NCBI GenBank assembly: GCA_964357615.1
Contig: CAYHMC010000004.1
Location: forward strand, 25,722 to 89,721
Source of the DNA: an uncultured Candidatus Saccharibacteria bacterium
GTDB taxonomy: Bacteria > Patescibacteriota > Minisyncoccia > UBA6257 > JACOXY01
DNA length: 64,000 nucleotides
Direction of reading: 5' to 3'
The notes below the pieces were generated by a model. That model did not search any database. It saw only the letters and a program-made list of their open reading frames with translations, and was not told the origin of the DNA. Both the position numbers and the translations under genes were made by a program. Shown piece by piece: positions 1 to 64,000 of the stretch. The first letter of the stretch is position 1, and every line of letters begins with the position of its first letter.

Positions 1-372
1 TCCACCAAGCCCTCCGCAAGCATAATCTGCGCAATACCATAAATAACCCAGCTTTTCCCCGTGCCAGTCGCAAGGTCAACCGATGCGGATTTTCTCCCAC
101 TCAATGGAAACTTTGCAAGATATGCATTCACGTCAGAGTATTTTGCTCTAATTTTCTCGTTGCTTTCATAGTGTTCATGCGCCAATACATCGATAATTGA
201 ATATCGTGTAGAAACCAGAAATCGTACACTTTCACGAATAGCCTCGCGCACATGGGCAAATTTTTCAGTCGTTATTGCGTCCAAAAAAGCATCGTACTTG
301 CGCACAATAGATTCCGTCTCAGCGCTTACATCTTTTACTTTTAAAACAAAATCATTGTTTTTGTATTCCATA
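1..372 (-). CDS. Type III restriction enzyme Res subunit, N-terminal fragment (continues beyond window start)
   Basis: Minus-strand ORF with ATG at 372-370 (MEYKNNDFVLKVKDV...), 5 nt downstream of the Mod stop. Contains helicase motif I / Walker A 'DLATGTGKSW'. The mod-then-res order is typical of Type III R-M systems. Confidence 0.55.
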
Positions 373-376
373 GTGT

Positions 377-2686
377 TTATTTAAAATTATCCTTGCGCTT
401 AATGACTTTGTATTCATTACCGTATTTATCCATATAAATAATCATCATTGCTTTCCCAGTAAATTCTTCTGCAGGAATCCTGATATCGGCCTTGGTCTGA
501 TCTGAGTTCACTATTTTATCTGACCAATAGACCTTATCAAGATCAAAAATTTGTGTTTTTTCGTTATAATCAACATCCACCATCACCATAGAAAGTGTCT
601 CGTAATTTTTAAACTCCTCAGGATCATAAGCGAGGGTATTAGATCTAAACTCGGTAATATCCACCATAAATTCTTTTTTTGTCTGCTTGTATTTTGCTTT
701 CACAACCGGCTGTGAAATAAAATCAAAACCTACCGCATCAATCACCTCATTGACATCCGCTTCAGTCATTGGTTGTTTAAGTGCGCCTGGCTGCTTCTTT
801 TGAATTAAGGCGATAAGAATAGATAGCGGAACTTTCAAAAAAACATAAGTTGTATCTCCACGCTTCACCTCATCGTGCATAAAACGCATCGCCACAATCG
901 GCGCAACAACATAAAATCTATCTCCACCTCTACCACCTAGGACTTTGTGCAAATCATCTACATATCCTTCGTCTATTTCTAGCTTCTTGTTCGCTGGATA
1001 GTTCCAAATAAATGTGGAATGCGTGCTGATATAGCCATCAGCGTCAAAAGCTTTTATTTTGTGCGGTGAAATACGCACATCGAAAAGTTGTGCCACAAAT
1101 GGTTTGTATTGTTCCCAATCCATTTTTAGAATTGCTTCATTGTCATACATTCCGGCAGAATAAAGCTTAAAATGCTTTGCCTTGAGCGGTTTTGATTCCT
1201 CCGTTTTTTCCTTAGGCGCAACAAACGAGATTAGAAACTTCACTCGTCCAACCTTTACCACCTTTTGCCCAGCGCTTGCGCCATCATCACCAGCGTCTTC
1301 GTTATCTACTACCTTTAATTTCTTAACCTGGAATTTTTCTTCCGGACAAACAAGAGAAAAACTCTCTTCACCACGCCCAGCTAAATAATCTCCAATAAAT
1401 TTTCCAAATGAAATAAGAAATCCATCATTAATGACAAGATCGCCCGACCGTGCTTTCTCATAGATCAAAAGTAACCCACGGGTGTTTGATTTGGAGTGTT
1501 CTTCGAAATCCACTACACGCTCATAATCTCTTTTGTCATCTTTGTGCGCTGATCCAATTTGTGTTGTAAGATTAAGTAATCTTTTTTGCGAAGTATAAAT
1601 AGAAAGTTTTCCGCAATCCATGCCTATCCATTTATATCCTAATTTCTCAGCGGCAATCTGAGTCACACCACTACCCATAAATGCATCGAGAACAATGCCA
1701 TTTTTTTGACCAGATATTTTAATAATTCTTGCTAATAGACCTTCCGGCTTCTGTGTCGGATAAACAATAGACTCACTAGACCAACTTCCAATTGTTGCAA
1801 CTTCTTTATCATCCCAAATACTTTGAGGAAGTAATCCGCCCATCTCGTCAGAAAACTGCTTCAACCTAGGAAAACCGTTTCTTGTAACAAATATCTTACC
1901 CTCTAGGTTCATTTTATTAAGCTCTTCAATCGAATATCCCCAACCCCTTTTTCCACTCGGGAGTACGCCCATAAATTTGAAGTAATTCTTTGCCGACCGA
2001 GACGGCACAGTCAAATCGCCAGATTTAAATCTTCGTCCGTCAACATTTTCATATCTATAGTATCTCTTTAGATAATCAGAGCTGTAATCAATTTTGAAAT
2101 CATTCCAAATATAGTTTTCAGATTTTGTGTAGAAAAAAATAGTTTGATGAATATTTCCATAATTGTTTGCATTACTATGCGCCGATGTAGTCTTCCAAAC
2201 TATTTCTCTTTTAAAATTATGTTCACCGAATACTTCATCAAGTATAGCCTTAATATAATGTCCTTTTTTCGAATCAAGATGAACATAAATTGATCCATCA
2301 TCCGCTAGTACTTCGCGCATTAAAATTAGACGCTTGCGTAAAAACTCAATAAACTCTGCGCCAATAACTTTATCGCGATATGCTTTCTCGCGATCTTTCA
2401 TAAAATCCTGCTTAGTCGCAAAGGGTGGATCTATGTAAATGAGTTTTATTTTATTTTTTGTGCCAAGTTTATTTTCCTTTCGCTGGTCATCATAAATAGT
2501 TTTGAGTGCGTAAAGATTATCGCCAAAAATAATCATGTTCGCCCATTTATCGTCGAATTTATTATCAGTATTATATTCTCTCATCTCTTGCAACGGAGCC
2601 GCCGGAGTTTCAGCAATCACACGCGCCTCTGGCGTTTTCCCTTTGTAGACCAGTTTGTAGTCCTTGGTCGCCTCCACATAATCCAC
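377..2686 (-). CDS. Type III R-M Mod subunit: N6-adenine DNA methyltransferase (beta-class) with a long C-terminal extension
   Basis: 769 aa. Motif IV 'LIYIDPPFATKQDF' near the N-terminus precedes the AdoMet motif I 'VLDAFMGSGVTQIAAEKLGYKWIGMD'. The IV-before-I order indicates the beta class used by Type III Mod. About 430 aa follow motif I, which is longer than usual. Confidence 0.75.
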   Translation of the reverse strand: MDYVEATKDYKLVYKGKTPEARVIAETPAAPLQEMREYNTDNKFDDKWANMIIFGDNLYALKTIYDDQRKENKLGTKNKIKLIYIDPPFATKQDFMKDREKAYRDKVIGAEFIEFLRKRLILMREVLADDGSIYVHLDSKKGHYIKAILDEVFGEHNFKREIVWKTTSAHSNANNYGNIHQTIFFYTKSENYIWNDFKIDYSSDYLKRYYRYENVDGRRFKSGDLTVPSRSAKNYFKFMGVLPSGKRGWGYSIEELNKMNLEGKIFVTRNGFPRLKQFSDEMGGLLPQSIWDDKEVATIGSWSSESIVYPTQKPEGLLARIIKISGQKNGIVLDAFMGSGVTQIAAEKLGYKWIGMDCGKLSIYTSQKRLLNLTTQIGSAHKDDKRDYERVVDFEEHSKSNTRGLLLIYEKARSGDLVINDGFLISFGKFIGDYLAGRGEESFSLVCPEEKFQVKKLKVVDNEDAGDDGASAGQKVVKVGRVKFLISFVAPKEKTEESKPLKAKHFKLYSAGMYDNEAILKMDWEQYKPFVAQLFDVRISPHKIKAFDADGYISTHSTFIWNYPANKKLEIDEGYVDDLHKVLGGRGGDRFYVVAPIVAMRFMHDEVKRGDTTYVFLKVPLSILIALIQKKQPGALKQPMTEADVNEVIDAVGFDFISQPVVKAKYKQTKKEFMVDITEFRSNTLAYDPEEFKNYETLSMVMVDVDYNEKTQIFDLDKVYWSDKIVNSDQTKADIRIPAEEFTGKAMMIIYMDKYGNEYKVIKRKDNFK

Positions 2687-2857
2687 CGCGTCACCATCAA
2701 AAAGCTTCGCTTGATATGAAGTGGATAAGTCCCTACCCTCTGATAAGGACTTTATAATTTTTTTCGGTCATCATCTGATAGTCTCACTATATTTTTGCTA
2801 ATTTTATCCAATAAATATATTTTCCCATTTTTTACCAAAAAACAAAAGCTTTCGAAA

Positions 2858-3412
2858 TTACTGCTTAACTAATTTTACCCTAAACTCCTCTAATTTTTTA
2901 ATACAATCATTTGCTTGTTTTGGAGTGTATGCAATGTGTTCTTGAAAATCAGCAGATTTGAGATGCACTAAATTACGGGCTTTCCGAAGCTCGTGGCAGA
3001 AATGCCACATGCTTTCATCTATAAACTTATATTCATGATAGGCTATTCCCAAAAGCACAGTAAAATCTGTTCTATCCCCCATTTCCAACCCATCTTTCTG
3101 TTTTGCAGTTGTTATGAGGTCAAATAAAGATGCTTCAATTATTCCCCCAACAGTTACAATTATATCTTTGCAGAGCAGTGATTCAACTGTTAGATAAATT
3201 TGATAGTCGTTATATAAATGAACCATAAACTCTAAATATTGCATTTGGTATGCGATATTTTCCCGCACTGTTTTATCTTCTATAAATTTCCACTCGTCTT
3301 TATAAAAATTAGCCGGTTTTGGGTGCCGGTCTTTTACAAAAAGTTCTTTTTTATCAGAATTATCTTTGCGCCTGTTTTCCTCTTCTAAAATTGATTTTCT
3401 TAGGAGTTCCAT
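2858..3412 (-). CDS. hypothetical protein; possible HEPN-like C-terminal helix (RKARNLVH)
   Basis: 184-aa ORF. The C-terminal 'HELRKARNLVHLKS' resembles the Rx4-6H / RN(I)LVH signature of HEPN/HepT nucleases. No other recognisable motif. Confidence 0.4.
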   Translation of the reverse strand: MELLRKSILEEENRRKDNSDKKELFVKDRHPKPANFYKDEWKFIEDKTVRENIAYQMQYLEFMVHLYNDYQIYLTVESLLCKDIIVTVGGIIEASLFDLITTAKQKDGLEMGDRTDFTVLLGIAYHEYKFIDESMWHFCHELRKARNLVHLKSADFQEHIAYTPKQANDCIKKLEEFRVKLVKQ

Positions 3413-3538
3413 ACAAGTATTTTCAGAATAATTGTACTATGAAATATGCTTGATTTTGCCCATTTTAGTTATCCACATCCCAGTTGACTTTTAACAAATA
3501 TTTGATATACAATAATTGGGTATAACCACAAAAAGGCT

Positions 3539-3575
3539 CCCTTAAGGTTCCGTCCTTAAGGGGCCCTTTTTATTT
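3539..3575. terminator. bidirectional rho-independent terminator
   Basis: Stem CCCTTAAGG / CCTTAAGGG (9 bp, loop ttccgt). It is followed by TTTTTATTTATT on the plus strand and by TTTTTG on the minus strand. Confidence 0.65.
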
Positions 3576-4067
3576 ATTGGGTACGTATTCTAGTTTTCTC
3601 TTTAAAGAACTTATAAAAGAAATGTATTTTAGATGTTCATCGTTAACTTTTTTTAATAGTGCTGAATACTTAAATTCATTTGGTACCAAAAGTTGCTCAA
3701 GTTTATCTTTTGACTTCAAATAATCAATAAGTGAGTAGTAGTCGCCATCCCCACTTACTATTACTGCTTTATCGTAATTAGGATATTCGATCATTGCTCT
3801 AAGAACCAAATCAGCGTCACAGTTACCTTTTGTGGTGCCATCTTTATAGGTTAATACTGGTTTAAAAATAAGAATATAATCTTGCTGTTGAAATTTTGTA
3901 TACATAGCTTGATTTTCGGGCATGTATCCTATTGCAAGATAAGCTTTTTTAACATTATATTTTTCTCTTAAATATCTCCTAAACTTCAAATAATCGAGGG
4001 GCCAACCAAGATTTTTCATGGACTGATACAGATTATTGCTGTCTATAAATGCGGCATTATTATTCAT
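3570..4067 (-). CDS. NYN/LabA-like (PIN-like) domain protein
   Basis: 165 aa. 'AAFIDSNNLY', 'GNCDADLVLRAM' and 'VIVSGDGDY' match the conserved acidic motifs of NYN (DUF88/LabA) ribonuclease-like domains. Confidence 0.65.
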   Translation of the reverse strand: MNNNAAFIDSNNLYQSMKNLGWPLDYLKFRRYLREKYNVKKAYLAIGYMPENQAMYTKFQQQDYILIFKPVLTYKDGTTKGNCDADLVLRAMIEYPNYDKAVIVSGDGDYYSLIDYLKSKDKLEQLLVPNEFKYSALLKKVNDEHLKYISFISSLKRKLEYVPNK

Positions 4068-4194
4068 ATAAATATATTGTAATATAAATCATAAATTAAC
4101 AATCCCCTGCTCTTTCTAAGATTTTCCAAAACCTTCCCCCCTTAAGTTATCCACAGAAACGCCATTTGACTATATACACCCACTTAGTGTACTA

Positions 4195-4223
4195 TTGACA
4201 ATAAGATATACATAGACTATAAT
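4195..4223 (+). promoter_or_regulatory. sigma70-like promoter (TTGACA-17-TATAAT) for the Nudix/NrtR-like gene; near-leaderless
   Basis: TTGACA at 4195-4200, a 17-nt spacer, then TATAAT at 4218-4223. The start codon at 4236 is only about 6-8 nt from the predicted transcription start, and no Shine-Dalgarno sequence is present. Confidence 0.55.
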
Positions 4224-4235
4224 GACATTATAAAT

Positions 4236-4937
4236 ATGAAAAAGATAACTAAAACTAAAGAACCACAGATTCACTTTGCAGCCTTGGCTGCTGACACTGC
4301 TCTATTTACCCTAGAAAACAATGAGCTTTTAGTAAGGTTAATTAGAGTTAATCGGCCACCACACATTAAAGACGCCATTGGCCTCCCTGGCGGGCTATTA
4401 CTCCCCAAGGAAACGGCAGATGAGGCGGCGCTTAGGCACTTAGAATCGAAAACTGATGTGTCGAATAAAGGTGTTTATATTGAACAGCTCTATACCTTTA
4501 GTGATATAAATAGAGACCCCAGAAACCGAGTTGTGGCAGTAGCGTACATGGCACTTATTCCATGGAAAGAACTTAGCGAGAATGAACAACTTGGAAACAT
4601 TACAAAATCTTGGTGGGTCCCAGTAAAAAAACTTCCGAAGCTTGCTTATGACCACAATAAAATTATGGAAGTTGCACTCCGTCGCCTTGCATCAAAAATT
4701 GGCTATACAACAATTATAAAAAAATTACTTCCAAGGGAATTTACTTTAATAGAACTTGAACACGCCTACGAAACAATTCTAGGAGAAAAAATTGATCGCA
4801 GAAATTTTAGAAAGAAAATTAAAAAGTTAAAGCTTGTAGTGTCCTTAGACAAAAAAATTCGCGGATTCAAGTGGCGCCCGGCAATGCTTTATTCTTTTAA
4901 ATCAAACAAAGTCGAACATACCCCGAACATAACTTAA
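4236..4937 (+). CDS. Nudix-fold protein with degenerate Nudix box; NrtR-like (Nudix-related transcriptional regulator of NAD metabolism) candidate
   Basis: 233 aa. 'GLPGGLLLPKETADEAALRHLESKTDV' is a Nudix box in which RE is replaced by RH, EE by ES and G by T, so it is probably catalytically dead. About 90 extra C-terminal residues are present. The gene sits directly upstream of the prs-like and nadV genes, as in NrtR regulons. Confidence 0.5.
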   Translation: MKKITKTKEPQIHFAALAADTALFTLENNELLVRLIRVNRPPHIKDAIGLPGGLLLPKETADEAALRHLESKTDVSNKGVYIEQLYTFSDINRDPRNRVVAVAYMALIPWKELSENEQLGNITKSWWVPVKKLPKLAYDHNKIMEVALRRLASKIGYTTIIKKLLPREFTLIELEHAYETILGEKIDRRNFRKKIKKLKLVVSLDKKIRGFKWRPAMLYSFKSNKVEHTPNIT

Positions 4938-5064
4938 AAAGTTATGGACGGGGCAAGTGAATATTTTATAATTAACCAAAATTAATACCTATATTTTTTT
5001 GATATTAGTTTATGTATATACTACACTAAGAAATCTATTATATTATTTTTTTATCATTAGTTAG

Positions 5065-5077
5065 TGTAATTTATACA
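5065..5077. promoter_or_regulatory. palindrome TGTA-N5-TACA, candidate operator upstream of the prs-like gene
   Basis: TGTAATTTATACA lies about 110 nt upstream of the prs-like start codon, in the AT-rich nrtR-prs intergenic region. Confidence 0.2.
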
Positions 5078-5096
5078 TTAATACATGGGCCGTGAC

Positions 5097-5149
5097 GATT
5101 GCGGATTTAACAAATAATTCCGCAGTCGCCTTGGCCTTAAACCCCAAGG
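5097..5149 (+). promoter_or_regulatory. two adjacent hairpins in the 5' leader of the prs-like / nadV operon
   Basis: Hairpin 1 is 5097-5128: a 9-bp stem CGATTGCGG/CCGCAGTCG with a 14-nt loop. Hairpin 2 is 5129-5149: CCTTGG/CCAAGG with a 9-nt loop. Neither is followed by a U-tract. Both lie about 35 nt upstream of the RBS GGAGG. Confidence 0.35.
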
Positions 5150-5185
5150 ATGTACCTTGAAAACTCAAAACGGAGGAAAAGGAAA

Positions 5186-6043
5186 ATGGAAAAAAATACA
5201 GCAGTAGTAAATCTTGACCCAGCATTTAGCCCATACGGCGAATCTGATTTTAAGGTAAAGGTATTCCCCTTCCCCAGCAAAGTTGAGATGGGTGTAAAAA
5301 TTGATATCCCAGAAATTACCCCAGTTACTATTACAACAAGACTTAAATCTTCGGACGACATTATGACTTTGCTTAATGCTACTGATGCACTGCGCCAAGC
5401 TGGCATTAAGGAAATTAGCTTGTTTATGCCATTTGTCCCCTATGCAAGACAAGACCGCGTTATGGTTCCGGGTGAAGCACTTTCGATTAAAGTTTTTGCA
5501 AAACTCATTAATACACAAGGTTACGACAGAGTTACCATTTTTGACCCGCACTCGGATGTTACGCCGGCCTTGATTGATAATGCGTACGTCATAAACAATC
5601 ACGAGTTTGTGAAGCTCGCGCTTAAAGATATGGAAAATTACATTATTATTTCTCCCGATAGCGGAGCATTTAAAAAAGTATTCAAAGTTTGCCAAGCGAT
5701 TGGTTATAACGAACGCGTGGCACTCTGCAATAAAGTAAGAACGCTTGCAAACGGAAATATTGAACATTTGTCTTTTGATGTTCAAAGCTTTGAGGGAAAA
5801 GACGCTGTGATTATTGATGACATTTGCGACGGTGGTGCAACTTTTATTGCACTTGCTACCGAACTTAAAAAGCGCGATGCAGGAAAAGTACACCTTATTG
5901 TTTCGCACGGAATTTTTTCGCGCGGAGTAAATAATCTATTAAATAGTGGGGTTGATACCATAACCACTACAGACAGCTTCAAAGATATTGGGGCTTTCGA
6001 AAATGTACGCCAAATCAAATTAGCCGAAATTATTAAGAAGTAA
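5186..6043 (+). CDS. ribose-phosphate pyrophosphokinase (Prs) family protein; possibly Adps-like paralog
   Basis: The ORF track starts at 5150, but the ATG at 5186 follows the RBS GGAGGAAAAGGAAA. Prs-family motifs 'PYARQDR' and 'IIDDICDGGATF' (PRPP loop) are present. The canonical Prs N-terminal regulatory motifs are absent. Confidence 0.6.
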   Translation: MEKNTAVVNLDPAFSPYGESDFKVKVFPFPSKVEMGVKIDIPEITPVTITTRLKSSDDIMTLLNATDALRQAGIKEISLFMPFVPYARQDRVMVPGEALSIKVFAKLINTQGYDRVTIFDPHSDVTPALIDNAYVINNHEFVKLALKDMENYIIISPDSGAFKKVFKVCQAIGYNERVALCNKVRTLANGNIEHLSFDVQSFEGKDAVIIDDICDGGATFIALATELKKRDAGKVHLIVSHGIFSRGVNNLLNSGVDTITTTDSFKDIGAFENVRQIKLAEIIKK

Positions 6044-6064
6044 AGGAAGAGGGAGGAAACGAAA

Positions 6065-7606
6065 ATGAACACAGACAGATTCACAAAAATTGCAGATCCA
6101 GCGCAAAGAGAAGCGGCGCTCGTAAAAGAGCTTTCGCGACTCTATGATGTTATGTTGCCCACTCAACTTAATCCCTTACTCGCCCTTGATGTTTATAAAA
6201 TGGGCCATATGGAGCAATACGCTCCGGGATGTAGCAAAGTTTTTAGCTATTTACTTGCAAGGTCTTCGAATAAGTATCAGCTGACTGTTTTTAACGGATT
6301 GCAATATTACCTTGATACTTATCTTTCGACTCCACTTCACCCTGAAATGGGAAGAGAATTTTTGGATTATCGCGAAGAAATTTTGGGCATGCCTAATCCG
6401 CAAATTGTAAAAGACCGAATTTATAAGCTTTGTGACCTTGGATATTTTCCGATTGAGATTTGTGCAGTTCCTGAAGGCACTATTATGCCAACCAAAAATG
6501 TTCTTATGACCACCGTAAACACCAAACCAGATTTTTTCTGGGTTCCAGGGTTTTTGGAAAGTTTATTGCTTAAAGTTTGGGACCCAATTACCACGGGCTC
6601 GTGCTCGTTTGTATATAGGAAAATGATTGAGGATATATTTAAGGAAACGGTTTCGGAAGAACTTATGTTTTTGAAACCAATTATGGTGCATGATTTTGGC
6701 TACCGTGGTTGTAAGTCGGAAGAAGAAGCTTGTATTACCGGATTGTCGCACCTTATTTCGTTTACGGGGAGTGATACTGTTCCCGCTCTGCCATTTGCAA
6801 GAAAAAGATATGGCGCCGAAAAAGGCAAAGTAGTTATGGTTTCTGTTCCGGCTTCCGAGCATGCAGTAATGTGTTCGTTCGGCCGAGATAATGAGCTTGG
6901 CGGATTCTTTAATATGTTGGATCTTTACCCCACCGGTATTGTTAGCATTGTTTCTGACACCTATAGCATTTATCGAGTGCTCACTGAATTTGCTTCTAAG
7001 TTGAAGAGCAAGATATTGGCCCGTCCGGAAGGAAGCAAAGTTGTCTTTAGGCCTGATAGCGGAAATCCTGAATATATTATTTGCGGAGATCCAAACGCCA
7101 CCCAAGGTAGCAACGAATGGAAGGGTGCAATTAGATTACTCGATGAAATGTTCGGCTCGACAGTTAATAGCAAGGGTTATAAAGAATTAAATCCTAAAGT
7201 TGGACTAATTTACGGAGACGGAATGTATATTGAAAGATATGCGAAAATTTTAGAGCGCTTAAAGGAAATGGGTTATGCGGCAAGTAACCTTGTTATTGGT
7301 GTTGGCGGAATTCTTAGAAATCACAGCCGTGATACGCTTGGATTTGCTCTAAAGGCAACCTATGTTGAAGTTAATGGCGAAGCTCGCGAGATTGAAAAAG
7401 ATCCGGTTACTGATTCGAAAAAGAAAAGCCATAAGGGATTAGTTGCGCTAAGGCGTACACCTGAAGGCGAATATTACACCGTAGACCAATGCACTTCGGA
7501 AGAAGCAGAGAATACGCTACTTCTGCCGGTTTATCGCGACGGACAGGTGATTAAAAGATATACTCTGCAAGAAATGAGAGCATGCGTAAATGAATATTTT
7601 AAGTAA
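6065..7606 (+). CDS. nadV: nicotinamide phosphoribosyltransferase (NAMPT/NadV family)
   Basis: 513 aa. 'LDVYKMGHMEQY', 'VHDFGYRG', 'IVSDTYSIY' and 'FRPDSGNP' match the NAMPT-family blocks (TDSYKVTHY, LHDFGYRG, VVSDSYDIY, IRPDSGNP). RBS GAGGGAGG. Confidence 0.8.
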   Translation: MNTDRFTKIADPAQREAALVKELSRLYDVMLPTQLNPLLALDVYKMGHMEQYAPGCSKVFSYLLARSSNKYQLTVFNGLQYYLDTYLSTPLHPEMGREFLDYREEILGMPNPQIVKDRIYKLCDLGYFPIEICAVPEGTIMPTKNVLMTTVNTKPDFFWVPGFLESLLLKVWDPITTGSCSFVYRKMIEDIFKETVSEELMFLKPIMVHDFGYRGCKSEEEACITGLSHLISFTGSDTVPALPFARKRYGAEKGKVVMVSVPASEHAVMCSFGRDNELGGFFNMLDLYPTGIVSIVSDTYSIYRVLTEFASKLKSKILARPEGSKVVFRPDSGNPEYIICGDPNATQGSNEWKGAIRLLDEMFGSTVNSKGYKELNPKVGLIYGDGMYIERYAKILERLKEMGYAASNLVIGVGGILRNHSRDTLGFALKATYVEVNGEAREIEKDPVTDSKKKSHKGLVALRRTPEGEYYTVDQCTSEEAENTLLLPVYRDGQVIKRYTLQEMRACVNEYFK

Positions 7607-7617
7607 TTATAAGCAAA

Positions 7618-7656
7618 TCCCCTCGCCCGATTATTCGGATGAGGGGACTTTTTATT
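7618..7656 (+). terminator. rho-independent terminator after nadV
   Basis: TCCCCTCGCCCGA ttat TCGGATGAGGGGA stem followed by CTTTTTATT. Confidence 0.65.
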
Positions 7657-7682
7657 AACTATCGTTTCTTTCCTTTCTTTAC

Positions 7683-7722
7683 TGTTTTCTTTTTAGCTGT
7701 TTTCTTTGCTTTTGTTTTCTTT
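7683..7722. repeat. three direct repeats TGTTTTCTTT at 15-nt spacing in a long AT-rich intergenic region
   Basis: TGTTTTCTTT occurs at 7683, 7698 and 7713. A polypyrimidine tract precedes them. Confidence 0.4.
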
Positions 7723-7918
7723 TTTGCCATAAATATATTGAAGTTCTTAAACTCGATTTGTATGTCGACCTTTAGTATGGTTTTTCGTAAGTTGTTTAAA
7801 AATACTTATACGAATTTTATTTGATTTTTTAAAATTATTTAACTTTTAAATTGACTCTCGATATATAAAGTATACTACAAATCATAATTTTATAATTGTG
7901 TATAAATAAAAATAAAAA

Positions 7919-7944
7919 ATCAGGCAAATGCCTGATGCTTTTTT
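7919..7944. terminator. bidirectional terminator
   Basis: ATCAGGC aaat GCCTGAT hairpin with T-runs on both strands. It is immediately downstream of the minus-strand gene ending at 7960. Confidence 0.6.
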
Positions 7945-7959
7945 GATTAATTTATATAA

Positions 7960-8574
7960 TTAATCGATTGACCTACCTCGAATTTTTCTTCGGTCATCTA
8001 TTGTCATTTCGCGCTCAATCATACCAGATTCCATTACATAACCACCAATTTCAACTCGCTGTAACCCGCTATCGTGAATTGCCGCGGCATCAGAAAGTGT
8101 CATCCACTTTCGAATACCATCTATAACCATAAGATAATAAGGAAAATTATTATCAGCTTTTTCTTCTCTAACAGTCCAAACAGGATTTGGGAGCCAATGC
8201 GCTGAAGCAATGGGCACAGTGGCGATTTCTCCAAAAAATAAATCAGGGAGACCATTCATCATATTTAGCTCTCCACCCAAAGCAGTGCCAAAAGCATCAT
8301 TAAACGCATCTCCACGAGTTACATAAAAAAAGTGGAGCTTTACGATGCTTCCTGAAACAGCAGGATGCAAGCCAAGCTCAACAAGGCCTTTATGTTCATC
8401 GTCCCCTCTTCGCCTCGAAATCAAAGCGAGACCACCAACATCTTCTGCGTGTAACTTTCCGCCAGAATCTAGATGATTACTCATCAAAATCCATGCCCTC
8501 TTGCAGGCAAATTCGATTTCTTTTAAAAGATTTGGTGCAATTGGATTGCAAATTCCCATCACGACAAAAGGCAT
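7960..8574 (-). CDS. hypothetical protein (visibly G+C-richer than its neighbours)
   Basis: 204-aa ORF (MPFVVMGICNPIAPNLLKEIEF...). No motif could be assigned. Codon composition is rich in GCC/GGC/CGC compared with surrounding genes. Confidence 0.5.
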   Translation of the reverse strand: MPFVVMGICNPIAPNLLKEIEFACKRAWILMSNHLDSGGKLHAEDVGGLALISRRRGDDEHKGLVELGLHPAVSGSIVKLHFFYVTRGDAFNDAFGTALGGELNMMNGLPDLFFGEIATVPIASAHWLPNPVWTVREEKADNNFPYYLMVIDGIRKWMTLSDAAAIHDSGLQRVEIGGYVMESGMIEREMTIDDRRKIRGRSID

Positions 8575-8734
8575 GCTCTACCTCACGAACACTCAAGAAA
8601 CTGGTGTTTTTATACTAAAAAACGAAGAAAATATCAAGACCAACAAAATCCATTTAAAATACCTATATTGACTAATATTCTATAATGTTATATAATCGGC
8701 AACAGCAAATCGCACTAGAAAAGGAGAAGCGGAG

Positions 8735-9052
8735 ATGGGGCTTAGCCTCAAAGACCAAGTAAAACCATCGGGCTTCAATATCAAAAGCCATCTGATTGGA
8801 AGTAATCTCAATAAATCGGAGAAAGAAACTGTGGCTAGAAATGTCATTGTTATTTCTCTTAGGAACGGTGATGCATGGTTTGATTTCACCTTCGAAGATT
8901 ATATGGATGCATGTGGCAGAGATAGGTCTTTTGCTGGCGAGGAAGCCTGCCTCAATGACCTCGTCCACGAAGACGGCGTTCTTACTAAAACCGGAAATGT
9001 ATATTCCGTAAATGAGAAATTTTTTAGAACTCTGGCTAAGTTCATCAAGTAA
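8735..9052 (+). CDS. hypothetical protein
   Basis: 105 aa, with a strong RBS AAGGAGAAG 7 nt upstream. Preferred over the overlapping minus-strand ORFs. Confidence 0.5.
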   Translation: MGLSLKDQVKPSGFNIKSHLIGSNLNKSEKETVARNVIVISLRNGDAWFDFTFEDYMDACGRDRSFAGEEACLNDLVHEDGVLTKTGNVYSVNEKFFRTLAKFIK

Positions 9053-9063
9053 GGAGGAGCGCG

Positions 9064-9474
9064 ATGAGTCAACACCCGTTTGTTGCAGTAAAGAAAGTCG
9101 AAGGCCCTATCAAAAATTCCCTTACAGGTTTATATGACCCCAACGGAGTTGACCTTGGCGGAAAATATTCGCTAGAAGCTCTATTTAATGAAATTCGAAT
9201 TGATGGGCTGATAGAGCGGTGCCGAGAGAAAGGCGGACCGGTATATCTCCTCGTGTGGGAAGGAAACAAAATCCCTCGTGGTGCAAAAATTATGGGCCAC
9301 GAAATCGTCTGGACTCAAAATGGACTTGTTTCCGCATCTCTTGGAGCTGTAGAAAGATCATTCGACATTGGCACATATGATCGCCTTGTGGAATTTGGAG
9401 GAAAAACTGGAAATCTCCAAGTGATGATGGTTTATGTTTTTCCGAGTATCAATGAAAAGGAAGAAGACAACTGA
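9064..9474 (+). CDS. hypothetical protein
   Basis: 136 aa. RBS AAGGAGGAGCGCG-ATG. It lies 11 nt after the preceding gene, so the two are operonic. Confidence 0.55.
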   Translation: MSQHPFVAVKKVEGPIKNSLTGLYDPNGVDLGGKYSLEALFNEIRIDGLIERCREKGGPVYLLVWEGNKIPRGAKIMGHEIVWTQNGLVSASLGAVERSFDIGTYDRLVEFGGKTGNLQVMMVYVFPSINEKEEDN

Positions 9475-9541
9475 AAGTAACGACAATAACAAATGGAAAC
9501 AAAAAGAGCTCCCCTTTTATAAGCGGGGGTTTTTATTTAGT

Positions 9542-9799
9542 CTATTTTTTTACAGCATAGGCTAACTTATTTCGAGCAGATAAAATTAGATATGAAACAA
9601 AACCAAGATAAGACAAACCAGTGATGCATACTGCTCCTATATTTGTTTGACTATTTAATACCAAATAAAAACCACTAACTAGAGTAGAAAAAACTAAAGA
9701 GCAAGCTATAATAAGTCGCGAAATTGAAGGGCTAACATATGCATAAGTTCCATACCCAATGCTCGCAAGCGCTGTTGTGACGTGCAAAATAAGTATCAT
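9542..9799 (-). CDS. small hydrophobic membrane protein
   Basis: 85 aa with two predicted TM helices. Confidence 0.4.
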   Translation of the reverse strand: MILILHVTTALASIGYGTYAYVSPSISRLIIACSLVFSTLVSGFYLVLNSQTNIGAVCITGLSYLGFVSYLILSARNKLAYAVKK

Positions 9800-9913
9800 T
9801 AATTAATTGTATATCAATTTAACACAATTAGAAACTGCAAAGCGCAAATCCCCTTTTGCGACACTCAAAAAAGATTTATAATAGTTATACACAAATCTAA
9901 TACAACAATTTAT

Positions 9914-10426
9914 ATGACTAATAAATCAAAAGTAATTTCTGTCTTATTTTTTTTACTTCTCACTGCGTCATTATTTTTATTCTTTAAATCTGATAAAACA
10001 TTTGATATAGAAATTATCCCTAATTTTGCGACTCCCACTCCAACGCCTATATTTCCTAGTGTTCAAATTGATAATTTAATCATTCCTGTTGATATAGCAA
10101 CAACAACTGAGGCCGTCATAAAAGGACTCTCTGGGCGACCTTCGCTCGGTGCAGACATCGGACTACTATTTATATTTCAAAAATCTGACATATATCAGTT
10201 TTGGATGCCTAATATGTTTTTTCCGATAGATATTATTTGGATAGATAGCAATTATAATATTATTGGTATTTCAAAAAACGCTACCGAAAAGTTTGACTCT
10301 AAAAATCCAGTTTTTTATAAACCATCAAAACCAATTCGCTTCGTTCTTGAAGTAAATGCTGGATTTTCTGATAAAAATGGGATTAATGTTGGCGATAAGG
10401 TATTATTTAATAGTATTAAAAAATAG
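9914..10426 (+). CDS. DUF192 (COG1430) family protein with N-terminal membrane anchor
   Basis: 'GLLFIF...MPNMFFPIDIIWIDSNYNIIGI' matches the DUF192 signature. Confidence 0.55.
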   Translation: MTNKSKVISVLFFLLLTASLFLFFKSDKTFDIEIIPNFATPTPTPIFPSVQIDNLIIPVDIATTTEAVIKGLSGRPSLGADIGLLFIFQKSDIYQFWMPNMFFPIDIIWIDSNYNIIGISKNATEKFDSKNPVFYKPSKPIRFVLEVNAGFSDKNGINVGDKVLFNSIKK

Positions 10427-10428
10427 CA

Positions 10429-11451
10429 ATGAAAATAGAAAAAGTTAAACCAGACAAAGAAAGGGAGTGGAATGAATTCATAATAAAAAATGGCCCTCCT
10501 GTTGGGAGCTTTATTCAAGCATGGGAATGGGGGCAATTTTATGAAAAATTAGGACGCAAAGTAGAGCGATATTTTGTTGTAGAAGAAACTCCAATTGCGG
10601 CATTTACGCTTGTCTACCAAAAACTTCCATTTGGTTTTGTTTATGGATATGCACCTCGCGGACCAATAATTTCTTCTCCCGATGAATCTAAATACGAAAC
10701 TATTTGTAATGAAATTAGGAACTGGGCACTAAAAGAAATTCCAGAACTTATTTTTTTGCGCCTTGAACCTCCCCTTCCAATAGAATATAAAAAATTGCCA
10801 AAGCCTTTTTTTGAAACGCCATCTTATTACATACAACCAAAATTTAATTCTGTAATTCTATTAGACAAAGAAGAAAAAGATTTACTCGAATCATTTCACC
10901 CATCGACTAAATCCAATATTAACCGAGCAGAACGCCGTGGCGTAACAGTTAAAATTAAGAACGAAATAACTGAAGAAGAATTTGAACAGTTCAAAAAGAT
11001 GATGGGAGATACTTCGAAAAGAAACCACGGCAAAAAAATATATCCAAGTGTTGGTTATTTTAATTCTTTATTTGCACTGCTATTTAAAAATAGCTCGTCA
11101 AATAATTTAAATTTAGTTGCATTTTATGGGTATTGCGATGGCAAGCCAGCTGCAACTCATTTTGTTTTATTTTTTGGCAAAACTGCCACTTATTTATACG
11201 GCGCCTCGCATAGTGAATTTTTAAATTCAAAAGTTACTACACTCCTCCACTTTGAGGCCATGAAAGAAGCTAAGCGTGCTCACATGAGCTATTATGACAT
11301 TGGGGCAGTTGATGAGAAACGATGGCGCACACTCACACAATTTAAACGACAATTTAATGGCAGAGAGTTTCAATACATTGGTAATGTTGATATACCAATT
11401 AGACCGTTTGGATATAAAATTTTTAACATCTTGCGCAATATAAAAAAATAA
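10429..11451 (+). CDS. FemAB/MurM-family peptidoglycan bridge-formation aminoacyltransferase (GNAT fold)
   Basis: 340 aa. The N-terminal 'FIQAWEWGQFYEKLGRKVERY' is typical of the FemX/MurM family. Confidence 0.55.
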   Translation: MKIEKVKPDKEREWNEFIIKNGPPVGSFIQAWEWGQFYEKLGRKVERYFVVEETPIAAFTLVYQKLPFGFVYGYAPRGPIISSPDESKYETICNEIRNWALKEIPELIFLRLEPPLPIEYKKLPKPFFETPSYYIQPKFNSVILLDKEEKDLLESFHPSTKSNINRAERRGVTVKIKNEITEEEFEQFKKMMGDTSKRNHGKKIYPSVGYFNSLFALLFKNSSSNNLNLVAFYGYCDGKPAATHFVLFFGKTATYLYGASHSEFLNSKVTTLLHFEAMKEAKRAHMSYYDIGAVDEKRWRTLTQFKRQFNGREFQYIGNVDIPIRPFGYKIFNILRNIKK

Positions 11452-11524
11452 TTGATTTTGTAAATATTAGATTATTCATGCTAAGTTTTACAGTTATTTT
11501 GTAATTTAAAAGCAATAATATGAA

Positions 11525-12232
11525 ATGGAAAAAATAGATAAAGAAGAAAAAACACCAAAATACCAAATAGTAGATTTGCCTGAGGAGTATTATTTTGATA
11601 ATGAACCAGATACGCAAGAAGGAAAGATAATTCACTATAAAAAACGCTTGTTTGATAAAGACAGAAAAGAAGCAGATAAGTTTTTGCTTGAAGCTAAAGT
11701 CGGAAGGTATAGCTATATATTAAATTTTGGAGAGGCAGTTTTGTGGAGCAGTAAGGAAAGAAAGGTTTACGGCATTAGCTTTAAAACTAAAGAATATGAA
11801 TTTGCCACTACTGACTTAGACGAAGAGGAGAAAAGAGAACTTTCAGAAATAATTCCAGAATTTATCAGAGAAGTCCAAGAATATTTAAACGGAGAAATAG
11901 ACGAAATTTTAGTGTCCCCATCTGGTGCACCATACTCAACAAAAGAAATTGATGAGTGTATTGACAGTCTAATTTTAATAACAGAGAATAAGTACACTAA
12001 AGAACAACTTCTAGATGAATTTAATGGTTTTAGAATATTTGATTTATATAAAGAACTGACAGGAAAGGATTTTCTTCCAGTTCACTATAACGCTGACAGT
12101 CGAGCCAAAGGACGATCTAGGCTTTTTAAAATGCTGGCAAAAAAATATCTTCCTGAATGGCAAGTTAACGAAGATGAATATAATCCCAATAGTATAGATT
12201 TTACTCTTATTAGAAGAAATGCTAACAAATAA
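11525..12232 (+). CDS. hypothetical protein
   Basis: 235-aa ORF with acidic character and no recognisable motif. Confidence 0.5.
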   Translation: MEKIDKEEKTPKYQIVDLPEEYYFDNEPDTQEGKIIHYKKRLFDKDRKEADKFLLEAKVGRYSYILNFGEAVLWSSKERKVYGISFKTKEYEFATTDLDEEEKRELSEIIPEFIREVQEYLNGEIDEILVSPSGAPYSTKEIDECIDSLILITENKYTKEQLLDEFNGFRIFDLYKELTGKDFLPVHYNADSRAKGRSRLFKMLAKKYLPEWQVNEDEYNPNSIDFTLIRRNANK

Positions 12233-12237
12233 ATATT

Positions 12238-13158
12238 ATGGAAAATAATGCGCTATTTATAGAAAATCTGGTAAAGAAATATTCAAATGGAACTGAAGCA
12301 CTAAAAGGTGTTTCTCTTAATATCCCCAAGGGTGATTTTTTTGGCTTACTTGGTCCAAATGGTGCCGGAAAAACAACGATCATAGGAATATCAACGGGAC
12401 TCGTAAATAAGACCAGCGGAACAGTCTCTGTATTTGGTAATGACATCGATAAAAACCCAGAGGAAGCTAAGACATTTATTGGTCTTGTTGGTCAAGAATT
12501 AAATTTTAATCCATTTGAAAAACCAATTGATATTGTTGTAAATCAAGGTGGCTATTACGGCATTCCAAGAAGTATTGCTGTGCCACGCGCTAAAAAAATA
12601 TTAACTGATTTAGGACTTGGCGATAAATTAGAACAAAAATCTATGGCGTTATCTGGTGGAATAAAACGCCGTCTTATGATTGCAAGGGCCTTAATACATG
12701 AACCGCAATTTTTAATATTAGATGAACCAACTGCCGGAGTTGATGTAGAACTGCGCCGTGGAATGTGGGATTATCTTCAAAAATTAACCGCAAACGGAAT
12801 AACAATTTTGCTTACAACTCATTACCTAGAAGAAGCAGAACAACTTTGCAAACAAGTTGCCATTATTAATAAGGGGCAAATTATTGCCTCTGGAACAATG
12901 AAAGATTTATTAGGCAAACTAAAGACTGAAATATTAATAATAGATTTGGTTAAGCCGGTAACTGAAAAGGCACTTCACGCGCTAAAAAGTTACGATGCAA
13001 AAAAAGTTGACGAAACAACTATTGAAATAAGTATTGGCGAAGGTAAGGGATTAAATGATGCTATTTTAATTTTGCAATCAAATGATTTGCCAATTCAAAC
13101 AATACGCAATAAATCTGGCAAGCTAGAAGAGGTATTTGTTAATTTAACTAAAGAATAA
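12238..13158 (+). CDS. ABC transporter ATP-binding protein
   Basis: Walker A GPNGAGKTT, signature LSGGIKRR, Walker B ILDEPTAGVD. Confidence 0.85.
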   Translation: MENNALFIENLVKKYSNGTEALKGVSLNIPKGDFFGLLGPNGAGKTTIIGISTGLVNKTSGTVSVFGNDIDKNPEEAKTFIGLVGQELNFNPFEKPIDIVVNQGGYYGIPRSIAVPRAKKILTDLGLGDKLEQKSMALSGGIKRRLMIARALIHEPQFLILDEPTAGVDVELRRGMWDYLQKLTANGITILLTTHYLEEAEQLCKQVAIINKGQIIASGTMKDLLGKLKTEILIIDLVKPVTEKALHALKSYDAKKVDETTIEISIGEGKGLNDAILILQSNDLPIQTIRNKSGKLEEVFVNLTKE

Positions 13159-13168
13159 TAAAGATATT

Positions 13169-13951
13169 ATGAAAACATATAGATATTGGGTTTCTTTTTA
13201 CACAATTGTACGCAAAGATATAGTGCGAATTTTTAGAATTTGGGTTCAGACTTTTTTGCCTTCGGTTATAACATCTTCACTTTATTTTTTAATCTTTGGA
13301 ACGGTTTTAGGATCACAAATTGGAGATGTTCAAGGAGTTAGTTATATGCTCTTTGTAATTCCTGGCTTAGTTATGATGGCAATTGTAACAACAGCATACG
13401 CAAATACTTCTTTTGCATTTTTCTCAGCAAAATTTTTTGCCCGTTCAATTGACGAGATATTAGTTTCTCCTACTCCCCCATGGCTTCTAATTGCAGGCTT
13501 TGTTGTGGGAGGAATGGTTAGAGGAATTTTAGTTGGTGCTATAGTCCTATTAGTTTCACTTTTCTTTACAGGACTTACACTTGCAATCCATAATCTGTTA
13601 ATAATACTTAGCTTTGCTATACTCGCATCACTTATCTTTTCACTCGCTGGATTAGTAAACGGAATTTATGCGAAAACTATTGATGGAATTAATATTTTCC
13701 CAACTTTTGTTTTAACTCCACTAGTTTATCTTGGCGGTATATTTTATTCAGTACAAAGTTTGCCTCCTATATTTAAGGAATTTACACAAATAAATCCTAT
13801 TTTTTATATTATCAATGGTTTTCGTTATGGATTTTTAGGAACAACAGATGTTTCGATTGGACTGGCGGTTTCTATTCTTTTAGGACTAAGTGCTGTTTTG
13901 GTTTCAATTAATTGGTATTTAATTAGAACTGGACTTGGACTAAAACAATAA
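13169..13951 (+). CDS. ABC-2 type transporter permease
   Basis: Polytopic membrane protein of about 6 TM helices immediately downstream of the ABC ATPase. Confidence 0.7.
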   Translation: MKTYRYWVSFYTIVRKDIVRIFRIWVQTFLPSVITSSLYFLIFGTVLGSQIGDVQGVSYMLFVIPGLVMMAIVTTAYANTSFAFFSAKFFARSIDEILVSPTPPWLLIAGFVVGGMVRGILVGAIVLLVSLFFTGLTLAIHNLLIILSFAILASLIFSLAGLVNGIYAKTIDGINIFPTFVLTPLVYLGGIFYSVQSLPPIFKEFTQINPIFYIINGFRYGFLGTTDVSIGLAVSILLGLSAVLVSINWYLIRTGLGLKQ

Positions 13952-13956
13952 TAAAA

Positions 13957-13987
13957 ATACCCCGTACAATATGGGGTATATTTTTTT
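13957..13987. terminator. bidirectional terminator
   Basis: ATACCCC gtacaatat GGGGTAT followed by TTTTTTT. Confidence 0.65.
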
Positions 13988-13990
13988 AAC

Positions 13991-14767
13991 TTACTTTGTA
14001 GATATGCTTACCGCATCTATATAGGTATCAATATTTTGTTCGTCAATTAAGTCCAGTATGCCTATAGCTGGACGCGTGTCTGGACCATCATACCAAGGAG
14101 GAACAGAGGAGCTTGGAAATTCTTGTTCTACCAAAATAAAAAAAGTACCATCCAAATCTGTAAGTGTGCCAGTAATTTGCAACCCACCATCTTCTGTTTT
14201 AGTAATCACATTCTCTAAGCGATACCAATGATTTTCAAGAAGCCCACCTGGAACTTCCTCCCAGTCATGCAAATTTGTTCCTAGATAAAGTGGCAGACCT
14301 GCATTGTCGTATTGAATTATAAGTTTGTCAGGATCAATTCCCGTAGGGTCATGAGACACATCAACGCCAAGTCTCCCAAAAGCATAAGATGAGTTGGGAT
14401 CGCTCCCCTCAAGCGGTGGTCTATATGCACCAAAAGCAGCAATGTGGCTCCAGTCTTGAACTGAAGGAATCATAAAATTATATGAAACTCTGCGTTCCTT
14501 AAGATTAGGAATTCCATTTTTCCAATCAAGAATTATTGCGTTAGCTCTACCAGTTGTAATGCGCAAAACTATATTATCTGAATTAGCGCCACAATCTGAC
14601 GATGGTGATGGAAAGTTTATTAAAGCTACACTTCCAAATCTTACACCCCAATCATCAAGATTGGCTTCAATTCCATTTTGTATCTCGCAAGATTCATGGT
14701 TTTCGCTCCCACAAGAAGCAACAAATAAAGCTATGAGTGTAAAAAACACAATTCGTATTGCACGCAC
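13991..14767 (-). CDS. lipoprotein (signal peptide with lipobox LFVASCG), function unknown
   Basis: 258 aa. N-terminal signal followed by a Cys lipobox. Confidence 0.55.
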   Translation of the reverse strand: MRAIRIVFFTLIALFVASCGSENHESCEIQNGIEANLDDWGVRFGSVALINFPSPSSDCGANSDNIVLRITTGRANAIILDWKNGIPNLKERRVSYNFMIPSVQDWSHIAAFGAYRPPLEGSDPNSSYAFGRLGVDVSHDPTGIDPDKLIIQYDNAGLPLYLGTNLHDWEEVPGGLLENHWYRLENVITKTEDGGLQITGTLTDLDGTFFILVEQEFPSSSVPPWYDGPDTRPAIGILDLIDEQNIDTYIDAVSISTK

Positions 14768-14833
14768 AAAAGCTCCTATTAAAATTACTATGTTCTACTA
14801 TATAGTAATTTAGGGACAATTCAACCAAGTAAT

Positions 14834-16075
14834 TTATCTTCTTCTAAAATTTTGACGCGGTGAGAATCTTTTCTGATAACCATGAGCGTTACTTTTTGGG
14901 CGTTCATACCTTGACCTAAAAGGTGTTGCGAATCTCTCTGATACCTCAGCGCGAGCTGGTGGAAGTTCTGGAAGTTTAGAGAGTGGTAAAACTGACCTAA
15001 TTAATCTTTCAATATTTCGAACTTCGTGTTTTTGATCTGGAGTTGCAAATGAAATAGCATGCCCTTTGCCTCCTGCTCTTGCCGTTCGGCCAATGCGATG
15101 CACATAGTCATCTGAAGATTGTGGCAAGTCATAGTTTAAAACAAGCTCAATTCCACTTACATCAATTCCACGAGCCGCAATATCAGTCGCTACAAGAATT
15201 TTATATCTTCCATCTTTAAATCCTTCGAGTGCATCTTTTCTTTGACCCATTGAACGATTTGAGTGGATTTCTGCCGAAGTATATCCAAGCGATCTAATTC
15301 TCATGGTAAGTTTTTTAGCTCCAAATTTAGTTCGAGTAAATACCAAAATCGAGCCACGATATTCTCCAAGTACTTTTTCTAACAACCTTGGTTTATCGTG
15401 CTTTTGCAAAAAGAAAAGTTCTTGAGTGACTCTATCAACTGTTGTTCCGGGTGGCGCAATCTCAACCCTAGTTGGCAACTTCATATATTGCTTTGCGATG
15501 TTTACTATTTCTGGTGGCATAGTTGCCGAAAATAACAATGTTTGTCTTTCATGTGGTAGTGATACCAAAATGCGCTTAAGTTGTGGAGCAAAACCCATAT
15601 CAAGCATTCTATCTGCTTCATCTAATACTAAGATTGAAATATTTTTAAGCACTAGTGTTTTTTGCTGAAGATGGTCAATGATTCTGCCTGGTGTTCCAAT
15701 AATAATCTGTGGGCTCCTATGTAGTGCCTGTATTTGACGGCCGATTGATTCTCCACCAACTAAAACTGCACTTCTAACATTCAATGGTGTTCCAAAATTT
15801 TTAAATACATCGTGAACCTGATAGGCCAATTCTCTAGTAGGAAGTATCACAAGAGCTTTCTTATTGCTAAGAGTGGCTTGTAATAATGGGATACCAAAAG
15901 CGAGCGTCTTTCCAGTGCCAGTTTGAGCTACGCCAATTAAATCTTTTCCTTCTATAGCCTGTGGAATGGACTGTGCTTGAATTGGTGTTGGTTCGTGAAG
16001 TTTAAATTTTTCGATAACAGCTATGATGTTAGGAGCTATGCCAAGTCCATAAAAGCCATTTGATTTAGGGTTCAT
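14834..16075 (-). CDS. DEAD-box ATP-dependent RNA helicase
   Basis: AQTGTGKT, PTRELA, DEAD (VLDEADRM), SAT and HRIGRTARAG motifs. Confidence 0.9.
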   Translation of the reverse strand: MNPKSNGFYGLGIAPNIIAVIEKFKLHEPTPIQAQSIPQAIEGKDLIGVAQTGTGKTLAFGIPLLQATLSNKKALVILPTRELAYQVHDVFKNFGTPLNVRSAVLVGGESIGRQIQALHRSPQIIIGTPGRIIDHLQQKTLVLKNISILVLDEADRMLDMGFAPQLKRILVSLPHERQTLLFSATMPPEIVNIAKQYMKLPTRVEIAPPGTTVDRVTQELFFLQKHDKPRLLEKVLGEYRGSILVFTRTKFGAKKLTMRIRSLGYTSAEIHSNRSMGQRKDALEGFKDGRYKILVATDIAARGIDVSGIELVLNYDLPQSSDDYVHRIGRTARAGGKGHAISFATPDQKHEVRNIERLIRSVLPLSKLPELPPARAEVSERFATPFRSRYERPKSNAHGYQKRFSPRQNFRRR

Positions 16076-16530
16076 TAACTATTTTTTTCTAATTTTGTGA
16101 GATGTTCAGAAATCCTCGCGTGAATTTCACCAGCAATTTTTTTTGATAATTCTCTTTTTTTCCAAAGCGTATTACTTTCAGAAAGATCTAGCTTCTTAAT
16201 TTTATTTAAATCCTTAATCATTGCATATCTTGCATGTCCCAAATCAACATTAGTCTGTACGCTTAAATCTTCTATTCCTTGATGAATTTGCTTTAGATAA
16301 GTATATTTAGCTAATATATTATTTTCGCGATTTGCTTTTATATTTAAAGTTATGCTTTTAAGTAAAACTGGATTAAATTCTATATGTTTTACAAAACCAT
16401 GAATCGCCACAAAAAGATCATAGCTTGGTTCTGTTTTTATGACGCTTTTTAGCTTTTTATCAAGATTTGTCTGAGTTTTTTTAATTTCATCCATTTGCTT
16501 AACTTTACCAGAAATTAAGTCGGATGTCAA
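16075..16530 (-). CDS. hypothetical protein
   Basis: 151-aa ORF whose start overlaps the helicase start region. Confidence 0.45.
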   Translation of the reverse strand: MTSDLISGKVKQMDEIKKTQTNLDKKLKSVIKTEPSYDLFVAIHGFVKHIEFNPVLLKSITLNIKANRENNILAKYTYLKQIHQGIEDLSVQTNVDLGHARYAMIKDLNKIKKLDLSESNTLWKKRELSKKIAGEIHARISEHLTKLEKNS

Positions 16531-16657
16531 TACTTCTAGACCTCTTCGAGCTAGCTTCGCATTGTTATTCTACTTATCTAAAATCACCAAATTTAATCTG
16601 CTAATTTTAGATAAATTGGGCAGTCACAGTATTAAACTACTGCGTGCCCTATGTTTA

Positions 16658-16918
16658 TTAAATTGTTGGTAGCGCCATCACTTCAGCCAACTCTTCTGCT
16701 GAAATCATAGCTGAATTAACAGCTCTAAGCTCAGAGACAGGAGCTTTGCACCTCGAAGAAATATTAATATGCGCATCTTCGATAAGATGAATAACCGTCA
16801 TAACACCAGCTCTTTCTTCTATTTCAACAGAGCCACGCTTTTTGCATGTATCACAGAACCAAATCTGTTCAGCCACAGCTACCTCTATCCTGTAAAACTT
16901 TTGATAATATACTAACAA
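16658..16918 (-). CDS. hypothetical small protein with CxxC motif
   Basis: 86 aa containing 'FCDTCKKRG'. Confidence 0.35.
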   Translation of the reverse strand: MLVYYQKFYRIEVAVAEQIWFCDTCKKRGSVEIEERAGVMTVIHLIEDAHINISSRCKAPVSELRAVNSAMISAEELAEVMALPTI

Positions 16919-16985
16919 ATAGGTAAATCGTCAAACCATAAATAACCTAAAAATAGTTTTGGGTTACTGAAGTATTTTTGTGTTT

Positions 16986-17528
16986 TTATTTCAAGTCAAA
17001 GATAACAGGCATTTCAAGTGAATCATCATGCTCACGAAGATCAGATGCGTTAGATTTTTTAAGTATTAAAGTTCCTTTATTACTATAAATATTTTTATCT
17101 ATAATGAATGTAAGTTTTGCCTCAAATGGAACAAAATTTTCGGTCATCCACTCGCCATTTGCAGTTGCAAAACCTTCAGCAATTGTTTTCCCTTCCCAAT
17201 TAGTAAGTGTTACGGGAAAATTTGCCTCAAAAAACCACTTGCCCCTAGCTTCACCAGTAATAATTAAAGGGCTCGTAATTGTTTGATTTGGCCTAGGCGA
17301 AGTAACTTTAATTAAATCAACCTTATCAAGTTCATTGCCGATATTTTCAGTAAATGTTTCGCCATTATACTGACACTTTCTTGGATAACTTTCCATGACT
17401 GGATCTCCCAAGGCGGCACAATCTTCAAAATTCGTGACTGCTATTTGATTGCTTGGTTTATTCCAAACAAAAAACCCTACGCCAATAATTATAATTAATG
17501 TAATTAAGATAAAGATATTTTTTTTCAT
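16986..17528 (-). CDS. Gmad2 immunoglobulin-like domain protein, membrane anchored
   Basis: Start reset to MKKNIFILITL at 17528. Single N-terminal TM, then a beta-rich domain of the type common in CPR. Confidence 0.45.
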   Translation of the reverse strand: MKKNIFILITLIIIIGVGFFVWNKPSNQIAVTNFEDCAALGDPVMESYPRKCQYNGETFTENIGNELDKVDLIKVTSPRPNQTITSPLIITGEARGKWFFEANFPVTLTNWEGKTIAEGFATANGEWMTENFVPFEAKLTFIIDKNIYSNKGTLILKKSNASDLREHDDSLEMPVIFDLK

Positions 17529-17637
17529 AAAATAATCATACCATATACATAAACAAATATCCCATAAAATTGACAAAAGATGATAAATAATATATAATTC
17601 ATTCAGCATCAAAAATTACAGGAAAATGGGGTTGTAG

Positions 17638-17814
17638 ATGAAAGGTGACTTGAAAAGCATTCTTGCACTTCTACTTCTTATTCTTGCTACATGTTTATAC
17701 GAACATGCGAAATGGACGGCTCCAAGTCCTTATGAAGTTTGTGAGAAAAAGCCAGAAGTTCTGCGCCACAAGTGTCGCAAAGACATAAGTAACGCTTTAT
17801 CTTACTTATTTTAA
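17638..17814 (+). CDS. small secreted Cys-containing peptide (58 aa), not in ORF track
   Basis: ATG at 17638 (MKGDLKSILALLLLILATCLYEHAKWTAPSPYEVCEKKPEVLRHKCRKDISNALSYLF). Signal-peptide-like N-terminus, four Cys, and a hairpin plus T-run immediately downstream. Confidence 0.35.
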   Translation: MKGDLKSILALLLLILATCLYEHAKWTAPSPYEVCEKKPEVLRHKCRKDISNALSYLF

Positions 17815-17816
17815 TT

Positions 17817-17845
17817 TAGACCAAATCATTTAGGTCTTTTTTTAT
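17817..17845 (+). terminator. terminator after the small peptide gene
   Basis: AGACC aaatcattt GGTCT followed by TTTTTTTAT. Confidence 0.5.
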
Positions 17846-17859
17846 ATCTAAAAATGTAG

Positions 17860-18705
17860 TTAAGATTTCTTTATAAAAGTACCAGAGTTAAGTTCTGAAA
17901 ACGCTTTTTTTAATTCTTCGTTTGTATTCATTACGATTGGTCCGTGCCATGCGATTGGCTCCCCTAGTGGTGTTCCAGAAATCAACAAAAATCTTACAGA
18001 TTCATTTGGTGCATGAATTTTAATTACATCACCACTAGATAACAGTGCAACACTACCAGAAGCGATTGGAGAAAAATCAAGATTGGATGCTGCGGTTCCT
18101 TGGAATACATACAAAAACGCTGTATCCGATTCCCTTAAATTACATTCAAAAGTTCTGCCACTCTCCAAAAAAACATCTAAATAAAGTGGGTCAACCATTA
18201 AATCAGCAATTGGCCCGCGCACATCGCGAAAATTTCCAGCTATTACTTTTACATCTGCTCCGTTGTAACTCACGGTTTTTATTTGTCCTGGCAAAATATC
18301 TTGATACCTTGGGGACATCATTTTTTCTTTTTTAGGTAAATTTACCCAAAGCTGAAAACCAGCTATCGGTGCTATTTTTGGATTTGGCATTTCTTGATGA
18401 ATTATTCCCGAACCAGCAGTCATCCACTGCACCGCGCCAGATTCAACTACGCCCTTATTTCCCATACTATCAACGTGTTCAACCTCACCACCCAACATAT
18501 AAGTTACTGTTTCAATACCTCGATGTGGGTGCCAAGGAAATCCAGCAGAATAATCGTTTGGATTACCAGAGCTAAAATCATCAAGCATTAAAAATGGATC
18601 GAGATGTGGAACTTCTGCTAATCCAAAAGCACGATGTAAAAGCACGCCAGCCCCCTCTCTCATTTCTCTAGTTTTATATATTTTTTTAATTGTTCGTACT
18701 GGCAT
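17860..18705 (-). CDS. pirin family protein (cupin)
   Basis: 'HPHRGIETVTYMLGGEVEHVDSMGN' is the pirin N-terminal cupin signature. Confidence 0.8.
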   Translation of the reverse strand: MPVRTIKKIYKTREMREGAGVLLHRAFGLAEVPHLDPFLMLDDFSSGNPNDYSAGFPWHPHRGIETVTYMLGGEVEHVDSMGNKGVVESGAVQWMTAGSGIIHQEMPNPKIAPIAGFQLWVNLPKKEKMMSPRYQDILPGQIKTVSYNGADVKVIAGNFRDVRGPIADLMVDPLYLDVFLESGRTFECNLRESDTAFLYVFQGTAASNLDFSPIASGSVALLSSGDVIKIHAPNESVRFLLISGTPLGEPIAWHGPIVMNTNEELKKAFSELNSGTFIKKS

Positions 18706-18760
18706 TTTTGCTAATTATAACAAAAAACACTCCAACATTAATTTATAGTTGGAATGTATA

Positions 18761-19012
18761 TTACTCGTGGATTTTTTTAATTATATCATCCACCTCATTT
18801 TCTCTATCCTTATCATCTTCCTCCTCTTCAGTGATTGCGTCAATTATTTCTTGCAATTCATCTGGTAGTAAAGATGGTTTCTTGTCTTTATTAACTTCGG
18901 GTTTATCGCTTATATCGCCTAGACCAGGTTCGACATCAGGTATATTGTATTCATCTTCTTTTCTTGGCTCTTCAGCCGATTCCCCATATTCACTTTCAAC
19001 TTCGCTATTCAT
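18761..19012 (-). CDS. highly acidic small protein
   Basis: 83 aa, very rich in Glu/Asp, on the same strand as the flanking genes. Confidence 0.4.
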   Translation of the reverse strand: MNSEVESEYGESAEEPRKEDEYNIPDVEPGLGDISDKPEVNKDKKPSLLPDELQEIIDAITEEEEDDKDRENEVDDIIKKIHE

Positions 19013-19050
19013 AAATACAGAGTATCACTAATTTAATTATTTGCAAAAGT

Positions 19051-20592
19051 TCATCTATAAATAATCCCAAAATTATAATTATATTCTCTATTCTTGTCTC
19101 TGGCGGAGCAATAATTATCTGCTAATTTAAAAGTTTCGGAGTCAGCATCATCTATTCTTTCTGTACCATGATAAACATAATTTTTATCTTTAGAGTAACC
19201 ACATTTTAAAACCACGAATGTCGCCTTGTCGTAATTGGTTAATTTAGCATATCGGTAAAAATAATTGGCTTTGTCTTTTAGGTATCCACCAGGCAACACC
19301 ACGGAAGAACTCACATCAGCACCAGCAATGGGAATAGTTAAATAATAAACATAATTTTTATCTCTTGAATAAACATCAATGGGAGCTAAGCCAGCAGTAT
19401 AACTATCTCTTAATATCTCAAACGTATCGAAGTCAGCATCAATAATTCTATCGACCCCAAAGGGGTAAACATCGCCATAAACTTTAGGAGCAAAAATATA
19501 AATATTTTTATTGTCAGTTGTATAATGGACTTTTGATCCAGTATTACCGCTCGACAATAACTTAAAAGTTGATGGATCTGCGCCATCAACCCTACCACCG
19601 GCTGTTCCGCTTATCATCTGATAATATACAGCATCCTTATCCTTTGTATAATAAAGTTCACTAGCACCATGATAAAACAAAACTTCGAATGTAGCAGGGT
19701 CAAGTTCTAGTGTGTAAAAAGTAGAAATGTTATTAAAATAATAGATTCCATACTTATCTTTAGCAAAAGGACCAATAAATTCAAAAGAAATTGGGTCGAC
19801 TATTTCTTTAATTATATCAGCGCCTCTATAAACCCAATATTTATCCTTGGCAATATTTGTTCTTAACACCTCAAATGTACCAATATCTGCATCCTTATTT
19901 AACTTAAAACCACTGTGATATATATAATTTTCATCTCTTGAGTAATTAGATTTAATCAGCCCCAAAAATGCTAAATTGGCTTTACTCTCGTATAATTGAT
20001 CAATAAAAAAAGCATTTCCAAAAACAGGAAATAAATCAATCCTATCACTGGGTGACAATTTACTTGCACTGCCGCTAGTAATGCCAATTTTCTTTAACTC
20101 ATCGACAGGCATAACATTAAATTTATTTACTATGGTATCAACAATTTTCTTTTTTTTGATTAAATCAAAATTTGTAAAAATTGAATCTCCTCCTAATGTA
20201 TCTTGAATTAAACTTCTAAAATCATTGTGATTGCTTGCAAAAACAATTATGGGCCTCTTGATATATATACTTGTGCGGCTTTCTTTTGAATACTTTTCGT
20301 CTTTTTTTGGCTCATTGATAACAACATTGCTCTCAGTACTACTCACTACTAATGGATGTCCGATTATTGGTGTATTTTGAATCAATGATGGCTGGGGAGT
20401 AATAGCTGAACCTATTTTTTTAATTTGAAACACTGTTTTATTTATTTCAAAATACACGGCACCTCCTCCGAAAAGTAATAATACCGCCAAGAGTATTCCG
20501 AAAATAGAAGCTATGTCTTTATTTTTAGGCATATTTTTATTATATATCATCTTAATTTTAAAATATAATAACCCAATAAAAAACCCGACCAA
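19051..20592 (-). CDS. DKNYY repeat-containing membrane-anchored protein
   Basis: Repeated 'DK(N/Y)Y(V/I)YY' units (DKYWVYRG, DKYGIYYF, DKDAVYYQ, DKNYVYYL, DKANYFYRY, DKNYVYHG) with an N-terminal TM. Confidence 0.6.
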   Translation of the reverse strand: MVGFFIGLLYFKIKMIYNKNMPKNKDIASIFGILLAVLLLFGGGAVYFEINKTVFQIKKIGSAITPQPSLIQNTPIIGHPLVVSSTESNVVINEPKKDEKYSKESRTSIYIKRPIIVFASNHNDFRSLIQDTLGGDSIFTNFDLIKKKKIVDTIVNKFNVMPVDELKKIGITSGSASKLSPSDRIDLFPVFGNAFFIDQLYESKANLAFLGLIKSNYSRDENYIYHSGFKLNKDADIGTFEVLRTNIAKDKYWVYRGADIIKEIVDPISFEFIGPFAKDKYGIYYFNNISTFYTLELDPATFEVLFYHGASELYYTKDKDAVYYQMISGTAGGRVDGADPSTFKLLSSGNTGSKVHYTTDNKNIYIFAPKVYGDVYPFGVDRIIDADFDTFEILRDSYTAGLAPIDVYSRDKNYVYYLTIPIAGADVSSSVVLPGGYLKDKANYFYRYAKLTNYDKATFVVLKCGYSKDKNYVYHGTERIDDADSETFKLADNYCSARDKNREYNYNFGIIYR

Positions 20593-20623
20593 TTTATGAT
20601 CGGGTCAATATAAATTAAATGTT

Positions 20624-20998
20624 TTAACTTATTTGATTTATTTGTTCTTCAAAATATACTAAAACTTTCTGAGGTACCTCTCTGACTGGATTAAAATTTT
20701 CAACAAAAAGAGTTGAGCCTCTTATAGTTAAAACAAGTTCATCTAACTCATATTCTCCTAACCCCTTACTTTCATATCCACGATGTGTTTGTAAATCAAA
20801 CCATCGCAAATCAGTATATTTAATTCCTTCATTAGCCGAAATTGCCTCAATAACTTTCTCTGCGGCGTTGATTGTGCTTTTAGGAGCTCTTGTAGATCCA
20901 GAGAAATAGCATGCACCATCAATGATTACATAAACTACCTTATTATGTTTAATTTCTTTTGAGTTACCCGAACAAATATATTTTGTCTCTTTTAGCAA
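20624..20998 (-). CDS. hypothetical protein
   Basis: 124-aa ORF. Confidence 0.4.
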   Translation of the reverse strand: MLKETKYICSGNSKEIKHNKVVYVIIDGACYFSGSTRAPKSTINAAEKVIEAISANEGIKYTDLRWFDLQTHRGYESKGLGEYELDELVLTIRGSTLFVENFNPVREVPQKVLVYFEEQINQIS

Positions 20999-21078
20999 CT
21001 TGCAACCTCCAAGTAAAAAAGCTGAGGTTATTTTAATTTATTTTATATATATTTGTCAATATTTTTTGCTATATTTTT

Positions 21079-21480
21079 TTATTTTGATGCATAGTATCGC
21101 TTAACATAATAACTTTTGTCATGTTTTGGTGAGTGATTTTTTTCATTCCAGATATCTGCTGGGTTTTTGGACATATAAACTAACTCTATTCCACCTAAAT
21201 TAAGCGGTGAAACACGAAATTTACTTTTCTTGCTACTTCCCTTGTTCGCCCAAGCAATTGCAGTTTTACAATCTGATGTAATTCTAAGTGGTCTTTCTTT
21301 AATATTTTCTATAGCCCACTTAATTGCTTCATATTCGGCAAGTCCACTATATAAATCTCCAATATTTTCTGCAAAATGTATTATTTTGCCTTCGTCATCA
21401 CAAACTGTAAAATAAGCATCGTGAAATTTAAATTTTGGTGGTTCAACAAATGCACCACCATCAACATGAACTGTTTTCAT
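21079..21480 (-). CDS. RNase H-like fold protein
   Basis: Ordered acidic residues 'VHVDGGA', 'AEYEAIKWAIE', 'ITSDCKTAIAW' and 'NPAD' resemble the DEDD arrangement of RNase HI. Confidence 0.5.
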   Translation of the reverse strand: MKTVHVDGGAFVEPPKFKFHDAYFTVCDDEGKIIHFAENIGDLYSGLAEYEAIKWAIENIKERPLRITSDCKTAIAWANKGSSKKSKFRVSPLNLGGIELVYMSKNPADIWNEKNHSPKHDKSYYVKRYYASK

Positions 21481-21496
21481 AAGTATTTATTATGAT

Positions 21497-22414
21497 CTAT
21501 AAATTTTCCAAACCTCCCACTTTTTTTTGCTTAGTATGCAATAAATAAAGCGAAGCCGTTGTCATTTGCTCAAGATATATTCCAAGCGTCCAAATAATTC
21601 CTTCGTAGATTATTACTGCAAGCCAAACATATTCCGGCAAATCAATTTTTGCTTCAGACAATACAAATACAGGAAGTAAAGGCAAGCTCATAATTACTGC
21701 AAAAACACCCGTAAGTGCATACGAGGTTAAAAATTGTGCTGGTCGCTGTTTTATAATTTCAATTGCTTTACCAAATGCAGAGAACGAACCTTTATTTTCC
21801 CATGCGATTGCTGGAAGTGCAAGAAAAATTGTCATTCTAAGTAATTTTTCAAGCATATCGAGTCCTAAACGAATCCAACTAAATGGATTTCCGGTTACTC
21901 CACCAAGCGTTAAGGCCGCATCTTTTAAAGATGGTTCTGCTCTAGACCCTCTTCTTTTTTTGCTTGTTAGAGCTCTTAAAAATATAATTATAAACCAAGC
22001 TATAGAATAAAAAATTGCGATTGGAATAGCTCTAACTGCATTAAATGAAACTGTTTCATTAAAAGCCTGTGCAAGTGAGACAGGACGCCCCTCTTCTCGT
22101 TGATTCATTAATTCTAAAAGCATTAGATTTGCCAAGCAGATTGTATAAGCAAGCAAAAAAACAAAGCCATAAAACTCCAAAAACATTAGGCCTTCGTTTT
22201 CTGGACCAACCCAATAATATCTTAAATAAAGTATAACGCTTGCAACAATTATCCAGCAAAAAAATATTGGTACAAGAAAAACAGGATATTCAAATAAGTA
22301 GGTAAAAGCTTTTTTAAAAGATGCCCATCCTTCCTTGAATCCTGATTTTTTTGGCTCAACTAAAATAGGATTATTTTGTATTGGTACTATTGGTATTTGA
22401 GGTTGTGTATCCAT
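21497..22414 (-). CDS. polytopic membrane protein (paralog of next gene)
   Basis: 305 aa with about 6 TM helices. Confidence 0.5.
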   Translation of the reverse strand: MDTQPQIPIVPIQNNPILVEPKKSGFKEGWASFKKAFTYLFEYPVFLVPIFFCWIIVASVILYLRYYWVGPENEGLMFLEFYGFVFLLAYTICLANLMLLELMNQREEGRPVSLAQAFNETVSFNAVRAIPIAIFYSIAWFIIIFLRALTSKKRRGSRAEPSLKDAALTLGGVTGNPFSWIRLGLDMLEKLLRMTIFLALPAIAWENKGSFSAFGKAIEIIKQRPAQFLTSYALTGVFAVIMSLPLLPVFVLSEAKIDLPEYVWLAVIIYEGIIWTLGIYLEQMTTASLYLLHTKQKKVGGLENL

Positions 22415-22453
22415 AATTTATTATTATAGTATTTCTGCAACCCTATATTTAAA

Positions 22454-23380
22454 CTATTTTCCAGATTTAATCGCACCTCGTATTAAATCTGGCGTAAATC
22501 CCTGTGGAACAGTACCAGTAAGAGCAAATTGATACAATGATAATTTAAAGATTGAGCTTAGCGTTGTCGAAATAATTGCTATCGCTATAAGAAAAATCAC
22601 AAAAAGTATTACAACTGAAATAATTACTTCTGGCAAAGGAGCTAGGAAGACTATTCCAATTGAAAATGCTAATACGATAAATGTAATAATTCCAAAAAAT
22701 AGGCCAACGCTAAAATTCACAATAATAGTTTCTCCCCAAGTTTTTCTAATAATCGTAGCTGATTCCTTAAAAGCATCAGTAACTTTTCTCTGTCCAATTA
22801 TAAGAGAAGGTAGACTAAAATATGTGAGTATCGCCCATGCTGCGCCCAAAAAGAAACTAATTAACCTGCCGAAAAATTTCAATCTATTTGAAATTAAATT
22901 TAATATAACCCCAACAGTTGCCGAAATTAATGACCATAAAAATATCTTACCAATATTTTTATTTGCGCCATTTATGCCGTCCGTAAATGACAAATCTTGT
23001 CCATTAAATCTGCCGTAAGCAATAATGTAAATTCCTGAGAGAAAATAGTTGGCAATAAAAAACATTACCAAATAGTAAATAAAAAGCATAATGTAACCTA
23101 TGATTTGGGCATCGCTCTCTTTTAAATTATCAATTGCATGAATATCACCGCCTAATACGACAAAAAAGAACAACACGCCCATAACAGCTAGTGCGATGAT
23201 GCTTGAAACTGCCGATAGGATTGGAAACCAAGCAAGCTCCTTATCTTGTTTTAGAATCTTCCACGATTCACCAACTATCATACGGCTAGCCTTAAATTTA
23301 CCAATTTTTATAGGAGGATTCGATGCAATCTGCGAATTTAAAATTGGGGTTCTTGCTTCTAAATTTTCTTCCGTATTCAT
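22454..23380 (-). CDS. polytopic membrane protein
   Basis: 308 aa, same architecture as the preceding gene. Confidence 0.5.
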   Translation of the reverse strand: MNTEENLEARTPILNSQIASNPPIKIGKFKASRMIVGESWKILKQDKELAWFPILSAVSSIIALAVMGVLFFFVVLGGDIHAIDNLKESDAQIIGYIMLFIYYLVMFFIANYFLSGIYIIAYGRFNGQDLSFTDGINGANKNIGKIFLWSLISATVGVILNLISNRLKFFGRLISFFLGAAWAILTYFSLPSLIIGQRKVTDAFKESATIIRKTWGETIIVNFSVGLFFGIITFIVLAFSIGIVFLAPLPEVIISVVILFVIFLIAIAIISTTLSSIFKLSLYQFALTGTVPQGFTPDLIRGAIKSGK

Positions 23381-23442
23381 ATAAAAAATATTTTTAATTT
23401 ATGATTACTTTTATTATAACATTTTCAAAATAAAAAATCCGC

Positions 23443-23486
23443 AAACCCAGTTTTGTCTATTTCTTTAAATAGACAAAGTTTGGTTT
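23443..23486 (-). terminator. long hairpin (~18 bp) acting as terminator on the minus strand
   Basis: AAACCCAGTTTTGTCTATTT cttt AAATAGACAAAGTTTGGTTT. On the minus strand it is followed by GCGGATTTTTTATTTT. Confidence 0.5.
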
Positions 23487-23633
23487 ACGGAATCAATTTT
23501 ACAGCAGATAACACACAGGACACGGAACATCAGTCAAACGGAGGGTTACCCCAACGGATTGTCGTCCTGTGCGCGATTAGCAATTTGAAATTATACGGAA
23601 TAGCTACTTAGCTATATAGAAATTTAAAAAATT

Positions 23634-24611
23634 TTAGCATTCAGCCGGTTTGACATAACGACCATATCCACGACACCGAAGTCTATTTTTTCCAACCAAG
23701 GCGCCATGAGCGGAACAATCGTGATAAACTATCATATCTCTATAGGTGTGCACTGACCCAGTAATTTCCAAATTTTCACGAGCACCTACATTTGATGCAA
23801 AATATCCAATCGCGTGAATTTTAATAAGTGATGGTCCATCAGCAAGAGGGCCAAGGCCCCTGAAGCCTCTGAAAGTAAAATGAGTCAGATATGAGTTAAA
23901 AACTGCCCAAGCCGACCAATCACTAGGATATTTATATGGCCGAATGGAGCCCAAGCCACCATTATTTAAACTTCGATAAAATCTCGCGCGAGGATAAATC
24001 TTAGCAATTGAGTAATATTGGGGACGATTGAAAATATCCTGACCAACATATCTAGAGACGGCCATCCACCCGCGCAATTTTACTTGAATGCGTGGGCAAG
24101 TAACTGAATATGATCTAGGATTTATTTCATCCTTTGACTGTGGCTCTGGCACTCTAATTAGAGCCGGATCAATATTTTGCGATGTTCCGCGTTTCTGCTT
24201 AGGATCTAGTGGAGCTCCAAATAATTCTCCTGGCTCTGGCGCTACCCATGGCGCAGAATCCATCGGAACCAAATTTTGTGGCTTATCAATCGCTCTAGAA
24301 TTACGAAGAAGCGATCTCTGTGGCTTATTCTTTTTAAGAACTTTCACAACGCAATTATCGCCGTCGAGTTCCAATTCTAGACCATTATAGGACGTGACAT
24401 CAAAAATGCATTTCCCGGAAGCATCACGAGATGCCGCGCCAGGAATTATTTCTCCTATATTTGGTTCTACATAAACACCATTTGGAGAAATTACACGCAT
24501 TTCATTTGGCGATACAGCTACGCCATCAGCAGACCTAATTGCATCTTCTGCCATTGCTATATTTGAAATCAAGCCAAAAATTATAGATAGTAATAATGCT
24601 TTCATCCTCAC
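23634..24611 (-). CDS. secreted protein (signal peptide), function unknown
   Basis: 325 aa with an N-terminal signal 'MRMKALLLSIIFGLISNIAMA'. C-terminal Cys/His-rich region. Confidence 0.5.
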   Translation of the reverse strand: MRMKALLLSIIFGLISNIAMAEDAIRSADGVAVSPNEMRVISPNGVYVEPNIGEIIPGAASRDASGKCIFDVTSYNGLELELDGDNCVVKVLKKNKPQRSLLRNSRAIDKPQNLVPMDSAPWVAPEPGELFGAPLDPKQKRGTSQNIDPALIRVPEPQSKDEINPRSYSVTCPRIQVKLRGWMAVSRYVGQDIFNRPQYYSIAKIYPRARFYRSLNNGGLGSIRPYKYPSDWSAWAVFNSYLTHFTFRGFRGLGPLADGPSLIKIHAIGYFASNVGARENLEITGSVHTYRDMIVYHDCSAHGALVGKNRLRCRGYGRYVKPAEC

Positions 24612-24895
24612 TTTACACCTCGTAGGTTACACAACTGTGCGGATTCGCCACACGCGAAAGATTATAGCGTGTCCATCCTAGACACATTACAGAAGCATCA
24701 TCCTTAATGCTATGGAGAAATTAACAATAATATACAGTTTTGTCAACTAAACAAGGTTAAAGATATATTTATTATAATATTTTGGGAAATAAATATTTGC
24801 CCTAGTATGTTTATACTATTAATTGCCAATGGCAATTTGAAATATACTTTGTTTTATGTTTAAGTTTCAAAAGAAATCAAAGGTTTGGTGACAAT

Positions 24896-25333
24896 GTGAA
24901 CAGGATTCTTGCAAGAATTAAAACAAATACTGACAACAGAGATAGCGGCCCAATAACAACCGCCTTTCTACTTCTTTGGTACGCAAGCGTTCAAATCCCA
25001 ATACTTACCTATTTTTCTGTACTTTTCTATAATGTTTCCTTCAATCATCAGCCGGGAGATCCTTCATTAATTAAATTGTTTTCTTTCACGGTTTTATTAT
25101 TTAGTCCATATATTACGGTATTATTTGGTGCTAGCCCTCTTGGTGCAATACTTTGGATACCGCTTGGCCTTATGACCAGCGCATTCGGAATAAATTATGT
25201 ATTAAATACATTTCCGCTTACATCATCTGTAAGAATATTTGTGTCTGGTTTAGCGCCTGTAATATTTCTTTATCTCTACATCTCAAATTTTTTTCAACTT
25301 CTTATTCTCGGCGAAAGGGCAAATCCCGACTAA
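24896..25333 (+). CDS. membrane protein, function unknown
   Basis: 145 aa with 4 TM helices. Confidence 0.4.
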   Translation: MNRILARIKTNTDNRDSGPITTAFLLLWYASVQIPILTYFSVLFYNVSFNHQPGDPSLIKLFSFTVLLFSPYITVLFGASPLGAILWIPLGLMTSAFGINYVLNTFPLTSSVRIFVSGLAPVIFLYLYISNFFQLLILGERANPD

Positions 25334-25336
25334 TTT

Positions 25337-25368
25337 AAAACCACTTTATTTCAAGTGGTTTTTATTTA
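25337..25368. terminator. terminator
   Basis: AAACCACTT tatttc AAGTGGTTT followed by TTTATTT. Confidence 0.6.
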
Positions 25369-25387
25369 AGTATTTAAGAAATAAGTT

Positions 25388-26143
25388 TTACTCTTTTACT
25401 TCTTTTGTAGCTTTGCGATATGCACAATAATCACATTCAGCTCCAGACATAGGAAGATTCGACGAGACTAAACACTTGTGTGCGTTTACTATAGTTTGCT
25501 CTACCCAGCTGTCTTCGCCATCATATGGCAAAAGTTTAATATTAAATTCTAGTCTTGCATCAAATGCTTCTTTATCTGCATCACCATTGCAATAAACAAA
25601 AAATCCAGTTTTATTAACCTTAAAACCATTTTGACGAAATAACCATTGATAAATTTCCATTTGTCTCTTGTATCCTATCTGCCAATCAGCATCGAGCGAC
25701 ACTTCACCATCTTTTGCCGTCGCTTTGTAATCAACTATTATTAGTTCCCCAGCAGGATTTATCCAAATATCATCGATACCACCTGTTATTAAAAGATTTG
25801 TAGCGGGATGCAAAAACCTTATACCGCCACCCAAAGCATCTCGCCATTCGTTCATTTTTTCATGATTATATGGCACAGCATCTAAGCCGTAGGCTTTCAT
25901 AAGTGGATGCGCACTACCTTGTGCGCGATGCATATCAAATTCTTTTTTTAAAAGCCTATCCACCGCCGAATTTAAGCTAAAAGGAAAACCAGGTGGCTGA
26001 CCGATGCCAAGTCGTCTGTCCATATAAAAACATCGTGGACAATTTAAAAATAAATCTACTTTTGAGCGACTTAGAGAAAACGGAAGTTTTGATTCCGGAC
26101 TATAAAGATTTCTTGTTCGTTTTGGATTGTAATATTTTGACAT
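25388..26143 (-). CDS. PD-(D/E)xK nuclease with Cys cluster (Cas4/RecB-like nuclease domain)
   Basis: 'GELIIVDYKATAK' (DxK-type motif). N-terminal 'CPRCF' plus C-terminal 'CDYCAY' give the four-Cys arrangement of Cas4/AddB-type Fe-S nucleases. Confidence 0.5.
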   Translation of the reverse strand: MSKYYNPKRTRNLYSPESKLPFSLSRSKVDLFLNCPRCFYMDRRLGIGQPPGFPFSLNSAVDRLLKKEFDMHRAQGSAHPLMKAYGLDAVPYNHEKMNEWRDALGGGIRFLHPATNLLITGGIDDIWINPAGELIIVDYKATAKDGEVSLDADWQIGYKRQMEIYQWLFRQNGFKVNKTGFFVYCNGDADKEAFDARLEFNIKLLPYDGEDSWVEQTIVNAHKCLVSSNLPMSGAECDYCAYRKATKEVKE

Positions 26144-26253
26144 GATTTATTTTAGCACAAAATTCATCTCAATCAATATTGAATAATAATCTTATAAAAA
26201 TCATGTGGCATTACGCATTTTTCTTGCTATAATAAAGCGAAACAAATCATAAT

Positions 26254-27024
26254 ATGTCTGAAGCAAAACTCATAACCTTAAATGTAGAAATGAATTATCA
26301 CTTAGATACTGTTATTCCGTTTTTGGAGCGCGAATCTCCCGATATGCTCTGCGTCCAAGAAGTTTTTGAAAAAGATTTAGAGATACTAAAAAATAGATTT
26401 GGTTACAATGCGCTTTTTTTACCAATGTGTAAAAGATGGTACGGCAAAGATAATACTCCACCTATCGAAACCGAAGGAATCGCGATTCTTACAAAGCTAC
26501 CAATCATCAAAAGCGATAACATTTATTATCATCTTGCTTCTCCTCAAATTGAGTTATACGAAGAGAAAAGAATAGATATTAAGCGCAAAACTATTCGCTA
26601 TGGATTACTGTGGGGTACATTTCAATATAATGAAACTGAATTTACAATTGGTACTACTCACTTTACTTGGACGCCAGATGGCATGCCAAATGAATATCAA
26701 GAGACTGATATTAAGGCCCTAATGGAAATTTTAGAAAAAATACCAGATTTAATTTTGTGCGGAGATTTTAATATACCTAGAAATATAAATCATCTATATG
26801 GCGTACTTGCAAAAAAATTCAAAGATAATATGCCTCATAAAATAACCACGACTCTTGATATGAGCATGCATAAAATACGCACAAATCCAACAGAAAGCAA
26901 AAGAGTTGGTACTTATGTTGTTGACTATATTTTTTCTACTCCAAAATATAATGTATCAAATGTACGATGCGAATATGGCGTAAGCGACCATGCGGCAGTC
27001 ATAGCTGATATTTCTAAAACATAA
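26254..27024 (+). CDS. endonuclease/exonuclease/phosphatase (EEP) family protein
   Basis: 'LCVQEVF...' with the C-terminal 'VSDHAAV' EEP signature. Confidence 0.6.
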   Translation: MSEAKLITLNVEMNYHLDTVIPFLERESPDMLCVQEVFEKDLEILKNRFGYNALFLPMCKRWYGKDNTPPIETEGIAILTKLPIIKSDNIYYHLASPQIELYEEKRIDIKRKTIRYGLLWGTFQYNETEFTIGTTHFTWTPDGMPNEYQETDIKALMEILEKIPDLILCGDFNIPRNINHLYGVLAKKFKDNMPHKITTTLDMSMHKIRTNPTESKRVGTYVVDYIFSTPKYNVSNVRCEYGVSDHAAVIADISKT

Positions 27025-27136
27025 CTGTCCTAAATAGTTTTTATGCTTGACAAAACCATTGACTTTTAGTCAAATATAGTGTATACTTTGCTCGGTTCCT
27101 GTGGCCATCTCATAGGCCTTCCATAAACCTGATCTG

Positions 27137-28294
27137 TTGAAAGACAGGTCACAATACGAGAGGGGTCGAGAGATGAGTAAATCTAGACTTTGGGCATTTT
27201 TCATCGCGTTTTCATTGATATTGGGGTCATATAACCCCGCTTGGGCAACAGAGCCTGTGGTACTCGACCTGCCCCCTTGTGATGAGGTGTGGTTGAACGG
27301 TTCTGGCGATCATAACAACAACTGTAGTGAATACGGCGGTCTCGGCGGATGCAACGGCATCGTTGGAGACGTCGCTTTGCTTGGTGATAAATACCAATCA
27401 ATTCCAAGCGGTCAAATCTTCTGCGGCGATCATCGCATTCAGGGGTGTGACAAGGTCACCAAGGTGAACTGCCACACATTACACCAGTTTCTTTGCACCA
27501 CTGTCCCCATATTCCTAATTATCGACGGAGTAAACACCAAGGTTGCTCCTGGTGTTGGAATTCCTACTGAGTGGCGTGTTGCTGACTCGTGCTCGGAAGC
27601 GCAACCCGAACCTGTTGAATTTTGCGAAGTACGTGGCTGCGACTGGAACGTCATGGACTCTAATCCTTACGATGAAAATGGTTGCCCCCCCGCAATCGCA
27701 CACCACTACCCGCTCTGCGACTGCCGACCACACTTCTGTGGTGATGGCACGCAGGATCAAGGCGAAGAGTGCGACGACGGCAACAACACCGACGGCGACG
27801 GCTGTAGCTCCACCTGCACAGAAGAGTGCGGGAACGGAACTAAGGACGCTGGCGAAGAATGCGACGACGGAAACCTGACCAACGACGACGGCTGTAACTC
27901 AAGCTGTGAGCTCGAGTGTGGCCCGATCTTGAACGACCCAGGTATCGTCAAGCGCAAAAACAACAGTCTCGATTTGTTCAAGGTTCACGGACGATTGCCT
28001 ATCGTGGTAAACGCCACCTTATTTCGAATTCGTCTCATGAACAACACTGACACTGCCTTCGACCAGACCTACAACAACGTGTTGCAGGGTCATTGGTGGA
28101 AGGATTACGCGCCTCCCCTGTACAGGTTCAAAATGGAATCCGGGCCGAAAGCGCGCTTTTCATTATCCAGCATGCAAAGTGAAATCAATAATTTCTCACC
28201 AGATATGTGTGTGAGAATCGATGTTGATGGCCAGTGCTTCAAGCACTGCCCATACTGGTTCCCAATCTTTAATGGCTGGAGATATAGCGAGTAA
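27137..28294 (+). CDS. secreted Cys-rich repeat protein (Myxococcus-type CGxGxxxxGEECDDGN repeats), G+C-rich gene
   Basis: The likely start is MSKSRLWAFF at 27173, after the RBS GAGAGGGG, followed by a signal peptide. Tandem 'CGDGTQDQGEECDDGNNTDGDGCSSTC / CGNGTKDAGEECDDGNLTNDDGCNSSC' units. Strong GC-codon bias, unlike its neighbours. Confidence 0.65.
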   Translation: MKDRSQYERGREMSKSRLWAFFIAFSLILGSYNPAWATEPVVLDLPPCDEVWLNGSGDHNNNCSEYGGLGGCNGIVGDVALLGDKYQSIPSGQIFCGDHRIQGCDKVTKVNCHTLHQFLCTTVPIFLIIDGVNTKVAPGVGIPTEWRVADSCSEAQPEPVEFCEVRGCDWNVMDSNPYDENGCPPAIAHHYPLCDCRPHFCGDGTQDQGEECDDGNNTDGDGCSSTCTEECGNGTKDAGEECDDGNLTNDDGCNSSCELECGPILNDPGIVKRKNNSLDLFKVHGRLPIVVNATLFRIRLMNNTDTAFDQTYNNVLQGHWWKDYAPPLYRFKMESGPKARFSLSSMQSEINNFSPDMCVRIDVDGQCFKHCPYWFPIFNGWRYSE

Positions 28295-28310
28295 TTATAG
28301 CTAGATATAA

Positions 28311-28345
28311 AAGAGATGCAGAAAATGCATCTCTTATTTTTTTAT
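28311..28345 (+). terminator. terminator
   Basis: AAGAGATGCA gaaaa TGCATCTCTT followed by ATTTTTTTATTT. Confidence 0.7.
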
Positions 28346-28370
28346 TTATAAAAATAAAATTTTTTATATT

Positions 28371-28673
28371 TTATGCAATTAGAAAATGCCAGATAAAATA
28401 ACCAATTATTACAATTCCTCCAATAATAGCATTTACAATTACAGCCCAAATCCCCCTTTCTGGCTTATCAGAATCTCTCATTCTAGATAATGCAAAATAA
28501 ACTACAATAAATAGCCCAATCGTAAGTATACTTTTTCCTGTCCAATGATGTCCTCCAACTTTAACAAAAAAATCTTTAAGAGGCGCATAAATTTCTGCTC
28601 CGATTGTAACAACAACCACATACCAAATAGACGCTATTGTTGATTTTATTAAAGCTCCAGTATTTATTTTCAT
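28371..28673 (-). CDS. small membrane protein
   Basis: 100 aa. Overlaps the upstream gene by 4 nt (ATGA). Confidence 0.45.
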   Translation of the reverse strand: MKINTGALIKSTIASIWYVVVVTIGAEIYAPLKDFFVKVGGHHWTGKSILTIGLFIVVYFALSRMRDSDKPERGIWAVIVNAIIGGIVIIGYFIWHFLIA

Positions 28674-29143
28674 ATAGCTTTTAGTTCAAGCGCGCTCCTA
28701 GCGCCACTTGAGATTAAATATCCCATTCCAGCCATCGCAAATGCAAAAAGAGCAATAAAACCGGCGAGTATTATTATTGCTTTTGCTAGCTGTTTTTTAT
28801 TTTCAATAAGTTCATTTCCATATTGCTTAAGCGCACTCCAAACCACAATTGCCATAAAAGGCAAAAACATAAAAACATGTTCTTTTGTTTCCGTGAATAC
28901 AAGATGCGCCCATGGATTAGGGCCTCCTTTAATTACCGCCTTAACTACATCTTGATAGTTATGTAGGTAATAATAACCTCCTGATAACCACGATATAAAA
29001 AACATAACCACCCCGATAAGAGCAACTTTTGTGGCACGTCGTATGCGATTCTCTGTCGGACTTAACATCTCTACTGCCACCCAAACAAAAGCAATGGCAC
29101 CAAGTTCTCCGAACGCTGCGTGTATACCGATTAAGTAATTCAT
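28670..29143 (-). CDS. membrane protein
   Basis: 157 aa with 4 TM helices. Confidence 0.5.
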   Translation of the reverse strand: MNYLIGIHAAFGELGAIAFVWVAVEMLSPTENRIRRATKVALIGVVMFFISWLSGGYYYLHNYQDVVKAVIKGGPNPWAHLVFTETKEHVFMFLPFMAIVVWSALKQYGNELIENKKQLAKAIIILAGFIALFAFAMAGMGYLISSGARSALELKAI

Positions 29144-29232
29144 ATTTATACTTAAATTATATGTCTTAATCTAAAATCAATCAAAGTCCTAAATTATTCA
29201 ATTATAATTAATTCAAAATTTTAATGTGTAAA

Positions 29233-29634
29233 TTATTTATAAACCAAATTTTTGGCTATAAAATATACAATCACAGAAACAGAGCTTGAGAGTATTGTCC
29301 CCCAAGCCATATCAACGACCGTCATTAAAAGTGACCAATCTTTTATAGTTGCAAGATTTGTTAAGTCATAGGCAGAATATGATACAAGCCCAAGTAATGC
29401 ACCAAATAAAAGCGCGTGAATCCACGATGATTTCTCTAGTGCTGGCTCCACAACAAAAAGAACAATACCAATAATAAATAGTAAATAAAAAGTGATTGCT
29501 GCTCCCCAATTAATATCTGGTCGCATTAAATAACCAATTTGCTTAGCATAAAAACTTTTAGCTATTATACCAATCCAAAGCATATCAATAACAAAATAAA
29601 TTGGTAAAGTGAGCAAATAGAGTTTAAAAAACAT
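29233..29634 (-). CDS. membrane protein
   Basis: 133 aa with 4 TM helices. Confidence 0.45.
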   Translation of the reverse strand: MFFKLYLLTLPIYFVIDMLWIGIIAKSFYAKQIGYLMRPDINWGAAITFYLLFIIGIVLFVVEPALEKSSWIHALLFGALLGLVSYSAYDLTNLATIKDWSLLMTVVDMAWGTILSSSVSVIVYFIAKNLVYK

Positions 29635-29724
29635 ATATTTATTATAACATTTGGCAAATTTTTTATACTTGAAAAAAATACGAATAAAAATTACACTATT
29701 GCAATATTAATCTTATAAATACAT

Positions 29725-30345
29725 ATGAATCCAAGATTAAAACTTTTGATATTATTTCTTGCCCCAATAACGCTTGTTGTAATTTTTAGCTTTATAAACG
29801 AGCAATTAATTATAAGCTCAAAAGGTTCTTTAGCGGCCACAATAGAAAAAAATGCATCGCTTTCATATGTGTTCCCAGATAGTACGAAAACAACCGATTG
29901 CCAAATCCGAGGACCACTACCTGACCCAGATTGTACACCAGGTGATGTTTTTCCTGGAATAGACAAAGAAATCATTTGCGTAAAAGGTTATACAAAAACA
30001 GTAAGAAATGTTTCTGTAAATCTAAAGAAAAAAGTATACGAGGCATATGGCATACCATATCCACAGCCCAGAGGCTCGTATGAAGCAGATCACTTAATTC
30101 CGCTAGAGCTTGGTGGCAGTAATGATTTTGAAAATCTGTTTCCTGAATCTGAAAATCCAAGACCAGGCTTTAGAGAGAAAGACTTGGTTGAAAACTATTT
30201 AAATCATGAAATGTGTGCAGGGCGCATAAGCCTATCGGCTGCCCAGCAACAAATAGCCAAAGACTGGCTAACGGTATATGAAAATCTTTCTCCTAGTACA
30301 GTTGATGAATTGAAAAAAGAATTTTTAAAATATACTAACAACTAA
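29725..30345 (+). CDS. secreted/membrane-anchored HNH endonuclease-like protein
   Basis: N-terminal TM/signal. 'YEADHLIPLELGGSNDFENLFP' is an HNH-type motif (H..GG.N..NL). Confidence 0.5.
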   Translation: MNPRLKLLILFLAPITLVVIFSFINEQLIISSKGSLAATIEKNASLSYVFPDSTKTTDCQIRGPLPDPDCTPGDVFPGIDKEIICVKGYTKTVRNVSVNLKKKVYEAYGIPYPQPRGSYEADHLIPLELGGSNDFENLFPESENPRPGFREKDLVENYLNHEMCAGRISLSAAQQQIAKDWLTVYENLSPSTVDELKKEFLKYTNN

Positions 30346-30352
30346 TAAAATA

Positions 30353-30386
30353 AAACACCCCCGCAATGCGGGGGTGTTTTATTTTA
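30353..30386. terminator. bidirectional terminator
   Basis: AAACACCCCCGC aat GCGGGGGTGTTT followed by TATTTTAT. Confidence 0.75.
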
Positions 30387-31946
30387 TGGAAGTTGTGGAA
30401 TTGGAAGATTTAATTCCGGACAAACAATCATATTTATTTTCCATTTTGTAGTCTTGTATACATACTGAGTAGGAGTCTTTTCTGTAGGAAGTCCGTGTGG
30501 AACCCAAGGAAGAAGAACTTCTTGCCAGTACTTAACCTGGAAATTATCTACTGCTTTTTCGGTAAGTTTTCCGTAAAAACCAGTTACTGGCAAACCTGCG
30601 TTCATGTGGCTGTTCAAGAAACTCTGAAGCTTTATTACCTGTTCACGATCATTCTTTTTGCTTATTCGCAAATAATCTCGTAGATACAATGTGCAAGTTG
30701 AAGCACCCAATACTTCTCCAGGTGTGCTTGTTGCTGCAACTGAACCTGAACCACCGCCACCTGAATAATTAACATATCCTTCTGCTGGTTGAGCTGAGCC
30801 CACTCCAGGATTGATACTACCTCCGGTGCTACCCCCTCCTCCACCGCCACCTCCTCCACCTCCGCCACTTGTTGTAACTGGAGTTGGTATTGGGGTTGGG
30901 GTTGGTTCATTCACGGGAGTAGGACTTGGTTCGCCAGCTGGCGAAGGGGTTGGTGTTGCTACAGGACCTGAACCTCCTCCTCCATTTGATGTTGGAGTAG
31001 GTGTTGGCAATGATGTAGGACTTGGTGTTGGTGTTGGCGATGGTGATACTAATGAAACATTATATGAAATGCAGTAAACATCACTTGGAATAGTGGTGAA
31101 TTTCAAAAACTCTAGGTTATCACCATTTACAGCATCGTTATAACAACGCATTGCTCCAAATTTTGAAAGGTTATTATTTTGAATTCCGCTCAACCAAACC
31201 AATTTTTGACTAAATAAATTATTTTGAAGTGTGCTATTTAAATCGCTAGTTGATATATTTATCTCACCATTCGTATTTGTTGGACCAACAATTTGAGTGT
31301 TATTTAACTGTTCTTCGTCGGTTGATATCTTAAAGCTAGTTCCTGCTAATCTTGTGCAAGATTCCGGAATTTCTGAAACTGCAACTGGTTTTTGTGGAAA
31401 TGGATTTAAAAAGTGAGGAATTGAAGCGAGATAATTAATAAAATTTGTAAAATTTCCATCGGTATCATCAAGCTTATCTGCATCTGCATTTCCAGAAATG
31501 ACATTATAAGATGGACAAACAACCTGAACGATATGGAGGTTTGCTGATGGTGTTGGAGAGACTGATGGAGTTGGTGAAGCTGATGGTGTTGGAGAGACTG
31601 ATGGAGTTTGTGAAGCTAATGGTGTTGGAGTTGCTGTAAGGGTAACTGCCGGTGTTGTGACTGGAGTAGATTCCGGAGTTGGTGTTGGTGAAGGTAGAGG
31701 GGTTGGTAATGGTACCGGTGTTGGAGTTACGCATGAGCCATTGCAATCATTATGATTGTTATGATTTTCATCATGATTTTCATGATCATGATTATTTTCA
31801 TGTTTATCATTATCTACAAAAGCATTAACAACTGAAATATCAGAGTTAAAAACAGCTAAAGTTGAAAATGTGCCGAAAACAACAATTAACCCAAGAGCTA
31901 ATAGTGATTTAATATTAATTGTATCTAGTCTATTTTTGTTTATCAT
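30384..31946 (-). CDS. cell-surface protein with His-rich segment, Pro/Thr/Ser linkers, poly-Gly tract and C-terminal peptidoglycan-binding (PG_binding_1-like) domain
   Basis: N-terminal [19 protein letters not shown], (SPTP)n linkers, [13 protein letters not shown], and C-terminal '[31 protein letters not shown]'. Confidence 0.55.
31543..31630. repeat. 36-nt tandem coding repeat (2.4 copies) within the surface protein gene
   Basis: GCTGATGGTGTTGGAGAGACTGATGGAGTTGGTGAA repeated. Encodes SPTPS(A/V)SPTP linker units. Confidence 0.7.
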
Positions 31947-32103
31947 ATTCTTTAAATTTAGTTAAAATATATTATTTGCCAGTTCCGTTTAAATTGTGAA
32001 CATATAATATCACAATATATACTATTTTGTCAAGGGGCTAGCAAAAAACCCTTATAATAAGGGTTTTTATATGATAGCTATACTTTAAAGTTAATCTTAG
32101 ATT

Positions 32104-33447
32104 TTAAAGTCCATTTTTTGTTAGAACTTTTTCTGGGTGAAGACCAGAGGGATCAGTGTGTCCAAAATTAAGTGATTCTCCTAAAGAAATTAAATTATCT
32201 CTAACCTCTGTCCAAGATGAACCACTATGAGTAGATAAATATAATGCTGCTGCACCAGAGACATGCGGAGATGCCATGCTTGTTCCGCTTATTGTATTAT
32301 AACCACCTCCTTTCCATGTGGAGTAAATATTAACTCCAGGCGCACCAAGATCAATTTCTCCTCCATAATTACTAAACGAAGCAAATGTATCGTCCGCACC
32401 ATAAGATGTAGGAGCTCCAAGGCTATCAGACTTTCCATCAGAGTCTGAAAGAGCAGATACCGTAATAACTGCATCATTATAAGAAGCAGGAACAGACATT
32501 GCTGTATTTCCGCTTTCGTTTCCAGCCGCAACAACATAAGTTACCCCAGCTGAAACTGACCTACAGATTGCCTGATGCAATGCATCTCCATTTGTATTTC
32601 CACAATTATTATCACTTGACCCCCCTCCACCCAAACTCATATTTGCAACTTTAATTCCATATTTACTCGCATTAGCAGTAACAAAATCTATACCACATAT
32701 AACACTAGACCAAGTTCCTGAACCACTTCGATTTAATACTTTAACTGCTAAAAGTTTTGAACTTGGCGCAACGCCAACAACACCTATTGAATTGTTTATT
32801 GCGGCAATAGTTCCAGCAACATGAGTTCCATGTCCATTATCGTCGTTGGCATTTTTTGCTCCTGTTATGCAAGATTTATTAACCGATAAAACATTGCCAG
32901 AAAGATCAGGATGATTAAAGTCAATTCCGGTATCTAGAACAGCCACCACGACACCAGAGCCTATATTTGTACTTGAAGTTTGACCCATGCGACTAACACC
33001 AGAGGGAATTACTTGTGCTGGTTGAGGACTAGCTAGTCTATTTGCTTTTGCGTCTGCATAAACAACACGATCTTCACTAACAAATTTTACCCTCGAATCT
33101 TTTTTTAATTCAACTAAATCAGCATCAGAAATGTTTGCAGAAAAACCTTTTATTGAATGTTTAAATTTAAGTTGCGCTTCAAATTTATGCTTAGAGGATA
33201 ATTCCTCAAAAATATTTTCCAAATCGGAATCATTAACATTATCGTTTAGTACTACAATATATTGCCCAGGAATTTTTTCTTCTTCTCTGCTACTACCATC
33301 TTGCTTTCCAAAAACCTGCGACGAATATAGGCTAACCACAACTAATAGCAAAAGCGCCTCAAAAGTAATCAATATTTTTTTAATTCTCATTTTTATTATA
33401 AATAATTTTAATCTATATAAGTATACATCTAGGATACTAAAAATCAA
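32104..33447 (-). CDS. subtilisin-like serine protease (S8) with signal peptide and propeptide
   Basis: Catalytic triad blocks 'VAVLDTGID', 'HGTHVAGTIAA' and 'GTSMASPHVSGAAAL'. Confidence 0.85.
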   Translation of the reverse strand: MIFSILDVYLYRLKLFIIKMRIKKILITFEALLLLVVVSLYSSQVFGKQDGSSREEEKIPGQYIVVLNDNVNDSDLENIFEELSSKHKFEAQLKFKHSIKGFSANISDADLVELKKDSRVKFVSEDRVVYADAKANRLASPQPAQVIPSGVSRMGQTSSTNIGSGVVVAVLDTGIDFNHPDLSGNVLSVNKSCITGAKNANDDNGHGTHVAGTIAAINNSIGVVGVAPSSKLLAVKVLNRSGSGTWSSVICGIDFVTANASKYGIKVANMSLGGGGSSDNNCGNTNGDALHQAICRSVSAGVTYVVAAGNESGNTAMSVPASYNDAVITVSALSDSDGKSDSLGAPTSYGADDTFASFSNYGGEIDLGAPGVNIYSTWKGGGYNTISGTSMASPHVSGAAALYLSTHSGSSWTEVRDNLISLGESLNFGHTDPSGLHPEKVLTKNGL

Positions 33448-33480
33448 GCTTCTGCAAATTCCAAAATGTTAATAAAAAAA

Positions 33481-33500
33481 TCTTTCTCTTGCGAGAAAGA
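33481..33500 (-). terminator. strong terminator on minus strand
   Basis: TCTTTCTC ttgc GAGAAAGA perfect hairpin, followed on the minus strand by TTTTTTTATTAAC. Confidence 0.6.
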
Positions 33501-33509
33501 CTCTTTATT

Positions 33510-33662
33510 TTAATATTTATCTCCCCTTCCGCCAACTGGCGGATAGGCTGGAATTAGCACCTTATTTTTCGCACATACCTCACATATGTACTGCCCTTTT
33601 TCGTTTACACAAAATTGGTAAATTGGTTGCCAATGGATATAAGGCCAGTTCCAAATCCATCT
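33510..33662 (-). CDS. possible small ORF between the S8 protease and M16-like genes (start codon unclear)
   Basis: The frame ...WIWNWPYIHWQPIYQFCVNEKGQYICEVCAKNKVLIPAYPPVGGRGDKY* has CxxxxxxxxCxxC but no in-frame ATG/GTG/TTG. An alternative 26-aa ATG ORF starts at 33660. The terminator lies directly downstream. Confidence 0.2.
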   Translation of the reverse strand, partial: RWIWNWPYIHWQPIYQFCVNEKGQYICEVCAKNKVLIPAYPPVGGRGDKY

Positions 33663-33770
33663 TCTTGATAAAATATTTTATATATTAATAACTCTTTCGA
33701 GTTACTTAAATTATAGCAAATTATCTAAAAATAGTGCTGTGGATAAATAACAATAAAAATAGGCAAGTTA

Positions 33771-35195
33771 TTATGCTTGCCCTTTGAATTGACTAAAGTC
33801 TAGCGGATTTATTGGTTTCGCCAAGACGAGTCCATAGTTTGGCGGATTAAGAAATTTCCGCGCAGCATCAATGACGCTCTTTTTTCTAACCTTATGCATG
33901 CGATCCTGAAATCTATTTAAATGGCTTGGTGAATCAACGCCGTTTGCAAAATCCTGAGTTATAAGTTCAGCCAAAGTTTCCGGATCATTGATAAAAGCTC
34001 CGGAATAACGATCGGCAATTGGTCTTCTCATAACGGTAAGAGGGCTTCTTCCCATGCGCTTTAATATCTTAATAGCAGCTTTTCTTTCTGCGGATGTCAT
34101 GTATTTGATTTTGTTAGCTACACCATTTAAACCAAAATCCAGAAATTTACCATCATGAATCTTGCGAATTTCTTCAGCTAATACTTCCTCTGCTCTTTTG
34201 GCTCCATCCATAGAAATAACCGGCATCCAAACATACATAGTCCCATGAAGATTGGTTGAGTCTGTCCAAACCCTTGGATGATATGTCCCAAGATGCTGAC
34301 CTGGACTAAGATCTCTAATTGCAAATTGAAGATGGGTTTCTAAAAGTTCGACTAAAACCTCAATGGAGTCAGCGTAAGCACTGCCAAATGGTTCTAACGG
34401 AAACCCAAAAAGCAAGTGGAAAGTTTTATTCTGAGTATCACCATATTCAAACTCTTCGTATAGCCTACCGCTTAACTGAGGATAAATATCTGCACCGGCT
34501 AAAGATATAAGCGAAGGGGCTTGTTTTTCCGGCATATCTCCAAAAGCACGTCTTGCCATACTCATCGCAGTTCTACCATCAGGACCAAGAATAATTATTC
34601 CGATATTCGAGGAAACATAATGCTCGTTATGATATTTAATTAGTTCTTTAGCAACCGACGGTCCCATCAAATGATTTGGATCACAGTCAAAACGGTTACT
34701 CACCGGGTTATTAGGATACAACATCTTAAGGAGTTTCATGCTGGCTCTTTCCTCAATATTATCCTCGCCGTGCAAGGCCCACTCGCATATGACGGCGCTT
34801 TGCTCAACCCGAATAATTTCTTCGGTTGTATGGTGACTCAAATTTGGATATCTAACCATTTGAGCAAACAAAGGAAAGAGATTTAGGATATAGTTTCTTT
34901 TGCGTAATAAACCGCAACCATAGGCTGTATTTGCGTATGTTGTATAAATCCCTGCTCCCCTCCAGTATTCCGATGAATAAGTCCGCAACATTTTTGCTGT
35001 TTCAATAGTAGAGAAATCACGCGTAGAATTAGCAGCAAAATGTTCGAATACATGCGCTCTTCCTAAAAAATTAGGCGGATCTTTTAGAGCTCCGGCTTTA
35101 ACAACAATCGAAACGACATTTGATGTATGATCCGGCTGAAAATATACGGGAATTCCGTTTTCAAGCCGTCGCATTTTAACTTTTTTGACGGACAT
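33771..35195 (-). CDS. divergent M16 (insulinase/pitrilysin)-like protein
   Basis: The inverted zinc motif HxxEH is present as 'GRAHVFEHFAA'. Otherwise divergent. Confidence 0.45.
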   Translation of the reverse strand: MSVKKVKMRRLENGIPVYFQPDHTSNVVSIVVKAGALKDPPNFLGRAHVFEHFAANSTRDFSTIETAKMLRTYSSEYWRGAGIYTTYANTAYGCGLLRKRNYILNLFPLFAQMVRYPNLSHHTTEEIIRVEQSAVICEWALHGEDNIEERASMKLLKMLYPNNPVSNRFDCDPNHLMGPSVAKELIKYHNEHYVSSNIGIIILGPDGRTAMSMARRAFGDMPEKQAPSLISLAGADIYPQLSGRLYEEFEYGDTQNKTFHLLFGFPLEPFGSAYADSIEVLVELLETHLQFAIRDLSPGQHLGTYHPRVWTDSTNLHGTMYVWMPVISMDGAKRAEEVLAEEIRKIHDGKFLDFGLNGVANKIKYMTSAERKAAIKILKRMGRSPLTVMRRPIADRYSGAFINDPETLAELITQDFANGVDSPSHLNRFQDRMHKVRKKSVIDAARKFLNPPNYGLVLAKPINPLDFSQFKGQA

Positions 35196-35287
35196 TTTGT
35201 CCTCAAACTTTTAATGCGCTGTACTTCTTATAATATATCTAAAATTGCATGTCAATTATAAAAATAGCTAAGGTGTAAAATATATTA

Positions 35288-35794
35288 TTAAGTTATTATT
35301 TCTTTGATTTTCAAAGCAATTTCATGAACATTATTGTGTTCTTTTGGTGTAAAAATTTTATTAGCGTATTTTTTATATAATATATAACGCTCACTATAAA
35401 GTTCATCGAAATTATTGTTACGAAGCCCAATAATACCCTTTCTATTTAGGGACGGTTGCCTGCTTTTTATTAATTTAAGCGGGGTATCTAAAAATATAAT
35501 AATTGATATTTTAGACAGATACTCCATGGCTTTTTCACTATAAATCACACTACCACCTGTGGAGATAACTGTTTCACTTAAATCAGAAAGTGCAAGCGCT
35601 ACGCCTTCTTCTGCATCTAGGAATTTTTTCTCACCAAATTTTTCTATAAATTGCTTTGGTGTAAATCCAGTTTGCTTTTCTAAAATCTTATCAATATCAA
35701 TAAATTTAAAATTTAACTCTCTTGCCAAAATTTTACCAACCGCACTTTTACCAGCACTAGTCATTCCTATGATAGCAAGATTATTACAATGCAT
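35288..35794 (-). CDS. aroK: shikimate kinase-like P-loop kinase
   Basis: 'IGMTSAGKSAVGKILARELNFKFIDID' P-loop, about 168 aa. Confidence 0.55.
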   Translation of the reverse strand: MHCNNLAIIGMTSAGKSAVGKILARELNFKFIDIDKILEKQTGFTPKQFIEKFGEKKFLDAEEGVALALSDLSETVISTGGSVIYSEKAMEYLSKISIIIFLDTPLKLIKSRQPSLNRKGIIGLRNNNFDELYSERYILYKKYANKIFTPKEHNNVHEIALKIKEIIT

Positions 35795-36182
35795 AATAAC
35801 GCCAGAATATCACCCTAGTCATATACAAAATAAGTAAGAAAAAAGCTATATAAATTATTACCCTATATGTACAAAAAAAATGTAGGATATTTAACAAAAT
35901 AATTTTGAATTTATACCATTCAGCGCTTAAGGCTCGAAATGGGCTACTATATGAATTGCTTTTGGCAATTTGACGATATTCTCGTTCTTCTCGTTGTTCT
36001 GCTTCAAAATTAACAATAGCTCTAGCTAAATCACTTCTTTGTAATTCAGTTTCCTTTATTTTTGCATCTAAAAGATTTTCAAATGCCAAGGTAAGTGGTA
36101 TTTCAAGGCGATTAAAATAGACATAAACTAGCCCAAAAGTTACAGAAGCTAATAATCCCCAATATGCTATTTTAAATGCCAT
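35784..36182 (-). CDS. membrane protein, hypothetical
   Basis: 132 aa with 2 TM helices. Confidence 0.35.
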   Translation of the reverse strand: MAFKIAYWGLLASVTFGLVYVYFNRLEIPLTLAFENLLDAKIKETELQRSDLARAIVNFEAEQREEREYRQIAKSNSYSSPFRALSAEWYKFKIILLNILHFFCTYRVIIYIAFFLLILYMTRVIFWRYYAL

Positions 36183-36223
36183 ACCAAATTATAACATCAA
36201 AGCTAAATCAAATCTTTATTATC

Positions 36224-37072
36224 TTAATCTAAACTAAAAATCTTTAAAGCATTAAGAGTTGTCTCTTCTGCTACTTTAGAAAAACTTAAATTCTTTAATT
36301 CTGCTATTTTTTTTACAACTTCAGTTACATATATTGGCTCATTGCGCTTGCCTCGATGTGGAATTGGGGTAACATACGGCGCATCGGTTTCTAATAGTAT
36401 ATTTGAAAGTGGGATATTTTTTATTACATCATCATAGTCTTTAGTGAATGTAATAACGCCACCAAAAGAAAAACTAAATCCTAGCTTAAGCAGTTTTTGT
36501 GCATTGTCGGGTGTGCCAGAAAAAAAATGTATTATGCCAGAGGGCGAATTTAATTTTTCCAATTTTGAATTTAAAATATTTATCAAATCGGCAAATGCAT
36601 TTCTACAATGTATCATTAAGGGCTTTTTTAGTTCATGCGCTAGCTCAATTTGCAACAAAAATACTTCTTTTTGTTTATCTTTAGTATCTGTAGTTAGTCG
36701 ATAATAATCTAACCCACACTCTCCAATTGCTACAACTTTTTTATTTTGTCCAAGTTTTTTATAATACTCATAATCAAAATTTTCTCCTCTGCTCGTAAAT
36801 TCACTAGATTCATTTTGATTAATTCCAAGCTCTTGTTTGTCGTGAAATGAAACTTCGGTATGTATTGGATGTAACCCCACGGTAGCATAAACTCCTTCGT
36901 TATATTTATCTGCAAATTCTATTGCTTTAGCTGAAGTATCTTTTTGTGTGCCGACATTTACAATCCAAATTTTTTCATCATGAGCTCTTTTTAAAACTTC
37001 ATCGCTATCTTTATCATAAGCGGCGAAATGAACATGTGTATGAACATCGAAAAATTGTGGTTTGTTTGACAT
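36224..37072 (-). CDS. tatD: TatD family hydrolase/deoxyribonuclease
   Basis: 'FFDVHTHVHF', 'IGECGLDYYR', 'LMIHCRNAF' and 'ETDAPY' metal-binding blocks. Confidence 0.8.
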   Translation of the reverse strand: MSNKPQFFDVHTHVHFAAYDKDSDEVLKRAHDEKIWIVNVGTQKDTSAKAIEFADKYNEGVYATVGLHPIHTEVSFHDKQELGINQNESSEFTSRGENFDYEYYKKLGQNKKVVAIGECGLDYYRLTTDTKDKQKEVFLLQIELAHELKKPLMIHCRNAFADLINILNSKLEKLNSPSGIIHFFSGTPDNAQKLLKLGFSFSFGGVITFTKDYDDVIKNIPLSNILLETDAPYVTPIPHRGKRNEPIYVTEVVKKIAELKNLSFSKVAEETTLNALKIFSLD

Positions 37073-37123
37073 AGTTGAATATTATATTATATAACTTTAT
37101 AAGCAAAATAAAGGAGACGGGCC

Positions 37124-37291
37124 TTGGCAATTCGAAGAGACAAAATTGTTGGCATTAGCATAACATGGGCTTCAATGCTTGGTTATGGCTTTCTATGTCC
37201 GCCAGGGAAAAGCTTTTGGGGTGATATATTTTTTATTTTAGTTATGGTTGCGGGATTATTTACAACTTTAAGAATAAAAAAGTCAGACTAA
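37124..37291 (+). CDS. small membrane peptide (55 aa) with TTG start, not in ORF track
   Basis: RBS AAAGGAGA 7 nt upstream of the TTG at 37124. AIRRDKIVGISITWASMLGYGFLCPPGKSFWGDIFFILVMVAGLFTTLRIKKSD. Terminator directly downstream. Confidence 0.4.
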   Translation: MAIRRDKIVGISITWASMLGYGFLCPPGKSFWGDIFFILVMVAGLFTTLRIKKSD

Positions 37292-37305
37292 CATAAAATA
37301 TAAAT

Positions 37306-37332
37306 AGCGAGGGTTACCTCGCTTTTTTATTA
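37306..37332. terminator. terminator
   Basis: AGCGAGG gtta CCTCGCT followed by TTTTTTATT. Confidence 0.7.
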
Positions 37333-37336
37333 AAAA

Positions 37337-37741
37337 TTATTGACTATGAGAATACGCGCTCATTGCCAAACAGAAAAGCAGGGATACCATGCCCCATACC
37401 ATCCACATATCTGGCAATTGCCTATTAAAATACCAAATCCAAAATACAGACGAAAGTCGTTCTGAAATTAGAAATGTTAAACTTATAATCCAGATTTTAC
37501 CACCGAACCAATGAACCCTACTATATACCCAACAAATAGATAGGAAACAAATCAAGTGGATGGGTAAAAAAAGAAAATAAAAATATAGTCTAAGTGTCCA
37601 AATTGAAGAAATTTTACTAGCAAAAAACGGTATTGTACCAGAAGTTATATATAAATAATTTGGATAAAAAACCGACCAACTAAGCGTTAGTGTAATAATT
37701 GCTGTACAGCAATATACCAAAAACCAGTAGGTTAAAATCAC
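37337..37741 (-). CDS. membrane protein, hypothetical
   Basis: 134 aa with 4 TM helices. Confidence 0.4.
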   Translation of the reverse strand: MILTYWFLVYCCTAIITLTLSWSVFYPNYLYITSGTIPFFASKISSIWTLRLYFYFLFLPIHLICFLSICWVYSRVHWFGGKIWIISLTFLISERLSSVFWIWYFNRQLPDMWMVWGMVSLLFCLAMSAYSHSQ

Positions 37742-37850
37742 TTCTTTTGGCTCCCTAAATTAAAATACTGAACTTAACATAGCAAAGTTGAAATAAGCTT
37801 TCAAGTAATATATATTGATGGAAGTTATTTAACTCTGCACTGAGGAAAAA

Positions 37851-38351
37851 TTGAAAGACATGGACCGTCCTAGAAATTTAGCATCGATACCCTTGGGAGT
37901 AGTTCAAACTCCGCAAACTAAACATGAAGATCGTGATCTAGCAATTCAAAAATCAGAAACCGAAGAAGGTAAAATAAAAATGGCTTTTATTGCTGGACCA
38001 TATATTGGAGATGGTTCATATGTAGAAATTTATAGAAATATTGGGGAAGCTGAACGGGTTGCAGTACACCTTGCAAATCGTGGGGTTTTCTTTTTCTGCC
38101 CACATACTCATACAAGTTTTTTTGGAAGGAAAGCAAAAGCTCCAGAATCCTTTTATAAGGCAATGAATTTTAGATTCCTTAGTTTCTGCGATTTTTTAAT
38201 TGCAACTCCTAGATGGGAAAAATCTGATGGCGCAAGAAAAGTGATTGAGCAATGTATTTTAGAGCGCAAATTAGTATTTGTTCTAAATTCTTTAGACGAT
38301 GCAGAAACTTATGACGAGATTGAAGCCTATGCTAAAAGTGGTAAATCATGA
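37851..38351 (+). CDS. nucleoside 2-deoxyribosyltransferase-like / DUF4406-like protein
   Basis: 'MAFIAGPYIGDG...NIGEAERVAVHLANRGVFFFCPHT' has an Ndt/DUF4406-type N-terminus. An alternative start is at 37980. Overlaps the next gene by 4 nt. Confidence 0.4.
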   Translation: MKDMDRPRNLASIPLGVVQTPQTKHEDRDLAIQKSETEEGKIKMAFIAGPYIGDGSYVEIYRNIGEAERVAVHLANRGVFFFCPHTHTSFFGRKAKAPESFYKAMNFRFLSFCDFLIATPRWEKSDGARKVIEQCILERKLVFVLNSLDDAETYDEIEAYAKSGKS

Positions 38352-38929
38352 AAGAGAGCCACGTCCTAGCTTTTGTAGGTGAGAAGCGCGCTGGCAAAGG
38401 AACTGCTGCTGATATTTATAGAAAAATATCTTATAGTCATCACAATCTACCAATAAGTCGTCATACATTTTCTGATGTTGTAAGGGAAATTTTACAAAAA
38501 CGAGATATTCCATTTGGAAGAAAAACAGCCCAAGACTTAGTGATGGAATTAATTAATGAAAATGCATCAAACGATACACTTAGCAAAATAGTGGAAGAGC
38601 GCATTTGGGCTGATCCAAATTCCCACATTATATTAGACGGCATACGACTTTGGCCTGACTATCATATGATTTGTCGATTTCCTTCTTATCATCTTGTTTA
38701 TGTTACTGCTCCGGCAAGAATTAGACACAGACGAGCCTTGCTCGACAGCGACAAAGTAGACGAAATAAATATAAGTTTTGAAGAATTTTGTGAAAAAGAA
38801 AAACACCAACTTGAATTGGATATTCCAATTATAGGAGCTAATGTTGCCGATTTTTTCATTAATAATATTGGCACTAGGGCAGAACTAGAGAGAAAAGTGA
38901 TTGAACTTAGAGAAAAAATTAAATTTTAA
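38348..38929 (+). CDS. P-loop (deoxy)nucleoside monophosphate kinase-like protein
   Basis: 'AFVGEKRAGKGTAADIY' P-loop, 193 aa. Translationally coupled to the upstream gene. Confidence 0.4.
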   Translation: MKESHVLAFVGEKRAGKGTAADIYRKISYSHHNLPISRHTFSDVVREILQKRDIPFGRKTAQDLVMELINENASNDTLSKIVEERIWADPNSHIILDGIRLWPDYHMICRFPSYHLVYVTAPARIRHRRALLDSDKVDEINISFEEFCEKEKHQLELDIPIIGANVADFFINNIGTRAELERKVIELREKIKF

Positions 38930-38955
38930 GAGTCGCATTGTGACTCTTTTTTTAA
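38928..38955. terminator. bidirectional terminator
   Basis: AAGAGTC gcattgt GACTCTT followed by TTTTTTAATT. Confidence 0.65.
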
Positions 38956-39444
38956 TTATTTAGGATGAATATACTCATATGACAATTTATTATATTCACT
39001 GGTTTTATATTCATAAATCCCGTCTTCGTGCCACAAAACAAATTTTGCAATTCCAGAATCTAATGCTAGACGACTACACACAGTGCAATATGGCTTTCCA
39101 GATTTTTTAATTTTTCCCTTACTATCAACTCTTGTAAAATAAAGAGTTGAACCTTTTATTTTCTTAGAATTTTTTTTAAGAGTATCTAAAATTGCGCGCC
39201 ATTCCGCATGCACGCAACAAGTTTTATCGTATTTTGGTTTTCCTTCTCCAAATTTTTGGTCACAAATTTTGTTCTCTTTCTTATTTAGTGGTGGAGCATT
39301 ATACCCAAAACCGATCACCTTTTTGTTTTTAACAATTACTGTTCCGCATTTAGCATTTAAGCAAAGTGATTTTTTTGCCAATCTTGCCGCTTCATTCATC
39401 CACACAATTGCATCAGCTTCTTCTTCGTTTTTTAGGTATTTCAT
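38956..39444 (-). CDS. dCMP/CMP deaminase (cytidine-deoxycytidylate deaminase family)
   Basis: Zinc motifs 'CVHAE' and 'PCTVC'. Confidence 0.75.
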   Translation of the reverse strand: MKYLKNEEEADAIVWMNEAARLAKKSLCLNAKCGTVIVKNKKVIGFGYNAPPLNKKENKICDQKFGEGKPKYDKTCCVHAEWRAILDTLKKNSKKIKGSTLYFTRVDSKGKIKKSGKPYCTVCSRLALDSGIAKFVLWHEDGIYEYKTSEYNKLSYEYIHPK

Positions 39445-39510
39445 ATTTTTAAATTTGACATCTATTTATTTTTGCATTATTGTCGACTTAGCAAATTTAA
39501 GGAGGTCACA

Positions 39511-39702
39511 ATGAGTCTGATAGGTTTTCTCTTTCTATTTTTCATATCTTCAATAATTTTTGAGATTATATCGGATCATTTAACTGGCTATAAGAAAGCT
39601 TTTAGAGATACTCACGCCTGGCATTATCGAGTAGCGCATGAATCAACTTATAAATTTGAAGGTTTTTTATTTGCTTATCTAATAATTCATTACTTTAGCT
39701 AG
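39511..39702 (+). CDS. small membrane protein
   Basis: RBS AAGGAGG 6 nt upstream of the ATG at 39511 (MSLIGFLFLFFISSIIF...). The ORF track start at 39472 is less likely. Confidence 0.4.
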   Translation: MSLIGFLFLFFISSIIFEIISDHLTGYKKAFRDTHAWHYRVAHESTYKFEGFLFAYLIIHYFS

Positions 39703-39773
39703 GCTAAATTTAACAATTCTATGCCGATAATTATTATAATTATCGGTTTTTTTATTAAAAATTCAGAATCTAA

Positions 39774-40433
39774 CTACACCAAATAATCGTTAATTTGCAC
39801 ATCTCGCAAATCGCTCACTATTAAATCAGCTGGATACTCTCTATTATCTTTTGTTCTTACAAGACCAATGCATTGCATACCGCCACGCTTTGCGCCAATC
39901 ATACCCGCAATACCATCTTCTATGACTACGCAGTTTTCTGGCAGAACTCCTAGGCGGCTAGCAGCCAATAAAAAAACATCAGGCTCTGGTTTTCCATTCT
40001 CAACCTCCATTGAACTTGCGAGAGCATTAAATGATTCTTTTATACCAAGCTCTGAAACAACGATATCAATATATTCAAGGCGTGATGCAGACGCTATTGC
40101 TATAGGCAAATTCTTAGCTTTAACGCCTTGGATAAATTCCTTTGTTCCTGGTACAGCTCTTACATTACCATGAGTAGCCTTATCTATCCGCCTGCGTTTT
40201 TCTTCTACGAGCATCTCAAGATCTGGCATAGCAACAGCAAAACTTGAAAAAACATGCGGAAACATTTGGTAGCTTGTTGTCCCAGCGTAACGATAGGTTA
40301 TTTCGTCTGGGTGAATATCAACTCCATACTCTTTTAAAAGCTCGGACTCTACGCTTGAATGAAGCGACTGAGTATCCGAGATGACACCATCCATATCAAA
40401 AATTATTGCTTTTATATTGGCTTTTAAACTCAT
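39774..40433 (-). CDS. HAD family hydrolase (beta-phosphoglucomutase-like)
   Basis: Motif I 'IIFDMDGVISDT', later 'GLVRTKD' / 'IEDGIAGM'. Confidence 0.7.
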   Translation of the reverse strand: MSLKANIKAIIFDMDGVISDTQSLHSSVESELLKEYGVDIHPDEITYRYAGTTSYQMFPHVFSSFAVAMPDLEMLVEEKRRRIDKATHGNVRAVPGTKEFIQGVKAKNLPIAIASASRLEYIDIVVSELGIKESFNALASSMEVENGKPEPDVFLLAASRLGVLPENCVVIEDGIAGMIGAKRGGMQCIGLVRTKDNREYPADLIVSDLRDVQINDYLV

Positions 40434-40434
40434 A

Positions 40435-41889
40435 TTAAATTCTGGGGAAAAGTGGTGCTATTTTTTTTGTGACTAGCTTTCCATTTGTATTATCTATTGC
40501 ATCTAATATTTTATTTGCTGAATCAGGAAGAAACGATTTAAGTAATTTTGCGACATTTTCTAATATATAGGTGGCATTATAAATTACAGTCTTGTCATTA
40601 GTTTCCCAAGGTTTATGTTCATTAATATATTTATCGCCGAAAGTAATTAATTTCCATATAGCAAAAAGGGCTTCGTGAAGTTTAAAGCTAATGATTGAAT
40701 CTTCTACGCTATTTATAGTTTCTTCAACCGCATTTGAAATATAAGATTCTTTTTTAATTTCTTCGAGGACGCCAACTTTTTCTGCTAAAGTTAAAACTCT
40801 TGCAGTATAATTTCCTAAACCATTTGCTAAATTTCCATTATAACGCGCTTCAAATTTTTCAAAAGAAAAATCACCATCTTCTCCTGATGGTATTTCACTA
40901 AGCAAAAAATAGCGTGTAGCATCAACTCCGTACTTTGTTATCACTTCAAGTGGGTCTACTACATTACCAATTGATTTTGACATTTTTTGACCATTTATAT
41001 TGAAAAAACCGTGTACTAAAATTTTTGATGGCAGTCTGATGCCAGCCGACAAAAGAAAAGCCAACCAATAAACAGCATGGAAGCGAATAATATTTTTACC
41101 AATTAAATGATTACTTTCATCAACATTTAACCAATATTTTTGAAATTTTTCTCCGTTTTCGGCGTAATCAAGAGCGCTTATATAGTTTGAAAGGGCATCA
41201 ATCCAAACATACATAATTTGCGTTTCATCTTTTGGAACTTTTATCCCCCAGTTTTTTGCACGCTCGATTGAACGAGAAACACTAAAATCTTCTAGGCCAG
41301 ATTTTATAAATGATAATATTTCATTTTTTCGAGTCTCTGGAATTATTTTAACTTGATCGCTCTCTATTATTTCTTCGAGTTGTTTTTGATAGTTTGATAA
41401 TTTAAAAAAATAATTCTCCTCACTAATCTTTTGAATTTCTTGATTTAAATGATCTGGGCAATGCTCGTCTACTAATTCCTTTGCAGTCTTAAATTCTTCA
41501 CATCCAACACAATATAATCCGCTGTATTGCTTTTTATAAATATCTCCATCTTTACACGAAAGCCAAAGCTTCTCTGCGCCCATTTTTAATCTATTCTCTA
41601 CCGAAGTTCTAATAAAATCATCATTTGAAATACTTAAAGCTTTAACCAATTTTTTGAAAATTTCTGCCTGCTCCTCCACCCATTTTTCTGTTGTAACACC
41701 AGCTTTTTCTGCCGCCTGTACATTCTTAAGAGCATTTTCATCAGTGCCAGTTAAAAAAAATACATCATCTCCTTTCTCTCGATGATATCTGGCGAGCACA
41801 TCAGCTTGCACAAATTCAAGCGCATGCCCAATATGCGGTGCTGCATTTACATATGGAATTGAAGTTGAGATATAATATTTTTTTGACAT
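40435..41889 (-). CDS. metG: methionyl-tRNA synthetase (minimal form)
   Basis: 'PYVNAAPHIGHA' HIGH motif, 'KMSKSIGNVV' KMSKS motif, and CxxC...CPDH zinc knuckle. Confidence 0.85.
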   Translation of the reverse strand: MSKKYYISTSIPYVNAAPHIGHALEFVQADVLARYHREKGDDVFFLTGTDENALKNVQAAEKAGVTTEKWVEEQAEIFKKLVKALSISNDDFIRTSVENRLKMGAEKLWLSCKDGDIYKKQYSGLYCVGCEEFKTAKELVDEHCPDHLNQEIQKISEENYFFKLSNYQKQLEEIIESDQVKIIPETRKNEILSFIKSGLEDFSVSRSIERAKNWGIKVPKDETQIMYVWIDALSNYISALDYAENGEKFQKYWLNVDESNHLIGKNIIRFHAVYWLAFLLSAGIRLPSKILVHGFFNINGQKMSKSIGNVVDPLEVITKYGVDATRYFLLSEIPSGEDGDFSFEKFEARYNGNLANGLGNYTARVLTLAEKVGVLEEIKKESYISNAVEETINSVEDSIISFKLHEALFAIWKLITFGDKYINEHKPWETNDKTVIYNATYILENVAKLLKSFLPDSANKILDAIDNTNGKLVTKKIAPLFPRI

Positions 41890-41947
41890 ATAAAACTTAG
41901 CGTATAAATATAATAGCTAATCTACAAATAAACAAGGTGCGCTAAAA

Positions 41948-43018
41948 CTAAGCCGTTTCACGATACTTGGCCTTAGTTGAGCTCCAGTCTTCAATAAACT
42001 CCTGAATGACCACGGTAGCTGGAACAGCAAGTAAAATACCAATAAAACCAATTACCTGAACACCAATAAGCATAGAAACTAGAACGGCAACCGGATGAAG
42101 TCCTATTGCTTTATTCATTAATGTTGGAATTAAGATATGACCCTCAATTTGCTGGATAATTACAAAGTATATAAGCACATAAAACGCAATCAGAGTAGGA
42201 TTTGGCACTTCAGCGCTAAAGGCGACAACAACCGCTGCAGCACCAGTAAAAAAAGGTCCTACAAAAGGAATAATTTCAAATATTGAAGCCATAAGCGCTA
42301 TAACAAAAGCATTTTCAACAAGAGTATCTGCGTTATTTAATTTACCTATGACATATAAACCAGCATATGCGAGTATACCGATAAAAAAACTAAGTCCTAT
42401 TTGTGCTTGCACCCAATAACTAATTTTTCTTCTGGCTCTAGTGATTATATCAATAACTTTATCTTCGTAAATATTTGGGATTGTCGCTCTAAAAAATTTT
42501 TCTATCCCTTTATGGTCAATCGTGAGATAAAATGCAATTGCAAAAGTTGAAATGATGAGCGAAAGATTTGCGAGTAGTGATTTTGAAAATTCAAAAGCAC
42601 CTGCTCCTCCAGTTGGAATAACACTTATAGATTGCAATTCGCTAATAATAAGATTAATAATATTACTCTGCTTAACGACATCGATTTCTAAATAATATGC
42701 GATTGCATCAAAATAACGCTCTAATAAAACTTGTGTTTTCTCTATAAGGTCTTGAATAATAAAATTTAATGACAATCCGAGAACAAGCAAAATAAATATA
42801 AATGCAAAAACAGTTCCAACAACTCTTGGAATTCTAAATTTTTCAAGTAAATTAACAACTGGATTTAAACCATAGGAAATTACAATTGCTGAAAAAACCA
42901 CAACCCAAATATCTACGGTATAATAAAATAAAGCCACCGCAGCGGCAACAAAAGAAATACGCCACAAACTTCCCCAACTTATTTCTACTCTTAAACTATT
43001 CATAATGTTAGTATGCAA
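41948..43018 (-). CDS. AI-2E family transporter (UPF0118/PerM-like)
   Basis: 356 aa with 8 TM helices and an AI-2E family-like topology and N-terminus. Confidence 0.55.
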   Translation of the reverse strand: MHTNIMNSLRVEISWGSLWRISFVAAAVALFYYTVDIWVVVFSAIVISYGLNPVVNLLEKFRIPRVVGTVFAFIFILLVLGLSLNFIIQDLIEKTQVLLERYFDAIAYYLEIDVVKQSNIINLIISELQSISVIPTGGAGAFEFSKSLLANLSLIISTFAIAFYLTIDHKGIEKFFRATIPNIYEDKVIDIITRARRKISYWVQAQIGLSFFIGILAYAGLYVIGKLNNADTLVENAFVIALMASIFEIIPFVGPFFTGAAAVVVAFSAEVPNPTLIAFYVLIYFVIIQQIEGHILIPTLMNKAIGLHPVAVLVSMLIGVQVIGFIGILLAVPATVVIQEFIEDWSSTKAKYRETA

Positions 43019-43098
43019 TAAAATGGATATACTGGCAAGTATATAACTGGGGAAATTTTATCGAAATAACTAAGAAATAATCTGCTAACGGGAAATTA

Positions 43099-44370
43099 CT
43101 AGAATGCAATCAATTTCCTAAATTCTTCTTCGTCTTTATCGGGTCCAATTAAAGCAAGGTTCATTTTGGCATCTTGAAATATATCTCGAGCAATAGCTAA
43201 AACTTCTTCCTTGGTTACTTTATTAAACTTACTTAATACTTCTTCTGGTGTTTCAATTTTATCGCCAAGAACATCTTGCATTCCATAAAATAAAGCCCAT
43301 GTCATAGAGTGCGTAAGGCCAAGGACTACTGATGAACGAACCTGGTTTTTCGCACGCTCCATTTCTTCGTCTGTTATCATCTCTTCAATTGTCTTTTTAC
43401 ACTCTTCAATAATCGCTGTTATAACGCTTTTCAATTTATCGTGATTTACACCGCAGTAAATTCCAAGATATCCATGGTCAGTATATGTATCCGGTGAAGC
43501 AGCAATATAATAGGCGGCGCCCATTTTATCGCGCACTCTCTGGAAAAGCCTAGAACTCATTCCCCCACCTAAAATTGCACTTAAAATTTGAAGTGCATAT
43601 TTTCGTTCATCGGCCCTACCATAAGCCCTGAAACCTAAAACTAAATGGGTCTGAGCTGAATCCTTTGGAACCAAAAGTAATCCTGGCTTATCTTGAGACT
43701 CATGGACAGGAAGTTTATCAGACTTTTCCCCAACGCTAACTTCAACAAAATAATTACTAATATCTTTAATAATTTTATCTTCCTCAAAACCACCAGACAC
43801 AACTACAATAGTAGATTTTGCTACATAATGTTCTTTGCGGTAATTAATCACCTCCTCTCTTTTTAATCCGGAAATTGTTGCTTTATCTCCAGAAATTGTC
43901 CAACCTGCTGGTTGGTCACCATACAACAAGCTCGGAAAAAGATCTGTGATTTTTCTTTGAGGGTCGTCTTCATACATATTTATTTCCTCAATTACCGGAC
44001 CCTTTTCTTTTTGAATTTCTTCTTCTTTAAAAATTGGATTTAAAAAAAGATCTGAGACAATTTCTAAAGCATGATCAAATTTACTTTTTTCAACTCGGGC
44101 ATAATATCCCGTATATTCTTGTGCGGTAAAAGCATTTATTTGCGCACCTAAGCTTTCAAGTTCAGAAGAAATGTCAAAAGCTGTTGGTCGTTTTTTTGTT
44201 CCTTTAAAACACATATGCTCAAGGAAATGCGATATACCGTTTATGTTTTTAGTTTCATACTTAGAACCAGCTTTAACCAAAACCAAAGCAGTTGCATCAA
44301 GTGCTTCTTTTTGTGGAATAGTTAAAATAGTAAGTCCATTATCTAAAATAGTTTTTTTGAAGTTTGGCAT
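43099..44370 (-). CDS. M16 family zinc peptidase (pitrilysin/insulinase)
   Basis: 'GISHFLEHMCFKGTKKR' HxxEH zinc motif. Confidence 0.8.
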   Translation of the reverse strand: MPNFKKTILDNGLTILTIPQKEALDATALVLVKAGSKYETKNINGISHFLEHMCFKGTKKRPTAFDISSELESLGAQINAFTAQEYTGYYARVEKSKFDHALEIVSDLFLNPIFKEEEIQKEKGPVIEEINMYEDDPQRKITDLFPSLLYGDQPAGWTISGDKATISGLKREEVINYRKEHYVAKSTIVVVSGGFEEDKIIKDISNYFVEVSVGEKSDKLPVHESQDKPGLLLVPKDSAQTHLVLGFRAYGRADERKYALQILSAILGGGMSSRLFQRVRDKMGAAYYIAASPDTYTDHGYLGIYCGVNHDKLKSVITAIIEECKKTIEEMITDEEMERAKNQVRSSVVLGLTHSMTWALFYGMQDVLGDKIETPEEVLSKFNKVTKEEVLAIARDIFQDAKMNLALIGPDKDEEEFRKLIAF

Positions 44371-44463
44371 ACTTAAGTTTTTAAAAAATTAATTAATGAT
44401 ATAAGTGTAATGTAAATTAAATAAAAAAAGAAGCCCGTAAATAGCGGGCAAATCATTAGATAA

Positions 44464-44850
44464 TTATTCCATCAGTCCAGTTGCCTCTTCGCATCCAGTC
44501 TGAACAACATCAAAAATATGAGTAAGTCGAATATCCTCTCCATGCACGCTGAAAATTGCCCCTCTATCACAAAATGAACCTGGTTCAATAATTTTTACAC
44601 AATATAGTGGTTTGTGAGTGCGCTTTTCAAAATGCAAGTCAAGAATTTCAAAAGTTCTTTTATCCCAATATCCAATTGGTATTTTAAGTCCTGCATTGAG
44701 AATTCCTTTTTTAAATGAGTGGACTTGGGGAGTGCCTTTAAATTCACAATCAAGTGCCATTCGATATGCATCTCTATCATTTCTTGAGGAGAATCTTTCT
44801 TTACAAGTGTCACAAGAGTAAACGTAGATAACTTCTTCCTTAAATGGCAT
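44464..44850 (-). CDS. hypothetical protein with CxxC
   Basis: 128 aa containing 'YSCDTCKERF'. Confidence 0.4.
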   Translation of the reverse strand: MPFKEEVIYVYSCDTCKERFSSRNDRDAYRMALDCEFKGTPQVHSFKKGILNAGLKIPIGYWDKRTFEILDLHFEKRTHKPLYCVKIIEPGSFCDRGAIFSVHGEDIRLTHIFDVVQTGCEEATGLME

Positions 44851-44997
44851 GCCTATCCTCGCAAACCCACATGGCTATTTGAAATATATCATATGAAAAA
44901 ATAAAAACAACGCTAACTAAAGCTTTTGTTGTGCGAATATTTCTATTACAATAAAGCTTTAATTTTGGTCATTTTTGAGATAAGATAATTAAGAATA

Positions 44998-45068
44998 GCC
45001 GAATTAGTTCAGTGGCAGAACACTACTTTCGTAAAGTAGAGATGTGGGTTCGATTCCCGCCTTCGGCT
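44998..45068 (+). tRNA. tRNA-Thr (anticodon CGT)
   Basis: Manual fold. Acceptor GCCGAAT/CTTCGGC with a 7:66 mismatch. D-arm GTTC-AGTGGCA-GAAC. Anticodon stem CTACT/AGTAG with loop TTCGTAA. T-arm GTGGG-TTCGATT-CCCGC. No encoded CCA. Confidence 0.75.
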
Positions 45069-45099
45069 CTAATTTATAACTTTTCTCTTATCAAGTTCT

Positions 45100-45127
45100 T
45101 TTACGAACACTAAAATCATAGTATAAT
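45100..45127 (+). promoter_or_regulatory. sigma70-like promoter (TTTACG-16-TATAAT) driving element A / znuC
   Basis: TATAAT at 45122-45127 with TTTACG 16 nt upstream. The predicted TSS is about 45134, just before the structured element. Confidence 0.5.
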
Positions 45128-45139
45128 TATTGTACATGA

Positions 45140-45261
45140 ATCCCGTTAGAAATAGCGGGCGCGACAAAAGAATATTCGAAACAGAAAAAATTTATTAATT
45201 ATATTTAATTCATTGGTACGCACAACGCCTATTGCGTCCGCGTCCTATTTCTAACGGGATG
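45140..45261 (+). promoter_or_regulatory. conserved ~122-nt structured 5' leader element, copy A (candidate cis-regulatory RNA)
   Basis: A perfect 16-bp stem pairs ATCCCGTTAGAAATAG (45140-45155) with CTATTTCTAACGGGAT (45245-45260) and includes the A and U of the start codon. It is followed by a bulge and a 6-bp GGCGCG/CGCGUC stem. An internal hairpin ACGCA-(10 nt, CGCCU)-TGCGT is present. A second copy lies at 55922-56046. Confidence 0.6.
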
Positions 45262-45984
45262 AAAAGAATCGCTAAAGAGAAGATTTTAAAAGTTAAAAAA
45301 TTGACCGTAAAGCTTTCAAACACAATCATTATTGATGAATTAAGTTTTGAAGTTGAAAAAGGAGAGCACCTTACTATCATAGGACCAAATGGTTCGGGCA
45401 AAACTACACTCTTTAAGGCTCTAATAGGCATGGTTCCTTATCAGGGAATGATAAGCTGGTCTACGGACACTAAAATCGGTTATGTTCCACAAAAACTAGA
45501 TATCGAAAGAGATTTACCTCTTTCGCTTGGTGACTTTTTAAAAGCTGCTAGTGCTGGTTTATCAAATATAAATAACCACGAGATAAGTGAGTGTTTAAGA
45601 CTGGTTCATATAGAGGATGAATTATTAAACCAACAACTTGGAACTCTCTCTGGCGGACAATTTCAAAGAGCGCTAGTTGCTTTTGCGCTTCTTGGAAATC
45701 CAGATGTATTGCTTTTTGACGAACCTACTTCTGGCGTTGATCGACCAAGTGAAGAGCAAATATATGAAACTCTACACAGAATTCAAGACGAAAAAAATGT
45801 AACCATAATAACTATCTCACACGATTTAAGCTTAGTTCACAAACATTCCGACAAAGTCTTGTGTCTTAATAAGAGGGGTATTTGTTATGGAGCTCCAGAG
45901 GCAACATTAGACCATGACACTATTGCGAAACTTTACGGCGCTGACCACCATAAATTTTTCCATCACGAACATGATAGACACTGA
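45259..45984 (+). CDS. znuC: metal (Zn/Mn) ABC transporter ATP-binding protein
   Basis: Start set at ATG 45259, which is the end of element A. The track's 45232 is a TTG inside the element. Walker A GPNGSGKTT, signature LSGGQFQR, Walker B LLFDEPTSGVD. Confidence 0.75.
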   Translation: MKRIAKEKILKVKKLTVKLSNTIIIDELSFEVEKGEHLTIIGPNGSGKTTLFKALIGMVPYQGMISWSTDTKIGYVPQKLDIERDLPLSLGDFLKAASAGLSNINNHEISECLRLVHIEDELLNQQLGTLSGGQFQRALVAFALLGNPDVLLFDEPTSGVDRPSEEQIYETLHRIQDEKNVTIITISHDLSLVHKHSDKVLCLNKRGICYGAPEATLDHDTIAKLYGADHHKFFHHEHDRH

Positions 45985-46741
45985 AATTTATAAAATAATA
46001 TTAGCACTTCTAATGTCTATAGCTTCTGGCTTAGTTGGGTCTTTTGCGTTGATGAAAAGAATGACGCTCGCAGGAGATGCCATATCACACATTGCTTTGC
46101 CTGGGTTAGCGCTTGCTATTTTATATTCAATTAATCCAGCCTTAGGAGCGGGAATTGCGCTTTTAATCGGCGCGCTTATAATCTGGAAAGTCGAGAGTAT
46201 ATCTAAACTAAACACAGAAGCAATTGTCGGCGTTCTTCTGGCTTTAAGTTTAGCTATTGGGGAATTAATGATTAAAGATGAACACGAGCTTATGGAGCTA
46301 CTTTTTGGAAATGACAGCGGAATTATATTTAGTGACTTTATTATCGGTTCCCTAATTGCGATACTCATAATTCTATTTACTATCAAAAAGAAATATGCCC
46401 TTACGCTTAGTTTAGTTTCAAAAGAACTTGCTAAAACCACAGGCATTAATAATGATGGGCTCCAACTCTCATTTTTATTAATTTTTTCTCTAACAATTTT
46501 ATTAGGATTAAAATTCTTAGGTGTATTGCTTATGGGATCACTAATAATAATTCCGGCGGCTATAGCCAGAAACATTGCAACGAATTTAAATGGTATGTTA
46601 GTGCTCTCAAGCCTCGCATCCACTGCGTCAGTCATATTAGGAATGTTGCTGGCGGAATTATTTAGTCTTTCGCTTGGTCCATCTATAGTTTGCGTCGCTG
46701 GTCTGATATTTTTTATATCATTATTTCTTAGGAAAAAATAA
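45971..46741 (+). CDS. znuB: metal ABC transporter permease (ABC-3/ZnuB-like)
   Basis: Start MIDTEIYKIILALL at 45971, overlapping the znuC end. About 8 TM helices. Confidence 0.7.
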   Translation: MIDTEIYKIILALLMSIASGLVGSFALMKRMTLAGDAISHIALPGLALAILYSINPALGAGIALLIGALIIWKVESISKLNTEAIVGVLLALSLAIGELMIKDEHELMELLFGNDSGIIFSDFIIGSLIAILIILFTIKKKYALTLSLVSKELAKTTGINNDGLQLSFLLIFSLTILLGLKFLGVLLMGSLIIIPAAIARNIATNLNGMLVLSSLASTASVILGMLLAELFSLSLGPSIVCVAGLIFFISLFLRKK

Positions 46742-46745
46742 TAAA

Positions 46746-46770
46746 AAATGCCTCGTAGGGGGCATTTTTT
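46746..46770 (+). terminator. terminator after znuB
   Basis: AATGCC tcgtaggg GGCATT followed by TTTTTATTT. Confidence 0.6.
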
Positions 46771-46804
46771 ATTTCAGATACATTCAAAATCAAGATCAAA
46801 CTTA

Positions 46805-47350
46805 TTAATTTTTAGATTTTAAATATCCTATCATTGTATCCACATCGCTTACCTCAAATGGATCTGTTGGACAATCATCCATAAATCCAGGCTCAATGAA
46901 AAATTTTTCTATTTTCCCATCAACTACAAACATGCTGTACCGCCAAGATCTTTCGCCAAAACCAAGGTCATCTTTCTTCACTAACATTCCCATGCCTTTG
47001 GTAAATAGCGTTGAGCCATCTGGTAATAATTTTACTTTATGAATATTTTGATGCTTCCCCCACTGATTCATTACATAAGCGTCATTCACTGAAATACAAT
47101 AAACTTCGTCTGCTCCAAGCGATTTTAATTCATCATATTTTTCTTCATAACCGGGCAAGTGGGTTGAACTGCAAGTTGGAGTAAAAGCACCAGGAAGTGA
47201 AAATAATACAATTTTTTTGCCTTTAAAAAGATCTGCGGATTGCACATCTTGCCATCTATATGGGTTGTCGCCACCCACACTTTCATCTCGAACTCGAGTT
47301 TTAAGTACTACATTAGGAACAATTTCTGGAATAATTGGCATTGAATTCAT
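46805..47350 (-). CDS. peroxiredoxin (Prx5-like, AhpC/TSA family)
   Basis: 'LPGAFTPTCSSTHLPGY' peroxidatic Cys motif. Confidence 0.8.
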   Translation of the reverse strand: MNSMPIIPEIVPNVVLKTRVRDESVGGDNPYRWQDVQSADLFKGKKIVLFSLPGAFTPTCSSTHLPGYEEKYDELKSLGADEVYCISVNDAYVMNQWGKHQNIHKVKLLPDGSTLFTKGMGMLVKKDDLGFGERSWRYSMFVVDGKIEKFFIEPGFMDDCPTDPFEVSDVDTMIGYLKSKN

Positions 47351-47419
47351 ATCTATTTTTATTAATTATAATAAACTCAAGTATAGTTCATTAGATAATA
47401 TTTTTCAATAAAAATGTAC

Positions 47420-57317: not shown

Positions 57318-57692
57318 TCAGACAAAAAAGCTTGATGTAAGTCTCGACATAAAAGCAGAGAGATAAAGAGTGGCGAAAATTTGGAGTGGTCCAACTACAT
57401 CAGGAAAGATATCGTCGGTATTTAGGCCAAATGTTGCCCAAAACCCCATAATGCCCCACACCACACAAGCCAAGAAAAGATAATTGTGAGTATAAGAGGT
57501 GTAATAAAACCCAGCGAGTAGTGAAGCCACAAACACGACTGACGCTGGAGAAATTACTTCTGGATAATAAATCAAATCCAAGTTAAAGATTGTTCCATCA
57601 GGCCACGCTTTGATGATGACCACGACCACCTCAATCCAAAATATTGAGGTTACTCCAACTATGAAGATGCGCTTCCAGTCAATGTTTTGCAT
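57318..57692 (-). CDS. membrane protein, hypothetical
   Basis: 124 aa with 3-4 TM helices. Confidence 0.4.
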   Translation of the reverse strand: MQNIDWKRIFIVGVTSIFWIEVVVVIIKAWPDGTIFNLDLIYYPEVISPASVVFVASLLAGFYYTSYTHNYLFLACVVWGIMGFWATFGLNTDDIFPDVVGPLQIFATLYLSAFMSRLTSSFFV

Positions 57693-57821
57693 GACACATC
57701 GTCCTCCTATGATTGGATTTTGGGGGATCTAGTAGGATATTCTACTATAAAATTTATATTTGTCAAGCTATATAAATAAAGCTCTATGGAAAGAACTTTT
57801 ACAAAGTTGTATTCTAATTAG

Positions 57822-58682
57822 ATGAAGAAAATGAAAGAACAAAAAAATAAACCTTATGAAACTTTAATTTATTATCGTGATGACAATAATGAAGCAAAAT
57901 CATGGGAAGAAAAAATTATAAATCAATTAAAAAAGAATGGAATTAAAATTAACTTAGATTCCGAAAAACCAGAAGTCGTAATTATTTTGGGTGGCGATGG
58001 AACTATTCTTGAAGCAGTTAGGAAATTTAGTAAATTCAATCCCCTATTTCTGGGACTTAACTTGGGTCATGTTGGTTTTTTAGCATCAGTTAGAGATGAA
58101 AATGAATTTATCAATGCTATTAATAAATTTATCGAAAATAAATATTCGATTACAGAAAGAATGATGATGGATTCAAAAGTTATGAGAAATAAGAAAATTA
58201 TTAAAAATTACACTGCACTAAATGATGTATCGATTCAGAACCTTTTGGGTATGGTTAAGCTCTCGGTTTCGATTGATAATCATCCCCTACAAAATATTCA
58301 TGGCTCTGGAATGCTTGTTGCAACAGCAACGGGCTCAACTGCCTACAACTTATCTGCACACGGTCCGATTGTAATGCCAGATATTCGTTGTTTTATTATT
58401 ACTGAAATATTAGATCACAACATTCCAACTCCACCGCTTGTAGTAAAACAAAACAGAATTATTGAAATTAAGGTGGAAAGTTTTAGAAAAAGAGAACCGT
58501 TTTTACTTCAATACGACGGCACTCCAGCAGATGTAATCATTTCAGCAGACGGAGAATCAATTTTTGCATTGCAAGAAAAAGATATCGTAAGAATAACCGA
58601 ATCTTTATGTTCCGTTCGTTTTGTAGAATTTGAGGATAATTACTTTTTTAAGAGTCTCGCTGAGAAGTTTTCTTTTCGTTAG
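57822..58682 (+). CDS. nadK: NAD kinase
   Basis: 'VVIILGGDGTILEA' GGDGT motif, 'NDVSIQ', 'DGESIFALQ'. Confidence 0.8.
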   Translation: MKKMKEQKNKPYETLIYYRDDNNEAKSWEEKIINQLKKNGIKINLDSEKPEVVIILGGDGTILEAVRKFSKFNPLFLGLNLGHVGFLASVRDENEFINAINKFIENKYSITERMMMDSKVMRNKKIIKNYTALNDVSIQNLLGMVKLSVSIDNHPLQNIHGSGMLVATATGSTAYNLSAHGPIVMPDIRCFIITEILDHNIPTPPLVVKQNRIIEIKVESFRKREPFLLQYDGTPADVIISADGESIFALQEKDIVRITESLCSVRFVEFEDNYFFKSLAEKFSFR

Positions 58683-59010
58683 GTTTTTTAACTTCTCTTG
58701 CTTCTAAGTAAGGTTCGTCTGGGGTAATCTCTTTTTCAAACTCTGGGAAATATTTTTTAATTTCTCTAAGGTCGAAACTCTTAAAAATTAAATCTTGTTC
58801 TTCGCGATTTAACAAAAATTCAAATGATTTTTTTATTAAATCCGCCGGAGTTCCAATGCTTTTAGTTAATTTATGCCAATAGTCACGGTCAAGCGCAACG
58901 GTGTGTTCTGATCTAGATTCCTCATCACCAATCCAAACTACAAACTCCCATCCTTCATCGGTTGGAGATTGTTTTTGAACTTTTACTTTTACGGGCTTCT
59001 TTTGTGACAT
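58648..59010 (-). CDS. hypothetical protein
   Basis: 120 aa. Convergent with nadK and overlapping its 3' end. Confidence 0.4.
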   Translation of the reverse strand: MSQKKPVKVKVQKQSPTDEGWEFVVWIGDEESRSEHTVALDRDYWHKLTKSIGTPADLIKKSFEFLLNREEQDLIFKSFDLREIKKYFPEFEKEITPDEPYLEAREVKKPNEKKTSQRDS

Positions 59011-59015
59011 ATAAA

Positions 59016-59591
59016 TTATTTAAGATCTAAGTGACTGTTTGGATTTAAATCCATATCATCTAAATTCGGAAATGGATAATGAATGCGGACTTCTGGATGC
59101 GCTTGTCTAATTTCTTTTATTAATACCCATGGTTTTATTGGTAGAGGAGCAAGTGGAATTTTAATAAAAGTTGAGTCGCTATATTTCGCTCTAGAAAAAA
59201 ATCTCTTTATGGCTGGCTGATTATTCAAAAATGTTTCTGGTTTTTTAAGTGCAACGCAAAGATATTCTTTATCAGTGGTCTTTTGATAAAATATTCTATC
59301 AATTTCAGGCCAAGAAATCAAGCCGTATTTTATCAAGGTGGAATTATCTTCAATTCCAGCTTCAGAAATTGAAATGCCAGATTTCCTTAAAAGCAATTTT
59401 GATAACTCACAAATTGATATAAGAACAAAAAGTGGAATGCAGAAATATAATAAAAATTGCGGAATTAAAGGCGAGAAACTAGTTAAAAATTCATTACTAG
59501 ATAAATTGTGACTAAGCACTACAAATACGATACCCAAAACAAGAAATGCGATACTGCGAAACCTATGCGGATAAATTTTAACTTGTTGCAT
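59016..59591 (-). CDS. membrane protein, hypothetical
   Basis: 191 aa with 2-3 N-terminal TM helices. Confidence 0.4.
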   Translation of the reverse strand: MQQVKIYPHRFRSIAFLVLGIVFVVLSHNLSSNEFLTSFSPLIPQFLLYFCIPLFVLISICELSKLLLRKSGISISEAGIEDNSTLIKYGLISWPEIDRIFYQKTTDKEYLCVALKKPETFLNNQPAIKRFFSRAKYSDSTFIKIPLAPLPIKPWVLIKEIRQAHPEVRIHYPFPNLDDMDLNPNSHLDLK

Positions 59592-59635
59592 AATAAAAAT
59601 AACAAATAATAACCTAACTTTAGTTTAGCATATCC

Positions 59636-60379
59636 TTAATTTAAAAATTGCTTAATTGCTTTCCAAAAAGATTTTTTGCAAATGGAAGAAAGAGAAAGAT
59701 GCCCACCTGTTTTTAGAATAGTTAATTTAGAATTTAATGCTTTTGAAAATTTAATCGAGGTTTTTACTGAAATTACCTTATCGTCCTTTGGGTGAATTAT
59801 ATATATTTTATTTTTATCCAAATTTTTTATTTCTGCGATTGGATTATAAAATTTACCGCTTTTTAATTTATTCCAACCATTTTTAATAGGGCGATATCCA
59901 TTACCAAAAGCTAACTTTGTAAAATTTTTAAGCGAATCAACTGATTCGTTTTTAGTTTCCACTGTCCAATCAATTAGAGGCGAAAGCGCAACAATTTTTC
60001 TCACAGATTTATTTTTCGATGCTAAAATTGCAGCTGCTCCTCCAAAACTTGAACCAATAATATATAATTTTGGGTTTTTAATTTTATATTTTTTCCCATC
60101 CCAAATATCAGAAAATCCAGAAGAAATTGAATGGACTATGTCGAGTATGTCTAGATGTGGAGAATTCCGAAGCAACAATCCCCCGCTTTCCCAACTACCA
60201 CGATATCTAGGACTAAAAACCCAAAAACCTTTTTTTGCCAAATATAACATTGCTTCTCTATTTGATGGATATCCAGGCAAACCACTGCAAAGTATAACTA
60301 CTTTATTTGATTTTTTAGAAGGCCAAATAAATTCAAGAACTATCTCATTTCTAATAATTGCTCTTCTGAAATGTTTCAT
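59636..60379 (-). CDS. alpha/beta hydrolase (serine hydrolase, GxSxG)
   Basis: 'YIIGSSFGGAAAILAS' nucleophile elbow. Confidence 0.6.
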   Translation of the reverse strand: MKHFRRAIIRNEIVLEFIWPSKKSNKVVILCSGLPGYPSNREAMLYLAKKGFWVFSPRYRGSWESGGLLLRNSPHLDILDIVHSISSGFSDIWDGKKYKIKNPKLYIIGSSFGGAAAILASKNKSVRKIVALSPLIDWTVETKNESVDSLKNFTKLAFGNGYRPIKNGWNKLKSGKFYNPIAEIKNLDKNKIYIIHPKDDKVISVKTSIKFSKALNSKLTILKTGGHLSLSSICKKSFWKAIKQFLN

Positions 60380-60382
60380 ACA

Positions 60383-61069
60383 TTAAAATTTGTAGATAAC
60401 ATCTTTGCGCTCAACAACAACATTCCACTTTTGTTTTTTGGCATAATCAAATAATTTTTTGTTTGGATTGAAACATATTGGTTTGCTTACCATTTTTAAA
60501 AAAGGTATATCGCTCTCTGTATCTCCAACGCCAATTGACCCCTGCAAGGTTAGATGTTCAGTAAGAAGTACTCTCGAAAGAACTTTGGCTTTGTCAGAAA
60601 TAAAATCTGTATAAAGTATTTGTCCTGTTAATTTCCCCCGAGAATCTGTTTCAAATATTCTTCCATAAATTTTGTCAAAACCAAGCTCTTTGCCAAAATA
60701 ATCTAAAACTACTTTTGGGGAATTAGAAATTGCTAATAAATAATATTTTTCTTTTCGAAGCTTATTTAATAAATCTCTTGAATATCGATAAACTCTTTTT
60801 CTGTGGAAGTGAGCAACATGTGATGCAACGCTATCAAAGTCATCATTTCTTATGCCCTTCATATGTTTAGTAAAGGCTAATACCACATCGGATATATACT
60901 GCTCATACGAGCCTTGTCTTTCTATCCATTCCTTATAACTTCTTGTATATATTTTTCTTACTGACGATGGGAAAATCCCAGCCTGAAGAAGCGCTTCTGT
61001 TAGTTCGACAAGCAAGCTTGACCTAAATATTGTTCCATCTATATCGAATATAGCAATTTTTCTTTTCAT
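60383..61069 (-). CDS. HAD family hydrolase (phosphoserine phosphatase-like)
   Basis: 'IAIFDIDGTIFRS' motif I. Confidence 0.6.
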   Translation of the reverse strand: MKRKIAIFDIDGTIFRSSLLVELTEALLQAGIFPSSVRKIYTRSYKEWIERQGSYEQYISDVVLAFTKHMKGIRNDDFDSVASHVAHFHRKRVYRYSRDLLNKLRKEKYYLLAISNSPKVVLDYFGKELGFDKIYGRIFETDSRGKLTGQILYTDFISDKAKVLSRVLLTEHLTLQGSIGVGDTESDIPFLKMVSKPICFNPNKKLFDYAKKQKWNVVVERKDVIYKF

Positions 61070-61079
61070 AAAATTTTAA

Positions 61080-62027
61080 TTAACCTTGCAGGCAAATATT
61101 AAATGTTTTTACTTGTTCATTGTATTTATCAATTAATTTTCTGGTTGCTTGTAATAGTTCATTGTATGATGAAATTCTATCATTATATTCATTAACTTTT
61201 TCATCATACTTTGGACTCTCTTCGTTTGTTTCTTCAATTTCATTTTTTAATCTAATCAATTCTTCATTTAAATCTTTCAAATAATTATCGTTATTTTCAA
61301 TTTCAATTTTTACTTTTGAATCTGGATTTGGACAGCTTGAAAGTGGCAACCCAAATTCCTGCACCGCCATCCAAACTTCCCTACCCTCGTAAAACCCTTT
61401 CAAAACAGCCGTGCCTATCTCGGTAAATCTTGTATTTAATATATTAGCGCGGTGCCCAGGTGAATTAAGCCATGCGGAAACTAAATCTTGATCATTTTTA
61501 AAATTACCCATCGCCAAATTTTCACCAATCACAATATACGCATAACCTGATTGTTTTGCAATTGAATCAGGCCCTGCGCCACTTGGCGAAATATGATCAA
61601 AATATTGTTTTGCGAACATATCTTTAACTTTTAAAAACGCAGAGTTATTTAACTTAGCGCTTACACTTAAAGACTTTAAATTATTAGTTGTACGAGCTTT
61701 GTTAGTGAAACTAACTATGCCAGGATCGGTAAGTACAACTTCTGCAACTGGAACTTGTCCCTCGCTTGCTCTAAGTGGTGTGTCGTAAATAATTTTTTGA
61801 GCCTCCTCTAGAATTTTTTTCTGTACTGCCGAGGTGCTCTCAAGATTTTTTATTTGTTCATTTAAGGTACTCGAAGAAAAACCATTTGTGTAACTTATTG
61901 TACTAGACGCGTTACCGATAAAATTATTATACGCATCAAAAAGTTTATTACGAAATTCCAAGCTTTTCGCTGGAAAAGCAAAATTAATTGCTACTACAAA
62001 AATTATTAAAATTGCGATAAGTTTCAT
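61080..62027 (-). CDS. CAP (SCP/TAPS) domain secreted protein with C-terminal coiled-coil
   Basis: Signal peptide. 'SPGHRANILNTRFTEIG' is the CAP signature. Confidence 0.55.
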   Translation of the reverse strand: MKLIAILIIFVVAINFAFPAKSLEFRNKLFDAYNNFIGNASSTISYTNGFSSSTLNEQIKNLESTSAVQKKILEEAQKIIYDTPLRASEGQVPVAEVVLTDPGIVSFTNKARTTNNLKSLSVSAKLNNSAFLKVKDMFAKQYFDHISPSGAGPDSIAKQSGYAYIVIGENLAMGNFKNDQDLVSAWLNSPGHRANILNTRFTEIGTAVLKGFYEGREVWMAVQEFGLPLSSCPNPDSKVKIEIENNDNYLKDLNEELIRLKNEIEETNEESPKYDEKVNEYNDRISSYNELLQATRKLIDKYNEQVKTFNICLQG

Positions 62028-62039
62028 TATTTTTTTAGC

Positions 62040-62711
62040 TTAAGGAATAATTATAACAAACTCTCCAAGACCACGACTACCTTCAAAATAATCTAGTGCC
62101 TCACTTATTGTCCCTGTAAAATTTGTTTCGTGAATTTTTGTAATTTCTTTTGAAATAAAAATTACATAATCTAAACCAAATAACTCAGAAATGTTTTTAA
62201 GTGTTTTCTTTAGACGATGGGGTGATTCATACAAAACTATTGGACGAGTTTCAATTTTGCTTAATTCTTCAAAAAATTTATTTCTCTTGTTTTTCTGTGG
62301 CGGATAACCAAGAAAAGTAAACTTATTTGCACTAATTCCACTAACAGAAAGTGCTGATATAACCGCTGATGGCCCTGGAATGGCTTGAATTTGGCTATTT
62401 GGACCTTCTTTTTGAATATGTGATACCAAGACCGAACCGGGGTCAGAAATTCCTGGCGTACCAGCATCAGACACCACTGCTATATTTTTGCCATCATTTA
62501 AAAGTCGCATTACCTCTTCTATAGTGCGGTTCGGCACATGTTCGTCATAATGAGCTATTCGTGTATGAATTTCATACTTAGATAAAAGTTTTTTGGTTAC
62601 TCTAGTATCCTCTGCGTAAATCAAATATACAGTTCTAAGAACCTCGAGTGCCCGTGATGATATATCGCCTAAATTTCCAATTGGCGTTGCAACAACATAT
62701 AGTATTCCCAT
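62040..62711 (-). CDS. rsmI: 16S rRNA (cytidine1402-2'-O)-methyltransferase
   Basis: 'MGILYVVATPIGNLGDISSRALEVL' tetrapyrrole-methylase-fold N-terminus typical of RsmI. Confidence 0.8.
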   Translation of the reverse strand: MGILYVVATPIGNLGDISSRALEVLRTVYLIYAEDTRVTKKLLSKYEIHTRIAHYDEHVPNRTIEEVMRLLNDGKNIAVVSDAGTPGISDPGSVLVSHIQKEGPNSQIQAIPGPSAVISALSVSGISANKFTFLGYPPQKNKRNKFFEELSKIETRPIVLYESPHRLKKTLKNISELFGLDYVIFISKEITKIHETNFTGTISEALDYFEGSRGLGEFVIIIP

Positions 62712-62713
62712 AA

Positions 62714-63319
62714 CTATAGATAATGAGCCGAATGATCAATAATTGCAGAATCTTTTGGCATTGGAGTTTTAAGTGTCGGCTTTAAATATTTTTCAACCAG
62801 TTCGTCAAATTTACTAAGTAAACTTTCCTTTACGCCGAAAGGTATATATTCATCAATCGGCTCAAGCAAAACTGTTTTTTCTTTTACAAATGGAGATTCT
62901 GAAAATTGAAAGTAGGGTTTTTTAGAACAGTTAACAAAAATAACTATGGTCTCTTCCCACAACTGAGCAAGTCTTCTGAGTCGCAAAACATCAGTCTCGT
63001 GTCCCTTGGGATGCCAACGAAACTTTACCTCAACAAGATGCGCGCGTTGTTTTGAATCTAGTATAAAAAAATCTGGTATCATTCTTAACTTTTCGCCAGC
63101 CTTACTGCCCATTAATTCTCGCCTGACATGATTTAATGTTGGTAAAGTATTTTCTATTCCAATTCTATATACTTCATTTCCAGATTCTTTTAATAAATCA
63201 AATACTAATGACTCGGCCATTTTTCCTTTGAGATTAGTTTCTCTAAGGGCTTGCTTACCTTCTGCACTATTTGCATTAAAAAGCTTACCATTTGAATTTT
63301 TAAAGTTAAATGATGACAT
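62714..63319 (-). CDS. hypothetical protein with PD-(D/E)xK-like motif
   Basis: 'IPDFFILD...AHLVEVKF' resembles a PD-x(n)-(D/E)xK nuclease core. Confidence 0.35.
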   Translation of the reverse strand: MSSFNFKNSNGKLFNANSAEGKQALRETNLKGKMAESLVFDLLKESGNEVYRIGIENTLPTLNHVRRELMGSKAGEKLRMIPDFFILDSKQRAHLVEVKFRWHPKGHETDVLRLRRLAQLWEETIVIFVNCSKKPYFQFSESPFVKEKTVLLEPIDEYIPFGVKESLLSKFDELVEKYLKPTLKTPMPKDSAIIDHSAHYL

Positions 63320-63329
63320 AAAATAATTA

Positions 63330-63725
63330 TTATTTTTCTTTAAGATTAATCGAACATGAATTTATACAATATCTTTTGCCACCCTTATCTTTTGGTCCAT
63401 CGTCAAAAACATGACCTAAGTGAGCACCACAGCGCCGACAAATAACTTCTGTTCGCGACATACCAAGACTACCATCTTCATGCAATTCAACATTTTCTAA
63501 GTTTATCGGATCGGTAAAACTTGGCCAACCAGTGCCAGAATCAAACTTAGTGTCAGATGAAAAAAGTTCCAAACCACAAGCCCTGCATTTATACATTCCG
63601 CTTTCATGGTTATTCCAATATTCCCCAGTGAATGGCTTCTCTGTCCCGCCTTCAAACATAACATTGTATTGCTCTGGGGTTAATGCTTTTTTCCATTCTT
63701 CTTTTGTTTTATTAATTTTTTCCAT
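63330..63725 (-). CDS. msrB: peptide-methionine (R)-S-oxide reductase
   Basis: 'CRACGLELF' and 'CRRCGAHLGHVFDDG' MsrB zinc/catalytic motifs. Confidence 0.85.
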   Translation of the reverse strand: MEKINKTKEEWKKALTPEQYNVMFEGGTEKPFTGEYWNNHESGMYKCRACGLELFSSDTKFDSGTGWPSFTDPINLENVELHEDGSLGMSRTEVICRRCGAHLGHVFDDGPKDKGGKRYCINSCSINLKEK

Positions 63726-64000
63726 CCAGTTAGAAGCAGATCGCGATTATGTAATGCGATTTGTGCTAATTAAATTATAATCTCGTTTATATTATATAAC
63801 ATTTTTAAATTAAGAATTTGTGCAATCGCGGATTCTAACTGGATCCATATTATTTTAAGTTATTATAAACTAAGAAACTCTAATCTTTGGAAGAATTTTA
63901 AGTAGTGATATACTATTTATATATAATATTAAATAATTCGTCGTCTGTAAAATAACAATAATAGGTATGAATAAAAAAATTTCTACTTTTTCCATAGTAA

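What the first reader, a model, noticed from the sequence alone, without database searches (positions are those of the whole stretch)
4195..7656. Nudix(NrtR-like)-Prs paralog-NadV operon: chromosomal NAD+ salvage module that resembles the phage NARP1 (Adps + Namat) counter-defence pair
The operon has three genes in order. The first is a Nudix protein with a degenerate, probably inactive Nudix box and an extra C-terminal domain, as in NrtR regulators. The second is a 297-aa Prs-family protein that lacks the usual Prs N-terminal regulatory region. The third is a clear NAMPT/NadV homolog. In NrtR regulons the prs paralog was long assumed to supply PRPP for NadV. Recent work on phage NAD+ reconstitution (NARP1) showed that such Prs-like proteins can be ADP-ribose pyrophosphate synthetases (Adps). 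These act with a NAMPT-like enzyme (Namat) to rebuild NAD+ from ADP-ribose and nicotinamide. In a CPR-like organism with minimal metabolism this pair may be the main route to NAD+, or an immunity or anti-toxin countermeasure. The nrtR-like gene has a textbook TTGACA-17-TATAAT promoter and a near-leaderless mRNA. nadK is also present in the window at 57822.
Basis: partly seen in the sequence, partly recalled or inferred. Interest (0 to 1): 0.6.

Follow-up and report, generated by a model that had tools for sequence, protein, structure and literature searches.

The report
NrtR-controlled ADP-ribose-to-NAD recycling operon
A groundwater ultra-small bacterium carries a repressor-controlled gene pair that most likely rebuilds NAD+ directly from its breakdown products ADP-ribose and nicotinamide; it is a cellular relative of a phage counter-defence pathway, but its second enzyme lacks that pathway's published hallmark.

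Summary
There are three co-oriented genes: an NrtR-family regulator (4236-4937), a Prs-like protein (5186-6043, 285 aa rather than 297) and a NadV/NAMPT homologue (6065-7606). A perfect TTGACA-17-TATAAT promoter precedes them and a terminator follows.

This is the nrtR-prs-nadV arrangement described in 2008, here in a Patescibacteria (CPR) genome. Three 21-bp palindromes (TTAGTGTA-N5-TACAnTAA) sit on the nrtR -35 box and in the nrtR-prs spacer. Related loci have them only when they also carry nrtR.

The Prs-like protein belongs to the Adps (ADP-ribose pyrophosphokinase) family. It has the Adps PP-loop (DDICDGGATF), lacks the Prs regulatory loop and C-terminal module, and groups with phage Adps at 100% bootstrap. 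It is 40% identical to the structurally solved ICP1 Adps.

The NadV is not a canonical Namat. It lacks the aromatic "selectivity clamp", has Nampt-type residues at every Namat-specific contact, and falls in a sister clade ("clade B"). Clade B is nevertheless always next to, and sometimes fused to, Adps-like proteins.

The best reading is an ADPR-inducible, NARP1-like NAD+ recycling module with a clamp-less transferase. The classical PRPP-to-NMN reading is not excluded. Nothing supports a counter-defence role.

The parts
4184..4204 (.). NrtR box 1 (TTAGTGTACTATTGACAATAA). It is a 21-bp imperfect palindrome with a GT-N7-AC core and overlaps the -35 hexamer of the nrtR promoter, which implies autoregulation.
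   Evidence: 4 matches in the window against 0.42 expected, and 3 of them are in this locus. An identical box overlaps the same -35 hexamer in L104. The motif class matches Rodionov 2008.
4195..4223 (+). Sigma-70-type promoter of nrtR: TTGACA, 17 nt, TATAAT.
   Evidence: (12 of 12 positions) and the sequence. The ATG lies 12 nt after the -10 hexamer and there is no Shine-Dalgarno sequence.
4236..4937 (+). nrtR: a 233-aa Nudix-like domain (degenerate box) plus a C-terminal winged-helix DNA-binding domain.
   Evidence: The full-length PDB matches are B. thetaiotaomicron AraR 5bs6 (109 bits) and S. oneidensis NrtR 3gz5 (93 bits).
4921..4953 (+). Hairpin spanning the nrtR stop codon, followed by a weak U-rich tract. 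It is a possible terminator or attenuator between nrtR and the downstream genes.
   Evidence: -19.1 kcal/mol, z -4.49; inverted repeat I3.
4992..5086 (+). Tandem 43-nt repeat units (4992-5034 and 5044-5086, 52-bp register). Each carries a T-tract, promoter-like hexamers and one NrtR box.
   Evidence: direct repeat D1, 72% identity; TTGATA-17-TACACT at 4999-5027, 9 of 12.
5009..5029 (.). NrtR box 2 (TTTATGTATATACTACACTAA).
   Evidence: The counterpart in L104 is at 1024-1044.
5061..5081 (.). NrtR box 3 (TTAGTGTAATTTATACATTAA).
   Evidence: 1 mismatch to the palindrome. Boxes occur upstream of adps in L105, L106 and L108, and are absent from loci that lack nrtR.
5087..5137 (+). Strong hairpin in the presumed 5' leader of the adps-nadV transcript. 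Its role is unknown.
   Evidence: -35.3 kcal/mol, z -3.66. L104 has hairpins at the same place with a different sequence. There is no consensus structure across six loci and no Rfam match.
5186..6043 (+). Adps-family Prs paralogue (285 aa). It is the predicted ADP-ribose pyrophosphokinase (ADPR + ATP -> ADPR-PP + AMP).
6065..7606 (+). NadV/NAMPT-family transferase (513 aa) of 'clade B'. It has a Nampt-like active-site entrance and the Namat-type ICGDP insertion. It is the predicted Nam + ADPR-PP -> NAD+ enzyme and probably also makes NMN from PRPP.
7618..7656 (+). Intrinsic terminator after nadV (stem 7618-7647, then CUUUUUAUU).
   Evidence: -21.1 kcal/mol, z -4.64.

Best explanation
This is an ADP-ribose-inducible NAD+ recycling module. 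It is a cellular counterpart of phage NARP1 and possibly an ancestral form of it.

Proposed mechanism:
1. NrtR binds three 21-bp palindromes. One covers the -35 box of its own near-leaderless promoter. Two lie in the duplicated promoter region ahead of adps-nadV. Binding keeps both units repressed.
2. When NAD+ is consumed, free ADP-ribose accumulates, binds the catalytically dead Nudix domain and releases NrtR. This step is inferred from the S. oneidensis and Synechocystis NrtRs.
3. The Adps-family enzyme then transfers pyrophosphate from ATP to the terminal ribose of ADP-ribose, giving ADPR-PP.
4. The NadV-family enzyme replaces that pyrophosphate with nicotinamide and regenerates NAD+ directly, with no NMN adenylyltransferase needed.
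5. Because the transferase has an open, Nampt-like pocket entrance instead of the aromatic adenine clamp of phage Namat, it probably also accepts PRPP and makes NMN.

Shown here: gene identities, family and clade membership, operator sites and their co-occurrence with nrtR, and the obligatory pairing or fusion of the two enzymes.

Inferred: the effector, both substrate specificities and the direction of regulation.
For: Adps membership:
- The PP-loop DDICDGGATF matches the solved and assayed ICP1 Adps (DDICDGAASF) at C215, D216, G217, A219 and F221. Canonical Prs has DDM(I/V)DT(G/A)GT(L/I).
- The catalytic residues K185, R187, H121, D161, D212 and D213 are kept.
- The beta-hairpin carries the Adps-type 2-residue insertion, K.R..NG.I.
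- The basic residues of the Prs regulatory loop and the C-terminal module are absent.
- 19 alignment columns separate the bacterial clade from Prs, mostly in the same way as phage Adps does. There is no reversion toward Prs states.
- An NJ tree gives 100% bootstrap for phage Adps plus the bacterial clade against E. coli, B. subtilis and Legionella Prs.
- Against ICP1 Adps the protein scores 143 bits (39.8% identity). ICP1 Adps scores 60 bits against E. coli Prs and 89 bits against the other verified Adps, SPbetaL1.
- It scores 256 bits against PHROG 619, 158 bits against TIGR01251, and falls below the cut-off of every Prs equivalog model.
- Verified Adps does not make PRPP.

Coupling of the two enzymes:
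- In 80 GTDB loci recovered through the Adps-like protein, most carry nrtR directly upstream and a nadV homologue downstream. Every clade-B nadV among them is immediately adjacent to adps, and three further clade-B nadV contexts also have an Adps-like gene just upstream.
- Two natural fusion proteins join Adps and clade-B NadV, one in each order, and there is a phage fusion family.
- Uncultured-phage contigs also pair DDICDGG-type Adps with clamp-less NadV.

Regulatory logic:
- The known NrtR effector, ADPR, is the Adps substrate.
- Boxes are enriched, conserved, and present only where nrtR is present.

Independent context:
- In Bacteroidota loci of the sister type, ADPR-releasing enzymes (ADP-ribosylglycohydrolase, NADAR, Macro, Tpt1) are inserted between adps and namat.

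Biochemical precedent:
- A bacterial NARP1 from Paenibacillus foliorum works in vitro and in vivo.
- Clamp mutants of Namat keep part of their ADPR-PP activity, with single mutants reduced only 1.3- to 1.7-fold.
Against: - The NadV fails the published Namat signature. Its SCH reads GVGG-IL-RNHSRD, with no aromatic residue at motif positions 3 and 7.
- G190, G362, G391 and L394 are all Nampt states, and the SCL is short and human-like.
- The protein lies outside the 97-99% supported Namat clade.
- Double clamp mutants of Namat lose up to 17-fold of their ADPR-PP activity while keeping PRPP activity.
- The NadV passes the NCBIfam equivalog model for this PRTase family.
- A 60%-identical relative has a NadM-like NMN adenylyltransferase gene directly upstream, which fits an NMN route.
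- By plain BLASTP the Prs-like protein is about as close to E. coli Prs (101 bits) as to SPbetaL1 Adps (91 bits).
- The trees are NJ only and use just three canonical Prs outgroups.
- The best PDB match of the regulator is an arabinose-sensing AraR, so the effector is not proven.
- There is no biochemical evidence for any member of this bacterial clade.
Confidence: 0.55

Rival explanations
1. Classical reading (Rodionov 2008). The Prs paralogue is a dedicated, unregulated PRPP synthetase. NadV is an ordinary Nampt that makes NMN from PRPP and nicotinamide. An NMN adenylyltransferase encoded elsewhere completes NAD+ synthesis. ADPR acts only as the 'NAD is being consumed' signal for NrtR.
For: - The NadV has Nampt states at every Namat-discriminating position and lies outside the Namat clade.
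- It passes the NF006629 equivalog cut-off.
- A NadM-like gene is adjacent in relative L105.
- The Prs-like protein passes the general TIGR01251 cut-off and keeps all universal Prs catalytic residues.
Against: - The Prs-like protein carries the Adps-specific donor-site PP-loop and hairpin and lacks the Prs regulatory elements.
- It clusters with enzymes shown not to make PRPP.
- It fails all canonical Prs equivalog cut-offs.
- It shows no reversion toward Prs states relative to the sister clade, which is paired with signature-bearing Namats.
- The 2008 authors themselves found a second, NrtR-regulated prs unexplained.
Confidence: 0.27
2. Relay variant. Adps makes ADPR-PP. A Nudix hydrolase then cleaves it to PRPP + AMP, as NudC does in vitro. 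The Nampt-like NadV uses that PRPP to make NMN.
For: NudC converts ADPR-PP to PRPP in vitro. The NadV pocket is Nampt-like.
Against: The locus has no active Nudix hydrolase, because the NrtR Nudix box lacks the catalytic glutamates. The route wastes ATP compared with direct ADPR hydrolysis followed by Prs. Fusions of Adps with NadV argue for direct hand-over of the product.
Confidence: 0.06
3. Conflict-system reading. The pair is carried on a mobile element or prophage remnant. It serves as a countermeasure against an NAD+-depleting toxin or defence system, rather than in housekeeping.
For: NARP1 is mainly a phage counter-defence pathway. A DNA methyltransferase and a NYN-domain gene lie upstream. 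NadV clade B is 64-77% identical across phyla, which suggests horizontal transfer.
Against: - No phage, integrase or NADase genes lie next to it.
- In related CPR genomes the module sits among rpoC, dnaG, the sigma-70 factor gene, topA and serS.
- It is controlled by a metabolite-responsive repressor with conserved operators.
Confidence: 0.05

Closest known systems
nrtR-prs-nadV operons of Shewanella oneidensis, Chromobacterium violaceum, Cytophaga hutchinsonii and Acinetobacter ADP1 (Rodionov et al. 2008, PMC2330246)
   Same: The gene order is the same (nrtR, operator, prs paralogue, nadV). The regulator is an NrtR with a degenerate Nudix box. There are tandem 21-bp palindromic operators with a GT-N7-AC core in the nrtR-prs spacer. 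The role assigned is nicotinamide salvage.
   Different: The host is a Patescibacteria (CPR) bacterium. The operator consensus is lineage-specific (TTAGTGTA-N5-TACACTAA). There is an extra autoregulatory box on the nrtR -35 hexamer. The prs paralogue is identified here as Adps-family. I could not obtain the gammaproteobacterial sequences, so I do not know which NadV type they carry.
Phage NARP1: Adps + Namat of Bas63, SPbetaL1 and ICP1 NrsAB (Osterman 2024; Lan 2026; Liu 2026)
   Same: The first enzyme is a member of the same family and has the same PP-loop, hairpin and truncations. The two genes are adjacent in the order adps then nadV homologue. The second enzyme shares the ICGDP insertion and the catalytic core, and belongs to the same 97% supported superclade.
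   Different: The second enzyme lacks the SCH/SCL aromatic adenine clamp that defines Namat. The module is chromosomal, repressor-controlled and not in a phage. No activity data exist.
Bacterial NARP1 of Paenibacillus foliorum (Lan et al. 2026) and the Bacteroidota nrtR-adps-(ARH/NADAR/Macro/Tpt1)-namat loci found here
   Same: These are bacterial, chromosomal Adps plus NadV-family pairs. The Bacteroidota loci also have nrtR upstream, and their Adps is 49-50% identical to the window's.
   Different: Their transferase carries the canonical GS(F/Y)TYQY(N/V)TRD motif, whereas the window's does not. Many Bacteroidota loci contain ADPR-releasing enzymes inside the operon, and the window has none.
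Classical NadV (Nampt) nicotinamide salvage: Xanthomonas campestris Nampt, human NAMPT, and phage NARP2 NadV + NadM/NatV
   Same: The active-site entrance residues (G190, G362, G391, L394), the HDFGYRG histidine loop and the short SCL are all of the Nampt type.
   Different: Classical Nampts lack the insertion of about 13 residues (ICGDPxA...) and are not paired with an Adps-like gene. The window's NadV branches with the Namats, away from them.

Membership tests
NrtR family of Nudix-related transcriptional regulators | N-terminal Nudix-fold domain fused to a C-terminal winged-helix DNA-binding domain | tested here: met
   Pfam NUDIX plus NrtR_WHD (E 1.5e-21). There are full-length matches to AraR 5bs6 and S. 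oneidensis NrtR 3gz5.
NrtR family of Nudix-related transcriptional regulators | 21-bp palindromic operators with a GT-N7-AC core, overlapping or downstream of the promoters of the regulated genes | tested here: met
   There are three boxes in the locus, with 4 matches in 64 kb against 0.42 expected. They are conserved in L104, L105, L106 and L108 and absent where nrtR is absent.
NrtR family of Nudix-related transcriptional regulators | ADP-ribose releases the repressor from DNA | not testable with these tools
   This rests only on analogy with the S. oneidensis and Synechocystis NrtRs. The best PDB match is the arabinose sensor AraR. The protein scores 125 bits against NCBIfam NF050029, well below the 400-bit cut-off.
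Adps (ADPR-PP synthetase; Prs-like) | Remodelled PP-loop or donor site (ICP1 C215-S220: DDICDGAASF) instead of the Prs sequence DDxxDT(G/A)GT | tested here: met
   The window protein has DDICDGGATF, with C215, D216, G217, A219 and F221 identical to ICP1 (rule).
Adps (ADPR-PP synthetase; Prs-like) | Catalytic beta-hairpin lysine (K185) and conserved acceptor-site residues (R87, H121, D161, D212, D213) | tested here: met
   All are conserved. These residues are also shared with Prs, so they are not discriminating.
Adps (ADPR-PP synthetase; Prs-like) | Loss of the C-terminal alpha11-alpha12 module and degenerate allosteric sites and RF loop | tested here: met
   The protein ends about 16 residues before E. 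coli Prs, and the RF-loop basic residues RRVRSAR are replaced by VMVPGE (feature). This is judged from alignment only, not from a structure.
Adps (ADPR-PP synthetase; Prs-like) | Falls in the Adps clade, separate from cellular Prs, and is adjacent to a Namat/NadV homologue | tested here: met
   NJ bootstrap is 100% against three canonical Prs. PHROG 619 scores 256 bits. nadV starts 21 nt downstream. The caveat is the small outgroup and the NJ method.
Adps (ADPR-PP synthetase; Prs-like) | Converts ADPR + ATP to ADPR-PP and does not make PRPP from ribose-5-phosphate | not testable with these tools
   This needs an enzyme assay.
Namat (nicotinamide ADPR-transferase) | SCH motif GSxΦxΦxΦTRD with aromatic residues at motif positions 3 and 7 (F392 and Y396 in SPbetaL1) | tested here: not met
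   The window protein has GVGG-IL-RNHSRD, which is one residue shorter and has no aromatic residue. Positions 391, 392 and 396 read G, gap and N (rule).
Namat (nicotinamide ADPR-transferase) | Extended SCL (beta1-beta2 loop) that supplies an Arg, Lys or Tyr stacking residue | tested here: inconclusive
   The loop is short, with a length like Nampt. The window has N followed by K-Y at the R40-equivalent position, and close relatives have K or R.
Namat (nicotinamide ADPR-transferase) | Membership of the Namat clade in a NadV-family phylogeny | tested here: not met
   The Namat clade (105 sequences) has 97-99% bootstrap and excludes the window protein. The window protein sits in clade B (24 sequences, 64%), inside a 97% supported superclade together with the Namats.
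Namat (nicotinamide ADPR-transferase) | Nampt-like catalytic core (F189, D215, R306, D308, catalytic His) and an adps gene immediately upstream | tested here: met
   The core residues are all conserved, the HDFGYRG loop is present, and adps lies directly upstream.
Classical Nampt/NadV (PRPP-dependent) | GxGG(G/A)LLQK-type SCH-equivalent, G at positions 190, 362 and 391, no ICGDP insertion, and not linked to Adps | tested here: inconclusive
   The pocket residues are met. However, the insertion is present, the SCH is one residue shorter with invariant R-N-H, linkage to Adps is obligatory, and the tree separates the protein from classical Nampts.

The most novel reading that the evidence does not exclude
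The NrtR-Adps-NadV(clade B) module may be a clamp-less, possibly ancestral form of NARP1. In this reading ADPR-PP is used by a transferase with a Nampt-like open pocket, perhaps recognising the ADP moiety through the clade-specific invariant R-N-H of its SCH. NrtR makes the pathway substrate-induced.

Three things would follow:
1. The 'second prs' of NrtR regulons, unexplained since 2008, would be an ADPR pyrophosphokinase throughout bacteria.
2. Phage NARP1 would derive from, or share ancestry with, a cellular ADPR-recycling pathway.
3. Metabolically reduced Patescibacteria would be able to regenerate NAD+ from its own breakdown products without NMN adenylyltransferase.
Probability: 0.35. Interest if true: 0.7.

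Novelty: new variant of a known kind. Interest (0 to 1): 0.5.

Why it matters
Three consequences would follow if the reading is right.

1. It would answer a question left open in the 2008 NrtR paper: why an ADP-ribose-sensing repressor co-regulates a second "PRPP synthetase" with NadV. The enzyme's substrate would be the inducer itself. No paper in the searchable library links NrtR to NARP1.

2. It would test whether the aromatic selectivity clamp, published in 2026 as the defining feature of Namat, is really required for ADPR-PP use. A large, conserved clamp-less clade is always coupled to Adps, is sometimes fused to it, and occurs in both bacteria and uncultured phages.

3. It would show that ultra-small CPR bacteria can conserve NAD+ by direct re-ligation of ADP-ribose and nicotinamide. 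That bears on how such reduced cells maintain cofactors.

If instead the pair makes PRPP and NMN, the finding is an ordinary NrtR regulon member in a new phylum.

Tried and rejected
- **Riboswitch in the nrtR-adps spacer.** Rfam at gathering thresholds and at E<=10 found nothing relevant. The strong leader hairpin is shared only with the closest relative, and no consensus structure emerges from six loci.
- **Second Prs paralogue in the window.** None was found by phmmer against all ORFs of at least 90 aa.
- **NMNAT in the window.** No (H/T)xGH nucleotidyltransferase motif occurs in the first 80 residues of any ORF of at least 90 aa, apart from MetRS and EF4. This is weak negative evidence, because only 64 kb was available.
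- **Defence-island context.** PADLOC hits only the methyltransferase and weakly the NYN protein. There are no NADases.
- **Prophage context.** The only PHROG hits are the three genes themselves.
- **Solved Adps structure in the PDB copy.** None was retrievable; only Prs entries matched. I therefore took the ICP1 Adps sequence from the phage genome.
- **Organism name.** The exact-sequence cluster look-up returned no names.
- **Reversion of the window's Adps-like protein toward Prs.** I tested whether it shows Prs-like states compared with the sister clade. It does not.
- **Structure prediction.** I did not run it. The tools return no coordinates or ligand poses, so it could not discriminate ADPR-PP from PRPP use.
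- **Gammaproteobacterial prs and nadV.** I could not obtain the S. oneidensis or Acinetobacter ADP1 sequences, nor that of the industrially used Chitinophaga pinensis Nampt. Their type (A or B) remains unknown.

Full report
**What is there**

The window region 4184-7656 holds three co-oriented genes.

- Gene 1 (4236-4937, 233 aa) combines a Nudix fold with the NrtR-type winged helix (Pfam NrtR_WHD E 1.5e-21). It aligns end to end with the solved NrtR-family proteins AraR (5bs6, 109 bits) and S. oneidensis NrtR (3gz5, 93 bits). Its Nudix box reads ...RHLESK... where the catalytic REUxEE should be.
- Gene 2 is a Prs-family protein. The ORF opens at 5150. However, the GGAGG at 5172-5176, the public gene call (285 aa, identical sequence) and the N-termini of 26 homologues all point to ATG 5186.
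- Gene 3 (6065-7606, 513 aa) is a NadV/NAMPT homologue (487 bits on NF006629).

The TTGACA-17-TATAAT promoter at 4195-4223 is a 12-of-12 match. The ATG follows 12 nt later without a Shine-Dalgarno sequence. In the closest relative the -10 box ends 6 nt before the ATG. A strong hairpin followed by a U-run right after nadV (7618-7656) closes the unit.

nadK at 57822 is real. The host is a Patescibacteria/CPR bacterium from a Hainich groundwater 0.1-um-fraction metagenome.

**Regulation**

The pattern TTAGTGTA-N5-TACACTAA, allowing up to 3 mismatches, occurs four times in 64 kb against 0.42 expected. Three of the four are in this locus:
- 4184-4204, overlapping the -35 hexamer of the nrtR promoter;
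- 5009-5029 and 5061-5081, in the 248-bp nrtR-adps spacer. Each sits inside one copy of a 43-nt tandem repeat with 52-bp register.

These are 21-bp palindromes with the GT-N7-AC core that Rodionov et al. defined for NrtR operators. Two sites in the nrtR-prs spacer is exactly the S. oneidensis layout.

The box is identical in relative L104 and overlaps the same -35 hexamer. It is a perfect palindrome upstream of adps in L105. Variants precede adps in L106 and L108. Loci without an nrtR gene (L102, L107, L002, L005) have no box.

The nrtR stop codon lies in a -19 kcal/mol hairpin. I therefore read the locus as two units, nrtR alone and adps-nadV, both under NrtR control.

A -35 kcal/mol hairpin in the adps leader is shared only with L104. 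It has no Rfam match and no consensus structure across six loci.

**This is a known arrangement**

nrtR-#prs-nadV was described in 2008 for Shewanella, Chromobacterium, Cytophaga and Acinetobacter. The authors noted that a second prs committed to NadV "is yet to be elucidated".

A scan of GTDB species representatives with an alignment of the Prs-like protein returned 80 loci, mostly Bacteroidota plus a Sericytochromatia and a Saccharibacteria genome. Most have nrtR directly upstream and a nadV homologue downstream.

**The Prs paralogue is an Adps**

Osterman et al. showed that phage "Prs" proteins next to "NadV" pyrophosphorylate ADP-ribose and do not make PRPP. Liu et al. (NAR, Sept 2026) solved the ICP1 Adps structure. 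They named as family features a remodelled PP-loop or donor site (C215-S220), the catalytic hairpin lysine, loss of the C-terminal alpha11-alpha12 module, and degenerate allosteric sites.

I took the sequences of ICP1, SPbetaL1, a Felixounavirus (Bas63-type) and five other phage Adps from their genomes, and E. coli Prs from MG1655. The comparison gives the following.

- The window protein has DDICDGGATF against ICP1 DDICDGAASF. Prs has DDM(I/V)DT(G/A)GT(L/I).
- It has DPHSDV where Prs has DLHAxQ, and PDxGAxKK where Prs has PDxGGVxRA.
- It shares the two-residue insertion in the catalytic hairpin.
- It lacks the basic RF-loop residues and the last ~16 residues of Prs.
- It scores 143 bits (39.8% identity) against ICP1 Adps. 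ICP1 Adps scores 60 bits against E. coli Prs and only 89 bits against the other verified Adps, SPbetaL1.
- It scores 256 bits on PHROG 619, 158 bits on TIGR01251, and is below cut-off on every Prs equivalog model.
- In an NJ tree, phage Adps plus the bacterial NrtR-linked proteins form a clade with 100% bootstrap against three canonical Prs.
- Of 19 columns where the bacterial clade differs from Prs, most share the phage-Adps state. There is no sign of reversion to Prs in the window's subgroup.

Caveats: the tree is NJ with few outgroups. By BLASTP the protein is no further from E. coli Prs (101 bits) than from SPbetaL1 Adps (91 bits), because the bacterial clade is short-branched.

**The NadV is not a canonical Namat**

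Its best PDB match is the SPbetaL1 Namat (9W5W/9W5X, 322 bits), ahead of the human and Xanthomonas Nampts (about 283 bits). It shares with Namats an insertion, IICGDPxA..., that classical Nampts lack.

Lan et al. (NAR, Jan 2026) define Namat by an adenine "selectivity clamp". This consists of an SCH motif, GSxΦxΦxΦTRD, with aromatic residues at motif positions 3 and 7, plus an extended SCL loop.

The window protein has GVGG-IL-RNHSRD. When the NAD+-contact residues of 9W5W are mapped onto it, every Namat-specific position carries the Nampt state: G190, G362, G391, no F392, L394, N396. The HDFGYRG loop and the short SCL resemble human NAMPT.

The 80 bacterial loci split into two types.
- "Type A" (Tenacibaculum, Larkinella, Psychroserpens, many Pedobacter) has a perfect Namat motif, GS(F/Y)TYQY(N/V)TRD.
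- "Type B" (the window, Sericytochromatia, Saccharibacteria, Mucilaginibacter, other Pedobacter) has the clamp-less motif and is 64-67% identical to the window across phyla.

A search of 1.84 billion representatives gave 150 family members. In an NJ tree of these plus references:
- the Namat-signature clade (105 sequences) has 97-99% support and excludes the window protein;
- the window protein sits in a neighbouring "clade B" (24 sequences, 64% support);
- the two share a 97% supported superclade that excludes classical Nampts.

Clade B is defined by a Nampt-like SCH, the insertion, and a conserved His before (S/T)RD.

**Clade B is nonetheless tied to Adps**

- Starting from three further clade-B NadVs in CPR-type contigs, each has an Adps-like gene directly upstream and two have nrtR. 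The neighbours are core genes: rpoC, dnaG, the sigma-70 factor gene, topA and serS.
- Two representatives are natural fusions, Adps-NadV (P0249) and NadV-Adps (P0256). Both have DD(L/M)CDGG PP-loops and clade-B SCH motifs.
- PHROG 12872 is a phage fusion family that matches both window proteins.
- Eleven IMG/VR phage contigs carry NadVs 44-56% identical to the window's. In the nine where the segment could be read, the SCH is of the Nampt-like GG type, and each contig has a DDIC(D/L)GG-type Adps-like gene next to the NadV.

Adps and NadV subtypes co-vary in the two trees.

**Interpretation**

With the first enzyme an Adps, the only known fate of its product is transfer to nicotinamide by the adjacent NadV-family enzyme. 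The known NrtR effector, ADPR, would then be the pathway's substrate.

This substrate-induction logic fits the type-A loci, where ADPR-releasing enzymes sit between adps and namat: ADP-ribosylglycohydrolase, NADAR, Macro, Tpt1/KptA and a metallophosphoesterase. It also fits the experimentally working bacterial NARP1 of Paenibacillus foliorum. Together these make a NARP1-like ADPR + Nam -> NAD+ recycling module the best reading (confidence 0.55).

The missing clamp is real counter-evidence. Double clamp mutants of Namat lose up to 17-fold of their ADPR-PP activity and keep PRPP activity, although single mutants lose less than 2-fold. One 60%-identical relative has a NadM-like NMN adenylyltransferase gene immediately upstream.

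I therefore keep the classical PRPP -> NMN reading at about 0.27, and I expect the transferase to be at least bispecific.

A counter-defence or anti-toxin role is not supported by the context. Whether this is the organism's main NAD+ source cannot be decided from 64 kb. No NMNAT and no second Prs are in the window.

**Novelty**

These parts are all published:
- the operon type (2008);
- Adps and Namat (2024);
- bacterial NARP1 (2024 discussion, 2026 experiment);
- the structural rules for Namat and Adps (2026).

No paper in the searchable library mentions NrtR together with NARP1. The 2022 survey of NAD/ADPr systems describes NrtR-like regulators of ARG-centred systems without Prs or NadV.

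What I found described in none of the papers searched or read:
- the assignment of the NrtR-regulated prs paralogue to the Adps family;
- the recognition of a large clamp-less NadV clade that is obligatorily coupled, and sometimes fused, to Adps in bacteria and phages.

I rate this a new variant of a known kind, of moderate interest, with clear and inexpensive biochemical tests.

Noticed in passing
L007:6834-9744 and L023:6871-10185 (Bacteroidota loci related to the window's operon): In 'type A' nrtR-adps...namat loci, genes for ADP-ribose-releasing or ADP-ribose-processing enzymes are inserted between adps and namat. L007 has DUF4291, ADP-ribosylglycohydrolase, a metallophosphoesterase and NADAR. 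L023 has an ARH-NADAR fusion, Macro, Tpt1/KptA and a metallophosphoesterase. The whole looks like an operon that funnels ADPR from several sources into NAD+.
   Followed up: partly
Proteins P0249 (766 aa) and P0256 (779 aa) from the representative search; PHROG 12872: These are natural single-polypeptide fusions of an Adps-like domain with a clade-B NadV, one in each domain order. There is also a phage family (phrog_12872) that matches both window proteins.
   Followed up: partly
Representatives P0242, P0253, P0254, P0298, P0309-P0330 and others (about 800 aa); P0252 and P0284 (1000-1054 aa): Many NadV-family proteins carry insertions of about 300 aa, most of them at or near the ICGDP insertion site. 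They may be inteins or homing-endonuclease inserts. A few proteins are tandem double NadVs.
   Followed up: no
window 4992-5034 and 5044-5086: A 43-nt tandem direct repeat (72% identity, 52-bp register) duplicates a T-tract, promoter-like hexamers and an NrtR box ahead of adps. The two boxes also form a 26-nt inverted repeat.
   Followed up: partly
window 5087-5137 and 5145-5159; 5154-5162: The leader of adps has a very stable hairpin (-35 kcal/mol, z -3.7) and a second small hairpin. L104 has hairpins at the same positions with a different sequence. A short element, CTTGAAAAC, just upstream of the Shine-Dalgarno sequence recurs in the window, L102 and L105. There is no Rfam match.
   Followed up: partly
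window 377-4067 (- strand): Upstream and divergent from nrtR lie three genes: a 769-aa N6/N4 DNA methyltransferase (PADLOC MTase_II 275 bits, with a long uncharacterised C-terminal half), a 184-aa protein with no family match, and a 165-aa NYN-domain protein. A NYN gene also lies near the adps-nadV pair in L107.
   Followed up: no
window 7960-9474: Three ORFs downstream of the terminator (204, 105 and 136 aa) have no Pfam, PADLOC or PHROG match. The 61-aa hydrophobic ORF at 7639-7824 may be spurious.
   Followed up: no
L105:430-996: In a 60%-identical relative of the Adps-like gene, a NadM-like (archaeal-type) NMN adenylyltransferase gene sits directly upstream, separated from adps by a perfect NrtR palindrome.
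   Followed up: partly
window 54055-54075: A fourth, weaker box-like match (TTAGTGTCTTTTTTAGACTAT, 3 mismatches) lies inside an ORF on the minus strand. It is probably a chance match.
   Followed up: no
PDB entries 9ke8 and 9keo: An unpublished or unidentified 'nicotinamide phosphoribosyltransferase' structure (495 aa) clusters inside the Namat clade but has a variant SCH, GAQTYQRNTRD. Its source organism could not be determined here.
   Followed up: no

Follow-up and report, generated by a model that had tools for sequence, protein, structure and literature searches.

The hairpin in the leader of the znuC-like gene is very probably a copy of a short, mobile DNA hairpin whose insertion sites are precisely the start codons of genes unrelated to one another. 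We assign the copies found in the 64-kb window, i.e. the whole stretch of DNA that was analysed, with strong confidence to a large non-autonomous hairpin family of MITE/REPIN type that extends across Paceibacteria (Patescibacteria). In the best reading of the family, which we consider highly probable, it is a MITE/REPIN-like non-autonomous element whose insertion is specific for start codons and regenerates the ATG.

Two of the copies in the window, A and B, each fold into a long hairpin with its foot at the ATG of the following gene. In copy A, ATCCCGTTAGAAATAG (45140–45155) is the perfect complement of 45245–45260, exactly as stated in the first-pass annotation, which had described this 16-bp stem in front of znuC; its outermost pair, A45140–U45260, turned out to consist of flanking target-duplication bases. 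Copy B, which had been recognized as having the same architecture, does have it, with a hairpin and a foot at the ATG, and here ATCCCGTTAGAGATAG (55922–55937) perfectly complements 56030–56045. The similarity between A and B begins and ends exactly at the stem ends. The sequence ATCCCGTTAGARATAG has four zero-mismatch matches in the 64-kb window, all of them arms of copies A and B, and an arm search with up to three mismatches gave five matches vs 0.94 expected. Only two copies had been noted originally; there is a third, copy C, on the minus strand in front of msrB (Table 1). Its arms, TCCAGTTAGAA and TTCTAACTGGA, carry a compensatory G-C to A-U change. Inside the outer stem, copy A has an inner stem, CGGGCGC/GCGTCCG, with a CGTC-like bulge of ∼ 4 nt on the 3′ side, and an A/T-rich interior with a small hairpin at 45218–45237.

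Table 1. Coordinates of the element copies, their flanking sequences and the adjacent genes in the 64-kb window.
Feature	Position	Strand	Details
Host promoter of the znuC-like operon	45100..45127	+	TTTACG-16-TATAAT; 10/12 consensus matches
Upstream start-codon copy and left target-site duplication	45136..45140	+	ATGAA (TGAA = 45137–45140)
Element copy A, 119 nt	45141..45259	+	Arms 45141–45155 and 45245–45259
Regenerated start codon and right duplication	45259..45263	+	A45259 = last base of the element, then TG; TGAA 45260–45263
ABC transporter ATPase (ZnuC-like), downstream of copy A	45259..45984	+	PF00005, E=4.8e-25
ABC-3 permease, next after the ZnuC-like ATPase	45914..46741		PF00950, E=3.5e-49
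Element copy B, 122 nt	55923..56044	+	Right duplication TGAA 56045–56048
GT4 glycosyltransferase, downstream of copy B	56044..57228	+	PF00534, E=2.4e-31
Element copy C, 119 nt	63725..63843	-	Flanks ATGGA (63848–63844) and TGGA (63724–63721)
MsrB (SelR), downstream of copy C	63330..63725	-	PF01641, E=9.7e-53

The conserved hairpin lies between promoter and ORF and reaches the start codon, as had been described for copy A, and the TATAAT promoter reported directly upstream of it is indeed present. The upstream ATG of copy A follows the -10 box by 9 nt, so this start is leaderless or nearly leaderless, and inspection of the sequence upheld the statement that no Shine-Dalgarno (SD) site precedes the start codon. 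The downstream gene encodes, in keeping with the transporter proposed, a ZnuC-like ABC transporter ATPase, and a gene for an ABC-3 permease follows it (Table 1); a protein look-up returned no record of the ZnuC-like protein of the window. To the left of copy B, positions 55919–55922 read TTAA, a decayed duplication, so that the upstream ATG is now ATT. The start codon of the GT4 glycosyltransferase (56044–56046) takes the final A of copy B, and its orthologues in two other loci (L044 and L093) are also preceded by the element. Copy C is identical in two contigs from the same population (L116 and L117). The sites of the window are filled as well in same-population contigs from the Hainich groundwater well H41 and from a Logan run, and the predicted sequence of an empty copy A allele was not found in the metagenomes searched.

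Scanning one genome per species with a palindromic two-arm pattern (TCCCGTTAGNNNTAG, 75–105 nt, CTANNNCTAACGGGA), we found at least 115 matching loci. Nearly all of them come from metagenome-assembled genomes (MAGs) labelled Patescibacteria/Paceibacteria, many with several copies, and the named groups include Kaiser-, Nomura-, Zambryski-, Taylor-, Yanofsky-, Campbell-, Vogel-, Niyogi-, Azam- and Jorgensenbacteria; some element-bearing MAGs carry the label Saccharibacteria and one the label Omnitrophota. A relaxed search of these loci and the window yielded 158 copies of 39–135 nt, with the mode at 110–125 nt and mini forms of 39–71 nt. There were no matches to the element in viral contigs. The main-class consensus reads TCCCGTTAGARATAG-CGGACGC, a variable A/T-rich interior of ∼ 70 nt, and GCGTCCG-CGTC-C-TATYTCTAACGGGA, which corresponds to an outer stem of 14–15 bp, a 4-nt bulge on the 3′ side and an inner stem of 5–7 bp; subfamily 2 is marked by CCCTAACGGG directly 3′ of the 5′ arm. 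In the aligned copies the interior is poorly conserved and has no conserved pocket. The element has no coding capacity, as there are stops in all frames and no conserved peptide beyond the arms. The arm sequence, on the other hand, is conserved to an extreme degree across order- and class-level lineages.

The flanks show how the element is placed. After main-class copies had been oriented by their internal asymmetry, the layout was ATGNN, element, TGNN-ORF. Among the matches listed, the right flank of main-class copies starts with TG in 88 of 90 cases, ATG stands at -5 to -3 of the left flank in 68 of 90, and the 4-nt flanks are identical in 63 of 90. In the ORF-oriented set, also among the matches listed, 96 of 126 copies have identical 4-bp duplications, ∼ 11 more have 3- or 5-bp duplications from the same T, and 8 have no upstream start copy at all. 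Thus, the element integrates directly after the A of a gene's ATG and, by itself, spans T to A; because its last base is A and the duplicated TG follows, an intact ATG-ORF is rebuilt at its 3′ edge, and a second ATGNN stays at its 5′ edge. The duplication begins at the T of the ATG and reads TGN, TGNN or TGNNN, most commonly TGAA, with TGGA, TGAG, TGCG, TGGC and TGAT at other loci. We found no mutual information between the duplicated bases and any position of the element, near-identical elements can have different duplications (TGGA in L071 vs TGAA in L078), and the few copies off an ATG have 4-nt duplications nonetheless (TCAA, TAAG, CGAA). The duplication is therefore derived from the target and is not a part of the element.

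To find filled and empty sites, we compared every ORF in the loci with the product of the gene that follows each element. In at least six ortholog sets both states occur, the empty one having a single ATGNN and conserved upstream sequence. For example, the filled sites of L075 and L034 read TTTTATAGGCATGAG-(117 nt)-TGAGCGC, and the empty site of L017 reads GTTTATAGGCATGAGTGAC; likewise, L069 has GCTAGGATGCCCGTATGGA-(117 nt)-TGGATAAGGAA and L028 has GTTAGGATTCTTATATGGATAAAGAG. Consecutive elements with one common TGAA form tandem arrays in L086 (three in a row, with near-identical copies), L017, L078, L097, L094 and L066, and copies within a genome resemble each other more than copies from different genomes. 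Duplications, filled and empty sites and tandem arrays together typify a mobile element of the MITE kind; as expected of MITEs, these elements are short and non-coding, have terminal inverted repeats and a target-derived duplication, and are dispersed in polymorphic copies.

Analysis of the downstream sequences showed that, among the matches listed, the regenerated ATG is the exact start of an ORF of 50 codons or more in 121 of the 158 copies, on one side only. Most of the remaining copies precede rpmJ (37–38 codons) or a GTG start, are themselves upstream members of arrays or lie at contig ends, and a handful lie 2–8 nt upstream of an ATG, or elsewhere. All 106 classifiable copies among the matches listed (91/91 of the main class and 15/15 of subfamily 2) are in sense orientation to the gene (p ∼ 8e-28). 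Copies are never antisense and never within ORFs, so the scatter over both orientations and gene interiors that the first-pass annotation had taken as the sign of a MITE-like repeat is absent. Element-bearing genes are found on both DNA strands within a few kb in 5 of the 21 multi-copy loci, and in the window itself (A and B on the plus strand vs C on the minus strand); the orientation of the element thus follows the gene, not replication. Among the matches listed, the 110 downstream proteins fall into 123 Pfam families, and the genes include rpmJ (L36) and those for GluRS, class II aminoacyl-tRNA synthetases, FtsW/RodA, MurG, trigger factor and RecO. Downstream genes that are so unrelated rule out a ligand-specific riboswitch, and the presence of normally essential genes in this set means that insertion cannot abolish their expression.

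The leader had originally been interpreted as a riboswitch or thermosensor for znuC. A gene-specific riboswitch or RNA thermometer that senses a metal, a metabolite or temperature via sequestration of the start codon would account for a hairpin reaching an AUG that lacks an SD site, for compensatory pairs and for copies that are all sense to genes. We nevertheless regard it as extremely improbable, as more than 110 unrelated genes are preceded by the element and even the window genes (ABC ATPase, GT4 glycosyltransferase and MsrB) form no coherent set, the weakly conserved interior offers no ligand-binding core, and duplications, empty sites and tandem arrays are those of a mobile element. A thermometer is further disfavoured by the stem of ∼ -40 kcal/mol with 15+5 base pairs, which is far too stable. 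There is no Rfam match either: the whole window, searched at the gathering score, and the element, searched at E up to 10, gave only tRNAs and sub-threshold miRNA-precursor hairpins. Occlusion of the start codon may still affect expression, but this would be a generic by-product or a result of co-option and not the action of a riboswitch or thermosensor.

The fold itself is robust. Minimum free energy structures close the stem in copies A (-40.2 kcal/mol) and B (-48.4 kcal/mol), with z-scores of -4.4 and -6.8, respectively, against dinucleotide shuffles, and the element hairpin contains a perfect duplex of at least 15+5 bp. Taken as terminal inverted repeats, the 15-bp arms show pairing in 99.5% of cells and include compensatory variants: pair 11 is AU in 52 copies and GC in 29, and for pair 12 the numbers are 77 AU and 5 GC. 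The compensatory change between copies A and B that had been noted is real, although it affects A45151–U45249 and not 45150/45250. The inner stem, too, has changes on both sides. Covariation beyond the two copies, proposed earlier as a check, is evident from a score that exceeds all 500 shuffles and all slid registers. Since the search pattern fixed 12 outer stem pairs, the invariance of the outer pairs is in part an effect of ascertainment; in addition, transposon termini or self-correcting palindromes would likewise have matched ends. It had been argued that G-U pairs make the fold specific to the plus strand and that the mRNA structure is under selection. An excess of G-U over A-C pairs in the inner stem does exist (21 vs ∼ 3), but sense and antisense RNAs fold with equal stability (means of -40.5 vs -39.7 kcal/mol, p=0.10, 123 copies), so that the case for selection on a structure specific to the mRNA strand is weak.

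Which start codons are used is apparent from their context: the targets are start codons without an SD site that are either leaderless or abut or overlap an upstream ORF. Among the matches listed, a TANNNT box peaks 6–7 nt before the upstream A (42/125 copies vs ∼ 4 per position), frequently with a TG extension, which is the geometry of leaderless promoters. A long same-strand ORF ends within 40 nt upstream in 55 of 116 copies, often with an ATGA or TAATG overlap. Thus, the target is the start codon in general and not the transcription start, and we rejected targeting of the RNA polymerase open complex (the TSS) alone on the same figure. SD-like 4-mers occur upstream of 3% of the copies vs 10% of element-free ORFs, by a crude count. 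Downstream, bases +4/+5 are AA in 61% of copies vs 20% of 162 element-free leaderless-like starts (p=1.5e-12), and RR in 89% vs 41% (p=5e-18). From this preference together with purifying selection, a crude count of ATGRR outside long ORFs predicts a start-codon share of ∼ 20–40%, whereas at least 88% is observed, which indicates that extra targeting or selection is at work. Guide pairing of the element with its target was rejected because the mutual information is below the null, and insertion as an antisense terminator was rejected at 13 sense vs 7 antisense cases.

The enzyme that moves the element would cut with a stagger of 3–5 nt and prefer A|TGRR, and purifying selection would then clear every insertion that fails to regenerate the ATG. 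The extreme conservation of 10–15 nt of the arms implies a conserved trans-acting enzyme, which could be a compact, sequence-specific integrase. Staggered 3–5 bp duplications probably reflect a cut-and-fill integrase of the DDE-like kind; a non-palindromic target and strict orientation are unusual for two-fold-symmetric DDE transposases, and this counts against the reading that we favour. In ∼ 0.9 Mb of loci there was no autonomous partner with TCCCGTTAGA ends (no arm pair 0.5–3 kb apart, none enclosing an ORF) and no transposase cluster with matching ends. The sole transposase there is an IS200-like Y1_Tnp (PF01797), encoded in 4 of 115 loci (L034, L017, L002 and L024).

A REP/REPIN-type element, moved as single-stranded DNA by a RAYT or IS200-like HUH tyrosine transposase whose mechanism sets both the orientation and the TGAA target, would fit strict orientation and an asymmetric tetranucleotide target better. 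It is quite unlikely, in our judgement, given the real target-derived duplications of 3–5 bp: HUH Y1 transposition (IS200/IS605) is not known to make a target duplication. The Y1_Tnp genes are flanked by hairpins unrelated to the element, such as CCAAGGTTCGACCTTGG, and element-bearing genes on both strands within a few kb are at odds with targeting of the lagging-strand template. The likeness to REPINs, which are non-autonomous, persist for long in lineages and have two highly conserved inverted ends around a spacer of conserved length and variable sequence (PMC3116915), extends to inverted ends, a variable spacer and compensatory changes. The CGTC-like bulge of the main class and the GTAG of subfamily 2, next to a local CCCGTTAG/CTAACGGG palindrome, recall the tagged REPs (PMC3733652). 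REPINs are, however, randomly placed in extragenic space (PMC3116915), whereas the start-codon family is found at start codons (at least 88%), is flanked by duplications and has, in the loci scanned, no RAYT flanked by the same repeats. It differs also from the IS200/IS605-derived PATE, with their subterminal hairpins, fixed tetranucleotide and lack of duplication, in that its hairpin is formed from the two termini and its duplications are variable and target-derived.

A possible, if tentative, addition to the reading as a start-codon-specific MITE/REPIN-like element is that it has been co-opted as a genome-wide post-transcriptional module, its hairpin being kept to tune or protect SD-less mRNAs, for example by stabilising their 5′ ends, by serving RNase III as a processing site or by coupling translation, with placement and orientation resulting from positive selection. 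The extreme conservation of the arms across order- and class-level lineages would agree with this, as would the 100% sense orientation of an element whose symmetric ends would regenerate an ATG either way, a placement at start codons beyond the prediction from sequence preference, the excess of G-U over A-C in the inner stem, and copies that persist at orthologous sites of genomes whose proteins are 73–81% identical. Such a function is hard to reconcile with fold energies that are alike for sense and antisense, with the many orthologues that lack the element and with functionally incoherent target genes, and the likeness of copies within a genome and the tandem arrays suggest selfish spread.

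How genes behind such a hairpin are expressed depends on where transcription starts. If the element contained an outward-facing promoter, transcripts would begin inside it, the 5′ arm would be absent from the mRNA and the AUG would be unblocked. Of 123 copies, 36 have a sigma-70-like site in sense, vs 13 in antisense and 17.8 in shuffled interiors, and copy A has TCGAAA-18-TATATT at 45176–45205. We consider this explanation improbable and rejected a conserved internal promoter, because these sites are limited to 29% of copies, lie at no fixed position (20 to 85 nt from the 3′ end) and are missing inside copies B and C, and host promoters are conserved directly upstream of elements. The start-codon element would instead be co-transcribed from the host promoter, giving an mRNA with a hairpin of ∼ -40 kcal/mol and its foot at the AUG, and the gene would remain expressed, as the presence of normally essential genes suggests. 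Ribosomes would load at the start that is kept upstream, either a 5′-terminal AUG or the stop of an upstream ORF, translate into the stem and unzip it, terminate in the loop or at a UAA/UGA of the 3′ arm, and re-initiate at the regenerated AUG. Alternatively, the stem could be removed by a double-strand RNase, as RNase III does with Correia elements. With low confidence, we prefer the re-initiation route, perhaps combined with removal by RNase III.

Several features of the copies bear on this choice. In favour of re-initiation, two of the three frames of the 3′ arm close with a stop that overlaps or adjoins the AUG (UAA, or UGA where the duplication is of the TGA type), and the third frame is in frame with the ORF. 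Also in its favour, the TAA of the upstream gene abuts the element in some copies without an upstream ATG (L086 and L095), point-diverged duplications show ∼ 12 differences in NN vs 1 in the upstream TG, and the targets are position-dependent, SD-less start codons. Against it, the uORF of the element has a median of 19.5 codons and ends in the loop; about half stop there, ∼ 60 nt before the AUG, and only about a quarter reach the arm. The 8 of 126 copies that lack an upstream start copy count against it as well. The identity of the left duplication, moreover, is flat by position (109, 109, 111 and 109 of 126), so that the model is weakly supported. Translation of the insert in frame was rejected, since the uORF stops inside the element and the length of element plus duplication is not constrained to multiples of 3. 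Ideas of attC-like, BHB-intron-like, self-cleaving-ribozyme and anti-SD-pairing elements were dropped on account of box order, unpaired exons, the lack of a conserved core and spacing.

A further reading, which we deem unlikely, is a start-codon-homing element whose insertion is guided by the initiation machinery and whose expression uses an initiation route not described before: ribosomes that have loaded at the 5′-terminal AUG, or have terminated at the upstream stop, would cross the closed foot of the -40 kcal/mol hairpin to the duplicated AUG by shunting, hopping or re-initiation. Initiation complexes, or a dedicated Paceibacteria-wide enzyme, would here direct insertion beyond the DNA sequence. 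If true, organisms that make little use of SD sites would have in the element a portable device for translation coupling.

Among known systems, the Correia/NEMIS elements of Neisseria are similar in being non-coding and ∼ 100–150 bp long, with terminal inverted repeats, a long hairpin, short duplications and a high copy number in each genome. The duplication made by Correia elements is TA, and they occupy varied intergenic positions in either orientation, whereas the start-codon family sits on the start codon, always in sense, duplicates TGN(1–3) and restores the ATG by means of its terminal A; a parent IS for it did not turn up in the ∼ 0.9 Mb of loci. Correia elements are co-transcribed with neighbouring genes, and RNase III cleaves their hairpin in mRNAs (PMC10969869). 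The Rickettsia palindromic elements are palindromic mobile elements that are tolerated within the boundaries of essential genes, since their insertion leaves a functional ORF (PMC10969869). They lie in frame within the coding sequence, which is then translated with an additional peptide segment, whereas the family described here has stop codons, sits before the ORF and duplicates the start codon. With leader uORFs that act by termination and re-initiation, and with the bypassing of phage T4 gene 60, there is a functional analogy only: a stable hairpin with stops at its edge lies between a start or take-off codon on its upstream side and the same codon, used for landing or starting, on its downstream side. 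The start-codon family differs from these systems in that conservation of its uORF peptide is confined to the arm-encoded xPVR(N/D)SGR.

In the searchable literature, we found no description of start-codon insertion by a MITE or of this motif, nor of an ATG rebuilt by the last base of the element itself in any bacterial transposable element. The 2024 review of prokaryotic MITEs mentions neither start codons nor the candidate phyla radiation (PMC10969869). This would be the first family of bacterial transposable elements to have the start codon itself as its niche, and the rebuilding of the ORF from its terminal base and the target duplication is what lets it persist in extremely compact genomes. 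Its insertion sites show leaderless and coupled SD-independent initiation in these organisms directly, and raise the question of how ribosomes can use an AUG at the base of a perfect 15+5 bp helix. The case also illustrates that what looks like a riboswitch leader, covariation included, can be a mobile hairpin. Many Paceibacteria genes, among them rpmJ, ftsW, murG and those for aminoacyl-tRNA synthetases, have their 5′ ends marked by the element. Gene callers can then misplace starts: in the ORF list of the window, both znuC and the GT4 glycosyltransferase gene open at a TTG inside the element.

The window holds a third copy of the mobile hairpin element, copy C, which was absent from the first-pass annotation. 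It precedes msrB (63330-63725), its target duplication is TGGA and its arms carry a compensatory change (CCAG/CTGG).

In the tandem arrays found at loci of other genomes (L-numbers in the table), two or three elements follow one another with exactly one 4-nt duplication common to neighbours (CGGGA-TGAA-TCCCG). Thus, the regenerated site is a preferred target itself. Three copies located away from start codons adjoin CTTATCCACA or CTTATCA, a DnaA-box-like motif (TTATCCACA), and are inverted relative to the start-codon copies when a TAAG-type target is taken as the reference; they may be insertions near oriC or dnaA.

The mini forms of the family (39-71 nt) consist of the terminal stem and little else, and a 258-nt variant (L092:3360-3618) has an unrelated palindrome nested within it. 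The interior motif GGTCGA(A), found in 15 of the 123 elements compared (those of L008, L014, L016, L029, L033, L034, L036, L070 and others), is in the sense strand in every case and occupies a similar place (element positions 41-53). It resembles one half of the hairpin that flanks IS200-like Y1_Tnp (PF01797) genes. Each of these genes lies between its own short hairpins, which are unrelated to the TCCCGTTAGA arms of the element: CCAAGGTTCGACCTTGG at L034 and L017, and TATGGCAGTCAGACTGCCATA at L024. The CCAAGGTCGAACCTTGG hairpin is also present in L055, L060, L063 and L076 and therefore represents a second REP-like family.

At a few loci (L087:3939, L009:4557 and L056:3113) the reading frame of the upstream gene enters the 5' arm of the element, which would replace the original C-terminal residues with element-encoded ...PVR(N/D)SGR.... 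In the window, mechanical ORF calling starts the znuC frame at TTG 45232 and that of the GT4 glycosyltransferase gene at TTG 56017, both within the 3' half of the element; automated annotation may therefore add N-terminal extensions to element-bearing genes.

The first of two tRNA genes (44998-45068) ends 72 nt upstream of the element copy before znuC, shortly before the znuC promoter. The tandem or periodic in-ORF repeats of the window bear no relation to the mobile hairpin.

Features of the window and of loci in other genomes
Feature	Location	Strand	Remark
Element copy C	63725-63843	-	window
tRNA gene	44998-45068	+	window
tRNA gene	48489-48559	-	window
In-ORF repeats, GGTGTTGG-type units	30904-31725		18-nt period; inside 520-aa ORF 30384-31946 (-)
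In-ORF 90-nt duplication	27737-27906		Cys/Asp/Gly-rich; inside ORF 27137-28294 (+)
Tandem array	L086:7454-7823		
Tandem array	L017:3574-3811		
Tandem array	L078:4117-4336		
Tandem array	L097:3894-4140		
Tandem array	L094:1843-2080		
Tandem array	L066:5184-5423		
Non-start-codon copy	L106:6143-6262		
Non-start-codon copy	L092:7207-7324		
Non-start-codon copy	L018:5763-5885		
Mini form	L083:4639-4687		
Mini form	L101:2289-2338		
Mini form	L043:3228-3266		
Mini form	L003:1501-1571		
Y1_Tnp gene	L034:1612-2355	-	
Y1_Tnp gene	L017:4394-5096	+	
Y1_Tnp genes	L002 and L024
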